Shown: piece after piece, positions 1 through 64,000 of the stretch
How positions within the stretch are numbered: position 1 is the first letter of the stretch
Layout of the letters: each line of letters opens with the position of its first letter
Assembly (NCBI GenBank): GCA_025558095.1
Contig: JAIVFI010000038.1
Coordinates: 310,001 to 374,000, forward strand
Reading direction: 5' to 3'
From: Hyaloraphidium curvatum SAG 235-1
Taxonomy: Eukaryota; Fungi; Monoblepharomycota
Length of the DNA stretch: 64,000 nucleotides
Translations under genes and position numbers: made by a program
The notes under the pieces: generated by a model
The model's input: the letters and a program-made list of their open reading frames with translations, nothing else
Told to the model about the DNA's origin: nothing
The model's database searches: none

Positions 1-132
1 CAAATGGCACATGATGCTCTTACAGCTTACTCCGGGTCTGGACGGGGCACTCTGGGAGTGGAACGCAGGATGGAGTAGGCCAAATGAAGGACGAGATCTC
101 GCTGACGACTTTTTCTATGAATCGTGAACCGT

Positions 133-140
133 TATATATA
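133..140 (+). promoter_or_regulatory. Possible TATA element upstream of F-box-like gene
   Basis: TATATATA in otherwise very GC-rich DNA, ~160 bp upstream of the ATG at 299. Confidence 0.25.
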
Positions 141-298
141 TGGCGGCCACCTATTGCCGTTGCAGAGCTAGCAGGGAGTGGATGCGGCGCCGTGCTCGAA
201 ATGCTTCCCTTCATCAGCGGTCGAGAGCGTCGGGCAGGGTGCCGTGGCTGGGCCGTTTGAGACGATCGAGGTCTCAACACCCACCACCTCTTCGAAGG

Positions 299-1966
299 AT
301 GGCCGACGGCGCCGCTCAGCAGGCACCCGTTGCCGATGTCGCGATCGCGGGCGGCGCGGCGGACGGCGAGGCGGCCCTTGTGCCCGACCCCGCCGCGCCT
401 TTGCTGCTCCCCAACGAGCTGCTCGAGCGGATCATGGGCCTCCTGGCCTCGGAGGGCAGCTTCCGAGCTCTGCTAAATCTCGCGCTCGCCGAGCGCCGCA
501 TGTGGCTGCTCGCCCAGCCGGTGCTCTACGAGACGCTGGACTTCCCCGCTCTCGCCCGCCGCGGGCCGGCCGGCGCCCGCTTCCTCGAGTCGCTCGCGCT
601 CGCGTACGACGCCGAGGTGCGCCTGCAGCACGTGCGCCGCATCGTGCACGCGCCGGTGCCCGGCCTGCCCGACGTGGTCGGGTGGGCCGTCGTGCTCGGC
701 TGCCTGCGGCGCGGCTTCCGGCCGGGCATCCGCAGCCTCGAAGTCGAGGTCACGAACACGGGCGCGGCGCGGCAGCTTCATTCCGTCCTCTCCGATAGCC
801 CGAGAACCTGCCTCGAGCGGCTGGAGATAGCGACCGCGAGCGACATGCAGACCTGGGAACTGCGGCACCTCGCGCTGGGGATCCCGATCCCACCGTCCGT
901 GCGCCACGTGCGGTACATTACCTACGGGCTCATCAACGAGGAAATGATCCGTGCGATCGGCGAAGCCGCGGGGCTGGAGACGTGGGAGCTGGAGTTCAGG
1001 CCGCCGCGCTACCTCGACTACTACGGGGCCCTCCCTTCTTCCCTGGCGGACAAGCTCGCTGCTCTCGCGGGCCCAATGCACCTTGCTAGGCGCATCGCGG
1101 CGGTATCTCAGCCCCGGCTGCGCAGCCTGCGGATCGACGGCTTCGACAGGGCCGCGGACGGGGACGCCGGCATCGGCTTCCTGCTCGCGCTCCCAGCGCC
1201 GGGATCGCTGGCCTTCTGCCGATCCTCCCCATCGGACCTCGTCAAGGTCGCCGACCTCCTCCGCGAGGGTGACCTCGCCTCCTTCCCGCCGCAAGGCATC
1301 GAGATCGCCGAGCCGCGGCGGCCCCGCCTCGAGGAGGACGGGCTCAACGCCGTCGCCCTGGCTTTCGCCGGCGTCGACGTGCCCGTGACCGTCACCGGGT
1401 ACACCGCCTCCTTCCCGGACGGACAGGCGCCCTGGGCGCTCGCTGCATGGCGGGACGTGCCCTGCTTCGCCTTCGACCCGCCGCTCCCCCCCGCTGAGCC
1501 CTACGCCGGCGCGGAAGCCGAACTCCGCGCCGCGCTGGACGCCCCCGGCAACGCGCCCGCAAAGGATAGCGTCGTCTACCACGCATGCTGCGTCCCAAAT
1601 GGCGCGGAGCTGGCCCGGCGCGCCGAGGAACACGCGCTGCAGGCCGGCCGGTTCGTGCGGGACCTCGAGGCCGAGATCGCCGGCGTCGGCGGGGGTGCGG
1701 TGGTCCGGGAGGTGCTCGATCGGCGCTGGGGGGACCTGCTCCGCCGCGCGGGGGAGGACGCGGCCTCGTTCCGCCGGATCTGCGGCGGCCTGGCGCGGTG
1801 GCAGCCGGGCTCCGTGACGGCTCCTGAGAGGCACGCCGCGCGCGACCGCGTGGCCGCGTTGCTGCGGGAGATCGCGCTCGTCCGGCTCAAGCTGGTGGCG
1901 CTGGCGGGCCAGTACGAGCAGCGCGGGTTCGGATGGCGGGAGGTGCCGGACGTGGCGTCGCTCTGA
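299..1966 (+). CDS. F-box-like / LRR-like orphan protein
   Basis: Intronless ORF from ATG 299 (MADGAAQQ). F-box-like segment LLLPNELLERIMGLL...RALLNLALAERRMWLLAQPVLYETLDF, followed by LRR-like LxxLxI repeats (IRSLEV, LERLEI, LRSLRI). Confidence 0.7.
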   Translation: MADGAAQQAPVADVAIAGGAADGEAALVPDPAAPLLLPNELLERIMGLLASEGSFRALLNLALAERRMWLLAQPVLYETLDFPALARRGPAGARFLESLALAYDAEVRLQHVRRIVHAPVPGLPDVVGWAVVLGCLRRGFRPGIRSLEVEVTNTGAARQLHSVLSDSPRTCLERLEIATASDMQTWELRHLALGIPIPPSVRHVRYITYGLINEEMIRAIGEAAGLETWELEFRPPRYLDYYGALPSSLADKLAALAGPMHLARRIAAVSQPRLRSLRIDGFDRAADGDAGIGFLLALPAPGSLAFCRSSPSDLVKVADLLREGDLASFPPQGIEIAEPRRPRLEEDGLNAVALAFAGVDVPVTVTGYTASFPDGQAPWALAAWRDVPCFAFDPPLPPAEPYAGAEAELRAALDAPGNAPAKDSVVYHACCVPNGAELARRAEEHALQAGRFVRDLEAEIAGVGGGAVVREVLDRRWGDLLRRAGEDAASFRRICGGLARWQPGSVTAPERHAARDRVAALLREIALVRLKLVALAGQYEQRGFGWREVPDVASL

Positions 1967-2054
1967 TGTGCAGACGAGTGGATGCGTCTGTATTGTCAAT
2001 CGTGCTTGGTGTGGATCTGTACGGAATGGAAGCAACCGTGTTCTTGACGCCGAA

Positions 2055-3014
2055 TCAGAGGAGCGTGCAGAAGCCTTTCCTGCGGTTCGTCGCCATCGAG
2101 CTTGCCTGCGGTCCGCGGCCTTGCTCCTCGAGAGCGCCCTGCTCAGGTTCGGGCGCCGGTCCGACCTCGATCTCGCCGTCGCTGAGCTGCGCAGGCGACG
2201 TTGTCTCCGCCCCGCTGAGGTTTCTGGGCCACTCGTATGCCGGTCCGGCGAGCGCAGCTCCTGCTGTCGATCCTTCCACGGGCAGCTCCTCCACTCCGGG
2301 GATCACCGCCGCGCTGCGCGCGTACGAGGCCCAGTACTTCGTCTGCTTTTCCAAGGTCCACCCGCCACGCGCGCTGCAGTCCAGGGGCCCGCGGATCTCG
2401 GCACTCCAGACCCCTGCCCTGGCCATGGGCGGCGGGTCCAGCATCGACTCCCTGTATGGCACCAGGCCGGCACCGGAACCCAATTGCGCGGGGTTCGCGG
2501 GGTAGAAGACGAGCAGGCCGTTGTGCCTCCAGCTCATGGACAACCGGAGGAGGAGCTGGATGTCTTCTCGCTGAGCCGACCGCACGACGACCTCCCTCGC
2601 GGAACCGGCCGACGCCGCGAATCCGAGCCAGTTGGCGACCACCGGGTCCTCCGAGTCCGCGACGTCGATCTCGAGGGTGCGAAGCGACCTGAGCTGGTTC
2701 ATCAGCATCCCCTGCAGCGCGTGCGCCTCCTCCCGCGACATGCCCGCCAGCCGCACCGAGACCTCGCGGACGAACCGCGCGTCGGCCGCCTTCGCGCCGC
2801 GCATCGTGCCCGGCGGGCGGCGGCCCTCGAAGCGCGCGGCGGCGGACGCGGCGGCGCCCGCGCCCACTTCGACGCGGCGGAGGAGCAGCGAGAGCCCGGC
2901 GGCGTAGTGCGCGCGGTCCGCGAGGAGGAGTTGCAGCAGCGTGCGTGCCCACCCCCGCGCGGCGAGGAGACGCATGATCAAGAGCGCAATTTCGGGAGGG
3001 AGCGGCGAGGCCAT
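2055..3014 (-). CDS. F-box-like orphan protein
   Basis: ATG at 3014 begins MASPLPPEIALLIMRLLAARGWARTLLQLLLADRAHYAAGLSLLLRRVEV, the same N-terminal pattern as the neighbouring gene. LRR-like LRSLRTLEIDV. Confidence 0.6.
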   Translation of the reverse strand: MASPLPPEIALLIMRLLAARGWARTLLQLLLADRAHYAAGLSLLLRRVEVGAGAAASAAARFEGRRPPGTMRGAKAADARFVREVSVRLAGMSREEAHALQGMLMNQLRSLRTLEIDVADSEDPVVANWLGFAASAGSAREVVVRSAQREDIQLLLRLSMSWRHNGLLVFYPANPAQLGSGAGLVPYRESMLDPPPMARAGVWSAEIRGPLDCSARGGWTLEKQTKYWASYARSAAVIPGVEELPVEGSTAGAALAGPAYEWPRNLSGAETTSPAQLSDGEIEVGPAPEPEQGALEEQGRGPQASSMATNRRKGFCTLL

Positions 3015-3304
3015 GGCGGAAGAGCGTTTGCAGTTGTATAGTTGTTCGGGTTCGCACGGCAGGGACGCCTGTCCCAGCGCTCTCTCGAGGAACGAGGAAC
3101 GACACGAGAGAAGCTGAACGCGTCGCATATCCATCAGGCCGACGATCATCTCGGATAACTCTTCACGAGGACGTTGAAGGTGCAACGATTAACGCCTCGC
3201 CAACACAACGACGACGCGCAAGAATACGTCGCGAGTCGCGCGGGTCATGTTCCCTCCGGCTCTATCGAACGTCTGTGCAAAGCGGCGCAACTCCTCAACC
3301 TTCA

Positions 3305-4464
3305 CTATCCCTTGGTTTTCCCCCGGCAGACTGCCTTGTGGTCTGGCCACGCCGCGCGCTGGCACTCCTTGCTGCAGTACCGCGCCGTCCGGCAGCCAGC
3401 GCACCTCTTGAGCTCGGCGGACCTCGTCGGCCGGTCGCACTTGTCGCAGCGGTCCCGTTCGTCGGGAACAAGGATGGTCTGCATGGGCCCCGGGGTCTCG
3501 GAGCGGGTTGATCGACCGAGCCGGGCGCCGTCTGAGTCTGTTCGTCTTCCGTGAGCAAGAGTATCCAAGTCGCCGAGTTCAACAAACTCGTCGAAAACTG
3601 GTATATGGATTCGGGCTGGGTGCGCTTGGCCTCAGGAATGGTGAGGTACAAGGCGTTGATCATGAAACCCGAGACGGCCCGAACGGCCCTGCGCGGACGC
3701 CAGCTTTCCGGCGGCCTTCGGTTGTATCCCCTGCTTCCGACGTAATGAGGACAACGGTGTTTACGGCGCCAAACACAAAAGAAAGGCAAGCATTGAGGTC
3801 GCTCGCGGTGCGCTGCCATTCATCATCCATGTTCGCGAGAAGCCACCCGTTCAACAGCGGATGATGCGATAGTGCTTCGACGAACTGGAAGTCATCCCGC
3901 AATTTCAGCAAAGAACTTCCAAGAGCCCCGTGGATTCGAAGGAACAACGCGATACGTCGCTTGCACAGAGAAGCAGTCCGCTTTGACGCGAGGTCTCGCG
4001 CTTCCGGAAAAGCTCCACTTCCGGTGCAGGGACTCGCTCGTCCACACGGCCCGCACAATCGAAAAGTGGTCCCTAAACACGTCCCGCATCACGTCACCGA
4101 AGAGCGCACGTGGTGCGTTTGCCCACTGCCCGGAAAGTGAACCGTCGGGGAGGTATCGCGCGAGAGTTTCGAGGTACTCTGGTTCAATCTCTTCTGCAGA
4201 CTCGTCGACAGCGTGGCGAACAGCGTGGCGAAGAGCGCAGCACGGTTCCACGGCTTCCCACAGCACGTTCGGCAACGATGTAAACCATGCGGTGACGCGC
4301 TCCTTGGTCCCGGCGTCCGTCGGACCGGATTCGAGAGCCGCGACGAGTTCGGAGAAGCCACCGCGTAACGCGGCCATCTTGGAGGCCACGTCCGCCAGGA
4401 ACAGGTCGCGGTCGAACGAAGGCCACGGGTTCGGCGCGCCGGTATCTTCCGATGAGGTTTCCAT
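3305..4464 (-). CDS. MYND-type zinc finger protein (multi-exon)
   Basis: C-terminal CDKC...CAGCRTARYCSKECQRAAWPDHKAVC is a canonical zf-MYND. The upstream helical region (METSSEDTG..., ATG 4464) is spread over three frames that join through short GT..AG introns with weak donors. Confidence 0.65.
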
Positions 4465-4634
4465 GATTGTCGGTGGGGAGGCCAACGCCACGTCGTCGAT
4501 GGTCGAAGTGATGGCGTGCGGCCCGGCTCCGCGACGGCGAGTACAGAAGACGCCTGGCTCCCACACGATGAGGCCGACAAGGGTACAATTCTCTACAATC
4601 AGCTCCCCAATACATCTGCTGTCCCAACTTTGCA

Positions 4635-5555
4635 TCAGAGCAGAGGCGCCCTGGAGTGGATGGACGCGGCGTCGTCGGCCCCGCCTTCCTCGCCGTCCTG
4701 CGAACTTCGCTTCTCCCCCGAAGACTCGCCCGCCTTCTTCGCGGCCTGCTCCTTCTTGTACGCCGCCATCGACGCCTCCACAACGGCGATCATCTTCGCC
4801 TCCTTCTGGTCCTGCAGCGGCATGGACCTGTCCGCGCCGAAGTCGTAGGCCGAATCAAAGATCTCGTGGCCCTCCTTCGGCCCGTCGCCTTTCGCGCCGG
4901 TAAAGTTGCTCCTGATGTACCGCCTGGCGGCGAGGCCCGCCTGGCTCCGCACCACGCCCCAGGCTCGCTGCGCCTTGGCCTTGCTCGAGTTGTCAAGCGC
5001 CTGCATGCCCACGCGCTCCCTCTTCTGCCGCGTCTCCTCCAGCAGCAGCGCCGGCGGCAGGTCCGCCACGCCGTCGGGCTTTATCGAGCGGGTGATCCGC
5101 GACCGCACCGACTCGGCGGCCTTGGAGAACACCGACGCCGAGTCCTTCTTCTCCTGCTCCGCCTCGGCCGCCCGGAGCTCCCGCTCGCTGGTCTTGAACA
5201 CCGCGTGCTCCATGTCGGGCCACTGCTCGGCGATGATGACCTTGGCCTCGGGGTGGTCCGCCACGAACTGCTCCTTGGACGGCGCCGCGACGCCGACCTC
5301 CTCGGCCTTCTTGACCACCATCTCCTCGAGCCGGCCGCCGCCGGGGATGTCGGCGTTGTACGACCCGCGCCCAGCCTTAACGGCGTGCGCGGCGTTGACC
5401 GCCACCGTCTCGTGGAACTGCGCGAGGAAGTCGTCGAGCGAGTCCTCCCGCTTCGCCCGCGGCAGCATGATGAGCGGGCCGCCCGACTGCGACTGCTTCC
5501 GCTGCCATATAGGCTTCTCCTTGGTGCCGACGTTGATGTACTCCTTGGCCGACAT
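4635..5555 (-). CDS. Hypothetical charged protein
   Basis: Intronless ORF from ATG 5555 (MSAKEYINVGTKEKPIW...) with strong GC3 codon bias and natural composition. No motif recognised. Confidence 0.65.
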   Translation of the reverse strand: MSAKEYINVGTKEKPIWQRKQSQSGGPLIMLPRAKREDSLDDFLAQFHETVAVNAAHAVKAGRGSYNADIPGGGRLEEMVVKKAEEVGVAAPSKEQFVADHPEAKVIIAEQWPDMEHAVFKTSERELRAAEAEQEKKDSASVFSKAAESVRSRITRSIKPDGVADLPPALLLEETRQKRERVGMQALDNSSKAKAQRAWGVVRSQAGLAARRYIRSNFTGAKGDGPKEGHEIFDSAYDFGADRSMPLQDQKEAKMIAVVEASMAAYKKEQAAKKAGESSGEKRSSQDGEEGGADDAASIHSRAPLL

Positions 5556-5897
5556 CGTGCGGGGAGGGGGAGGGAAGGTCCGAGCGCCGGCGGTCTGTGG
5601 CCTGTGGCGCGATCGGAGTGGGTGGCGAAGGGGGATTACCCGGTGCTCTCCGAGCCTGGGAGACAACGATCCGGGCCGCCGGCACGACCATAATTCGCTG
5701 CGATCCAGCTTGTAGGTGATGTTCCATTCGCTTTCTAGTGAGAACGGACGAGAGATTCGTGACCTCGTGATTGATGGTGTTGATGGTGTCCGGTGATCGC
5801 CGAAGCCTTCCGAGGCCCGAGGCGCACTTCAGAGAGGCTAGATCGTGTTCTTCTTCCCCGAGACTATGCGCTGTTCAGTACAACCATCCCGCCCGTC

Positions 5898-6662
5898 CTA
5901 GCCCCTCCCAAGCAGCGGCATCCCGGCGAGCATGTCGCGGAATGCGATGGCGTCCCACGGCATGTGCTCGGCAATCGTTAGGCCGACGACCTGCGTTGCA
6001 CTCGCGACGTCTGAAAGCAGCCTGGCGACCTGAGCCGGCTGCATCCTGCCCCGCGGAACGCCGTCGAGGTATGTCGCGTCTGCGCGACTAAAGATGAGCG
6101 GCCTGAACGAGGCCGGGTCCATCACGTCGAGATCGAGGTGGACGGCGAGGTGCCCGATCTTGTTTTCGGCGATCCAGTCGAGCACGGGCCGCGAGGAAGC
6201 GGCCAAGTCGGCGGATCCGGCGCGGTGCAGGCCCAGCCGCGCGATGATCTCGCCCTCGGCCGGCGACCACGCATCCAGGCCGGCGTACATGACCTTTGCG
6301 ACCGCGACCGGCTTATCCACGAGGCCGACAAACTCGGCGTCGCCTTCCCCGAGCAGTGCCCGGAGCGGGTAGGTATGGGCATGCTTCCAGTGCTGCGGAT
6401 CCAGGATGTCCGGGTGCGCATCGACCCACAGCACGCCGAAATCGTCACCGTACTTGCTGCTCAGGTAGGCGAAAGGCGCGATGGAGACGCCGCAGTCCCC
6501 GCCGAGGGTCGCGATCGCGTCGGGCGCGTGCCTCTCGACGGCGGCACGCGCTTCCCTCGCCTGCCGCACGACGGCCGACCGCGCGACCACGCCGTCTTCC
6601 AGCGGCAGCGGGGCTCCGTCCGGCTCGGGCACGGCGACGGTCTCGGTGGGCGAAGCGGCCAC
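5898..6662 (-). CDS. Arginase/ureohydrolase-family protein, bacterial-like, apparently 5'-truncated
   Basis: Motifs TLGGDC, WVDAHPD and HLDLDVMDP. No introns. No in-frame ATG before an upstream stop at ~6692. Confidence 0.8.
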   Translation of the reverse strand: MAASPTETVAVPEPDGAPLPLEDGVVARSAVVRQAREARAAVERHAPDAIATLGGDCGVSIAPFAYLSSKYGDDFGVLWVDAHPDILDPQHWKHAHTYPLRALLGEGDAEFVGLVDKPVAVAKVMYAGLDAWSPAEGEIIARLGLHRAGSADLAASSRPVLDWIAENKIGHLAVHLDLDVMDPASFRPLIFSRADATYLDGVPRGRMQPAQVARLLSDVASATQVVGLTIAEHMPWDAIAFRDMLAGMPLLGRG

Positions 6663-7010
6663 CGAGCTTCCGATTACCCGCGTCGAACATCAACATCTAT
6701 CTGCTGCGAGTGACGCGATCAAGCTCTGCATCATTGAACGCCTTCGACTGCTCTTGAAAGTAGGTCCTGATTGCTGGAACCGAAAGAGAAGGTTCGACCA
6801 TTCCGCCCGCTCGCCTGGGAGGATCTTGGACTCGAACTGCCGGAGGCCGAAGACCTTCTACAGACCCAAAGATTCCGATTCTCGCGTGAAACATGCTAGT
6901 ACTTGCTCCCGACACATTCGATCGCCCCTGTTGGCCACCTGTTGACCCTTCTGTCCCTCGCGATTCTTCGACGCCTCTTCCGTATCGACTTGTCGTGTCC
7001 CGTCTCCAAC

Positions 7011-7244
7011 TCACGACTTCTTCCGAAGAAGCCCCCGCAGAGCCATGTCCGCAGCCAAGTGATGCACCGGCCTTCCGAAAACCCAGGAGTACCCGTCGGC
7101 GTGCACGAACAGCGGGGCCGCGGGATCGGGAAGGCACTCCATGATGAACACCCAGACCTCGTCGTCTACCATCGTGAAGCGACCGTTGGCGAGAGGGATC
7201 ACCGCGGAGCCGTTTTCGTCGCGCTGGATGTGCGGGGGCGCCAT
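7011..7244 (-). CDS. Small ORF resembling the N-terminus of HNH/AP2-type endonucleases (possibly a relic)
   Basis: IPLANGRFTMVDDEVW...DGYS...PVHHLA resembles the IPLxxGxxAxVDDED...GY...LHRL pattern. A GTGAGT donor overlaps the stop, so the gene may be spliced. Confidence 0.3.
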   Translation of the reverse strand: MAPPHIQRDENGSAVIPLANGRFTMVDDEVWVFIMECLPDPAAPLFVHADGYSWVFGRPVHHLAADMALRGLLRKKS

Positions 7245-7662
7245 GGGAATGAGGAGGGGTCGTGGAAGACGTAGGACATGTGCCTGGCGGTGCGCGACAT
7301 CGCGACGAGAACTCGATAGAGCAGCTGCGGTCCTCTAGACGGAGAGCAGGTCCAGCGAAGGGGGTTGCTCGTCAGCAGACGCGCTCCGATGCGTGATTCA
7401 TCACGCGCAACAGATCCTGCTGCATTGCCGGACCCGATTCGACGAAGGATTGTTGACAGCATAACTGAGGCGACGAAGATGATTTCCCAGGAGCTTCGTG
7501 TTGATGTTGACTTCGCGCGGAATCTCGAAGACGCGCCTGCGCGCCGGCGCACAACGAGGACCACAAACAACGCCGCGCCTTAGGGCAGCCGCCAGGCCGC
7601 GGAGCTCGTCCTCGCTGTCGGCGGATCTCATTTTTGTCCAATTGGACAGTCACGACCGGACC

Positions 7663-8731
7663 ATGACGCGGACGTTCATCCTGGTCCATGGAGTGAGTCT
7701 GTTCCGTCCGGCGTCAGTTCGTTCCCCTCACAGCGCTCGCTGGGCTCCGTACCGTACCTGCGCGCTCGTCTCGAAAGGCCTGGCACGGGGGTTGGTGCTG
7801 GTCCCGTCTCGTCGGCTTTCTCGCGCTCCACGGGCGCGTCATCGCGCCGGACTTGCCTGGCTCCGGAGCTTCCTCGAAACCCGCGGGCGAGGTCACCCTG
7901 GCGGACTGCACCAAGGCCATCGTGGACATCATTGATACGGTGTCGGAGCGGGATAGGATTGTGCTCGTGGGACACTCCGCGGGTGGAGCAGGTGGGCTCT
8001 TCCGTTCCTCCCGCTCCGCCATATGGGTTCACAGATTGGGTGCCTCCAGTGATCACCGCTGCCGCCGAGCAGCGGCCGGAGCGCATCGAGCGGCTTGTCT
8101 ATGTCACCGCCTACGCTCTTCAAAACGGGGAGTCCCTTCTCAAAGCTTCTTCGACGGACAAGGAGTCCCAACTCAGCAAGCAGATGCAGATGTCGAAGGA
8201 CAAGAAGACGATCACTTTGAAATCGGCCGAGGTGCGTATTTGGCACTCGAGAGACCAAACGGAACCAGCTAACCTTTCGTTGCTCGCCGCAGGGTGCCCG
8301 CCCAGTGCTCTACAACGACCTGGAAGACAGGGACTTCCGATATTGCTTTTGGCGACTCACGCCTCAGTCGAGCGCCGTTTTCCGGGAACCGGTGGCGACG
8401 ACGCCCGAGAGATGGGGTCGGATTCCAAAAGTGGGCCGCATTACTCGTTGTCTCCGCCCGACTTTCATTGACGCCAACATGCCAGACCTACATCATCTGC
8501 ACAAAGGACAACGCGATCGGGCCGGCCGCCCAGCGCCAGATGGCCCTCCAGTTCTGTGGCTGCAAGCTGGTCCCGTACTCCGAGGCCGTCTCCCTCGTGA
8601 CGGCGCCGACGCCGGTCAATCTGGCGCTGGAGCTCAACACGGGACATTCCCCGATGGTAAACAAGCCGGATCAACTGGCGCGGTTGATAGTGGTGGGCCT
8701 GGAGGGGGGCAAGATGATGGCGTCATTGTAA
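7663..8731 (+). CDS. Alpha/beta hydrolase (methylesterase / Abhydrolase_6-like), multi-exon
   Basis: MTRTFILVHG|AWHGGWCW, PDLPGSG, nucleophile elbow GHSAGG, YIICTKDNAI and catalytic His in TGHSPM. Introns begin GTGAGT, GTGGGC and GTGCGT. Confidence 0.9.
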
Positions 8732-8799
8732 TTCCGAGTTCTACGAGACCTCCATGTAGTCGGCATCCTCTTCCTCCGAACTGTCCACAGTCTGATCGT

Positions 8800-10163
8800 T
8801 CATGTCGCAGCTTCCACGTCCAGAATCCAATCTGCGTCCTCATACCAGTGGCAGCAAACCCTGTCCAGCGAGGCGTCGAGTCGCCGCCAGAACTTGACTT
8901 CGTCCTGCAAGTCACGGGTAACAACAACCCCCGGATCGTAGAGCGTAGAGAAGCCAAGATCGAAATGGGCCCCGCTGCTGCGCAGCATCGTCTCTACAGC
9001 TCTGCGATCGTGGGATGGCAGTCCGTCGAGATGGAGGAACTGAACTTCCAGGTACTTCAGGCCGGAAGCAATCCGAGGCAGAGGCAATCGGAACTCGATT
9101 CAACGAGTTCGATCTCCTTGACGGAAGGCAAGAGGAGGATCTCCTCCCAGTCCTCCATGAAGCTGGAATCGCTATCCGTGGGCCAATCTCTCACGAATGT
9201 GACGGTCGAGGGAAGGAACGCACTAGGAAAGGCACGCCGCATCGGCCGGATACCCAAATGCGGACCGTACAGCCAAGTGGTGATCTTGGTGACGAGGCTC
9301 CCGGGCATCACCCCGCTGCAGTCCTCCGGAAGATCCCAGATCCCGAGATGTACGCTTTCGAGGTGCGGACATTCCGAGATCGCGGCAAAGAACGGAGTCC
9401 AAAGAACGCCGGTGTACTCGAGATGGCGGAGCTGAGGCAGGTCCAGCTCGACGTCTTCCGTGCGATCGAACGCGATGATCTTCGGTTGTCTGTCCTCGGC
9501 CGCCGGAAACTGGACCTGCATTTTGGTCACATTTGCCAGCGCCTGTCCCGAATGGTCGGTAGGTAATAGACGACAAACGAACTCGGAGTCCCGGGAAGCA
9601 ATCTCGAGTTCCTGAATTGACGTGCAGCGCTCAAGTACTTCACGACATTGCCAAGATGCCAGTGCATCTTCCGGGTCGGTGATCCGAAGCTTCTTCACCG
9701 AGGCAAACTTGCGCGGCACGCTAGGCACGCCCAAGAATTGATCCATGAAAGCGGCAGATCCGTAGAAGAACGAGTGCACGCGATTCGCCGCGTCCACGAC
9801 TTTCGACAGGTCGACTTCACGAAAGAAGTGCGGGGTCAGGAGACAGTAGAAGGCCTTGCATCCTTGCAATAATCGCAGCAGCGTCGGCGAGCCCGGCGGG
9901 AAGAAATCGGCGATGCGCAGAACAATTTCAGGCGACAGGGTCGGCAGTGCGGGCGACGGCGCGGAGGGCGCGACCCCCGACGCGGCGAGCTGGGCACGTA
10001 GGGAGGCATTGGCGATCCGTAGAGCCGCGTTCTCGTCCCGGAGCCGCGCGTTTTCGTTCTCCAGAGCTTGCGTCGAGGTCGAATCGAGTTCGCGGTGGGG
10101 ACCCTTATCCCGGTGCTCATACCAATTCCAACGGTCAAAGGACAAGGATTGAAATGATATCAT
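8800..10163 (-). pseudogene. Coiled-coil + F-box-like + LRR-like gene with a 1-nt frameshift
   Basis: LENENARLRDENAALR coiled coil and LPTLSPEIVLRIADF F-box. The frame breaks at ~9070 (CLGLLPA* versus SGLKYLEV); inserting one C restores CLGLPSGLKYLEV. Start codon uncertain. Confidence 0.6.
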
Positions 10164-10232
10164 ACAGATGCGACGAAGGTGATGATCTACTAGCAATTGT
10201 ATCTGACAAAGTCTATCAGCGCAACACCGGGC

Positions 10233-13200
10233 TCAACAGAATCGCCAACGAATGTCAAAGTCGCCACCGTCGCTGGGCCTGGCAACCAAGTTCATCAGCA
10301 CAAGGAGGCAACGAAAGCGAGCAAAGGACCACCCACCCCCTTCCGAAGACACTCAGCGCCCCGGCGGTAAAGTCAATGTTGCCCCACCCGCACCCGTAGC
10401 ATGCGTCTCCGACCGTGAAGGTGCCGTAGATCCCGCGCTGCACGTCGAAGATCATCACGCACTGGTTCCCGCACATGTCGGGGCGGTACATCTGGCGGTT
10501 GAGGGCGATGATGGGCGGGCCGGAGGGCTCGTCGGTGATGCGGTTGTCGCACGCGCCGAGGCTGGGGAAAGAACGCCGTCAGGAGTGGTCCTCGTGCGCG
10601 GTCTGGAAGAGCCTACCAGCTGTAGCCGTGATTCTGCGCGGGGTCGCAGGCGTGGTAGTAGGTGGCGTGGCCCGAGATCCAGCCGTCGAGACTTGGCAGC
10701 GCCTGCGGGGCCGACGAAGACGCGGCTGGGGGCGAGGGTGGGGAAGGCGGCGGAGGAGGCGGAGGGGGCTGAAAGAGAACAACGAGTCAATCTCACGGCG
10801 GCGTACAGGACAGCGAACCAGTGCTCACCGCAGGGGCCGGAGCAGGAGCTGCAGGCGGATGGCAGACCTCCCAAGCTGCGCACCTGTTGTCCCCCGCACA
10901 GCATCCGCTCGCGCATCCCGCCTCCCCGCACGGCTGCCCATTCTCGGCAGGCATCGGTGGCGGGGGCGGGGGCGGGGGTGGCGGCGGGAAGCAGACAGCG
11001 TTCTCGGCGCAGAATCCGCGGACGCAGCAGCCCGTCGTGCAGCCTTCGTTGAGCGAGCATCCCTGCCCCAGCTGCGCGGGGAAGCAGAGCTCCCGCTCGG
11101 CGCACGAGCCATATCGGCAGCATCCGCTCCTGCAGGCCTCCCAGGCGTAGCAGGCGGCGTTGAGCTCCGCCAAAGCCGGAGGAGGCGGCGGAGGCGGGGG
11201 GTTGCAGGCTTCGTTGGCCGCGCAGAGGTTGCTGAGACAGCAGCCCGAGGCGCAGCCACCCGAGTCCCCGCAGAACTGGCCGATGGCGGCGGGGGCTGGA
11301 GGGTGGCAGACGGCGTGCGGGGCGCAGGTGGCACTGGAGCAGCATCCGCTCCTGCAGCCGTCGCCAGAGGTGCAGGCGGCGTCCAGCTCCGCGGGTGATG
11401 GCGGCGATGGCGGTGGGGGAGGCGGAGGGGGCTTGCACACCTCGTTCGGCGCGCATGTGCCCGAGCTGCAGCAGCCCGAAGCGCAGGCTTCAGAAGCCGA
11501 GCACTGCTCGCCGTTCTGAGCAGGCGAAGGCGGCGAAGGGGGCGGTGGAGGTGCCTGCGGGCAGACCTAAGCGTCAGCTTCTTGCTCGAACACCGCATGA
11601 CGACGCCGTCCCATACCTGGCAAACCTGCACGTCCCTGCACACGCCTTCCCTGCAGCATCCGCTCCCACATCTCCCGTCCGACTCGCAACCCTCGCCCAA
11701 GCCCGCCGGCCGCGGCACGCACTTGGCCGCCTCGGCACAGACACCGTCCGTGCAGCAGCCGCTCTCGCATCCGTGCGTGCAAGCCTCGCCGAGCGCGGCG
11801 GGGCGGGGCGGGTTGCAGACCGACCATTCGGCGCACAGGCCGGCGTTGCAGCACGACGAGGCGCACGAGGAAGAGTCGGAGCAGGATTGGCCGAGCTGCA
11901 AGGGCGAGGGTGGAAGAGAGGTGGGCTCCGGCGCGGGGGTGGTCGCACCCGGCGCGGGGGTGGGCGCCGGAGGCGAGGGGGTCGGGATGTCCTGGGATGC
12001 GGGAGCGGCTTCCGTCGCCTGAGGCGGCGGGGCCGGAGCGACCTCCGTCGTGCTGGCGGCAGCCTGAGTGGTGCTGGGTAGCGGTTCCTGGGTGTTGCTT
12101 GCAGCTGCCACAACGATTGCGGCCGTCGTCGCCTCGACCGCCTGGCTTGAGGTCGCCGTGGTCGACGTGGCCGCATCCACAGCCTGAGCCATCGTGGTCT
12201 CCGAAACCACCGTCCCAACCTGTGCTCCGGCCATCGACGCCGAAGCCAATTCCCTGTTGTTCTTGCCCAGCAACGCCGCCGTCGTCCCGGCGGCAACCAG
12301 CACCGCCAGCACAAGCAGCAAGCAGCAGCACCACACCCAGCCCATCCGCCTCTTTCCCTTCTTCGGTTCCTCCAAGACGACGACCTCGACGGGGACCAGG
12401 CCAAACTCGTCGGCGCCCTTGTCCTCCTTGACCTCGGCCACCTCGGCCCAGTCCAGCCCGTCCAGGGGCATCGAGTCCCGCGTGCCGTGGTCGAGGAAGC
12501 GGCCCGCGCCGGGGACCGAGGCGCGGCTCATACGGTGCTCGGCCAGCAGCGACGCGCGGTTGCGAGCCTTGATGGCGTCGATGTCGTCCTCGGGAGTCTG
12601 CTGGAGGAGCATAGAGGCCCTGTTGCGGGCCTTGATGGCGTCGATGTCGTCCTCCTGTGCATGGGGGAGGAAAGCCGAGGCACGGTTACGCGCCTTGATA
12701 GCCGTGATGTCGTCGTCGTCGTAGGGAAGGGGAGGGTTGGATGCGGAGGAGGCGGTGGACCCGGTGCGCCAATGCAGGGCCTTGGAGGGGTCTGATGCTT
12801 CGTCGTCCGTGTCGGCGGCACCAAAGGCCTCGGGGTTCGAGGGGCCAGGGCCAAACAGGTCCTCAGGGTCCGGGTTGGAGGCGGCGACCATAGAGGGGGT
12901 GGCGACGAGGGTGGCGAACGAGTCGGTGCGGCGCAGGGAGCGGCCGTCGATCGGCAGCATCGGGGTGCCGGGGGAGGCGGTCGGGGAGGAGGAGGGGGTC
13001 TCGGCGAGCTCGAAATCCTCCGTCGCCGCGGGGGACTGCGACGGGGGCGGCACCGAGATGCCTAGGCTGCCGACGATGCGACGCAGGGAGGCGGCCATGC
13101 GTGGCACGCGCTGCGAGCGCATCGGACGGGGTGAGGGAGGCGGAGTTGAGGGCAGCGGTGCAGGAATGAAGGGCACGACCGGCACCGCCTGGATGACAGG

Positions 13201-13923
13201 TGCAACGGGTTCCGCGGTCGCGGGGACAGGCGGCGGCGTGCCCGGCGCTAGATCGGTGTACGGAGGTGCAAAGCCATCACGCAAGTCCGCCGGCAGGTAG
13301 GCCGTCGAGATCGGGCGCGCCTGCAGCCGCGGCACGGTGTGCTCGACGAGTCGCACCCGCGGCACCGTTGGGGGCGCGACGACCACCCGCGACGGCCGCC
13401 GCTCGGGCTCCGGGTGCGCGGAATGCGCCGAGTGCACCGATGCGCGGTGAGCTTGCGCATTGACTGCGGCGTTTGCGACGAGCGGGTCGAACGGGTTGAG
13501 GGAGACGCGGGAGAGCCGGGCCGACAGGCGGGCGGCATCGGCGTCGAACGGGTTGAGGGAAGCCCGGGAGTGCCTGGTAGTGTCCGCGACGAACGGGTTG
13601 GGGCCGTCGAACGGGTTTGCCGGGGCCTCGGCGGCGTCCTCGGGCAGCGCGGCGGCGGGGAGCGGGAGGTCGTCGACGGCGTCCCACCACTCGGCGCCCA
13701 CGCCGTCGTCGGCCGCGGTGCCGACGGAATCGGCGTCGTCGTCGCGGTCGCGCAGCCCGTCGAGCTCGCGCAGGATCTCGCCGAGGAGCCCCTCGCGGTC
13801 GCCGCGCGGGTCGAGCGTCGACCGCACCGAGCGCACGCTGGGCGCGACCGACGACCGCCACGCCGCCTGCTGCGCCGGATCGGTCCCGGCGGGATCCGCA
13901 GTCGGCCGCCGCGGGTCCGCCAT
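10233..13923 (-). CDS. Single-pass membrane protein with nine Cys-rich (knottin-like) repeats and a C-terminal expansin/RlpA-like DPBB domain
   Basis: ATG 13923. TM segment WVWCCCLLLVLAVLVAAG, then a Thr/Ala/Pro-rich stalk and C-C-CC-C-C repeats. Spliced C-terminus reads GHATYY..LGAC..IIALN..MCG..C..TVGDACYGCGWGNIDFT..FDIRWRFC*. Introns at 11567-11616 and 10769-10828, plus two more. Confidence 0.8.
10850..11900 (-). repeat. Nine tandem ~27-aa Cys-rich modules separated by poly-Pro linkers
   Basis: Examples: LGQSCSDSSSCASSCCNAGLCAEWSVC, IGQFCGDSGGCASGCCLSNLCAANEAC, NGQPCGEAGCASGCCAGDNRCAAWEVC. Confidence 0.9.
12549..12720 (-). repeat. Three-copy coding repeat DDI(D/T)AIKARNRAS
   Basis: Three near-identical copies in the predicted cytoplasmic region of the 10233-13923 gene. 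Confidence 0.85.
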
Positions 13924-15429
13924 GGCTCGAGCGGCGCGATTCGGTGAGAGGGGGGTGGGGGGATGAGCGGTTCGAACGTCACGCAGGGGACGTCGTCCAC
14001 CAGCCTGGGCCCAACCTCCGTGCCCGATCACCCCTTGCCGCCGCACGCGGGCCGGAGCATTTTGAGGTTCCTCTCCGCCGACGAAGTAGAGTTTGGAGTC
14101 AAATGGAAGTGCCGGCGAGGGCCGCGGGCGCTCCGACGCCAACTGGCCGCGCGGCGAGCGAGAGAAGTGGCGATTTCATCGAGCTTTGAGCCGAGCCCAG
14201 GCTGGTGCAGATCCCCCACACGCCCACCTGCGTCCTCGTTGCCACAAGTGGCACAAGGGGCGGTCCCTTCGACCCTCGAGGTAGTATCCGCTTTGACGAA
14301 AGGCAAGGACGAGTCCGTCCCAAGGTCTCCTCCGATAGCACGAAAAGGCCGTCTTCTGCGACCCTGGGTCTCCGCTATCTAGTGCAGTCCTCGAGATCGA
14401 CGGCACGGCACGGAACTCCGTGCCGCGCACCCGAAGGGCACGGCGCGGGGGACAGGCCGAGGAGCGTCCCCGTCCGTACTCGTCGGCAGGGGTCCTCCTG
14501 AGTCTGGAAGCCGTCAAGAGTGTGTGACGCTGGCCGAAACCGTTTCCCCTCCGAAATCCTCCTTGGGGACGAGTTGTTTTGGGGACTCCGCCCGCGGGCG
14601 AGGGCAATCAGCGTCTCCCTAGAGGGAGAGGACGAAGGCACCTGATATTCTTCAGGTCCTTTCGCCCGTCCCCTCGGGAACGCCGCAGTCCTAGAGGAGC
14701 GAAGAGCCTCTCCAGCGTGCGGCGCTCGACGAGAAGGGGCAGCAGGGAGACCGACTCCAGTGACTCCGTCCCGATGCAAGCGCCCTTCCATCGACGTCTC
14801 TCGAGCGCGGAAAAGGCGCAAAACGAAGGAAACCCCGCGGGAAGGTCGGTCCGAGCTCTCCAAGTCCGCGAGGGAGATCGGTGACGCAACCCCCGCCGGC
14901 GCGGGGATACGGGCCGTGACGAGCCATGCTCCCCCGCAACAGACGAGCTAATGTTGCCAATGCTTCGCACCGGTGCAGACGTGCTCCTTAGGCCCGGCAT
15001 CGCAGCGGAAGCCGGTGGCGATTGGTAGTGCGGCGCGGTGGCGCGAAATCGACTCGTTTGTTTACACACCGGAGTGAGCCTCCAGCGCCAGATCTTCAGC
15101 TCATCAATATCATCGATAACAAGATGAAGCGGAGATAACTTCGGAACCATCTTTTGTCGAATGTGTGTGTAGTCCGTGACTCAACGTCGTTGCGGACGTC
15201 CTTCCAGCCTTGGAGCAGCTCGCTTGATCTTCCATCATCTGACGTAGGTAGGATCTTTTTATCGACCTGTATTGCGATCAGTGACCTGTGCCCATCCGTT
15301 GGGCAAGGTCTGCGCAGCGCAACGCGGCGGCAGTAGTCCGTCACGGAGCGCCTGAGCGTCTTGTCTCCCACATCCCCTGCCACTGCCGCCGGGCAAGCCC
15401 GCGGACTGCGCCCCGCCGCACTGCCTGCG

Positions 15430-16534
15430 ATGCTCCCCGCGCGCAACTCTCCCCGCGACGCCTCGGGCCTCCTGCACCGCCCCGATTTTGCCGGTCCCCA
15501 CTCGGTGCTCGCCGAGGCCGACCTAGCGGCGCTTCACAGGGACGGCTGCGTGATTATCCCGGACCTGATTCCGCCGGCACTGTGTGACGTGCTCAAGGCC
15601 ACGGTGCGGCGGATTGGAGCGGCCGAGTCGGAGGCCGGGGGTAGGGGCGAGTACGGCCGCGGAAGGTTCGAAGGCACGAAAACCAAGCGGGTCTACGGGC
15701 TCGCTTCCAAGACGGACGCATTCGACGACCTGCTGCTCAACGAGCGGATCCTGGCGATCCTGGACCGGGGGCTGTTCCCGGGCTACCTCCTCCATACGTG
15801 CCAGTCGACGGAAATCTTCCCGGGCGAACTTGCACAGGTGAGCTGGAATATCTTTGCGCTCTCCATGAACTGCTCGAACTGACACGGCACCCGCCACCGG
15901 CCGGGAAAAGCCGTACCACTACGACGACCCGTGGATCCGAACGCCGTCGAGGCCGCGGGAACCAACTTCCATCAACTGCATTTGGGCACTGGACGACTTC
16001 ACACCCGAGAACGGCGCGACGCGGTACCACCCGGGCAGCCATCTCTGGGGGGAGGGCAGGGTGCCCACGGACGCGGACGTGCCCAAAGTGGCCGAGATGA
16101 AGAAGGGGTCCGTGCTGGTGTTCCTCTCGACGCTATTCCACGGGGGCGGGGAGTTCCCCATCGTCGAGGGGAAGAAGCAGGACAGCAGGATGGGTCTGAT
16201 TTTCCTCTACTGCCAGCCGTGGCTCCGGATAGTCGAGAACTGTGGGTCGCTTGCATTTCGCGGCGAGACTTCGCTAATCTTTGCTCGCCGACCAGGGTTC
16301 CTCATGGTCAACCCGCTCGACCTCCCCCGGATCCCGCCCAAGCTAAGGGGGATGATGGGCTTCGATCTCCTCGGGCTGGTGGGAAACGCCAACGGGCTGC
16401 ACCCGATGAAGGCGATCGACACAGCGACTGGGACCGTGCTCTGGAACCGGAGGTCCCGGTCAGGGGTCGTGGGGGAGGCGGAGCGGGAACGACCAGACGA
16501 GCGGGAAGAGGCGCGGGCCGAGCCCAGGCTGTGA
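15430..16534 (+). CDS. Phytanoyl-CoA dioxygenase (PhyH) family Fe(II)/2OG oxygenase
   Basis: LHRDGCVIIPDLI, EIFPGELAQ|..YHYDD (HxD), ALDDFTPENGATRYHPGSHLW, GSVLVFLSTLFHGGG and YCQPWLR. Two introns. Confidence 0.9.
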
Positions 16535-16886
16535 GCTCGCGTGGATGGTGGTGTCGAGGACAAGTGGGACACTGAGGGATCTGGGTGGTGGAAGCCGGAT
16601 CGGGACCGACGAGCCGCAGGAACCACGGGACCGGAGCATGCATTGTTGCTGTAACGTTTCATTGTCGTTTGAAGTCGAACACGTTGTGTAGGCGCACGAT
16701 CGGGTGTCCTTTCGAGGAGGCTGATTTCGTCGCTGCCACGGCGGCAGGACCCCTCTTCCAAACACGATATCGTGGCCCCGGCATGGCCTCGCAGGGCCCG
16801 AGTGCGCCCTAGCAGCGCGTCCCGGGACGTGCATTTCCCGTATCCGGCGCTGCTAGGCGAGGCCCGGGGTCGCCTGGAACGCTGCG

Positions 16887-19800
16887 ATGGCCAGTGCCGG
16901 GTCGACGTCGCCGGGGCGGGCGGCGGGCACGCTGAACTCGGCGCTGTCGTCGGCCCTCATATCGGAACTCACGGCGCTGGCGGCCGACGCGCGGCGGGCT
17001 CGGGGCGGCGACGCGGTGCGCGAGGTGGGCGCCGCGGACTCGTCCCACGTGCCGGAGCTGACTCGTCGGGACCGCCCACGGCGCGTCGCCGAAACCCCAA
17101 TTGGGCTAATTTATTCATCGAACTCCCTTATCATTTGGATTCAAGGGCGCCGAACGAGCCCTCGTGGTGCTGCGTACCGCGCTGGCGTCGTCGGCTCCGC
17201 CCGCCCCGCTGCCGCCTCCGGCAGACCCGCTGGCCCCGCTTTTGCTCCCGCTGACGCCGCAGCTCCTCGCGGCCCCGATTGCGGCGCTGCGCATGAAGCC
17301 GGCGAACCCCGCGCTGCTCAAGGCGGCCGTGGCGCCGGTGCAGAGGCTGGTCGGCTTCCGCTGCATCGACCCGCGGATCCTGGCGGACGTGCTGGACGCC
17401 GTGGGGGAATGTGTGGGGCTGGGAGCGCCCATGGAGGTGCAGCTGCGCGCCCTGCAGGTCGCGGGAGGCGTGTTGGCGTGCCTGCCGGAGCCAGAAGGCG
17501 CCTTTGCCAGGGCAAAGGAGGCCGAAAAGGCTCCTGCGGACGCCAAGGAGGAGCAGAAGCCGGTCGAGATTGACGAAGATACCATCGTCAAGGAGGTGGG
17601 CGCCTCGTGTTGGCCATTTTGAAAGCTTTTCTTAAGTCCGTCTCTCGCGATCAGGTCTTCAAGATCGCCATCTACCTCCACTTGCCGCCCCCGGGCACGA
17701 CGCTTGCCAGCTCCCATGGTGGTCCTGTTGTGGCACACACGGCGCACGCCACGGTCCGTCAGATCCTCTCCGCGGCCATGGAACGGGCGTCCAAGTGCCT
17801 CGCCGCGGTTCCAGCCGAGGAGCGGGAATCGTTGAACGGCTACCCCGCCTTTCCACCGCCTCTGGCGACCGCTTTCGCCCTCTTCCACGATTTGTGCCTT
17901 CTCACTGGCGATCCCGCCAACCCGCACCTCCTCGTCTTGCCCAATCTCCCGATACCCAAGGCTTTGGGCCTCGAGCTGCTCGCCTCCACCCTTCCCACCC
18001 ATTCACTCTCCTCCCCCGGCCCCGAAACCCCGTTCTCCCTCCCTCCTTTTGTCACCCTCCTCAAGACGCACCTCCTCCCGCTCCTAATCCGCACCTTTTC
18101 CGACGGGTCTCCGGACTTTCCGCTCCTGGCGCGCCTCCTGCGCTGCGTACTTGCCGCGGTCTCGGCGTTTGCCTCCAGCTCCGAATGCGCAGTCGAGATT
18201 GAGATCCTCCTCTCGGTCGTGGACCGCCTGGCCGCCGATGCCGCGGGGCACTCCGCCGGGGGCACCTCTGCGACCTCGCTCGCCTCGGCGTCGACGTCTT
18301 CGCTGCCCCAACCTGGTCCGGCGCACCCGGCGTGGGCGCACGCGTGCGCGCTGGAAATGTTCGCGGGACTTCTGGGCGGGCCGGCGCTCGTGGACGTTTG
18401 GGGACTGGATTCGGGGGCAGAGGTCGTTGGTGGGGTGCTGGCGACGGCGGGCAAGATCGCGGGGGCGGCGGCGGAGGAAGGGTGGAGAGGTGAGGGCGGG
18501 GTGAAGGTCTCTTGGTGAGTCGATTTGCTGGCCGAAAACTGTTTGCCAACTAACTTCTCGTTGACAGCCTCGAGCAGCTCGAGAAGCTGGATCCGCCGCA
18601 CGTTCCCGAGAGGTACACGGCGTACCTGTCGGCTCGGATGCTCGCTGCAACTGCGGCGTCTTTCGCGTCGATCGCGACGCACACGCCCTCGGACCACCTT
18701 GATCCGGCGGCGTTCCTCTCGGCCGGCTCGGCTTTGCTTCTACCGCAGCTCGCGCCTCTCCTTGCTGCCCTTGAAACCCCGCTGCAGCAATCCCTGCTCG
18801 ACGCTGCCACCTCCTTCGCCGTCGCCTGCGCGCGGACGGCTCTACCCGGCGAACGCGATGCCTGGCTCTCGGCCCTGGCGCGTGCCGCTGTCCCCGAGGA
18901 CAAACCTGCCGCTTCAGCGCCGCCGCCGCCGGTGGAAAAGGGCGGCACTCTGATGAGCACCCTCACCTCCCTCGCCTCTTTCGCCTCCGCCCCCGCTCGC
19001 CCGCTCCCCGTGGGCCCCGACCGGGGCGCAGCGTGCCTCGCCGCGCTCGTCTCCGCAGCGGGATCGCTCTCTGAGGAGACGGACATGGAGCCTGCAGCAT
19101 GGGAGCCGCTGCTTTCCGCCATCTGGAAGGCCGAGACCCGCGGCCGATCGCCCGGCTGGCCCGACGTGGCCAAATGGCCCACGGGCGGCGCGCGGCACCT
19201 GCTCCGTGGGATTGCGGGGTGGACCGACGCGCAGGCTTCCAAAAGCGCTTGGGATGCGGCGGCGTGGGGAGTGGCGAGGGCCAAGGACTGCATTCTAGCG
19301 CGGGCCGACGTGCTTCCTTCAGACGCCGAGGGCTGGGAGTCCGCCATGGCGCCGATCGTGAAGACAGCTTGGGCCGAAGGGGCGGGGCAGGCGCGCCAGG
19401 TGGCGTGCGCTGCGTTCGGGGAGTGCTTTGCGGCTGCGGTGGAGAAGGGGGACATGGCCGACCCTGCCGCCGAAGGGAGGGTGCTCAAGAGTCTCAAGGA
19501 CTTCGTGGGCGTGGGCGCGAACGGGCGTTCGGCGGCCTGGGCGGTCGATGTGACCAAGGCCGGTATGGACGCGCTGGACAAGGTGCTTCAGCGCTCGGGG
19601 GAACGGTTCTCGCGCGGCTGGGAGGCCGTGCTCGAGGTCGTCGGCGGGGTTGTCGGGTCGTCCGGGGCAGCGCGAAAGGCCCCGGGGAAGGTGGAAGTGG
19701 ATGCGCGATATCTGGCTGTCGCGGGGACAGAAGAGGCAGCAGGCTCCGCCCTTATGACCGGCGCTGGGGGGCCTGCGGCGTCGCGGGCTCAGGCCATGGT

Positions 19801-22425
19801 GCGCGCCGCGTTCCCAGTCGTCAGGCTTATCTGCAACGACTTTCTGCCGCTGCTGGATCCCGGTTGCTTGGGGGCGTGCGTGGACGCCCTTGCATGCTTT
19901 GGGGCGCAAGGCGACGATCTGAACGTCACCCTGTCCGCCGTGGGCCTCGCATGGACCGTATCCGACCACATTATGACACTGCGAACGGCGACGGCTGCCG
20001 AGGGCGCCACGGCGGATGCGGAGAAGCTCGACACGCTTTGGAACAACCTCCTCGAGCAGCTCGCGGATCTGTGCACGGATCCCAGGCCAGAAGTCAGACA
20101 CGCGGCCAACCAGACGCTGTTCCGTACCGTCACCCTGCAAGGCGGGAAGCTTACCGAGGAGGTGTGGGACAATGTCCTTTGGAACGTCCTCTTCCCGCTT
20201 CTCGAGCGCGTGCGGATTGTCGGCGACAAGGTTGCGCAGGCCGCGGACCGCGCAGCTGTGGACAAGGTCGGACAGGAGGGTGCGCCGCGGCTCGCGAGCT
20301 CCGGCTTCGTCTTGCACCATTCTCGCAACACCGTCGCCAAGCAGTGGGACGAAACTCGGGCGCTCACCCTCACAGGCGTTGGCAAGTGCTTCCGCGAGCA
20401 CATGGCCGCTTTCGTCTCCATTGGCGCGGGGAGGTTCGACAAGGCCTGGGCACTCTTTTTCGAGTACGTCAAGGACTGGTGCCTTGGCTACAGCCAGGAG
20501 GTATCTCTGGCGTCGATGAAGACGCTTGCAACGGTGCTTGGATATCCTCAGGACACCGACGTGCCCGAGGACGTGCGGGAGAAGCTGGAGCCCTACTGGA
20601 TGACGGCGTGGGGAGAATGGACGACTATCGGGGAGGGCATTGTTATTCGCGCGAACGGTGACTTGCCGGATCGACGGTCAACGGACCATGACGGACGCTC
20701 GGGATCGGAGGAGGTTTCCAAACCTGCCGAAGACGACGATGGCCCGGATGGAGCGGCGCGCGAGTCCTTTGATCACGTCTTTGAGAAGGCAGAGGACGGG
20801 CTCCCGCGCGAGATCTCGGGCGAGTTCACGCAGGAGACCATTGCAGCGTATGCTTCCGCCTTCCTGGACCTCTACCCGACCGTGCAACCGCAGTTCAAGG
20901 ACGGCGATTTCACCCGGCTTATGCGCCTGCTAAACCAGCTTCTCGTTTACGTGACCGCCGTGGAGCCGGGCAGCAAGTACGCCAAGGCGGTTTGGGACCT
21001 CGACGTTCTTTCGCCGCTGCAGGATGTGGTACTCAAGATCCTCAGCGCTCTGGAAACCACCCGACCGACCCTGTATCTGGCGATTCTCGGGGAGCTGGCG
21101 TCGCACGTCAAGCTCCCCATACGGCGCGGATTCGCCTCGCCGACCCGCGCACATGCTTCGGCTAAGGCGCAATCCAAGGGCGCGCCGCAAGGGCCGACAT
21201 TCGTGACCTTCTCCGCTCAGGCCATGGAGATGGCGTGGGATATCGTGGATCGCCACCGGACTTTGCCGGCGCTCTACGCCGATGACGTTCTTCCTGACCT
21301 TCTATTGGCCCATGGTGACCTGATGAAGTACAAGTATGACTGTCCCTCGGCGGGGAGCAAGCCAACGGACGTGCCTTTGTGGAAGGCCGCTGCCAGCGCT
21401 TTTCTGCGCCTCTTGCGCTGCCTACTTCCTTCCATGCGCTCTCTGGAGGGGCAGATCAGCCCCGCGACAGTGTCCGTTGTCTACGAGGCTGCGCTGGACA
21501 CTTTTGATGCTTTCCTTCTTTCGCCAAGCAATCCTGGACCCGATGCTACGGAGACGCAGCTCGCTGCCGACGAGGACTTTGACATTTCGGTGTTGCGCGA
21601 GATCGAGAACGATCTGGTGCCGTACCTCGGAATGCCCGGCATGCCCGAGTCGCTTGCACTCCAGCTTGTCGACACGCTGCGCAAGGGATCCAATCTCTAC
21701 CTAGGTGTGGATTCTGCACACGGCGCCGCTGTGCCTTCTTCCCCCGCAAGGGCCGTCAATGGCGTCCACGCCAAAGCGGCACAAGGGGGATCGAAGGCTG
21801 GCCCGAACGTCAACAAGGTCCGCGTGGTCAACATCCCGGTTCACCGGGAGCGCTTTGCCAACGAATGCCTGGATCTAATGTTTGGCCTTTGCTCGGACAA
21901 TCGCGAGGGTGAGCCACTTCGCATTTCTCCTTCGGCTCGGCCTCACATTTGCTGTTCAGACAACGTGGAAGAACGGCGTCGCGTGGCCGAAATTGTGGCT
22001 CCCGCATTGTTGGAGCGCTGTTCGACAGTCATTTCCAACTACGTCGTGGCAAAGGGGCAGGGGAAGCAGCAGCACCATCGAGCGCCCACGGGCCTGGGCC
22101 AGACCATTGCGCCGCAAGACGACTATCAGGAGCTGGTGCGAGTATTGGGCAAGCTTGTCGAACTGAAGCTGAGGCCGAAAGTGCTCAAGATCCCGGAGTC
22201 TTCGAGTGAGTGGTCCGCCGCTCGACGGGAACGGTCTCTGATTCGCCTGCAGATCCGGTAAAGAACCTCATCCTCTCGGGTCCGTCGGCCCATCTTTTCT
22301 TCCTCTACCTGCCGATTTGCGAGTGCCTATCAAGTGCGGATGGCCACGCTTCGGAGGACAGGGACGTCGAGGAGCTGGTGAAGCGGGCGCTCAAGCGCAT
22401 GGGCATGGAAATGGGTCTGGTGTGA
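16887..22425 (+). CDS. MON2: Protein MON2 homolog (Sec7-family-related endosome/Golgi scaffold), multi-exon
   Basis: N-terminal LISELTALAADARR. Conserved segments AFPVVRLICNDFL, FGAQGDDLNVTLSAVGLAWTVSD, DPRPEVRHAANQTLF, HHSRNTVAKQWDET, RERFANECLDLMF and AHLFFLY. Confidence 0.9.
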
Positions 22426-23332
22426 AGGACCGTGATGGTCCAACTTGTTCATGGAAGGAAGCCCATTGGATTGCAATACGACATTGTTCTCTTGCCGTGT
22501 CGGCACCCGGATCGCAGCATCCCCTGACCTCCAGCAATCTATTGGGGAACGGAGAGGAGTGTCAGTTAATGGTCGACAAATCCCGGCAGCCGCCAGTCCA
22601 TCGCCGGGATCATTTTGAAGACTGAAGGTGTTCTTGTTTCTCCTCACTACCGAAGGTTCGGAGTGGTGCATAGAATATCTAATCCTCTCCCGAGCTCGCT
22701 CCTGCGTTCGCGACGCGGGTGCCTGACACTCACCGAGGAACATGCCGGACACGCAGACCAGACGGAGCGAGCAGCATCGACCGGAACCGCCGTTCCATGA
22801 AGCAAGCGAAGCAGCTGAAGTGCCGTCGGGAATCACTGGAAGTCAGGGAAACGAGGTCAGCGACGCGGTCTTTGTCACGTGTCCCGTTCCCGCAGTCCAG
22901 AGCCGGAACTCAATCTTAAAAAGCTCGGTTTGTGAATCAACACGGTGCTTTCAGACAGCAGTTGGAAAATTGACTTCATCCTCGTTCTCGAAATGTCCCA
23001 TCCCCGTCTGCAAAGGGTTCTCACCATTGGACGACGTTCGCGACTCCGGCCGGCCACCAATCGGCTCGGGGTCAGGGTGCATCATGGCAAGATGTACGGC
23101 AGCGTCGTCACGACGCGCCTTCGAGGAACATCACGGCATCGCGACGAGGAGCCGTTGTTGTCGTTTGTTTTCGCGGCCCGCACTCATCACTCCCTCGATA
23201 CCTCGCGATCGGCAGTCCTCTGTTGAGAACGAAATACAACTCATAATGCCATTCATCTGGGTATCCTTTGGACACTTCCCCATCTGATATCAAGAGTCCT
23301 CTTGAACAGAAAATTTTGAAAGATCGGTTTCT

Positions 23333-25750
23333 TTATAGTACGATGTGCCAGTGTGCGAGCTGGATGCCATCGCCGACGCTCCGGACCTGCCGGATCTCGA
23401 GCCGGAGCCGATCGAAGCGCCTCCCCTTGGCTGCGGGCAGCGCAAACCACTTCCATTCGAACCGCGAGGCAAACTCCTCGGGCCGATCCCTGCCCGCCGA
23501 ATGAAGTACGACCCACCCGTCGCTGCCAACGGGTCGGCCCAGAAGGATCCAAGCCGCCGGGTCCCGCCCGGGGGAATCGTTTGCCGAGCAAAGACCATAG
23601 GCGGCGACTTCGGTCGGTGCCACGAGGTCGTACTGGATCCACGAGCGGTCGGCAGGGCCTGGATGAAGCCACTTACTCCAGTGTTCCCTGCTTTCCGGCC
23701 GAAGCAGGTTCTCGACGACCTCGCGGCCGGTGCCGCCGCCGCGGATGTCGCCGGCAGCAGTGATACGAGCGACGGCGCGAGCCGGTAAAGTGGCCAGGTT
23801 GGGGTCCGAGCCCAGGCCACTTAGCGTGCGGGAAGGTGCGGGCGCGTACTGGGCCGGCCGAGCAGATTCGCACATCTCACACGCAAGCGAACCGGCATGG
23901 TTGTGATACGTGCATGCGGGACAGGCCCAAATCGATCTGGGGCTGGCCTCTACGGGCGACGAGGGCCAACTGCGGCTGAACTCCACGGGGAGGGGATCCG
24001 CGCCGTACGGCTTGGCCGCACCAGCGTGCGCCAGCAGCATCTGTGCGGCAACGAGGTCCAACTTCGGGCCGCCGTGGTCGTCCCCATCATCCAAGTCCCA
24101 GAGCCAGAATCTGACGTCGTCAAAGTCCTGCAATCGAGCCAAAGTCACGTCTGCTGGCGACAAAGGGGCCCGCCCGCTTTGCTTCGGCTCCTCTCCTTCC
24201 CGCAAGCACGCCGAGCGAGCTTTGAGATCGTCAAAGACCAACTGGGCCGCGTCGAGGAGGCTCCCATCGTCGGCACCAATCGCCATGTTGACAAGCCGCG
24301 GAAGCAGCACGTCTGCGGCAAAGTATCGGCAGAACTGCGCCAGGTACACCGCAAGACGGTCCCGGTACCCGTTGTCCCGGGCAAAGTCGTCGCACGCGGC
24401 GGTGCCCAAGTCCGCGGCGGTCATGATCCTCCCCGGGCGTGCCCAGAGGAACTCGTTGGCGGGCAGCCGCTTGCGCACCTTGAGCTGCACGTCGGGGCTT
24501 CCCAGCCGCGCGTGAAAGATGCAGTCGTCCGATTCGACTAGCACGCTCTCGAACGCTTTCCCGGCGTTCGACGTGTCCCAGATCGCGGCCAGGGCGTCTA
24601 CAGGAGGCCCAACATATCGAGGTGCCGGTCGGGGCGGTGCTGATGAGGGACCTTTGGAGCCGGACCCTCCGAAAATGCGCTCCAAGAAACCTCGCGAGGG
24701 AGCAGCGCGGGCTCCGCTGCTCCGGCGCCCCGGCTGAGGCGCGGCCACGAGGCCGGCCGCGGCAAAATCGATTATCCCCTTGCACTCGTCCTCCAGGTAA
24801 GCCGGTCGACTGCAGCGGATGCCGAGCGTCGAGGTCAGCGCGGCGAGATAAGTATTGGCCCCGTGAATGTCCGTATCGCCCTCCATAATCACATCGGAAA
24901 CAGCACGGTAGTAGAACTTGGTCGGTTCCAGAAAGGTGGAAGAGAACGCGCGGTCCTTCAGCTCCTCGACGTGCTCCTCGCAAGCAAGGTACAGCTTCAG
25001 CTTGGCGAGAACGAGCCGCTCGTCCGCGGCCAGTTCCTCGCGGGAAGCTGACGCGGTCCGCTTGGGATGGAGCTGGACCCGCCGGACCAGCATGACCAGC
25101 ACCTGCTTTTTGCGCGCGGTGCACTCCCTGGCGGCACGCAGCATGAGTCCCAGGACCGTCCTCATGCCGCCCGGTTCCTCGGTCCGGAGGAGCTCCTTTA
25201 CCGCTGCGACGAGCACGCGACGGTCGAAGGAGTTGAAGGAAGTAAAGAACTCCCAGCACATCACGGTAGGATTGCCACCGACGTCCAGCTCAGGAATCTG
25301 CACATATCCGTCCACCGAGGGCCCGAAAGCGCGGCCGGTAACTCTTTCGACGAGCTGAGTCCACTCGTCCGGACGATAGTCCGGTCCCACCCGTGCCTGC
25401 AAGGCGGCAATCGCAGACGACAAGGGGCTGCCTGCCATCAGGGCCGGGCTGACGACGATCTCGGCTGCCGCGGCGCGATACGCTGGTAGGATTCCGCTGC
25501 CGTCCGGGAAGGAGGTCCAACCGAGCTGAACTTCGGCCTCGTTCGAGAACATGGTTGCGAGAGGAGGCACCGTGGTTGTCCCCTCCGTATTCTTCTTCGA
25601 GTCTCTGAAGGACTCCAGCACGGCGTCCTCGAGGTCCATGTCCAACGATCCTCCCCGAACGGCGGAAGGGGCCGGTATCCCCACGGCGAGCATTGCAGCC
25701 AGGGCCCGCGGATCGCACGCCGCTCGTGCGTCGCCATTCGCATCGCCCAT
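23333..25750 (-). CDS. Protein with a RanBP2/NZF zinc finger and a C-terminal galactose-binding-like (discoidin-fold) domain
   Basis: ATG 25750. WACPACTYHNHAGSLACEMC, then KWL..WIQYDL..YGLCSANDSPGRDPAAWILLG..FASRFE..RLRLEI..IQLA. Confidence 0.75.
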   Translation of the reverse strand: MGDANGDARAACDPRALAAMLAVGIPAPSAVRGGSLDMDLEDAVLESFRDSKKNTEGTTTVPPLATMFSNEAEVQLGWTSFPDGSGILPAYRAAAAEIVVSPALMAGSPLSSAIAALQARVGPDYRPDEWTQLVERVTGRAFGPSVDGYVQIPELDVGGNPTVMCWEFFTSFNSFDRRVLVAAVKELLRTEEPGGMRTVLGLMLRAARECTARKKQVLVMLVRRVQLHPKRTASASREELAADERLVLAKLKLYLACEEHVEELKDRAFSSTFLEPTKFYYRAVSDVIMEGDTDIHGANTYLAALTSTLGIRCSRPAYLEDECKGIIDFAAAGLVAAPQPGRRSSGARAAPSRGFLERIFGGSGSKGPSSAPPRPAPRYVGPPVDALAAIWDTSNAGKAFESVLVESDDCIFHARLGSPDVQLKVRKRLPANEFLWARPGRIMTAADLGTAACDDFARDNGYRDRLAVYLAQFCRYFAADVLLPRLVNMAIGADDGSLLDAAQLVFDDLKARSACLREGEEPKQSGRAPLSPADVTLARLQDFDDVRFWLWDLDDGDDHGGPKLDLVAAQMLLAHAGAAKPYGADPLPVEFSRSWPSSPVEASPRSIWACPACTYHNHAGSLACEMCESARPAQYAPAPSRTLSGLGSDPNLATLPARAVARITAAGDIRGGGTGREVVENLLRPESREHWSKWLHPGPADRSWIQYDLVAPTEVAAYGLCSANDSPGRDPAAWILLGRPVGSDGWVVLHSAGRDRPEEFASRFEWKWFALPAAKGRRFDRLRLEIRQVRSVGDGIQLAHWHIVL

Positions 25751-25949
25751 TGCGGAAGAAAAGGCTTCCTCGGCGGCCCGTCGACCGCAGCGCGGGTTCG
25801 GCGGTTGAGGGGAGGCCTGAGACAGATCCGCGTGCCGATCCGACTGCATTCAGGGTCCCCGCGCTTCCGCCGCTACGTCGGTCCTCGGACGTCCGGCGGT
25901 CGTTCTCCTTATCTCTTTGCTTCTCTTCCTCGCCGTTCCCGACCGCGCG

Positions 25950-27134
25950 ATGCCCGACGGCTCCGCTGCCCCGCCCGCGGCGACCCTCGCTTCCGGCGTC
26001 GAGGCCTACATTCCACAAGCCCTGAAGGGCGCCGTCTTCGTGGGCCACCTCGCGACCGACCTGGACTCTATTGCCGGTGCGATTGGCGCCGCGGAGCTGT
26101 ACGGCGGCGTCGCCGCGAGGGCTAGCGAGATCAATGGCGAGACCGCCTTCTCGCTGCAGAAGTGGGGCGTGGAACAGCCCCCGCCGATCGAGGACGTCCT
26201 CAAGGAGAACGCTTCCGGTGGGCAATGAGTCGGAAGTGAGAAGGAAAGAGCCTTCTTACCGTCCCACGCGCAGCCAACATCTGCCTGGTGGACTTCCAGC
26301 AGACCAGCCAGATGAACAAGGCTATCGATCCCGAAAAGGTCGTCGGCATCATCGACCACCACGCTCTGCAGTCCTCGACCATCGAGATTTCCCGCCCCAT
26401 CCACATCGACATCCGGCCCTGGGGCTCCATGAGCACCATCCTCGCGCACACCTTCCTTACCCTCGGTAGGACCCCGCAGCGCTCCACGGCGGGCCTGCTC
26501 CTCGGCGCCATCCTCTCCGACACCCTCGACCGCCGCGGGCCCACGACCACCGAGTGGGACCGCAAGATGGTCGACGTGCTGGCGGGCATCCTCGACATGT
26601 CCGAGGCCGAGGTCGCCGAGATGGCAAAGGGGCAGTTCAAGGCCAAGTCGGCGGAGCTGGCCGCGCTTCCCGCGCACCAGCTCGTCGGGATGGACCAGAA
26701 GAGCTTCGGGTTCGAGACCGAGGCGTTCAAGGGCAACGTCGGCTTCGCCGTGCGTAGCAGTCCTAGTGCGGACTCGGGCAGACGGTCTAATCCCCGTACC
26801 GATACCGTCACAGGTCATCGAGACGGTCGACGTGGGTCCGCACCTCGAGCGTGCCGCGGATCTCATCGAGGCCGTGCGCAAGGACAAGGCCGACAAGAAG
26901 CTGGACGCGCTGATGCTCGCCGTGGTCGACATCGTGGGCCTCAACGCGACGCTGCTGCTCTGCGACGACGCCGAGAGGAGCCTGGCCGCGGCGGCGTTCG
27001 GCAAGGGCAAGGTTGAGGCCTCGTCGCTCAAGGAGACGATGGACCTGCCCGGCCTGGTCTCCCGCAAGAAGGACTTTGTGCCCGCCGTCGACAAGGCGAT
27101 CAAGGGCGGATGGGCGCCGGCCGCGAAGGCCTGA
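25950..27134 (+). CDS. ppaC: Family II Mn-dependent inorganic pyrophosphatase (DHH/DHHA2), 3 exons
   Basis: FVGHLATDLDSI, INGETAF, CLVDFQQTSQ, GIIDHH, IRPWGSMSTI, GAILSDTL, DQKSF and SRKKDFVP. Introns at ~26218-26273 and ~26750-26813. Confidence 0.85.
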
Positions 27135-27410
27135 AGCGAGGGAGATGCGGACGGATGAGCGAATTATCTTGCAGAAAAAGTCAGATTGTCAGGTTCTGTA
27201 TGTTTGAAGCAAGAGACACGACCGTGGCGAGCTTTTGACCCTTCGCTTGGGCGGAGTTTCGGTCACCCAACTTCCGAATTCCGAGCAGACAGAAGACCGC
27301 TCTCTACCCACTTTGCCTGGAGGAGCTCCGAACGCTCTTTGGAAGCACGAGCGAGCGGCCCGCCGTGGGACTTTTGGCTCTGAACGTCGTCCTTGGGGAG
27401 CCGCCGAAGG

Positions 27411-28342
27411 ATGCCGACCCCGTCCACGTTCGGTCGCGTCGTCGTCACCTCGCACCCGCAGTACTCGGATGCGGCGCACTCCCGGTTTAACCGCTTCCCG
27501 CGGCCGTCACCGCGGTTCGCGACGGAGTACTCGACGATGTTCAATGCCGCGGTCGTCGGCGCCAAGAAGAGGCCCGTCCTGAAGTCGGGCAAACTCCGCT
27601 GGGTCAAGGAGAAGGAGGGCCCGTCGGAGCGGCAGCAGGTTAAGGAGGACAGCGTTCCTTCGATGAAGAAGGACGAGGTCCCGGATGAGGCTCCGATCCG
27701 CGACATGACTTCGTTCGAGGTGCACCACGTCGTCGGCCGGTCGCCGCATGCCCTGGAGAGGGCGGAAACCCCGAGCGACATGGTGCCGGCGGGCATCGTC
27801 ACGCTTGGTGGTCTTGCATACCCCAAAGCAGGTCCGGAGGAAGACGTCGGTGAGCACGACACCTTCCGTTTGGGTTGTAACTCCGCCTCAATTCCGCCCA
27901 CTCTACGCCAGCCAAGCAGCCCCTCACGAAGGAGAACCGGCGCAAACGCCGGGATCCCGAACTGGACCAGTCTGTTCTGGCAACTGTTCCCGGGAAGGAC
28001 TACGAAGCTACCGGGCTTGTGTGGGGTGCAATGGTTGAGAAGAAGGACGGCCACGGGCCGGCCGGGGAAAGCGGGCAGGAGCCCCATGCGTCGGACGCCG
28101 ACTGGCAGAAGCTCATCCACGTGGATGGATCCTGCGGTCCCGTGGTTGCGCGGCTGAGGGAGATCGAAGAGAAGAAGTTCGATTTGATAACCGGTACGAA
28201 CCTCGGCGCCGTGTACGGTCACCACGCCCTGACGCGTTCCTCCAGGGGAACTCCTGACCCCGGAACAGCAGAAGCACAGGCTTCCGACCTTCGTTGCTCT
28301 CGGCAACCAGAGGGCTGTGATTCCGTCAACCATGAAGCTTGA
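27411..28342 (+). CDS. Hypothetical protein (probably spliced)
   Basis: ATG 27411 (MPTPSTFGRVVV) opens a codon-biased ORF with a GTGAGC donor at ~27850. A later frame (DADWQKLIHVDGSCGPVV) is plausibly a downstream exon. 3' end uncertain. Confidence 0.4.
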
Positions 28343-28590
28343 GAAGGAGCTGAACGTGGGTTGCTTCGAAAGCTCTGACCCGGCTCGAGGCCAAAGTGCT
28401 TTCCCAGACTCGAGACAAGGGCTACAACATCCTCTCGTGGACGTAGCGTATTCTTCTCGTCAAGTTGCATCGTCTTTGGTACCATCAGTAACTCATCATG
28501 TAGTTCTACCACCAACAAAAGCACTAAGAGTCTACCGCATTGCACCCCATGACTGCACGGCTCCGCCGTGCCTACCGCGACGAAAGACAA

Positions 28591-31500
28591 CTACGAATCG
28601 TCGTCCAATCCCAGGTTGTTCCCCTCGTCCTCGGCAACGTCTTCCGCGAGACCGTCGGCATCGAACACGTCCGCTCCACCCTCTCCGCTTTCGCCCTCCT
28701 CATCTTGAGGCTCTGCCACGGGATGTGCAGCAGAGGGAGCGCCCGTTGGAGGCACCGGTCTCCAACAGGTCATCAGTGCCGGATCCCGTCCGCCAGCGAG
28801 GACCAGCGAATTCCCGTCTTCGTTTGCGCGAACGTAAGAGTTCCGAATGCTCCTCGAGCGCAGGGAAAAGGTGAGGCCGGGGCAACCAGCGGCGTAGATC
28901 GGTCTCGAAGGTCCTGGTGTGGGAAGGAAGCATGCGTCGTCTTTCCTCCTCAGCTTGTCGGTCACGATGAGCTTCGAGCGGTTGTCGGGGTCGACGGCGA
29001 CGAAGAAACCGGGCTTGGCGACGCTCTCGAAGGTAAAGTGGTAGTTGGCGCCGCAGATCGGGGCCAGGACCTTGAACGCGGCCCGCTTGTCGTCTTGCTG
29101 CACCGTCAGGTTGCCGCGGAAGAGGCCAACAGACAAGCTGTCCAAGTCAACGGCAATGTACTCTCGGTCCACGAGTCCGGTGGAATGGAAGCTGATCAAG
29201 TCGCCCAAGTTGATCGACTCGGCATTGATCCGAGGCCGGAACGCCTGGCCCCGCATGACGGCCGCCGAAGCTTCGCCTTTGACGCCGCAGGTGGTCACGC
29301 GCAGCTTCCCTGCCTTGGTGGCCGTCATGCACTTGCCGTCGCTCGCCGCGGAAGCGATGGCGATGCTCTCCGCCGCGATGGGTGAGCCTCCGTCCGGCGC
29401 GGCGACGACACCGGCGTTCAGAGACGACAACTGCCCCGTGGCATTGTCGTAGCGCCAGACGCCGTTGGGCAGGTCCGAATAGCACGGTGTCAGCACAATG
29501 CTGGACCGCGAGTTGACCGCCAAGCAAAGTCCGGAACTTGTCCGGAAGCTCTGCCCCAGAGGTTCCGCCGTCGACTGTCAAGTCGCGGAATCAATACCAC
29601 TGAACTCTCCAGCTTCGACGGCAATCTCACCAGGAAGATGGTCGCGTCGACCTTCTTCCGCAGCCTGCAAGCCGGGCCTTCACGGGAAAAGGCTCCGACG
29701 GCGGTCCCACAGCTCACGTAGCGGTCGCCAAATCTGATCCGGAAGTCATTGTCCTCCCCGCCGGCAAGGCCGGGTGCAGGTCCCTGGGAAGCCAAACGTG
29801 AGAAGGCAGTCATGAAGGCGGCGGAAAAGACATCACCTCGTCGTATCCCTGCGTCAAGGCAGGCACAACAGGAAGTTGATATGCCGATATCCGTTCCCCG
29901 AAAACTTCCCTGTCGCTGAGCCCGTCGAAGAAGTCTTCCGGAAGGGCACCGCCGCGCATCTGAAGTCTGCGACGGATCTGCTCCCTATGGAGCTCGATGC
30001 CGTCATCCAGGGTCATGTCGCGGGAGTCGAAAAGGATAGTGTCCAGCCCGTCCAAGAGCTGCCGTTTCCGAAAACGGAAGTGGCCGGGTGCCACAAAATC
30101 GACGTCGGCGAGGTCCCGCTTCGAAAGCTGCAGCAGCGTGAGCGCCTTCTCCGCCGCGCCACGCACGTTGCGGTCGAAAAACTCGCGCGCTGCCTTGCCC
30201 ACATCGGAAGCGTCGAGCGTAAAGTCCACGTCCACCTTCTCCCCGAAGAAGACGCCCTTGATCCGGATGCCGACGGATCCCGCCATGAACTTCGAGTTGA
30301 AGTCGGCGTCGACCGAGCCGACGAACCCGGCCGCGCTGAAGCTGATCATGGAACGCACCCGATCGCCCAGGAAGTCAGCCATCTTGGCGGCAGCCTTCAC
30401 GCCCTCCGAGATTCCCGCGAGACCCTGCTCCGAGGCCTGCAAGGCAACGGTCGCAATGTCCAAACCCCCTTGCGCAACGGTGCAGGCGCTCTGGCAGGCA
30501 GTGTTGACCACCAAGCCCGAAACCATGTTCCATCCCCTGCAGGCTCCGTTGGATATCGCCTGGACCTTGGCAGCCAGCTCGTTGCGGATCCGTTCGGCTT
30601 CACGCCTCGCGGCTTCGGCTGCTTCGCGCGCGGCACGTTCGGCCAACTCCCTGGCCCTTGCTGCCTCAGCCACGAGGCGTTCCTGGGCCTCCCTTGCAGC
30701 CCTCTCCGCGGCGTCCCGGATCCTTTGCGCCTCGCGCTGCGCCGCCTGAGCTGCCTCGATCGCCCTCCGCCGAGCTTCCTCCTGGAATCGTGCAGCGGCC
30801 TCTGCCGCTTCCCTTGCGCGTCTCTCGGTCTCCCGCGCCGCGTTTTCGGCTGCGATCCTAGCGGCTTCTGCCATCTCGCGCGCGCGTCTCTCCGTTTCGT
30901 CTTTCACCCGTTGAGCCTCCGCTTGCGCGGCCGCCGCGGCCGCGGCCAAAGCATCTCTGACCCTCTGTGCCTATGTTGAAATGACAATGTGGTTTGAAAC
31001 GTGGAGAAGACTTTAAGCTCCCGATCTCACCTGCGCTGCAGCAGCAGCAGCCATGGCTTCCTGGGCCCGCCTCGCTTGCTCCTGGGCCGCCTGCTGTGCA
31101 GCAGCTGCGGCTTCCTGCACGCGCCTCGCTTGCTCCTGGGCAGCCTTTTGGGCCGCTGCCATGGCTTCTTGCGCGCGCCTCGCCTGCTCTGCCGCTTGCT
31201 GCTGCACTCTCTCGGCCTCGCGCTTCGCAGCTTCCGCCGCTTCGCGAGCTTGCTTTTCCGCCAGATCCTTCACGCGCTGCGCCTCTCTCTGTGCAGCCTC
31301 GGCGGCCTCACGAGCCCTTCGCTCCATTTCCTCGCGCGCAATGCGCGCAGCCTCCGCCGCGCGGGCCGCCTGCTCGCGAGCAACACGCTCCGCTTCCGCT
31401 CGTGCCCTCGCCACGGCCGCCGCAGCCTGTTCGGCAGCGCGTCGTGCGGCGTCCGAGACGGTGTTGACCGCGCCCGAAGCAGCATTTCCGACGCTCCGAA

Positions 31501-34500
31501 ACGCGTTTGTAAAGGCTGACCAGCGCTTTTCCAGAACGATCGCTTCGAGGCGCTCTGCATCAGTGAGGTCCGCAGGGTCTTGCGGGGGCACAAGTGCCTC
31601 CTCTTGAAGCGGCAGCTCCGAACGGCGCACCCGGCGACGTCCGCAAGAGACTTTTTCCGCTGCTTCCGTGCACTTGTCCTTCCAATCGCACACCGACTTC
31701 CGCGCGTCGTCCACGGCACGTCGCTTGCTCTCAACCTCCCGCCTCGCGGAGTCCAGCTGGGCTGCGCCCTGCTTGGCCCAGGAACCAAGTGCTTCGAGCA
31801 CGCCGTCGACGAATTGCTGGAAAGACCGCATGTCGAAGTCCCCGGTTACAGAGAACTTGGACCGCGAACCAATCGCAGCCTGGAAGCGGAAGCTGACATC
31901 GAACACAAAGAACTTTTGCGAGAAAGAAAGGATGTACTCGGTCGGCGTGATGGAGACGATCGTCTCTAGCTGGAACATGAAAACCTTGACGTACGCCGAC
32001 AGCGTGAGTCCGAGCTCGGTGGCGCGGTCATACTCCAAAGCAACGTTGAGGATCGGTCCGCGGTCCGTGTCCTGCTTGCTCCGGTAGATCTCGATGAGCC
32101 CTCCCGCGAGCTTCACCGGATCAAGTTCGACAAGTAGCTTGATACCCCTGCCCATGCTGACGGAGATCTGGACCCGGGCTGTGACGTCCAAGATGTTCAG
32201 AGTCCCGTTCAGGAAAAAGCCCTGCTGATACTGCCGTCCCGGCGCCGCGCAGTTGCCCCCGGGGCACAGCGAAATGGATGTGGGTCCCGAGAACCCGCTG
32301 TTGAGCAGCGGCGCCGGGATGATGGAGGGGTCCGGCGCCACGTCCGTGAAGGCCAGGATGATGCGCTTGACATCCAGCTGCGTCATGTCGCCGGCGAACC
32401 AGTTGTTCTGAGGGTTCACGGGGTCGAACGACACGTAGATCGATCCCCCGATGCACGGCGCGTCCGGAAGGAAGGAGAAATCAGGGCCGTAGCAACCGCG
32501 CCCGATGGCGACCTGGCCGCCGACGAGGATCGACGGCGCGCCCAGGGCTGCGGTTATCCCGACCTCCAAGACAATGTTCCCAATGCTTAAGCGATCCCAA
32601 CCGAAAGCACTCCGCCAGATTCCAGTCATGGAAGCACCCAACACAACGCTGGCCCCCTTGACCCCGATCCGGGCTTGAAGCTGCAGCGGATCCCGGTCGG
32701 CATCGACGGTCAACGCGATAGAGCCAGAAAGGAACAGGGCGGTTGAGGGGAAGGAAGCGCTGAAGCCGACGGCGGTCAAGGTGAGCCCCGAGCTGATCCT
32801 GAGGTTCGAGACGGCGGCTGACAGCGCGATGTCCGGGGGGCTGATTCCGGCCCCGATCTGTAGCCGCACGTCGCGGCCGAGCAGGGAGACCATTACGTCG
32901 CAGAAGCCAGAACCTCCGCAATCGGAAGGGAGGCCCATTTGGAGACCGATCGACAGGCCGCGCTTGATCGAGGGAAGAAAATCGAGGGGCGCGTCGAGCA
33001 CCATTGGTCCGTCCAGGGCTAGATCGCGAGACGACGCGACGAAGGCCAGCTGCAAGAGCCGTCACGAATCAGACACCATCGATGTAGGGGCAGGAATGCA
33101 CTAAACACTCACAGTGCTGCCGGACGCCACAAGGTTGAGGCCAGGAATGGCAAACCCTGGCATCATGAGCTCCAGGAGGTCGGTGAAGAAGCTGCCCGGA
33201 AGCGCCAGGGCGAGGGTCCCCTGGAACCGGCCTCCGCTCTGCTTTCCCGCGAGCAGTTGCACCCGAGCGTTCTCAAAGAGGTCGGCGGTGGCGGCCACGC
33301 GGAGCATCGCCTGGCCGCTGCCCAGCGTGATGGAGATGTCGAAGTCGTTGAGCGCGAAGGTACGGAGCTCCAACTTGTCGATCAAGGCTTCGACCGGGCC
33401 TTCACGAATGTCATCAGCTCCACCATCAAGCTGATGGGTGCCGAGGACTTACCGGAGGGGAATATGTCGGCCCCGATCCCCGAAAGCAGCTTGTCGAATG
33501 GGAGGACATCCGAGCTGGCAGAGATCGTCCATGACTTGGAGCTCGTGGGCCCCTTGCCGGGCTTGCGGCGCGGTGCGGTCTTGGCCTGCGCTGCTCGGGC
33601 GTGGAGGCGTCGGGGTTCGGCGAGGACAAACGTCCCGTTCAGGCCCTGCCGACGCAGGTGGTCGCGGTAGAGATGGTGGTTGAGGTGCACCAAGGGTACG
33701 TCATGGAGCGAGAGGTGGCCCATGTAGCCAATGTCGGGCAGCTGTACCACGTGGTCCAAAGACCGAACGGTGAGCACCTCGGGGAGCAGGTCCGCCGCGG
33801 CGTCAGTGCCATCTCCAAGCTCGACAGCGGAATCTCCGTCCCTCGGATCCTCCGACCAACTCTGCTGACGGCGGTGAAGACGGCGGCGGCGTGACGCCAC
33901 TTCAGTGTCCGACTCGGGCTCGGCAAAGTCGTCCAACACGTCGGCGAATCCCACGCCCGCTTGCCTGCCGATGAAGACTTTCAGCGGGTTCCCCGCGAAG
34001 CTCCAGTCACCGTCGATGCGGACGTCGACCTCGCGCTGGGACGAGAAGGGTTCGACGACGGTAAAGACGACCGTCGGGTTGTCGAGCGACAGCGGCACGA
34101 GGTCCGACTGGAGCAGGCCGGGCGGCAGGAGAGCCCGCAGGGAAAGCCGCGTCGTGCACGGGGAAGCGCCCGGCCTGCAGAAGGAGAAGGCGAGATCCTT
34201 GATCTGGATGCCGAGCAGGGCGTCGAGGCCCGAGGAGAGCACGGGGATCTGGGGCAGGTCCGCCAGGGCCGCGTCGGCGCCCATCGCCTTGAGCGCCGAG
34301 CCAATCGTGGTCACCTTGTCCTGCATGCCGACACGCAGGATCATGCTCGCGGCGTCCGACATGAGGGGCAGCTTGAACGGCAGGCCGTTCTTGAAGAAGG
34401 GGAGGACGACGCTGCCCGAGAGCTCAAACCTGATGCTCGAAGGAGCATCGAAGCTGAATGAGGCCGAGTTGTTGACCAAGCCGAAGCCTGCTGGCAGCTC

Positions 34501-36954
34501 GATGTCGCTGGCGCTCAGGAGGATGCGCGCGGTCTGCACCGCGGGCGGTGCGGCAAAGTCGAGTGCGACGTTGCTGAGGGAGAGGATGTCGGGAAGGTAT
34601 CCGAAAACCTCGGGCAGGGCGACGTCCAGCTTGCCCAGGAGCCGCGTCGTGAGCCCCATGGCCGACTTCCACGAAAGCTGCAGTCCAGGGACCCGCAGTG
34701 CGAGGCGCCGTTCCGCGAGGGAACCGCCGCCGGCGCATTCGAGAGACACACCCGACTCGGCGAGCTTTGCCTTGACCGCGTTGGTAGCGAATTCGCCGAC
34801 CGAGGCCTTGGCATCCTCCAAGGAAGCATCCAGGTCGCGAGAGCGCAGCCGGCGAGCACCCTGCTGTTGGTCGGCCGCGGATTCCGGAGGCGCTGACGCA
34901 GAGCCCGCTTCCGATCCCGGGGCCGAACCTGTCCCCGAGTCGGAACCCGACCCGGTGGTTTCCGCATTCTGCTGCCCTTCCGAGGGCTCCTCTGCTCCGC
35001 CGTCCGCAGCCGACAAGGCGAGGACGACCTTGACCTCGGGATCCAGCTGGAACCTGTATATCGGCTTCGTGATGCACTCGATCGCGGCCTTGAGGTCCGG
35101 CGGCAGCAGCGCGCTCGCCTTGCCGAACGCGTCCAGGTCCGAGACCACGAGCACCAGGCCGGGCAGGTCGCCGTCCCCGCGCACGCTGGCGCAGGCGCTC
35201 GTCGCGGCGACCTTCTGCTCGGGGGTGAGCGCGCCCAGCGCAGACGAGAGGTCGGCGAGGCACGGGGCGACGGCGGTGCGGCTGGCGTTGGCCTGCTGCC
35301 CGAAGGCCGAGGCGGCGTCGGGTTCCATGCCGAGGATGCGTGCGAGGGCCATTGCGGCCGCCTGGGCGGGGTTGAGTTCCTTCTCACCCTCGGCTGGCGG
35401 GCTCGGTCAGGGCGACCGTCAGAATACGCCGAATCAGAACCAACCTTGCCCTTCTCCTTCGCTCTCCCCTTCCTCGCTCTCGGCTTCCTCGCTCTCGCCT
35501 TCCTCGCCCTCGCCTTCCTCGCCCTCGCCTTCCTCGCCCTCGCCTTCCTCGCCCTCGCCTTCCTCGCCCTCGCCTTCCTCGCCCTCGCCTTCCTCGCTCT
35601 CGCCTTCCTCGCCCTCGCCTTCCTCGCCCTCGCCTTCCTCGCTCTCGGATTCCCCGCTCTCGCCTTCCCCGCTCTCGCCTTCCCCGCTCTCGGCTTCCCC
35701 GCTCTCGGCTTCCTCACCATCGGCTTCTTCAGCTTCCCCCTCGGCCTCGCTCTCGGCTTCCTCGCTCTCGGCCTCGCCGCTCTCGGCTTCCTCGCCATCG
35801 GCTTCCTCGCTCTCGGCTTCCTCGCCATCGGCTTCTTCAGCTTCCCCCTCAGCCTCGCCATCACCAGCCTCGCCTTCGCCGGCCTCGCCTTCGCCCGCCT
35901 CGCCTTCGCGGGCCTCGCCTTCGCTGGCCTCGCCTTCGCTGGCCTCGTCGTCGCCGGCCTCGTCGTCACTGGCCTCGCTTTCCTCGTCCTTGTCCTCCGA
36001 TTCCTGGTCCCCGGAAGCTGGGCGCGCAACGTCAGACTCGTGCCGGGCCGGTCCGGTCCGGCCATCCCGAACGAACCGTCGTCATCCGCCTCCTGGTCCC
36101 CAGATTCCCGTCCCTCGGATTCCTGCTCCTCGGATGCGTCCTGGCCCTCGGGTTCCTGCTCTTCGGATCCGTCCTGGCCGTCGGATTCCTGCTCTTCGGA
36201 TCCGTCCTGGCCGTCGGATTCCTGCTCCTCGGACTCTTGCTCGCCGGACCCTTGTTCCGCGGAAGCTGGCCGCATACTGCGTCAGCGTCGGCTCGCGGCG
36301 GCGGGGCCGCAACGTCGACAAACCTTCGGCCTCGCCATCCCCGTCCTCCTCACCCTCATCGCCTTCCCCGCCATCTTCATCCCCGCCCTCGCTCTCCCCG
36401 CCCTCCCCGTCGCCGCCGCCCGCGGCATCGTCCTTGATGTCCTCGAGCTGGGCGTGGATGGCGGCCAGCCGCGCGGCGATCTCGTCCGCGACCGCCTGCT
36501 CCTCCTCCACCGCATCCGAGGTGCTCTCGAGGGTGTGGTCGTCGGCGTCCAATTGCTCGTCCGAGTCGTCGTCGCCGCCGCCCGAGGTGTCCGGGTCGCC
36601 GGCCGGGTCGTCGCCGGAGCCCTCCCCGTCCTCTCCGTCCCCGGTGTCCCCATCCTCCTCGGAATCGTCCCCATCCTCCCCATCATCGTCATCGTCGTCC
36701 CCGTCCCGCCTCCTCAGACCCTGTCCTCCGCCAGGGGTTCCCACTAGGGGACCCGCCAGCCCGGGCGACGCAGGCGGCCGCAGCGCGTTCGGAGCCGGCA
36801 ATGCCCTCGCCTCGACGAGCCCAAGGGCGGGGCCATCGATCCCGTCCCGCCGCGGCGCCCACGCGAGGAGCAGCAGCAGGCACGCGAGGGCGCGGAGCGG
36901 CGTCCCCCACGCGGGCCGGGCGGCGGCGGGGCGGCGCCCGCAATGTCTTCCCAT
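28591..36954 (-). CDS. Giant (~2,600 aa) secreted multidomain protein: acidic repeats, beta-rich body, coiled coil, ricin-like and AbfB/CBM42-like beta-trefoils
   Basis: ATG 36954 with hydrophobic signal [14 protein letters not shown]. ORFs 33382-35352, 33101-33385, 31013-33055, 29810-30949 and 28591-29523 are linked by eight ~50-62 nt GT..AG introns (e.g. GTAAGT ~33452, GTGAGT ~33112, GTGAGA ~31030, GTGATG ~29836, GTGAGA ~29631). Confidence 0.75.
30590..31450 (-). repeat. Imperfect coding repeats (A)REAAEAA(R/Q)REAER forming a long coiled coil
   Basis: Repeated ~11-aa-period E/A/R/Q units on both sides of the ~31000 intron. Confidence 0.8.
35455..35990 (-). repeat. 15-bp minisatellite encoding (G/A)E(G/S)EE acidic repeats
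   Basis: Plus strand reads (CGCCTTCCTCGCCCT)n with variants. On the minus strand it reads [10 protein letters not shown] in an exon of the giant gene. Confidence 0.9.
36110..36235 (-). repeat. 33-bp tandem repeat encoding [11 protein letters not shown]
   Basis: TCGGATTCCTGCTCTTCGGATCCGTCCTGGCCG-like units, about 3 copies. Confidence 0.8.
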
Positions 36955-37105
36955 GCGGCCGGAAGACGGAGGGCGCCGGCGGAGGCCTACGGCGCCCCCA
37001 TCGCTGCCCGCGCGAGTTCTGCTGCACCCATCGACGACCCGAGCCGCGACCTCCCTGGCTGACGCCAAGGGATTGGTCGTTTGGTCGCCATCGACTTCGG
37101 AGGCG

Positions 37106-38964
37106 ATGGAGGCGAAGGTGCCGCCGCTGATGGGCGGCAAACGCGTTCCGGGCGATGGGAACGACGTGCCCCGCCGCGAGGGCGGCCGTTTTCCGTGGCG
37201 CGCCGGGGTCGCTGCCGTCGCCGCGTGTTTCCTGCTCGTCTTCCGCTGGCCGGCCCCGCACCCGCACGACGCGCCACGATTCGCCTACTCCAACGACGAT
37301 TTGACGCGTCTGCTCAAGCTGCGATCGCATTCGGACGTGTTCCCGCCCCGCCCAACGGGCGCCGGCGTCCCCCAGCCGGATGATCGCGGAGCCGCCGGCG
37401 GGCTGTACCCCGAACGCCGCCGCGTGGCCATCGTCGGCGCCGGCGCCTTCGGCTCCTCCCTCGCCTACTTCCTGCACCAGCTCATCCCGCCGACGGACCT
37501 CTCGATCACCGTGTTCGACAAGCTTCCCCGCGCCGGCGGCCGCGTGCGCGCGCTGGGCATGTACGACCCGTGCCGCGCCAAGCCCGTCGCGTTCGAGCTC
37601 GGCGCGGCCATCTTCGCGCAGGGCAACCAGTTCGTCGCCAACCTGACCCGCAAGTTCGGCCTCGACCTCAAGAACGAGTCGGACTTCGACCCCGACCCGC
37701 CCGGCACCCGGCTCGTCGGGCTGTGGGACGGCGAGTCGTTCCTGTACCAGTTCTCGGGCGGCTTCTGGAGCGGGCCTGCGGCCTTTTTGCGGTGGGGGCT
37801 GTCGATCGTCAACGGGCGCAACATGGCCGCCGAGGCCGAACGGGAGTGGGACCAGGTGTACGGGCTGCTCGCCGACGGCGAGACGTCGGGCAGCCCGGGT
37901 GCGATGCTGTCCAAGCTGGGCGGGCTGGACACGCTGGTGGCCGGAATGTCGGCGAGGGAGTACCTCGAGGGGCGGGGGCTGGGGGAGCGGTACCTGGACG
38001 AGTTTGTCGAGGTGCGTTGGCGGCGAGGATCGCAGGTTGATCTATCGGTCGGTCTGACGAGTTCCATCTCCGTTTTCACACAGCCCGCGGTTCTGGTCAA
38101 CTACTTTCGCCCCCTCTCGGCCATCAACCCCCTCGCCGCCCTCGTCAGCATGACGGCCGAGTACTCGGCCGCGTACCAGGTCCGCGACGGCAACTTCCAG
38201 GTGTTCGAGGAAGCCCTGCTCGCCTCCGGGGCCGGCTGGGTCAAGCAGGAGGAGATCGTGGCGATCAAGAGGGAGCCCGGGAGGGGGAAGGCAAAGTACA
38301 CGCTCGTCGGGGCGGACGGGAAGGACTGGATCGGATTCGATGACGTTGTTTTGGCGGGGCCGTTGGTGGGTCCCGCGTTTTCTGCCGCCCGCTCTGTTCA
38401 CAATCTGACCACTCGGCTTCGCAGCACACGCTCAACGTCTCCCTGCCCGACGACATCCCGCCGCCCTTCTACCCGCGCCCGTACGTCGAGATCCACGTGA
38501 CCATCGTCGTCGGCATCCTCTCGCCGGAATACTTTGGCCTCCCCCCGCTCGCCTCCCCCCCGCTCAACATCCTCACCCCGCAAAACACCGCCTCCCCCGT
38601 GCCCTTCCGCTCCATCTCGGTGCTGCACCGCTTCCCGTGCCTCAACCACGGCGCCAACATCACCGTCACCAAGATCTTCTCCGCCCTGCCCATGCAGACC
38701 GCCGACCTGCTCGCGATCTACGAGAAGGTGTACGACCTGGCGCGGTACGCGTGGCCGGCCGCTTACCCGGACCTGGCGCCGTATTCGAGCCCGGAGGAGA
38801 TGCCGGGCTTCGGGCCGTACGGGGACGGCGTGTACTTCGGGGGGGCGGGCGAGGCGCCGTTCAGCTGCATGGAGGGGCAGGTGGTGGCGGCGAGGAACGT
38901 GGCGGGGCTGATCGCGGAGCAGGTTGCGAGGGCGAAGAAGGAGGCGGCGGGGACGAGGGGATGA
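37106..38964 (+). CDS. PCYOX1: Prenylcysteine oxidase / lyase (FAD-dependent)
   Basis: ATG 37106 and an N-terminal TM. Motifs RVAIVGAGAFGSS, GGRV, FELGAAIFAQGN, GLWDGESF, QVRDGNFQVFE and E.PFSCMEGQVVAARNVA. Two introns. Confidence 0.8.
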
Positions 38965-39003
38965 GTGTCGGGGGCAGGTAGGCGCGGTCCGCCTCGAACT
39001 TCA

Positions 39004-40364
39004 TCAGTAGTAGACGCGGTACATCTCGTCGTAGTCCTTCTCCAACTCCGGCAACCCGAACTTCCTCAGCGCCGCCTTCGCGTTGGCAATCTCGGCATCC
39101 GTATAGCAACGCACGAACAGCTCGGGATGGTCATCATATTCCGGGAACGGTTCATCCCCAGGGACGGGCGGGCCCTCGTAGAAGACGTCCTCGTGATCGT
39201 AGCACAGCTCATCGGCCCGGAACTTTCGCAGCCTTGGCGGCATCGTCCCGTGCGGAACAGCGACGTCTGGAAGTACCCGACGCGCAGCGACCTGAGCGAA
39301 CGCATGCGGCAGAGGGCGTGCCATCCGCGGATGAGATCCCGATCACCTTCGTCCTCAAAGCGCCACCGATCAAAGCGCACGTCGACGGAGCGCGGCTTGA
39401 AGTCCGGCACACGACTTGTGATCTTCGCTATGACGCTCCAGCTGTAGCAGTGGAATCTCCGCATCAGGGCTAGAATCGACCGGGGGATGATGTCCTCCGC
39501 TCCGCGACAAAGAAAAACGGAACAATCCTCAGTTTCCAGGAGAGGAGCACCGCGCGCTACGTCCTTCAACAGCTGCACTGCAAGCTCGCTGGCCCACGTC
39601 TCGTCGTCGTCTTGGTACGAATCGGCGACCACGATCGCCAGCGTCTTGAACCGCGGCAGGTCGAAATCGAATCCCCGGCGCTCGACTTTTGCCGGCATCC
39701 AAGCTTCCTTTTCGAACACCACGCGGAGATGCTCCAGGCAAGGCAGCTTGAGTTCGAGGAGGGCCACCGCGTCGTCCTGGCCGTATAACGAGATCTGAAG
39801 CAGCTTGAGGTTCGGCAGGACGCCAATAAAGGGTGGGAAATCAGAGTAGCAGGCGGCCAGTTCCACCGACTGAATGAGGCTTTGCGAGTCCTATGGTGGA
39901 CGCTGAGTCATCGCCGAGGAACTGCTTCAACATCCTCGAGCTACTGAACCGCATGTCGCGGAGCAGTGCCCGTCGGCACGCCCCGAGGGTGGCCTTGCAT
40001 GCAAGGGAGAGCGCCAAAATGTCCTTCTTTGATGCAATGAAGCCGGCAATCATCCCCACGAGCTCGGGCGTTGCAAAGAGCTGTCGCGCGCCGACCACCG
40101 CACGGGCCCGCGCTTCGACGCGTCCGCTTCCTCCTCGGCGGCTCGGAGCACGTCGATGATGTCCTGCATCTTCTTGCGCGCCGCGTCCAAGTCTCCGATG
40201 AGGTCGCCGAGGGCGGGGACGGAGCGGGCGGGCGCGGAGATGGCGGCGGCGATGCGGGCGAGCGACGCGTCCAGAGTCGCGCGGAAGCCGGCCTCGACGG
40301 TGTGAGCACCCTCGGTCATCTCGGAAAGCGCGTCTGACGGGCGAGCGGAGGCGGAGGCCGTCAT
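39004..40364 (-). pseudogene. F-box-like/LRR-like gene with three frame breaks
   Basis: Four consecutive partial ORFs (MTASASAR.. / LFATPELVGMIAGFI / VELAACY..LPNLKLLQI / HGTMPPRLRKF). Frame changes at ~40100, ~39880 and ~39255 lack normal-length introns. Confidence 0.65.
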
Positions 40365-40862
40365 AGTTGTGTTCGGACGATGAGAGAGCTGGCCGTGCGT
40401 CCCGCTTCCATATCCCGATCAAGATCCACTCGTGCCTGCTTTCCGCACTGAGATATTGATGCGCCGGAAGAGATGCCCGGATGGGTAAAACCCGACTCGT
40501 TATCGTGTGCTCGGTCATGTCATCCACCCGTTGGGCCGTAGACGCCGTTCGGCAGCATCCGTTTCGAGGAGCACGTACAGGAGCACCTACAGAGAAGTGG
40601 GTACGCTTGATTGAACGGTAGTACGCAATGTTTCAGGTCGAATGCTCCATGAATGATTGTCCATTGTTCCGGAGATGTTCCGCTGTAGATGTTCCGCAGA
40701 ACCTTGCACTGCCCATCCACAGACGCCTGCTCGCAAGTGTCGGCACCACCCCATCTGCACCATTTCATTTGTCTCCGCCCGAGACCGGTCGTCACGGCGG
40801 TCCCGTCGTTGTGTCGCCTCTCCGCCAGCAGATTGCCCGCATTCTCCTGTGCAAGACTCGAC

Positions 40863-41420
40863 ATGCCACCCCCCCTCCCCGTCACGTTCGTCGCCGGCGA
40901 CGTCGGTCCCTGGCGGATCCTGCGCAACGCACCCTATAAAGGCGACGGTCTCCCGGTCGCCGAGCGGTTGCTGGTGCTCGAGGGGTCACAATCGCGGCCG
41001 CCGCCCGCGGCCGCATGGACCCTTTCGGGCACTACAAGCAACGGCCGCTACATCAATCACGGAGAGCAGGATGCGCTCCGAGCCCGCCAGGCGGGGTTGG
41101 GACGCCCCGAGGCCCGCCTTGCCGCCCTGATCCCCATCCGCAAGACCGACCGCTGGTGGGACATGCCTCAGGACGAGCGGCGCGCCGTGTTCGAGGAGCG
41201 CTCGCACCACATCGGCATCGGCATGGAGTACATCTCGGCGGTGGCCCGACGGCTGTATCATTGTCGGGACCTGGGCGGTCCCTTTGACTTCCTCACCTGG
41301 TTCGAGTACCCGCCCGAGGCGGCAGAGGCCTTTGAGGAGATGGTCGCCCGGCTGCGCGCCACCGAGGAGTGGGACTATGTCGACCTCGAGCTCGACATTC
41401 GCCTCATTCGCGAAACTTAG
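40863..41420 (+). CDS. cld: Short-chain (dimeric, clade 2 type) chlorite dismutase
   Basis: Intronless, 185 aa. Motifs GTTSNGRY, ALIPIRKTDRWWDMPQDERRAVFEERSHH, VARRLYHCRDLGGPFDFLTWFEY and LRATEEWDYV. Confidence 0.9.
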   Translation: MPPPLPVTFVAGDVGPWRILRNAPYKGDGLPVAERLLVLEGSQSRPPPAAAWTLSGTTSNGRYINHGEQDALRARQAGLGRPEARLAALIPIRKTDRWWDMPQDERRAVFEERSHHIGIGMEYISAVARRLYHCRDLGGPFDFLTWFEYPPEAAEAFEEMVARLRATEEWDYVDLELDIRLIRET

Positions 41421-41798
41421 GATCGCCTGTCGCCAGACAGCCTGCGGGCTTGACGACCAGGTGTCCGGCCGCGAGCGATGAATCAGAATTAGCGAAGAAA
41501 GATCCCATCCTGAAGCACCTGATTGTATATTTTCAGTCGGTTATGATGCATACGCAGTTGGGCCAATTCTTCTGCCGTCGCCAGGCAAGAAGTTCCTCCA
41601 CGGTTTCGTCCCTGCGGGCGCGACCGGACGAGAGCTACTATAAGATAGGATCGTCAGTGGTTGCTTGACTCGAAACGATGGCGAAAACGAATTTGAGGAG
41701 ACGTTATGATGCGCAGAACCTCCCGCTGGGACCCTGGCTGTGGCAAGTCCTGTTGGGAGACGAGTGCCAACACGGAAACCGCTCCCCACTCGTCCGCG

Positions 41799-43715
41799 AT
41801 GCTCGTGCTCGGCATGGAGCCCGCGACGCTGGTGCTCTGTGGCCTCCTTCTTGCCATCGTCGCGCTGGTCGTGCTCGCGGTGCTGTACCCGGACCGCGCC
41901 GCCTTCTCCAAGTCAATGCCTGGCACGGCTTCGGCGCCTGGCGCGATCCCCGTGTTCGGGCACACGTTCGTGCTCGCCAAATATCAGCCGATTCTTCACG
42001 ATCTCACCGAGGAATGGGACGAGCAGCTCGGCGAGGCCGTGCGGCTCAACGCTTGGCTCCCCGGCATAACGCAGCAGGAGTGAGCACTACCCGAGCTTCC
42101 CGGGGCTTTGGTTGACACTCAGCGCAGCATTGTGGTTCTGACGAATGTCAAGGACGTCGAGTTCATCCTGCGCGACCCCTACACGTTCCCCAAGGGCCCG
42201 GAAGCCGACGTCCTCCTCGGCGACTTCATGGGGCACGGGATCTTCGTCAGGTGGGCACACCGATGCGGGTGTGAGCCGCGCCGAGCTTACTTGCCGGCTG
42301 GCTAGCGACGGCGATGCGTGGAAGGTCCAGCGGAAGGTCACTTCGAACATATTCAACGTCAAGTCGTTCCGCGATGTGTTCTCCCCCATCTTCATGCACG
42401 ACTCGGAGATTGTCCGCGGCCACCTTGCCACGGTGGCCGCGAGGACCAAGGAGCACCCCGAGACGTTCATCGACATCCAGGATCTGCTGCTCAGGAGCAC
42501 GATGGACTCGTTCGTCAAGCTCTCGATGGCAAGTTGTCGTCGCATGGCGTAGCTTTCCCCACTCACCTCATTTCGATGCTTCCAGGGCTCGGATCCCGGC
42601 AACCTGGGCTCTCCCGGCCGCTTCGACCCGGACGGCGGCTACCGCTTCCCCGACATCCCCTTCACCATCGCCTTTGACGGCATGAACCGGATCGCCGTGG
42701 ACCGCTCCATAAACCCACTCTGGCGCATATCGCATCGGCTCAACGGCACCCACGACCGAAACCAGCGGTACCGCCGGGTGATCAGGGAATATGCGCAGAA
42801 GATCATCGACAAGAAGCGCGAGTCGAGGGCCAAGGGCGGTCCGAGCAAGGCTGAAGGCGAACGGAACGACCTCCTTGATTTCTTTATGGACGTCAAGAAC
42901 GACGACGGCAGCGATCTGAGCGACGAGCAGCTGCAGGACACCGTACTTGCCATGATCATAGCCGGTACGTAGAGCCTTTTGGCAAACAGGCGACTGATTC
43001 AGAACGATTTGACGACCTTCCCGTCATCCACTGAAGGCCGGGACACAACTGCTCAGACCATGAGCTGGGTGACGTACAACCTCTCGGCGAACCCCAAGAT
43101 CGCGGCCAAGATGCGCGCCGAGATGGACGCCGTGCTCGGGCCGGACAAGAACAAGCTCCCCGTCTACGCGGATCTCGCGAACCTCAAGTACACGCTGGCA
43201 GTTTTCCTCGAGACCCTCAGGTTGTGGAGCAACGTGCCGATGAACCTCAAGACGGCCTCCCACCCCGTCGTGCTTCCCGGCACCGGCACCACCGTTTACC
43301 CCGGCCAGCGCCTATCGTTCAGCACGTTTGCCATGGGCCGCTCCAAGCGCATCTGGGGCCCCGACGCGAAGGAGTTCAGACCGGAGCGGTGGATCGACGA
43401 GCAGGGGAAGCTCAAGCGGGAGGACTCGTTCAAGTACCCGGCTTTCAACGCCGGACCTCGCATCTGCCTTGGCATGGACAGTGGGTGGTGCGAGGTCCAT
43501 GCAGATCCATTTCCTGACGGCAAATCTCCACAGTGGCCAAGCAGGAGGCCATGGTCCTCATGTGCGCCCTCTTCCGCCGCTTCGACCTCCAGGTCGTGCG
43601 CGAGAACGATCCGGCAAAGTGGGGTGACATCGAAAGGAGGAAGGGACGGTACGATCTGCAGGCGAGCCTGGCGGTCAGGAAGGCTTTGGACGTCCGTGTC
43701 GTCGAAATTGCGTGA
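41799..43715 (+). CDS. Cytochrome P450 (fatty-acid hydroxylase-like, CYP52/CYP86/CYP704-type), multi-exon
   Basis: N-terminal TM, I-helix AG|RDTT, ETLR, FRPERW and heme motif FNAGPRICLG. Five introns, one of them GC-AG. Confidence 0.95.
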
Positions 43716-43785
43716 AGGGTTGGGCGCTTTGGTCACTTGTCAACATGAGTTGATTCATCGGCAACAAATCTCGCGAAGCGCAAGC

Positions 43786-46700
43786 CTAGTCCTCGATCCC
43801 CTCCTCCTCCGGGATCCCGATCCCCATCGCCAGCCCCTCGATCGCCTGCTGCGGGATCGGCGCCCCCGCCGCGGCCCACCTGTCGAACGCCCCCCCGCCC
43901 GCTGGCGCCCCGGGCTTCCTGTCCAGCCCGCGGCGGTACTTCCACGCCACCCGCAGGCCCGAGAGCTGGAACGGCGGCGACGGCGCCGCCGAGATGCCGA
44001 GGATCGGGCGGGGCGCGCGCGGCTCGCCGTCGGGCCCGCCAGGGGAGGGAACGCCCAGGGACGAATCGCCCGTCCCGGCGTGAGCCGGCCCCGGGCGCTC
44101 GTCCCGCGCTCCGTCCCGGGAGCGGGACCGCGGCCTGCGCGGCGCCTCGAGGCGGAACTCGCGGTCGCCGCCCTGCCCCCACTCGGGCCCCGAACGCCGG
44201 TCTGTGTGCACCTGCAGCCGCGCGACGAAGGGGCGGCCGAAGCCGACGGCGGTGGAGCCGGTGATCCGGACGATCTGCTCGCCGGGCTCGAGGATCATGA
44301 CGTCCGTTGGGGGGCGGAGGAGGTGCCGCTTGCCGAGCCGCCTGAAGGTGTGGTCCGAGAGGTAGATCCCGATACCTGCGCCGGAACCCATCAGCACATG
44401 CGTGCAGCACGAGCAACCGACGTACCCTCGACGCCCGCGACCGCCCCCGTCCACACCACGATCCTCCTCACCCCCCCACCCTTGTCCGCCAGCTCCTCCC
44501 ACGTGATCTCCTTCCCCGCCGAATCGTCCGCCCCCGGCCCCCCCGCCCCGCCGCTCCACACGAGCCCCACGTCCTCCTCCTCGTCCTCGTCAAACGTTTC
44601 CCGGTCCGGCGAGAAGAGCTGCGCCAGGTTGGGGCTCGCTGGCTCCTGTGGCGCCCCCGTGGCCCGGCGCACGCTGCGGTGCGAGGCCTGGTTGCGCCGG
44701 AGGATCTCGCGCGCGGCGTCCTGGACCATGCGCGCGGTCAGGTGGAGGATTTCAGAGTGCGGGTGCGAGGGGGGGACGGGGGGGTGGTTGAGCACGCGGC
44801 CGGCGTCGTCGAGCTCCCAGAAGTCGAGGATTGTGCCTGTGGGAAAGTCGGTCAGCCATTCGAACACAAGTCCTGGCAGCCGACCAAGGCACCCACCGCT
44901 GTCCTCGGGCACCGTGATGTCCACCGCCGAATCCAGCAGCAGCTGCAGCCGCACCACCTCGTCCTCGAACTCCACTCCCGTCTTGCCGACCATCCTGTCG
45001 GCCGCCTCCCTCGCCAGCCCGCAAAACACCCCCGCCCCGGGCGTGATCATGAAAGTCCCCCCGCCCGTCTGCGCATCCCGCTCCGCCTCCTCGGGCGTGC
45101 TCGTGCCGTCCTCGGCGCACCGGAACAAATAGGCGTACGCGGCGTCGGCGAACCGGAGCAGCCTTTCCACCTGCGCCGCGGGGAACCCCAGCCCGTCCTG
45201 CGCGCCCGCGTGCGCGCGGTGCGCCCGCATCAGCGCGCACACGGCGTCGACCGCCAGCCTCGCCCGCGCGGGCGTCCACCCGTCCACCTCGGGGAGCAGG
45301 AACGCGTCCAAGACGGTGCCCTCCCACCCCGGCCGCGCCTCGAACCGCGGCGCAAACACGCCAAACAGCACCCCCGGCCACTCGCCCTCGTCCCAGCTCC
45401 CCACCAGCACGCGGACAAACGCCCGCGAACGCACCTCGAACCCCTCCCTCTCCCTCCTCCTTGCCTCGTCCGCCCCGCCCGCGCGCAGCATGCCCGCCAG
45501 CATCGGGTTCCCGCGCGCCGCCTCCCTCGCCAGCGCCCTGCTCTTCGCGCCGCCGCCGAGCACCGGCAAGGTGAGCGTGTCCCATATCTCGCGGAGCCGC
45601 TCCGCCGCCCACCCCCGCAGCGCCTCCGGGCCCGGCACCCCGCCGAGCAGCATGCCCTCGGCCAGCAGCCGCAGCGGCGCCGCGTCCTCCGTGTCCCACA
45701 GCGCCACCACCGTCCCCCTGCTGAGCCCGAACCCGAGCCGCTCGGCCTCGGGGTTGGACAGCGCGGTGCGGAGCGCGGGCAGGGGGGCCAGCCGGAGGAG
45801 ATGCGCGATGAGCTGCGGGGCGGCCTGGGAGGGAGGCATCGCGGCGCGGCGGAGGAGGGAGGAGAGGAGGGGGGGGGAGTGCACAAGGAGGGAGGAGAGG
45901 AGGGAGAGGGCTGGTTGCGCGAGGGAGGGGGGGTGCGGCGGGCGGGGGCGGAAGATGGGCGGGCGGGGGGAGTACAGGTAGCTGTGGGGATTGAGAGCGG
46001 CAATCAGTATTCCAAACCTGTTCGAGCCGCCCGTCGATACCCACGCGAAGATGATCCGTCGCACCTCGGCGCGGTTGCGCACGTACGCCGCCCTCCTTGC
46101 GGCGAGCCACCTCCTCCCCCCTTCCTCGCCGTCCCAGTCGCCCCCGTCCCCGTCGTCCCCCAGCTCCAGCCGCAGCAGCCTCTCCAGCAGCAGCTCGTCC
46201 CGCCCCAGCAGCGCGATGTGCGCTGGGCCGTAGGCCGCCGAGGCGCAGGCGAGCACGTGCGTCAGGAGCACCTGGTCGTGCGGCTGCGGAGCCTGCGGGG
46301 GGCTGTGCCGCGGGGGGAGGGGGAGGAAGGCGAGTGAGGGGGGGAGTGGCACGGGGGCGGGTTGCGAGGGGGACGGGGCGGGGGTGGGGTCCGTGGAGGT
46401 GCTTGAAGCGCTGTCGTCGTCGGAGCCGGAAGCGCCGGAAGCCTCGTCCATGTCGGCGTCGTCCTCAGGCTCCGTCGTGGCGACCTCGTCATCGTGCTGC
46501 ACCCCATCCTCGCCGTCGGACAACATCGGGTCGATCGCCTCGAGCGCCGGCGGCCCCGCTGGCTCGCCGTCGGCGATGGCGCCCGGGGGCATGTTGGCGG
46601 CCAGCCAGTCCGCCGCGAGCGCGGGGGCGTCCGCCAGAATGAACTCCTGCACCCCGGGGAGCGCCCCCAGCGCGGCCAAGTTCTGCGCCGGGTTGTCGCC

Positions 46701-47297
46701 GTTCCACTCGACGGGCACCCAGCCCTGCTCGCCGTCGCCGGCCACGGTCTCTGCGTCCCACGCGCCGTCCAGCTCGCCGTCGAAGCCGGCGCCGTCCTCC
46801 CTGTCCCACGCGCGGAAGCCGTTGCGCAGGTTGGCGAACCAGCCGAAGAACTCCTGCACCAGGCAGCGCGGCGGCGGGAGCCCGAGGCACAGCAGCGCGT
46901 GGGCGACGGTGGGCGGGTCCGCCGACCCCGCGCTGCCCGCGGCCCCGATCTGGGAGACCGGAGACCACGCGACATCGGCGAACGCCGCGTCATCGTCGTC
47001 GTCGTCGGGCGGCGGCGGGGCCGGGGCGGGGTGGCTGCCGGCCATCATCCGGCGGTGCCTTCGCAGTCCCCCGTGCCACGCTCCGCTCTTTCCATACTGT
47101 TTCACCAGCCATTCTGCGCGAACACTCGGCAGCGACGAGACCGCGCGGAGGGTGCGGCAGGTGCGCGCGAGCCGCGCCACGTCCGCCGCCCTCGGAACCG
47201 CGAGCACAACGAGCGCGAGCAGCTCGGACGGCAGCGACAGCAGCGGCGGCGGCGCCACCACGAGGGCGGCCAGCCCGCGCTCCAAACCGCCCTCCAT
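43786..47297 (-). CDS. F-box protein with a C-terminal jacalin-like region
   Basis: ATG 47297. F-box LLSLPSELLALVVLAVPRAADVARLARTCRTL and an acidic disordered middle. After an intron near 44400: LEPGEQIVRITG..FVARLQVHTDRRSGPEWG. Confidence 0.65.
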
Positions 47298-47409
47298 CGC
47301 GGACTGCGAGCGGCGGAGGTGCGAAGGATGTGGTTGTGGTCGAGTCGCGGCGCCGCAATCAGCAGGCCCGCCTCGTGGATCTTCCGCCCAACCGCCCATC
47401 CATCAGCCG

Positions 47410-48151
47410 CTAGCGCCCTGCAATCCGCCAGAAAAAACCCATCTGCAGCCCCAGCAGCTGCCGCAGCTCGATCGCCGCCGCAAACGGCCCCGAAAACGCG
47501 TCCGCCACGCACCCCCTCGCCGCCGCCACCTCGAGGAACCGCGGCAGCCCCGCCAGCTCCACCCTGTGCACGACAATGTCCTCGTCGTCGCCCAGCTGCT
47601 GCCCCCGCTCCCCGTCCGCGTTCGCCGGGTCGTCCAGGTCCACCTCGCACTCCACGAACCTCATCGTGTCCGACGTCAGATCCGGCGCGTTGCAGAGCAC
47701 CCCCGACACCCGCACGCTCGCAGGATCCGCGCGGAACCCGGTCTCTTCGCGCAGCTCGCGCAGCGCCGCTTCGGCGGGCGACTCGCCGGGGTCCACGAGG
47801 CCCGCGGGCAGCTCGAGCGTGCGGCACCCGACGGCGGGGCGGAACTGCTCGACCAGCAGCGTCGCGGGGGGGTGGCCGGTGCGGCGGAGGAGGGCAAACA
47901 CCGCGACGGCTGGCCGAAAGGGGTCAACGTGGTCGGACGGGGCCCGTCCGGTGGCCGTGCGGGGACCCACAGTCGCAGTCCCCGCCCTCGGGCCGCGTCG
48001 TCCGCTCCGCCGCCTCCCACACGCCCTCCTTCCCGTGCGCGTCGAGGAACCGTATCTTCCTGAGCGCAAGCCATTTGGATTCCTCGCCGTCCCGGAACGG
48101 TTCCTTGGAGACGATGCGGGGCAGCAAGTGGGGAGGGGAGGGCGCGGCCAT
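47410..48151 (-). CDS. Nudix hydrolase, ADP-ribose pyrophosphatase (NUDT5/YSA1-like)
   Basis: KWLALRKIRFLD..WEAAERTT, intron, VEQFRPAV..LELPAG and the Nudix box GLVDPGESPAEAALRELREETG. Confidence 0.9.
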
Positions 48152-48324
48152 CGCAGGTCGGCGTGGAGCGATGCACGCAGTCGGAGCAACTGCAGGCTGC
48201 TGTTCTTGCTCCGGAAACCGGAAGACACGGTGCAGGACCCCGCAAGCGTGCAACCGCCGATCGCGCGCGTCGATCGCGTCCTCCATCCGAACCGCGTCTT
48301 CGCGATTGCCCTCCCTCCGCCACG

Positions 48325-49680
48325 ATGTCCGACGCGTCGGGCTCCTCCCCCATCGGCCACCCGCTCTCCGCCCTGCGCTCCCCCGCCTTCGTCGTGAACC
48401 TCCGCACCGCCGACGCAAACTGCCAGCGCGTCCTCCGCGCGTGCCGCGCCCGCGGCGTCCAATTACGCGCCGGCTTGAAGACGCACAAGACCGCCGGGGG
48501 GGCAAAGCTGATGTTCGGCTGCCTGCCTCCCGGGGAGGGGTGGGAAACGGAGGACAGGGTGGTGCAGAGCGACGGGTGGAGGGTCAACGTTTCCACCCTG
48601 GCCGAGGCGCGCTTCTTCCTCGATCGGAACGCGTCACCCGGGGCAGACGCCGGCGGGGATCGGCCGAGGATAGCGGACATGAACTACCACGTCGCGCCGA
48701 CGCCGGACAAGCTGGACGAGATACTCGCGCTGTCGCAGAGGGTGGCGAGGTTTTCTTTCTTGGTGGATTCGGAGGAGCTGGTGGAGGAGATCGACGCCTG
48801 GGCCGCGCGGCTGGCGGAGGGGGACGGGAAGATGCTGGGGGCAAAACCGCTCGAGGGGTTCGTCAAGGTCGACACGGGCGCGCAGTGGGTCCCTCTCCAC
48901 CCCGCGCAAAAGTGCACTCACTCCGAATCCCTCCCTTCCAGCCGCGCCGGCGCCGACGACCCCCTCCGCCTCGCCCAACGCATCCGCGCCAGCCCGCACC
49001 TCCGCCTCCGCGGGCTCTACTCCTTCTCGGGCCACTCGTACTCCTGCAGTTCCGAGCCGGATCTGCTCGCCGTCTCCCTCGCCGAACGGCGGCAGCTCCG
49101 CCAGCTCGCCTCCCAGCTCGCCGGACTGGGCATCGCCTGCGAGGATCTGAGCGCGGGATGCACCCCCGTCGCCCTCGTCCTGGACTCGGCCGGCGCGGAC
49201 GACGGCGAGTGGGAGGGGATCACCGAGGTGCACCCCGGCATGCACGTCTTCCGCGACCTGCAATCGCACCAACCCCCCGCGACCCCTCCGACCCCGGGAA
49301 CGATCGCGCCCTTCGTCCACGCGCGCATCGTCTCCGTCTCGAGGAAGCTGAAGCAGCTGAGGCTCGACGTCGGCGTGCTCGGCCTGTCGCGGGACGTCCT
49401 CCGCGACGGCACCTTCGGCCGCATCGTCGGGCACCCGGGATGGAAGATCGTCTCGCTGAGCCAGGAGCTCGCCATCGTCAAGGGCCTCTCGGACGCGGAC
49501 CTGGACGACCCCGCGCTGCGGCCGGGGAGGTGCGTCAAGGTGTGGATGCCGCACTGCTGCCTCACCGCGGCGTGCTACCGGAGCTACTGGATCGTGGACG
49601 AGGAGGCGGGGAGCGAGGAGGAGTTTGCGACGAGGGATGCGGTGGTGAGGGAGGTGTGGGAGCCGTGTTGGGGTTGGTAG
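48325..49680 (+). CDS. DSD1: PLP fold-type III enzyme, D-serine dehydratase / D-threonine aldolase family
   Basis: SPAFVVN, KTHK (PLP Lys), STLAEA, VKVDTG, GLYSFSGHSY, TEVHPG..VFRD, LSQE and PHCC. Confidence 0.8.
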   Translation: MSDASGSSPIGHPLSALRSPAFVVNLRTADANCQRVLRACRARGVQLRAGLKTHKTAGGAKLMFGCLPPGEGWETEDRVVQSDGWRVNVSTLAEARFFLDRNASPGADAGGDRPRIADMNYHVAPTPDKLDEILALSQRVARFSFLVDSEELVEEIDAWAARLAEGDGKMLGAKPLEGFVKVDTGAQWVPLHPAQKCTHSESLPSSRAGADDPLRLAQRIRASPHLRLRGLYSFSGHSYSCSSEPDLLAVSLAERRQLRQLASQLAGLGIACEDLSAGCTPVALVLDSAGADDGEWEGITEVHPGMHVFRDLQSHQPPATPPTPGTIAPFVHARIVSVSRKLKQLRLDVGVLGLSRDVLRDGTFGRIVGHPGWKIVSLSQELAIVKGLSDADLDDPALRPGRCVKVWMPHCCLTAACYRSYWIVDEEAGSEEEFATRDAVVREVWEPCWGW

Positions 49681-49862
49681 CCAGGAACCTCGGCCGCGCA
49701 CGCCGGACATGTTCGGGCGGCGGGAAGATCGGTGAATGATGAGAGCAGCGGAATGGAATCCCGATACACGATGCGCTATTCACGACTACCAAAAACTACA
49801 CATTCTCACATGAAACACTGGATGATCTTGAAGGTTGGTTGCAACGGTCTTTGAGAATGCCT

Positions 49863-51397
49863 TCAGCGGCCTTCGATGGCGTCGACGCAGTCCGCGACGG
49901 CCGCCATGAGCTTCGATCCGCGCTCGTCGCCCAGGAGGCCCGGGAGCAGCCAGTTGGGCACGAAGCCGAAGGCCACCTCGCGGTAGGGGGCGCATTGCAC
50001 GAGGCTGCCGCCGAATCCGCCCCAGCTGCGAGCATATCGTTTGCAGTCAGCTCAATTCCCATCCATGCGGACACGAATCCACCCACCCGATCCACTCCCA
50101 CCCCTCGCCCAGCTGCCAATCCTTGACCACCGGCTGCGGCGGCACCTTGCTCCAATCCATCAGCTGCTGCATCTCCCTGCGCTCGGGCAGGTTCCACGCC
50201 CAGCCGCCGACGGCCGTGGGCACCATCGCGCCGATCACGGCGTCGGGCAGGTTGGCGTTGCGGGGCTCCCTCTGGAGGCCTTGTTCCCAGATTTCGGGGG
50301 AGAGGAAGCGGTACCCGTCGACGGTGCCTTTGTTGGATGCCGTGAGGGCGTTGGCGAGGGTCGCAAGCTGGAGCAATCAGCGGGGGCGAGGATCAACCAG
50401 CCCTGCCGACGTACAGTCCTGGCGTTGGAAACGCAGCTCGCGCTAGGAGTCTCGCCCTTGAGGTACGTACGGCTGTGGCTGAACATCTGCCCCTTGGCCG
50501 GGTCCGCGTCCTTGATGTTCATCACCGCGACGTTCATCTTGGCCATGGGCAGGTCCGGGGGTAGCGAGGCCATCCCGGCGATCTGCGGGGCAAACTCGGG
50601 GGAGATGACGATGTCGCAAAAGTCGGGGCCCGAGAGGACCTCGTCGGGGACGCCGCAGTGGAGGGCGATGCCGAGCTTCGGGTTCCACTCCTTGCGGGCG
50701 AGCTCGCCGAGGGACATTTTACTATCGGGCCACCGCCGGCGGAGAAGCTCGTTCAAATACCACCCGCGGGTCTGCGCATGGTCTGCGGGGAGGCGGGTGC
50801 GTCAGAAGGCATCCGCATGCGGCGCCGGAAGGAACACCCACAAGCCTTGATGAGCTGCCCGCCCCAGTTGTGCGGCTGCTTCGCGATCCTCTGCGCGAGC
50901 TTGTCCAGGTCCAATCCCGCCTGCCACTCCTCCCACGTCGGCGCGTTCTCGGGGTCCACCCAACCGACGCCTCCCATGTGCTCGAGTAGGTCGCGAACCG
51001 TCACGGCTTCCTTGCCCCCGGCGGCGAACTCGGGCCAAATATCGGCGATGCGATCGTCGAGCGAAAAGAGGCCCTGCGAGACGGCCTGGAGGGTGGCCAG
51101 CCCCATGGCGAACTTGCCCGAGGAATGCACCACCTGCGCCGGGCGCCCCCTGCGTCAGCAAATCTGGTGGCCGCTCGCCGGGGCGACACCCGCATTGACG
51201 GTATCGGTCGTGTACTGCTTCGTCTTGGCCGTGTCGGTGAAGCCGCCGGCGAGGTCAACGACCTTCCTGTTCTTGTAAAAGACGCAGAGCGACGCGCCCA
51301 GGTTGGTGCCCTCCTCGAAGCTCGCTTCAAAGGCCGCCCGGACGCGCTCGAACGCGGGGTCGCAGTGCCCGGAAAGGGCGACTTTCTGGTGCGCCAT
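49863..51397 (-). CDS. Beta-lactamase-family serine hydrolase (EstB-like), multi-exon
   Basis: GHCDPAFERVRAAF, GASLCVF, VVDLAGG, SxxK (SSGK), WPEFAAGGKEAVTVRDLLEH and C-terminal GFGGS..AFGFVPN. Confidence 0.9.
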
Positions 51398-51787
51398 GGT
51401 TGCCTGTCTCCCACGTAAGGACCTGTCAGCCATGCGACCAAGGCTGGAAGCCTGCGCGCGGAAACTCGCTTGCCGGCGGTAGGGCACAATCTAGTCGGCG
51501 TCAGCTGCTCGCCAGTCCCGGAAGGAGGCACGGATGGCATCCCGGGCGGTGCGGGCCATTCTTTGGCCGATCTGTTGCGCGTTGCGGGGTGAATCAACCA
51601 AGCGTATGGCTTCACTGTCGCTTCCATCCGTGCCGCAGCTCATGTTATTTGGCTTAGCTTTCAAGCTGGTTTTGGCACAGTCCGACCAGCTTGGTTGAGA
51701 GTCGAGCTGACGAAGTTCGAGTTCCGAGTCAGTCACGGACCCCGGCAGATAGCATCACTTTCTTTTTGACCGACCATGGCACCTACC

Positions 51788-53057
51788 ATGAGCTGGACCT
51801 CGGCCCCCGTGCTGCCTTCGGGCCCGCCGACGTGCGGCCGGTGCGACCCCGATTCGGTGTGCGGCCCGTGCTACTTGCGGCTGCAGCGCCTCCCTGTGAA
51901 GTGGGACCCGCGCGTCGTGCTCCCCGGGGCGTGCCGGGAACTCGAGCTCGTTGTGCGCTCGATAGACCTTCCCGAGAACACAGAGGCGGCCAGAGACTGG
52001 GAGTAGGCGGGTACGGCGACTACGGGCATCGTTGACTTGTCGACGCCTGCGGCCAAAGCTCTGGCCCGCGAGGCGCTCCGCACGCTCTGCTGCGCCGGGT
52101 TCGCAGGGCGCTGCTCACGGTCAGCTTCTGCATCAGCTTCGGGTCGCTGGGGTGGCACAAGAAGGTCACGGCGGCGGTCGACTGGGCGGAGGCTTCCGTG
52201 TCGGTGCTCCTCGACCGCATCAAGGACCTGGGCCGCTTCCCGGACCTGCAGGAGTACCAAGACTGCGAATATGCCGCCCACATATGTGCCCACTTTTCCA
52301 ACGAAAACGAAGGGCTTCGCAGCGACCAAAAGCGCGTCGCAAGGTGGATCTGGCAGCATGAGACTCTCCTCGGCCTTGTCAGTAAACGGCTGGCAACAGT
52401 CGAGAAGCTCGGATCGCTTGTGCGAAGGCGTGGTTGAACAGTAGTCACTCCTCTAGAGTAGCGGATGAGGCCAAGCAGGTCCTGCGGAACCTGGTGGTGA
52501 ACGCAGCGCACACCTTGAGCAAGATCTACCAGATGCCGGGATCCGGCATGGCCAAGGCTACGGCCTCGCTCAAGAGGAATGCGGCGCTGCGGCTCATCGT
52601 CGACGCCGGATCGACGGATCCGAAAGATCTCGTCCTCATCGCCGCGGCCGAGTACGATCTCGGTTGCCAGGCCATGAACGGCTCGCACGGTGGTCCGCCC
52701 GACGCCCGCGTGGCCAATCTCCACTGGTTTCGCGCCGCGGAGCTCGGCTACCCGGGAGCCATGAGGAACCTCTCCGTCAGCTTCATCAAGGGGAACGGCG
52801 TGCCTACGGACGCGGCCCAGGCCGAGTACTGGATGGACCGCCATGACAAGGCGATCTCGGACCCAGCGAACAAGGCCAGGTTCGCCAACGTCTCGACCGC
52901 CCTGGCCGCCCTGGCCGCCCTGGTCGTCCGGGTCATCGGAATCCGACGGGGCAAACGCCGGGTTCCTCTTCGGCGCTGTGGGAGCCTCGCCGTGAACCGA
53001 GCCATCCTTCTTACTCCCCAACATGTGCGCACTAACCTTTGGCGACGGGAAGCCTGA
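51788..53057 (+). CDS. Sel1-like repeat protein with a Cys-rich N-terminus (spliced)
   Basis: N-terminal CGRC..CGPC and the Sel1 motif WFRAAELGYPGAMRNLSVSFIKGNGVPTD. Exon limits and 3' end uncertain. Confidence 0.55.
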
Positions 53058-53841
53058 AGGCGATCCTGTTGTAAGGCTCGGTCGGCACAGTCGCCTCGTC
53101 CGCCTTGCGCTTCGTGCCCGCAGTGGGCGGCACGTTCTCCGTGTCCCCAGGCACCGACGTGCCCCATCCCTGTCCCTGTCCGCCCCGGACAGCGTCCTGT
53201 CCGACTTGCTCAGGCGCCGAAGGGGTTGCCGGCCGGTCGGGCGGCGCAACACCGCGCGGCACCCCCGCGGTCCGCAGCATGCGATTGCAGACGTCCTCCC
53301 CCAACCGCTCCCGCAGCACCATGCGCACCGACGTCGTGGCAACCAGGTACCCGGACTCCCCTTTCGCGTCGCGGCAGAAGATGTCGACGTGGTGCGAAAA
53401 GTCGAGCATGATGTGGACGACTTCGGGGAGGTTCCGAACGCACGCGTCCAGGAAGGGGGTGTTTCCGTGCGGCTGCTCGGGGATGTTGGGGTCCGGCCTG
53501 CCGTCGGCGAGCAGCGCCTTGAGCGCCTCGCGAGATTTTGAGCGCACCGCAACGGCGACGGCGGAGACCCCATGCGGCCCCGGGGGGTCGACGGCAGTCC
53601 GGGGGTCCCGCAGCAGCCGGCGCACGCAGCCCGCTCTGTCCATCTCGGCGGCGAGCTGTGTGTGGCCGCCCCGCCGGGCGTTCGGGTCGGCGCCCGCGGT
53701 CAGAAGAATCCCAACTTTGCCCGCGTCCTGCGCGCGCACCGCCGCAAAGAGCAGCGCCCCGGCGTCGGCAGACGGGTCGACGCGGACGCCGGTGCGCGTG
53801 ACCACGAGGCCCGTCGACAGCGGCGGCTCCTTCACCGGCAT
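53032..53841 (-). CDS. Ankyrin repeat protein
   Basis: LLFAAV..VGILLTAGADPN, ALKALLADGRPDPN and GNTPFLDAC..VVHIML. Confidence 0.8.
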   Translation of the reverse strand: MPVKEPPLSTGLVVTRTGVRVDPSADAGALLFAAVRAQDAGKVGILLTAGADPNARRGGHTQLAAEMDRAGCVRRLLRDPRTAVDPPGPHGVSAVAVAVRSKSREALKALLADGRPDPNIPEQPHGNTPFLDACVRNLPEVVHIMLDFSHHVDIFCRDAKGESGYLVATTSVRMVLRERLGEDVCNRMLRTAGVPRGVAPPDRPATPSAPEQVGQDAVRGGQGQGWGTSVPGDTENVPPTAGTKRKADEATVPTEPYNRIAFRLPVAKG

Positions 53842-54095
53842 TGTTTGAGCCTTTATTGTGTCGGAAGGGAGTGGGGGACGGTGGTCCCGCTTGCTCTCGC
53901 CCCCCTGCTGAATCCCGGATTAACCCCCGGTCGAAACTGCCCACGGCTACCGACAGAGCAGTGCAGAATCCTCGGAGTGCACCCTCAAGACTGGGGACCC
54001 ACTTGAGATGGTGGAAGACGCATCTCGTTCTCCTGTTTCGCGCATCGAAGTCAATTCCAGCCCGCAAGATATACATCCGCTCTCCTCTCTGTCGC

Positions 54096-55064
54096 TCACG
54101 GGCCCCTTGGCTGCCGCCGGTTGACATTTTGCCAATATGCTTTGAGGTCCACGTCCGGTGCGGGCCCTCGGTGGTGGTGGTGGTGCGCCGGGCCCGGGAG
54201 CGGGTCCGATTCCCCGCGACTCACGCTCTGCAACCCCATGCGCCCAAAGTCCATCCATGGCCTGTGCGGAGGCGATGACTGGAGCGGATGTCCAGTCCGC
54301 GTCGCGGATGCTGGCGGCGCGGAGGACGCTTCGCCCGCGAGGGGCCGCGTGTACCTCGCCGGGCTTCCTTCTTCGTCGTGCCAGAGCACCGTCTCCGAAA
54401 ACCGCACCCGCTTCTTGACCTGGCCGTCCCCAGACAGCGAGATCGAGAGCGCCCGCCTGGCAGCGTACTGGGCCCGCCACGATTCGATGACCGGGCCATC
54501 CGACTGCGCATAGGGCGCCGTCCTGCAGCTGCCCGTCCTAACGGCCGGCGGCTCCGTCCCGGCTTCAGTGTTCATCACCGTAAGGGGATCCGCATCCGAA
54601 TGCTCGGAATCCGAATCCGTGTCGGTGACCGAGCCGCGGTCGTCCTGGCACTCGGTACGAGCGTCCGCCTCGGATCCGCTGCTCCCCACCGCCGCGTAAA
54701 ACCCGTCTCGCACCGTCTTCCAAGCAACCTCGCCATTACCCGCAGGCACGGGCACCGGCCTCGCCGAGAAGAGCGCGGGGGCCTTTCTCCCCTGTGCCAA
54801 GGCCGCCGTCCCCTCGGAATAATTGTCCGCGGTCCGCCCGCGTTCCTCCCGGTCGGCTTCCACGAGCGTCGCATCGCTGGACTTCCTCAGCACGTCCTCC
54901 CACTCGGGCTGCTCCCCGATGCCCACCACCTCGTCCCCGTCGGGGTCGGCGTCCCCTTCGCCGCCGGCGCGCTCCCAGAGCCGAGGCACCAGCGCCTTCA
55001 CGTACGTCGTGTCCTTGACCAGCTGCCCCACATCGTCGCCCAAGCACGGCGGTGAGAGAGACAT
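54096..55064 (-). CDS. Hypothetical disordered protein with an RVxF motif
   Basis: ATG 55064, acidic low-complexity composition and KKRVRFSE. 3' end uncertain. Confidence 0.45.
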   Translation of the reverse strand: MSLSPPCLGDDVGQLVKDTTYVKALVPRLWERAGGEGDADPDGDEVVGIGEQPEWEDVLRKSSDATLVEADREERGRTADNYSEGTAALAQGRKAPALFSARPVPVPAGNGEVAWKTVRDGFYAAVGSSGSEADARTECQDDRGSVTDTDSDSEHSDADPLTVMNTEAGTEPPAVRTGSCRTAPYAQSDGPVIESWRAQYAARRALSISLSGDGQVKKRVRFSETVLWHDEEGSPARYTRPLAGEASSAPPASATRTGHPLQSSPPHRPWMDFGRMGLQSVSRGESDPLPGPAHHHHHRGPAPDVDLKAYWQNVNRRQPRGP

Positions 55065-55606
55065 TATCAACGCGCTTTCGTCGGTTTGGATTGCGGCAGC
55101 GGTGGCGTATCGGTCGGTATCCCTGGGCGGCGTCCCCGGCACAGCAGAACCTTGTCCCCCGGGCTTGCCGGACCTCAGAGCGGGGAAACAGTAAGCGGGC
55201 GTCACCAGGGAGTGGGGAGGGGCTGTCGAGGGGGCTGCGCCGGTTTCGTCGCAGGCGGCGGCGGGGCGGCCGGCGCTGATCCTCCTCCCGACCGGGCCCC
55301 AAGGCTTCTCTACACCGACCGTAGATGCACGCAGCGCGGCCTTGTGCACCCGAAAGAATCGTGAGACAACACTGTGATGAATGGTGGCGCGATTTGTCCG
55401 CCGGACGCGCCGGGCGTTGGGAAAGTGCGTGGCCTGGTCAGCGTAAGCCCCGCCGGCGGGCGGGAATGGGCTTCTGCCCGAGCCCGCCGTCCCCACACGA
55501 GATGGGATGGATCGGGAAATCGGATCGGCCCCACGGCAGAACTCTGTCTTGGATCCCTCCCGCGTCTTCTAGACAAAGCCACGAAACCATATCATAAGAA
55601 CTAGCT

Positions 55607-58600
55607 TCAATCCCTCGCCAGGGGGAAGAAGGACGCAGACAGCCGTATCGACCCGTGCCAAGCAAACTGGAACCACGACGCCGCCTCGCGCTCCTTTGAC
55701 GGCAGGTCAGCAGGCCGTCGAGCGGAGCCGTTCGCACTCCACCCACCAGCAGCACCGACAAAGGCACATCCAGAACCGCAAGGGTGGTCGTGCGCTCGTA
55801 CGAAGTGTTCGACAGCGCCCGGCGGACGAGCACGGCGACGTTGGTGTCGAGCCGGACGTCGCGGACGACGGCGTCGAACGCTTCGGCGGCAAGTCAGTAC
55901 CGTGGGGCGGCGACGGCGCTCAGGGGAAGACACCCACTCTCGTTCCACAGTGCGTCCCGCGCGTTGATCCGCATCGTCGTCCGCCCAATAACCCGCGGTC
56001 TGTTTGCCGGATGGGCGATCTGTCCGGTCGTGACCCCCTCTGCGAGCTCGACAAACATGCTGCACCGCTCCGCCACGACGCCCTGGATCTGGTGCACCAC
56101 GATGCGGAGAATGCCCACCGCTCCGGGCTCGGGCAAGGCCTGCGGCGGGAGGGCGGGCAGCGCGGCCGTAAACCGGCCAGAAACATGAAGCTTATGCTTG
56201 GCGGTCTTGAAGGTGCCCGACCCGCGCACCGCCTCTTCCACCAGCGGCAGCCAAAGTTCCCACCATCCTTTTCCCCGGGCTTGGTCAGGTTCGCACGAGA
56301 GCGATGTCCGGAAGAAGGCGCCCGCGGAGCTGCCCGACTCCGGCGCCGTCTCAGGCACCTCGATGTCCTTGATCCCCAGCAACTGGTCGGGACGCAGGCG
56401 ATTCCAGTTCCACATCGCGAGGCGAGAGCGGTGGTGGCCCGTCAATGCAACAGCCCACGGCTCGGTGCCGGGTGTCCACACGGGGTCCGAGGTCTTGGGC
56501 GACGCAGATGTCCGGCGGACCTCGAACTCGTTGCCCTCCGAGAAGAACTTGACGAGGCGACAGTACGGGTCGATGAAGGCCGTACTTCCCCCCGAGGGAA
56601 CGAGCTGCCTTGCGCCGTGGACGAACACCTCCAATACCCCGAGCGGCGGACGATCCGACACCTCTGCAAGACTGTGCTGCAGGAGCATCTCCGGCTTACC
56701 GGCGGAGAAGGAGGGCAGCTGCGATAGCTCCCTCATGCCGCGGAGGTCTTGCTTGAGCTTGGCGTCCTGTAGCGCCCGGAACGACAGCTTGAGCGGAATG
56801 CCGACGCGCGTCTCGCCCTCGGATTTGAGATCGCGGGAAGAGACGCCGGCGAGAGGGAACCAGTTGCCCGCGGGGGTGTCGAGGAGGACGTCTGCGAGCT
56901 TGAAAACGATTTCGCCAACAATCGTGCCGTCCTCGGACGAAGTTTGGGCGCCCGGCTTCGCCTGCTTTTCGCGGAGATTGGCCCGAGACACGCCACGATG
57001 CACGCGCAGGGCAAAGATGGCTGTCGAGATCTCGTGTACGTAGACTGGAGCACGGTTCAGACGGGTCCTTTGTCGATACTCGAGACGAACGGCCCACCTT
57101 CCAGCTCCTCGACGAGAAGATCCCTGCTCCAGACCTGCCGCGAAACACCTCGCCAGACCTCGCGGTCATACAAGGAAGCCCGCAAGTGTCCCTGCCAGAA
57201 CTTGGCCCCTGGAAAATCGATGCCGAGGATCGTAACGCGGAGCACGCCCGATCCGTCTCCGAGGGACGCCTCCGCCTTGGGAACGGAAGAGCCTGCCACC
57301 ACACTGCCCAAAGCTGCGAACCGGTACCCGATCCGCAACTTGCCCCGGTTCTGCCCGGGCTTCTGCCCTTTGAGCGACACGTTGGTCTCGACGGGCCGGT
57401 CCGGCGCCGATCCTTGCCGCTCCTCCAGATAATTGCGGCACAGATCGCTCGCGCTGAGCTCCGTCCAGCCCATGGAGATGGGCTTCGTGACGTCCGTTTG
57501 GTCGTATACGTGGAGCGTGATGGTATCCGCAGTGCTCTCGTCCTCGGTCTTTGGCCCCGTGCCCAAGACGGACTCCGGCACCAAAAGGGGGGTGAGGTGA
57601 TTGAAGACGGGGTTCAACGAGTTGATGACGTGCTTTGTCGAATCCACCACGTTGTCACCGAGGCTGATGCGGACAAACGGGTCGCTCGTGCCGCCCAAAA
57701 GCCGCAGTCGATCCGCGTTCTTGAGCCCTTTGGCCTCGTAGGTCCAGAGGTAGAGGACGCCGGCCGCGGGGGCAAAAGGCTTCCGCTCGAGGCCCAGGGC
57801 GACCTGCACGTCGCCGTCGGCGTCAAAGTCAATGCGGACGCCGCCGTTGTCGCAGAGAAGCGACCCGAGACCGGCATCGATTCCCTCGCGGAGCCAGCTG
57901 CGCAGGTAGGGGACCGCGAAGACGTCCAGAGAGCCGCCCAAAGGATTCAGAACGAGATTGGTTGTCGGCGGCTCCAGCGAAAGAAGTTGGAGCCGCGAAA
58001 CCCAGGGAGGTCCGAACGGCGAAGCCGGGTAGATCCGGAGGAACACTGTGGCATCGACCGTAAACTTGGAAGCCGAGACGGATATGCTGACGGGGATCGG
58101 GCCCGCGGCGGTCGCGGTGAGTCGGATAATGGAGTGCGAGCCGAGGCTGGCGCCACGGTCCTGCGTCTTGCTCGAGCCCGGAACTTGGCGATTTTCCGTC
58201 GAAGGAGCACGTCCAGCGTCGGAAGCAGCGTCGCTCGCGTACCCATCTCCGACCTTTATGTCCGATGGTCCATCTGCCAACGATCCATCAACAGTCGACT
58301 CATCAGGGAGCCGCGGGAAGAGAAACTCGATCGGATCGTCCGGAGCCCATCTCAACCGAACGGCGACCTGCATGACCTGCCGTTGCATGTCGTTGCAATA
58401 GACGAGTTCCGGGTAGGAATGAATCGCGATGATCCGAGGAGGGGTGGCGCCGAGTGAGAATTTGTCCAGCGTAATCGCCTTCAGAAAAGGAGGCACGGTG
58501 TTGGACAGGGCTTGCTCAATGCCGTGCTTCGCCAACCGGGAGACGAACGGCTGCGCAACAGCCCAGGATCGCGCAATGAAGATATTGAGCCTGGCAAAGA

Positions 58601-59218
58601 TGCTCAGGGATGTGAGCCGACGGAGGCAGAACGGGAATCTCACCATTGAACAGACTCGGAGATGACAAGCTGCGTCGTTCCGTCCTCTAGTCGGACGGTC
58701 TTGATGGTGTTTGTCCCCACGTGGTAGGTCGAAGCCTTCGTGGAGTCGTCCCCGTCTGCGACGTAGCTCCCTGCCCTTTCCAGCTTCTTTCGCTCCTTCT
58801 CCCAGCGCAGTTCCAGCTCATGAAGCTCCGACGCGAAGTTGTCCCAGATCCAGGCGAGTGCGATGAACATGCCGACCAGCGTTCCGAACCCTAGGTCGAA
58901 CTTGCCGATGAAGAAGGCGAAGACAATGGCGGCGACGATCAAGGCGGTCCGTTTCAGGCGGAAAGTCAGGCTGGCGAGGTCCCGAACCCGGATCCTCTTC
59001 GGCGGCGCCGGCTCGGTCGGAGTGTTTCCAGATGTCGGAGAGTCTTCGGACCCGAAGTCGGGGGCCGGGGAATTCTCGAACGGGTCTCCCGCCGCAGTCG
59101 AATCGAAAACATGGGTGGCCGAAGCTTCTCGAGGTGCAGGTGCACGGTCGGCCGGGGGAGCGTCTGAAACCCCGACAGCGGGGCCGGCGTCCGACGCGGG
59201 CTCGCCGACCCCTTCCAT
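55607..59218 (-). CDS. Tricalbin / extended-synaptotagmin-like SMP + C2-domain protein
   Basis: Hydrophobic hairpin ALIVAAIVFAFFIGKFDLGF. SMP signature ESVQW|LNIFIARSW..LDKFSLGATPPRI. C2 motifs AKGLKNAD..GTSDPFV..LNPVFN and DPYC. Confidence 0.85.
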
Positions 59219-59401
59219 GTTCCTCGATAGTGCGGGTCTCCAAGTAGCTTAGGGCAGGCAGATAGGCGGCCCGGTCATTGGAGCCGCTGTGGACGGGCAA
59301 CCTTGAAAGAACGTCACTGCGGCCCACAGTGGCGCGAGGGATCCAAGGGTCGAGTCGTCGATGGATCTCCACTGCCATCCATCCTTTCCATCGGGCTACA
59401 A

Positions 59402-61667
59402 TCAGGATGCTGTCTTCCGTCTTTGCGAGCTGCCATTGGAAGCCTCCGACTCCACGCCATCAGGTGGCCCCCGTTTCCGGTAGCCGAACTTCGAGTCCTT
59501 ATACTCCCGCATGCTCGTCAACCTCCACGAGCCTCCCAGCAGCGGCAAGGAATCGACATCCATGCCGGAACCCGCCTCTGCGCTCGGTGCCTTTGGCAGA
59601 TACTTTGCGGCAATTGCGGATGCCACGTCCGGTTGGTTGACTGTAAGAATCCAGCTGTAGTCGTCAAACGGAACGCGCTTTAGGTAGAACGCCTTGTCGG
59701 CCTCCGGGAACTCCTTGATGATGACGGCGGCGACCTCGGAAAAGATCGGAGGCGGGACTGGGGCAGGTGTCGTGGTAAGGGAAATGTGGAAGATGTGGGA
59801 GAGGTCGGCAAGGGCTGTCGGAAGAAGAGGGGATAAGCAGGTGCGAATGCAGAAGGAAAGAATACGCACTATCTTCTCCAGCAAGATTGACGGCTGAGGT
59901 GAGGCTCCGCATCATGTGGATGATGTTGCGGAAGGGTGCCACGATCGGGCCGTCAACGGTCGGCGGGTCCGCGACCGAGTCTGGCTTCGGCGGCTCCGGT
60001 TCCACCATGAACAAGTCCCGCTGCGGCTTCGAATCACCTGAGTGCCGTCGTGTCAGCTTTTCGAAATCCAGTTTCCGAGCTCCCTACCGTTCTCAAGCTT
60101 GCCCGCGTACTTCTCCACGAAGCTCGCCATCCGCGCAAAGGCAACCCCGGTGCAGTAAGCGTCGAATGCCGCGTCGTGGAACGAATATGCCCCAAGACTG
60201 CCGAAGCCTATAGACAAGTCGATTGCCGGCGCGAACTTTAGTGCGGGGGCGTTGAAGGCTTCGTAGACCTCCGAAAGACCGGTTCCGTAGTCGAACGAAA
60301 GCAGATACTCGGCAATCTCTGGCACGCTGCTCGCCATGTGCTTCGTGTCAAAGACACTGTCGAGGTCGGCAAGATCAGGCGACATCGAAGTCGAAGTTAG
60401 CCAAACTCGCCTGCCAAACAAGCTGCGGATCGCGCCCTTCCACTCCTCGAGGGTGCCGACCGGTCCCCCGTAGAACTTGTTGACGGTGTGCACGAGATCC
60501 AGCATGGCGTTGTGCGCGATGACGGTCTTCCCCTGCAACGCGTCGATGACCTTGCGGAAGCCCACCCATTTCTGGAGCTGTTCAAGGCCCTCGGCCTGCG
60601 AGGCCGCCAAGAGGGCCGAACGCTCCTCGGGGTCCACCATCCGGGTCACGAGCATCGACTTGAGCTTTGTCGGGGTCGGCGGCGGAGGCACCGGGTCCGT
60701 GGACGTCAGGTTGATGGCGTCGCCGTACCTGCCCAACCCGTCAGCAAACATCTAGGCGCAGTGCTCGGTGTCCCACTTCTTCTGCAGCTCCTGGTAAAGA
60801 ACTCGCCGGAAAAAGCCGTTGCAGGGAGGAAGTGTGAGGGTTCGTTCGTGAGAGTTCTTGAGCCAGTCATCGATGAGCGCGCTGGCAAAGGCCAGAGTGA
60901 GGCCGAGATGACAACCTATAACGCGGAACCCACGTGCTCTTCTCGACGAGCTCCCGGGCCGGAGCGTCCAACACCACTTCGGCCACAGCCGGAACGTCAG
61001 CCGCAGCGGCCGCGCCTCCGTTTGCCGAGGCGTCCAGCGCGCGGAGGGACGGTATCCTTGCCCGGACCGACTTTTCCTCCTCTCTCGAGAGGTATTGGAT
61101 GCCTGAAAAGCAGTAATCAGCCCCATCTCCGACAGTTTCTGTGTCTGAACCACCTTTGTGAAAGGCTTTGTTGAAGTCAAAGTGGTACTCCGAGAGGAAC
61201 TCGATCGACGACGCCTGGACCAGGAATCTCCTTTCGATGCCCGTGTCCTTGGGCGTCGACGCCGAGAGGTAGAAGTTGAAAGGCTTCACCAGGTACCTGG
61301 CGCAACGCGGTCGATCAAGTTGTCCCCAACTGCTTCCCGCCCAAAGCCCACTTCTTTTGGTCCTCGTCCCAACGGAAACACGCGATACCGAACTGAATGA
61401 CGGCAAACTCGGTGGCATACCGCCTCAGCTTCGCGTACCGCTCCCGCGGCTCGTCAATCAGGTCCTCAAGGTTGTTGATGGCGCTCAGGCCTTTGGACAC
61501 GGGGTCAGGTCACAAAGCATCGAGAGTGGGGAGAGAAGGCCGGCACCGGTGAGCTCCGTGTCGAAGGCGACGAACTTGGCCTCGTTTATGGCGTCCACGA
61601 CCGCGGGAAAGACCGTCTCGAAGTTCTCGCGCACGACATCGAGCCCGAAACGCGTGGTGGCCGACAT
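59402..61667 (-). CDS. PARN: Poly(A)-specific ribonuclease PARN-like (CAF1/DEDD family)
   Basis: DVVRENF, FVAFDTELTG, PFNFY, QASSIEFL..FDFNK, CNGFFRR (R3H-like), GFRKVI, HNAMLD, DTK and HDAAFDAYCTG. Confidence 0.9.
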
Positions 61668-62043
61668 TGCGGCGCCGGCAGGTTCCGTAGAGACTGCTCC
61701 GAGCCCGATGCGACGTGTTGCGACGCGTAAAGAGGCGTTGCGAAAGCCGGGTCCGATGGATGCCCGGGCCTGGCTCGACGCCCGGCGGAGGCCTGCAAAG
61801 GCGCGTTTGGCGGCCGCGGTCCCGGTCTCCGGCTTGGGGAGCCTATTTGCAGAGAGGACAACGCGACCTAGAAAGCGAAACGCTGCTGGCATAAGCCAGA
61901 GAGAACGGTATGTCACCGACGCGCTGTTGGCTTGCTCGCGGCGCTACGCAGAGAGGCGCTCTCAAAGACAGAACGGACTGGAGCGCTCCCGGACCCAGCG
62001 TAGGCATGCAACCAATGAATCAATCATCAAATAAAAGCAAACA

Positions 62044-64000
62044 TCAGTGAAGTTGCGACAAAGACGCCCCCGCGAGCGCCAGGCTCCACCTGACCACGGG
62101 GTCCCTCCCCGTATCCCCGCCCGCGCCCACGCAGCCCGCGCAGAGCTGCTCCGCCCGATCGGGATGGAACGACTCGTTGGCCACGAACGTCCCGCTCGCG
62201 GCGAGGCACGAGTCGCAGTACCCGTCGTGCGAGCGGAGCACCCAGCGGTCCGAGCCCGTGTGGTTGTGCTCGAGCCAGGTGGCCAGCGTGGGGTTCACGC
62301 CCAGGCGGTGCTTGGCGCGGGTCATGGCCACGTAGACGAGGTTCAGCGCCTCGGAGTTGGGGATCTTGTCCGGGGTCCGCTCCGCGATGATGCTGTCGGC
62401 GGCGGCGGTGAGGTCGATAAAGTCGTTGGTCAGCTCCACGTGGTCGAATTCGAGGCCCTTGGACTTGTGCAGCGAGGTGAAGATCTGCGGACGTGCGGTC
62501 AGCAGCCATCCGGGAACTCCCAGGGAGCGACGCACCATGTCAGCGGACATGTGGTCGTCCACCATCCGGTTCTCGACCGCGCGGAGCAGCGCCGGCGCGT
62601 CCTCCCCCTGCAGATCCTCGACCACCTCCCGGATAGTGTGCAGCTCCGCGTCCGCGCTCTCCTCCAGGTCCTTCTCGAAGTCCGCCCACGTGTTGTACCA
62701 CTGCCTCATCGGCCCGCGCATGAGGTGCTTGCGCCCCTTCTTGAGGTAGTAAGCGTCCGTCAGCTGCCCGATGATCCGCCGCAGGTTGGCCTTGGAGATG
62801 GTGCACCCCAGCGTGGAGGTCCGGTCGCGGGCGGCCACCCGCACGGCGCGGAGGAGCACGTGGTGGTTGGTCCGGCAGATGTGGGTGGTCTTTTGCGGGG
62901 GGAGGAGGTCGGAGGGGGCCGCGAGCTGGGAGGAGGCCGGAGCGGCGAAAAAGGCCGACTGGGAGCCCTCAAAGTCCATGGGGTCCGAGGGCGCGGCGGC
63001 GGAGGTGTCCGGCGCGGGTTCGCCGCCGGCCGCGGCGCCGGCGGGGTCGGCCTCGGCTGGCGGCTGCTGCGCGTCGGTCGAATGGTACACGACCGTCGAC
63101 CCGCCGGGCTTCCTGGTTCCCCACAGCGGCGCCGACTCGTTCTTGAGGTTGGTCAGGACGATGCTGGCCAGGTTGGCGATGCCGATGTCGAACCGGAACG
63201 AGACCGTTAGCCGGAGCACCTTGGTCGGCTGCAGGATCCGCTCGAGGTCGCGCACGGCCCCGCGCCACCCGTAGATACGCTGGTGCTCGTCCCCGACGAG
63301 GATCTTGCGCGGGGCGTCGGGCGCGTCCCGGCGCTGGTTCCGGACCGCCTCGATCATCACCGCCGTGGCGTCCTGCGCCTCGTCGAAGAAGATGTAGTCG
63401 TAGCTCGAGCCCATCTGGAAGTTCTGCTGGAACGCCACCTTGAGGTAGCCCTCGGGCGGCAGCTTGACGTCCATGTCCGCGGGGTCGATCATCCTCTTCC
63501 AGAGCTGGAACGGCCAGAGTCGGTGTGCCACCCAAACCTCCACGGCGCAGATGAAACCCACCTGGGACGCGAACCTGACGTACTCTGCCGTCGTCGCGTA
63601 CTGCACCCTCTCCTCCCAATCGTCCCCCGGCCTCCTCCTCCTCGCGGGCGCCCGCGGCGACATGCTCGCCCCCTCCTCCCCCCTGCGCTTCTTGTAGTGG
63701 TCCGCCGCCCTCGCCGGCACGTTGCCCTCGTGCACCGCCGCCCCCGTGCCGTAGCAGAATCTCTGCACCGTCCCGATGACGAAGGCCGCCACCGTCCGCG
63801 TGCACTGGAACATCCTGCACACGGGCTCGACCGCCACCGCGCCGTGCTCGATCTTGCCGCCGTACTGCGCCCTCACGTGCTCCAGCGCGAGCGAGTGCAT
63901 GGTCCGGCAGGCGACGTTGCGCGGGAAGCGCAGCGCGGAATCGTGCGCGATGTCGCGGTTGAAGGCCACGTAGAGGAAGCTCGCGCGGGGGCGGGCGCGC
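62044..64000 (-). CDS. UvrD-like SF1 DNA helicase (FBH1-like), 5' part outside the window
   Basis: LYVAFN, TMHSLA, FDEAQD, VGDEHQRIYGWRGA, LTVSFRF, HKSKGLEFD and YVAMTRAK. C-terminal CDSC..CAGC. Confidence 0.9.
   Translation of the reverse strand, partial: RARPRASFLYVAFNRDIAHDSALRFPRNVACRTMHSLALEHVRAQYGGKIEHGAVAVEPVCRMFQCTRTVAAFVIGTVQRFCYGTGAAVHEGNVPARAADHYKKRRGEEGASMSPRAPARRRRPGDDWEERVQYATTAEYVRFASQVGFICAVEVWVAHRLWPFQLWKRMIDPADMDVKLPPEGYLKVAFQQNFQMGSSYDYIFFDEAQDATAVMIEAVRNQRRDAPDAPRKILVGDEHQRIYGWRGAVRDLERILQPTKVLRLTVSFRFDIGIANLASIVLTNLKNESAPLWGTRKPGGSTVVYHSTDAQQPPAEADPAGAAAGGEPAPDTSAAAPSDPMDFEGSQSAFFAAPASSQLAAPSDLLPPQKTTHICRTNHHVLLRAVRVAARDRTSTLGCTISKANLRRIIGQLTDAYYLKKGRKHLMRGPMRQWYNTWADFEKDLEESADAELHTIREVVEDLQGEDAPALLRAVENRMVDDHMSADMVRRSLGVPGWLLTARPQIFTSLHKSKGLEFDHVELTNDFIDLTAAADSIIAERTPDKIPNSEALNLVYVAMTRAKHRLGVNPTLATWLEHNHTGSDRWVLRSHDGYCDSCLAASGTFVANESFHPDRAEQLCAGCVGAGGDTGRDPVVRWSLALAGASLSQLH

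Follow-up and report, generated by a model that had tools for sequence, protein, structure and literature searches.

A 2,636-residue, probably secreted protein of Hyaloraphidium curvatum with a predicted amphipathic beta-sheet and C-terminal beta-trefoils

In ApoB, the beta-belt is an amphipathic sheet that faces lipid, and its strands have a mean length of 11 residues (PMC11839476). ApoB100 structures of the LLTP superfamily (PDB 9e9r, 9coo, 9bde) were compared with the predicted product of a gene found in the window, i.e., the whole 64,000-nucleotide stretch of H. curvatum DNA that was analysed. Like ApoB100, the product would be secreted and would contain a continuous, single-layer, antiparallel amphipathic sheet with strands of ~8–13 residues, short turns and inserts. 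However, identity is 5%, and the likeness is at the level of fold only; the Vitellogenin_N beta-barrel/helical N-domain was absent here by Pfam searches; the sheet is about a tenth as long as the 120-strand belt of ApoB; and the present family occurs in fungi and protists, which are not known to have lipoproteins. No sequence link of the body to LLTPs or to any solved chain was detected. Two other groups invite comparison: the AsmA-like or repeating-beta-groove proteins (TamB, YhdP, VPS13, Hobbit), which are likewise large and built mostly of amphipathic beta strands, and the tandem trefoil lectins (botulinum HA33, type II ribosome-inactivating protein (RIP) B chains), which likewise have two consecutive beta-trefoils.

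An earlier note on this DNA had proposed a single spliced gene of ~2,600 aa with eight introns. The gene model was rebuilt independently of that note and agrees with it:

28591–36954, minus strand: whole coding region (ATG 36954, stop 28593–28591; 9 exons, 8 introns, 2,636 aa)
36954–36324, 36265–36077, 36017–35445, minus strand: exons 1–3, rebuilt gene model
35393–33453, 33399–33113, 33049–31031, minus strand: exons 4–6, rebuilt gene model
30970–29837, 29783–29631, 29574–28594, minus strand: exons 7–9, rebuilt gene model
36323–36266, minus strand: intron 1, predicted only (GTTTGT donor, CTGAC branch point)
36076–36018, minus strand: intron 2, removed in RNA (506-nt contig)
35394–35444, minus strand: intron 3 (51 nt), removed in 7,749-nt RNA contig
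33452–33400, minus strand: intron 4, removed in 7,749-nt RNA contig
33112–33050, minus strand: intron 5, removed in RNA; also confirmed by KAI9004474.1
31030–30971, minus strand: intron 6, removed in RNA and absent from KAI9004474.1 (P0006)
29836–29784, minus strand: intron 7, confirmed by P0006 and an uninterrupted ORF in the homologue L009
29630–29575, minus strand: intron 8, confirmed by P0006 and the uninterrupted L009 ORF

All eight introns are GT..AG (58, 59, 51, 53, 63, 60, 53 and 56 nt for introns 1–8), and the reading frame runs without a break across every exon joint. An acceptor at 29551, giving a 2,628-aa variant, was rejected; homologues and the deposited model speak against it.

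The RNA evidence came from spliced contigs of run X1, in which introns 2–6 were spliced out exactly as modelled. The 7,749-nt (7.7-kb) contig spans exon 3 to exon 7 and beyond, mapping to 31030–33049, 33113–33398, 33452–35393 and 35445–35513 with CT..AC joints. Since these joints skip introns 5, 4 and 3, all three were removed; so was intron 6, because the contig's loose end at 31030 matches the first bases of exon 7 in reverse complement. The 506-nt contig joins exons 2 and 3, and exon 1 is covered by another contig (36406–36809). The deposited protein KAI9004474.1 (H. curvatum, 1,494 aa) is identical, letter for letter, to the last 65 residues of exon 5 plus exons 6–9, and introns 5–8 are thereby confirmed. 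The exons of the earlier note are therefore borne out by RNA at introns 2–6 and by the deposited model at introns 5–8, but intron 1, whose joint connects the signal peptide to the remainder, is absent among the listed RNA contig joints; its acceptor context is a near-duplicate of that of intron 2. The gene had also been described as hidden, which is true in part: the public model, covering only part of exon 5 to exon 9, is without the N-terminal 1,142 residues, but the C-terminal 1,494 aa were already a hypothetical protein in GenBank.

It is very improbable that the locus comprises two or more genes, such as a small acidic secreted protein and the body, with the full chain never made. The unseen intron 1 joint and the C-terminal extent of the deposited model are compatible with this, and RNA contigs can fuse adjacent transcripts (contig 1 extends ~1.16 kb beyond the stop codon). 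However, one spliced contig runs through exons 3 to 7 and further, exons 2 and 3 are joined in a second, the frame is unbroken, the deposited protein begins at an internal Met encoded by exon 5, midway through a conserved domain, and the order of signal peptide and body is kept in homologues and paralogues. The C22 and C3 paralogues open alike, with a signal-like peptide, an acidic stretch and a Cys module; in the L009 homologue, three large ORFs follow one another in the same order, and the beta body and the exon 7–8 equivalents are uninterrupted; and the beta body and trefoils lie ~3 kb apart at no fewer than nine loci. One expressed H. curvatum gene encodes the 2,636-residue protein.

Every part that the earlier note had placed in order, from signal peptide through D/E-rich region, Cys module, beta body, E/A/R helix and a further module to lectins, was located:

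36856–36954, minus strand: N-terminus resembling a signal peptide (n-region rich in Arg, Leu-rich core of 13 residues; starts at the frame's first ATG)
35445–36711, minus strand: polyacidic low-complexity region (381 aa, 186 D/E vs 7 K/R; exons 1–3, holding introns 1 and 2)
35002–35391, minus strand: helical Cys-containing module (~130 aa; conserved in the L009 homologue and paralogues)
33907–34710, minus strand: N-terminal part of beta body (amphipathic strands, ~268 aa; alignable with P0001, P0002 and others)
33559–33906, minus strand: charged, probably disordered insert (conserved VPL.H.NHH.Y motif, polybasic runs; pLDDT <50 in the P0001 equivalent)
31760–33558, minus strand: conserved beta-belt module (~560 aa, ~28 amphipathic antiparallel strands; interrupted by introns 4 and 5)
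31550–31759, minus strand: long helix and Cys cluster, then polybasic run (65-residue helix in the P0001 model)
30566–31492, minus strand: E/A/R/Q-rich helical (coiled-coil-like) expansion (289 aa; from composition; holds intron 6)
30071–30565, minus strand: Cys-containing helical hairpin and short amphipathic beta piece (AF2 confidence low)
29837–30070, minus strand: linker (opens at a dibasic FRF[RK]KR motif conserved in P0005 and L009)
29236–29750, minus strand: beta-trefoil 1, ricin-B-like (three Cys-pair subrepeats; holds intron 8)
28738–29226, minus strand: beta-trefoil 2, CBM42/AbfB-like (structural matches; pLDDT 70–93)
28594–28737, minus strand: acidic C-terminal tail (sequence composition)

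Clear N-terminal signal peptides are present in metazoan family members, and, despite a Pro at position +1 of its likely signal cleavage site, the protein most likely enters the secretory pathway. The polyacidic region contains 15-nt and 33-nt tandem repeats. The helical Cys module, which in the L009 homologue shares one ORF with the charged region, had no match in a Pfam search. Beyond the belt, the E/A/R/Q helix is missing or much shorter in L009, and the helical hairpin and beta piece form the last element in common with the animal sequences in the alignment, P0011 of sponge and P0158/P0025 of amphioxus, all of which end there. The FRF[RK]KR motif is a candidate kexin-type site, at which the chain may be proteolytically processed.

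The body was modelled by proxy, the AF2 model being that of paralogue P0001 (48% identical to the window's own chain). P0001 residues 410–1000 were nearly all beta, with pLDDT mostly >90, and residues 27–218, equivalent to the N-terminal beta part, were beta at pLDDT 60–90. Hydrophobic/polar alternation was far above controls (strand amphipathicity 3.44 vs 1.67 ± 0.21 for shuffles), in keeping with the elongated amphipathic sheet foreseen earlier. The core is predicted to be a single-layer antiparallel sheet of ~40 strands in two blocks, with one face hydrophobic and the other polar. The top Foldseek matches for the model were to ApoB100 (E 2.7e-4, probability 0.93), and VIA aligned ApoB100 residues 2833–3358 at Z 12.9 and rmsd 5.9 Å (279 aligned); this belt segment was the sole structural match to combine high Z with low rmsd. 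A vitellogenin-derived pigment protein also matched (Z 8.1, rmsd 5.4 Å), and a 16-stranded porin fitted residues 423–768 at rmsd 6.0 Å. Outer-membrane barrels and AsmA/TamB-like proteins were loose matches only; barrels of similar Z gave rmsd 14–20 Å. From these rmsd patterns only, the sheet would be open, rather than self-closing or buried in a dimer; a best match to ApoB might be obtained with any long amphipathic meander of up-and-down topology.

The lectin-like C-terminus of the earlier note resolved, through structural matches, into two beta-trefoils. As a pair they match HA33 and RIP B chains (E ~1e-9, Foldseek ~4e-9; Z ~17), but their relative orientation differs (rmsd 11–12 Å), and here a giant beta-sheet protein takes the place of the enzyme or toxin chain. 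Trefoil 1, modelled with low confidence, resembles ricin B in its three Cys-pair subrepeats; however, its Pfam Ricin_B score (E 9.8e-5, 23 bits) is below the curated cutoff of 29, and the sugar-binding Asp of the canonical ricin C-[LV]-D-V motif is replaced in all three subrepeats in the alignment. Trefoil 2 superposes on the CBM42/GH54 alpha-L-arabinofuranosidase B domain (rmsd 2.3–2.5 Å over 132–144 residues, Z 17.6, 15–23% identity), the individual matches including 1wd3_A, the arabinose-binding domain of a GH54 arabinofuranosidase (Z 17.6, rmsd 2.5 Å, 144 aligned, 22% identity), and CBM42 3kmv_E (Z 17.6, rmsd 2.3 Å); it differs in having no Pfam AbfB match and no glycoside hydrolase partner in the protein. 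The pair may bind sugar, and both trefoils are chytrid-specific additions.

The beta-belt module is the core of the family profile (positions 360–930) and carries a near-invariant Cys pair (C586/C590, P0001 numbering). A search with this profile returned 479 clusters at E ≤ 1e-3, 85 of them at E ≤ 1e-30. Named members occur in Hyaloraphidium, Oscarella (sponge), Branchiostoma (amphioxus), Bicosta minor (choanoflagellate) and Lapot gusevi (rhizarian); there are ~10 paralogues in the H. curvatum genome, and amphioxus and sponges have expanded sets of members. Pfam searches and the family profile search found no Pfam family or solved relative for the members, and the absence of a named family stands as the earlier note had it. 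Long animal members add VWA, EGF_CA, F5/8C, HYR and TNF domains; because of these partner domains, the Cys pair and the N-terminal signal peptides, the members are taken to be extracellular. One member had a weak SipB-like coiled-coil match.

A lipid-handling, adhesive or toxin-like function had been suggested, and may apply in one of these forms. The best explanation overall, held at slightly short of an even chance, is a lectin-bearing secreted protein whose sheet works like the ApoB beta-belt. By analogy, the sheet would rest with its hydrophobic face on lipid or another hydrophobic surface, be it a membrane, a particle or droplet of lipid, or a hydrophobic layer of the wall; the trefoil pair would hold the protein on glycan, either of its own wall or of another cell or substrate, with the variable polyacidic region and the E/A/R helix serving as spacers. 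A possible but rather unlikely alternative is a role in structure or adhesion, in the cell wall or the extracellular matrix, with the sheet buried by self-association (dimer, oligomer or closed super-barrel) as a rigid scaffold that handles no lipid, and with the trefoils and polyacidic region linking the protein to cations and to polysaccharides of the wall. VWA, EGF, F5/8C and HYR domains, as found in the animal relatives, are characteristic of proteins of the matrix and of adhesion; the family is multi-copy with variable low-complexity spacers; and local geometry is barrel-like, both in the porin fit and in VIA Z of 9–13 to many large barrels. Yet these barrels superpose at rmsd 12–20 Å, as against 5.9 Å for the open ApoB belt, a ~40-strand hydrophobic face is costly for a purely structural rod, and, GPI signals aside, no known wall-anchoring signal was seen in the protein.

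Toxins commonly combine lectin trefoils with modules that act on membranes, and a defence or attack protein is conceivable, if doubtful, in which the trefoils find glycan on another cell and the sheet, with the helical hairpin and beta piece, inserts into or disrupts the membrane. Among the structural neighbours of the trefoils are the lectin parts of HA33, a mosquitocidal toxin, Cry35/Tpp, Cry78 and Vibrio cytolysin, the expansion in amphioxus and sponges is as in many innate-immunity families, and the SipB-like match would also fit; but no pore-forming family was matched by sequence or fold, lectins are absent from the animal members compared, a continuous single-chain sheet is unlike known oligomeric pore formers, and the helical module is poorly modelled. 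The AsmA/TamB/VPS13-like groove entertained in the earlier note, i.e., a bridge-type lipid transporter (VPS13/ATG2/Hobbit/Tweek, AsmA/TamB) anchored by its N-terminal hydrophobic segment, is already disfavoured and extremely improbable. In its favour are the size (~2,600 aa) and the content of amphipathic beta strands, the YhdP, AsmA, TamB and YdbH clusters listed by the Atlas shape search, and an ancient internal repeat in the body (the halves of P0013 match each other at E 2e-9). Nonetheless, the Atlas TM scores are just 0.23–0.27; Chorein_N, AsmA, TamB and similar Pfam families are unmatched even at E ≤ 1; and the P0001 model has runs of at least 10 (10–14) consecutive strands without a crossing element, unlike a five-strand-plus-loop periodicity. 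The hydrophobic N-segment, at ~13 residues, has the length of a signal peptide, and extracellular domains and conserved Cys of the disulfide type occur in relatives, in contrast to an intracellular or periplasmic bridge.

An ApoB-belt-like sheet on a lectin-bearing secreted protein is thus the preferred reading, and its function on lipid or another hydrophobic surface would follow by analogy. The novel-looking architecture that had been remarked upon did not survive the family search. The conserved core marks out a large family of extracellular proteins that has no name and spans the eukaryotes, being present in fungi, sponges, amphioxus and protists; the architecture in H. curvatum is a local version of it, neither unique nor an orphan.

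The gene lies on the minus strand at 28591–36954 of C38:310001–374000, in a region of high G-C content (about 60–75%) within the 31.9-Mb assembly of H. curvatum, a monoblepharid, chytrid-like freshwater fungus. Minus-strand open stretches were listed, frame-preserving GT/GC..AG introns between them were enumerated, and the junctions were read. The resulting chain began at ATG 36954, which is the first ATG of its own open frame, and ended with the stop codon at 28593–28591, giving 2,636 codons in nine exons; all eight introns were GT..AG and measured 51–63 nt. An earlier note had joined these exons into one gene from the sequence, and its coordinates and intron count were reproduced by this independent rebuild; further support came from RNA contigs, from a deposited protein (P0006) and from a homologue from another organism (L009).

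The only public RNA run that contains the locus (X1) consists of spliced contigs. A 7,749-nt contig mapped to 31030–33049, 33113–33398, 33452–35393 and 35445–35513, with introns 5, 4 and 3 removed, and its joints read CT..AC on the plus strand, i.e., GT..AG on the minus strand. Intron 6 was spliced as modelled, because the 30-letter loose end of the contig at 31030 was the reverse complement of the start of exon 7; beyond this, a further 3,432 nt of contig left room for exons 7–9 and about 1.16 kb more. Intron 2 was absent from a 506-nt RNA contig and exon 1 was covered by a 447-nt contig; the gap between RNA contigs (35513–35618) lay within a 15-nt tandem repeat. The RNA mapping covered 30955–36954, so that the support for introns 7 and 8 comes from P0006 and L009. 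P0006 (KAI9004474.1, 'hypothetical protein DFJ74DRAFT_416990 [Hyaloraphidium curvatum]', 1,494 aa) was 100% identical to translated exons 7 and 9; it comprised the final 65 residues of exon 5 followed by exons 6, 7, 8 and 9, with zero differences and with introns 5–8 as modelled. The L009 open frame was unbroken across the equivalents of exons 7 and 8 and the start of exon 9, and it settled the intron 8 acceptor at 29575. An alternative acceptor at 29551 was ruled out, the extra residues being kept in both L009 and P0006. Intron 1 is predicted, with a good donor and branch point and an acceptor context that is a near-copy of that of intron 2. Across 36018–36323, intron 1 nearly duplicates intron 2, and the beginning of exon 2 that of exon 3, with the same phase and acceptor context (CAG|CTTCCG), which indicates exon duplication within the acidic region.

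The first residue of P0006 is an internal Met that falls midway through a conserved domain, and the public model is thus a 5'-truncated version of the gene, from which the N-terminal 1,142 residues are missing. Corrected from 1,494 to 2,636 aa, the model acquires its signal-peptide-like start and one half of the body. We hold the statements on the gene and its family with high confidence; given the joints read in RNA and the frames of P0006 and L009, a locus split between separate genes is very improbable.

Several other features were seen around the gene. The 7.7-kb RNA contig overran the stop codon by ~1.16 kb (about 27430–28590), which represents either a long 3' UTR or a merger with transcript from the minus-strand ORF that follows (27263–28333). 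A plus-strand open frame of 1,531 aa (33905–38500) ran antisense across the 5' half of the gene; its antisense part was dismissed as a high-GC artefact, the splice joints there being CT..AC on the plus strand. From ~37.1 kb this frame entered what appears to be a genuine neighbouring gene in head-to-head orientation, whose Rossmann-type motif (GAGAFG) suggests an FAD/NAD-binding, oxidase-like protein; its ATG lies ~150 bp from that of the giant gene. On the minus strand at 22905–22987 there was a borderline Rfam match to SNORD36, a C/D-box snoRNA (30.7 bits, gathering threshold 30, E 0.69).

The joined chain was divided into the following parts.

Parts of the predicted protein from the N-terminus (minus strand; residues of the joined chain, domain borders approximate)
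1–33: signal-peptide-like start (n-region rich in Arg, Leu-rich core ~13 residues long)
about 82–465: polyacidic region, with 186 D/E against 7 K/R in 381 residues
about 466–595: helical module with conserved Cys
after the helical Cys module: Ser/Gly/Ala-rich linker
about 693–960: first amphipathic strand block
about 961–1076: charged insert in which the motif VPL.H.NHH.Y is conserved
about 1077–1637: conserved beta module (window 31760–33558)
after the conserved beta module: long helix and Cys cluster, then a polybasic run
next: E/A/R/Q-rich helix, 289 residues, 83% E/A/R/Q
after the E/A/R/Q stretch: helical hairpin with Cys and a short amphipathic beta piece
next: linker opening with a conserved FRF[RK]KR motif
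C-terminus: two beta-trefoils (window 29236–29750 and 28738–29226), then an acidic tail

The polyacidic region and the E/A/R helix varied in length by lineage. Polybasic runs ([21 protein letters not shown]) stood at domain borders at 31550–31600, 33850–33900 and 30060–30075; the first and last of these were kept in paralogues and in L009, and they could be kexin-type cleavage sites. Some dibasic sites were conserved.

Relatives were sought exon by exon, or with P0006 and the H. curvatum paralogue P0001. A word search with exon 6 returned four proteins (E 1e-123 to 1e-144), including P0001 and the L009 ORF; the same search with exon 4 was blank, but it missed known relatives too and was uninformative. 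L009 lies on a 12-kb Logan contig from a lower-GC organism and has its parts in the same order in three large ORFs: a hydrophobic N-terminus, charged low-complexity region and Cys helical module, then an uninterrupted beta body, while the third ORF contains the helix, hairpin, linker and start of trefoil 1. Directly before its beta body, L009 carried a Cys-rich insert (7403–7900, repeated C..FCC.G motifs) that the H. curvatum gene is without, and its charged region alternated acidic and basic blocks where that of H. curvatum is purely acidic.

About ten paralogous loci were found in the H. curvatum genome, with the body and trefoil pair ~3 kb apart on the same strand. They were situated on C1 (about 124–169 kb), C3 (about 65–69 and 219–234 kb), C22 (about 510–517 kb) and C21 (about 204 kb), and several formed inverted pairs, two on C1 and one on C3, the latter facing each other. 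The N-termini of the C22 and C3 paralogues likewise had a signal-peptide-like start, acidic stretch and Cys module. Some paralogues contained in-frame stops (TGA/TAG) within matched stretches, and the C21 locus was apparently the trefoil part alone. In the C3 paralogue that encodes P0001 (G000:C3:213000–222999), an unrelated-looking ORF of 637 aa (3491–5401 of that stretch) stood between the signal/acidic/Cys part and the beta body; it could have been inserted as an element, or it could be a gene of its own that interrupts the paralogue.

An exhaustive profile search identified 479 clusters at E<=1e-3, of which 227 reached 1e-10 and 85 reached 1e-30. Nearly all matched at profile positions about 360–930, corresponding to the end of exon 4 and exons 5 and 6, and the matched segment typically fell in the C-terminal half of proteins of ~1,000–1,100 aa. 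Named members were all eukaryotic: the sponges Oscarella pearsei and O. lobularis, several Branchiostoma species, the choanoflagellate Bicosta minor and the rhizarian Lapot gusevi; many contigs from eukaryote-sized assemblies and from metatranscriptomes were further members. Longer animal members carried additional VWA, EGF_CA, F5/8 type C, HYR, ephrin-receptor-like and TNF domains, short members had textbook signal peptides, and a Cys pair in the beta module was near-invariant; together, these indicate an extracellular family. The animal members compared stopped right after the hairpin and beta piece. The FRFRKR linker and two trefoils are therefore additions observed in the chytrid-type proteins only, i.e., in the relative P0005, the paralogues and L009. 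In one animal member (P0013) the two halves of the body aligned with each other (27% identity, E 2e-9), so the body arose by an old internal duplication.

Pfam scans of every exon, of P0001 and the other paralogues, of the L009 ORFs and of 30 relatives placed no family on the body, producing one sub-threshold Ricin_B match and coiled-coil noise alone. When P0001, the C-terminal region or the profile of the family was searched against PDB sequences, coiled-coil or chance matches alone came back. A feature search of the ESM Atlas reached 0.90 (borderline) with unnamed Bacillota clusters and at most 0.80 with named ones (DUF6603, 0.78), and these matches were treated as chance. Literature searches found no paper on the family. 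That the architecture belongs to no named family, as had been suspected from the sequence, was borne out by the Pfam scans; the family is undescribed and built from recognisable fold types. It comprises at least several hundred sequence clusters from chytrid fungi, a choanoflagellate, a rhizarian, sponges and amphioxus, without a Pfam model or solved relative.

The fold of the body was modelled with AlphaFold2 on P0001 (1,072 aa, 48% identical), which includes both beta blocks without a splice join, using an alignment of 56 sequences. Mean pLDDT was 73.6, with residues 410–1000 mostly above 90; these formed about 28 strands of 8–13 residues with tight turns and a few short helices, followed by a 65-residue helix. 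The first block (residues 27–218) was also beta, at pLDDT 60–90. DSSP assigned unbroken runs of 10 and at least 14 strands to this model. The strands were amphipathic: one face averaged +2.6 and the other -0.8 on the Kyte-Doolittle scale, and the alternate-face difference was 3.44 units, compared with 1.67 +/- 0.21 in shuffled strands. Foldseek against the PDB placed human ApoB100 at the top (E 2.7e-4, probability 0.93), followed by generic outer-membrane barrels. An exhaustive VIA search returned barrels of 16–26 strands with Z of 9–11 but rmsd of 12–20 Å, and a second-look alignment matched residues 2833–3358 of 9coo_A (Z 12.9, rmsd 5.9 Å, 279 residues), a piece of the lipid-wrapping beta-belt of ApoB100, whose structure was reportedly solved in 2024. 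This was the sole match that was both high in Z and tight. Judged by these Z and rmsd values, the modelled sheet is probably an open belt rather than a closed barrel. A closed barrel of the outer-membrane type was rejected, since such matches scored Z 9–13 yet had rmsd of 12–20 Å over 250–340 residues, and the host is a eukaryote and the N-terminus signal-like.

The earlier note had suggested a repeating beta-groove (RBG) protein of the AsmA/TamB/VPS13 kind, or another elongated sheet. The elongated sheet is supported by the AlphaFold2 model and its amphipathicity; RBG membership was not upheld. Pfam scans that admitted E values as high as 1, run on the exons, on P0001, on the ORFs of L009 and on relatives, turned up no profile for Chorein_N, VPS13, ATG2, AsmA, TamB, YhdP or anything related. 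An Atlas shape search did return AsmA, TamB, YhdP and YdbH clusters, together with porins, at TM 0.23–0.30. However, RBG proteins are built of repeats of about five strands with a crossing loop, whereas the predicted sheet has runs of 10 and at least 14 strands, no groove periodicity and a shape similarity to RBG proteins of only TM 0.23–0.27. RBG proteins also form intracellular or periplasmic bridges at membrane contacts, whereas here the N-terminus is of signal length and the relatives, with VWA, EGF, F5/8C and HYR domains and a Cys pair, appear extracellular from their sequences. RBG membership was rejected on these grounds, and the chance that the protein is a true RBG bridge transporter is close to negligible.

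The comparison with large lipid transfer proteins (LLTPs) was closer in fold. The belt of ApoB is described as a continuous amphipathic sheet of ~4 nm width, in which the average strand has 11 residues and the inner face rests on the lipid core (PMC11839476). A fold and amphipathicity akin to the LLTP belt were present in the P0001 model, with a hydrophobic face that might contact lipid. For the Vitellogenin_N module of LLTPs (beta-barrel and helical domain) there was no Pfam match, and neither single proteins nor the profile, used as queries, gave a PDB sequence match. The literature was also searched for RBG proteins outside the cell and for LLTPs of fungi and choanoflagellates, and nothing relevant emerged. 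By the tests run, the protein belongs to none of the LLTP, RBG/AsmA and Pfam Ricin_B families; in its mode of action it would most resemble a beta-belt of the ApoB type with tandem trefoil lectins attached.

The C-terminal region (P0006:880–1494) was modelled poorly overall (mean pLDDT 47.5), for which reason no claim is made for the fold of the helical hairpin module and linker, but its last domain was good (70–93). Foldseek produced 386 matches at E<1e-3, and the listed top 50 were all beta-trefoil proteins. VIA resolved two C-terminal domains, with Z of about 17 across both to botulinum HA33, the B chains of type II RIPs and the lectin part of a mosquitocidal toxin. Trefoil 2 (28738–29226) superposed, with 15–23% identity, on the arabinose-binding domain of GH54 arabinofuranosidase B (1wd3_A: Z 17.6, rmsd 2.5 Å, 22% identity) and on CBM42 (3kmv_E: Z 17.6, rmsd 2.3 Å); AbfB (PF05270) was not matched in the Pfam scans at E<=1. 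Trefoil 1, encoded by exon 8 and the start of exon 9, had three Cys-pair subrepeats and was modelled at low pLDDT; it matched Ricin_B (PF00652) at 23.0 bits, below the gathering threshold of 29 (E 9.8e-5). In ricin-type sugar sites the conserved Cys is followed by an Asp (C-[LV]-D-V), and there is a Q-x-W motif. The subrepeats of trefoil 1 read CGTA, CLAV and CMTA, so that the Asp was replaced in all three, and likewise in paralogues, and only one G-V-W-like motif was present. These domains can therefore be called lectin-like for their fold, as two beta-trefoils, and not for the ricin sugar motif or Pfam threshold in trefoil 1. Sugar binding is plausible on the structural models, most of all for trefoil 2.

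The protein is probably secreted. The hydrophobic face of its sheet would rest on lipid or another hydrophobic surface in the manner of the ApoB belt, the trefoils would anchor it to glycan, and the polyacidic region and E/A/R helix may serve as spacers or a charged brush; the conserved dibasic motif at the passage from the family core to the lectin extension is a candidate kexin site. The lipid-surface mechanism is put forward tentatively, on the amphipathicity of the strands and the likeness to the ApoB100 belt. The same sheet might instead be buried against itself in a structural or adhesive matrix protein, an explanation that we consider rather unlikely. A membrane-active protein aimed by its lectins would also employ both the sheet and the trefoils, and appears improbable.

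Taking the lipid-surface mechanism further, the family might represent an ancient class of extracellular amphipathic beta-belts, independent of ApoB and vitellogenin, that coats, packages or moves extracellular lipid or hydrophobic material in fungi, choanoflagellates, rhizarians, sponges and amphioxus, and to which the chytrid branch added a kexin-separable, glycan-aimed lectin pair. This is a speculative proposal and is unlikely to hold; if true, belt-type lipid scaffolding would not be something that animals invented along with lipoproteins. Should the sheet bind lipid, it would provide a second system, far older and far smaller, for understanding how beta-belts sit on lipid surfaces, and early-diverging fungi would gain an unexpected extracellular lipid-handling protein. 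The family is relevant to workers on lipid-binding beta-sheets and on early-diverging fungi, and if the sheet does not bind lipid, it would still be a large, uncharacterised family of extracellular scaffolds that merits a name and a structure.
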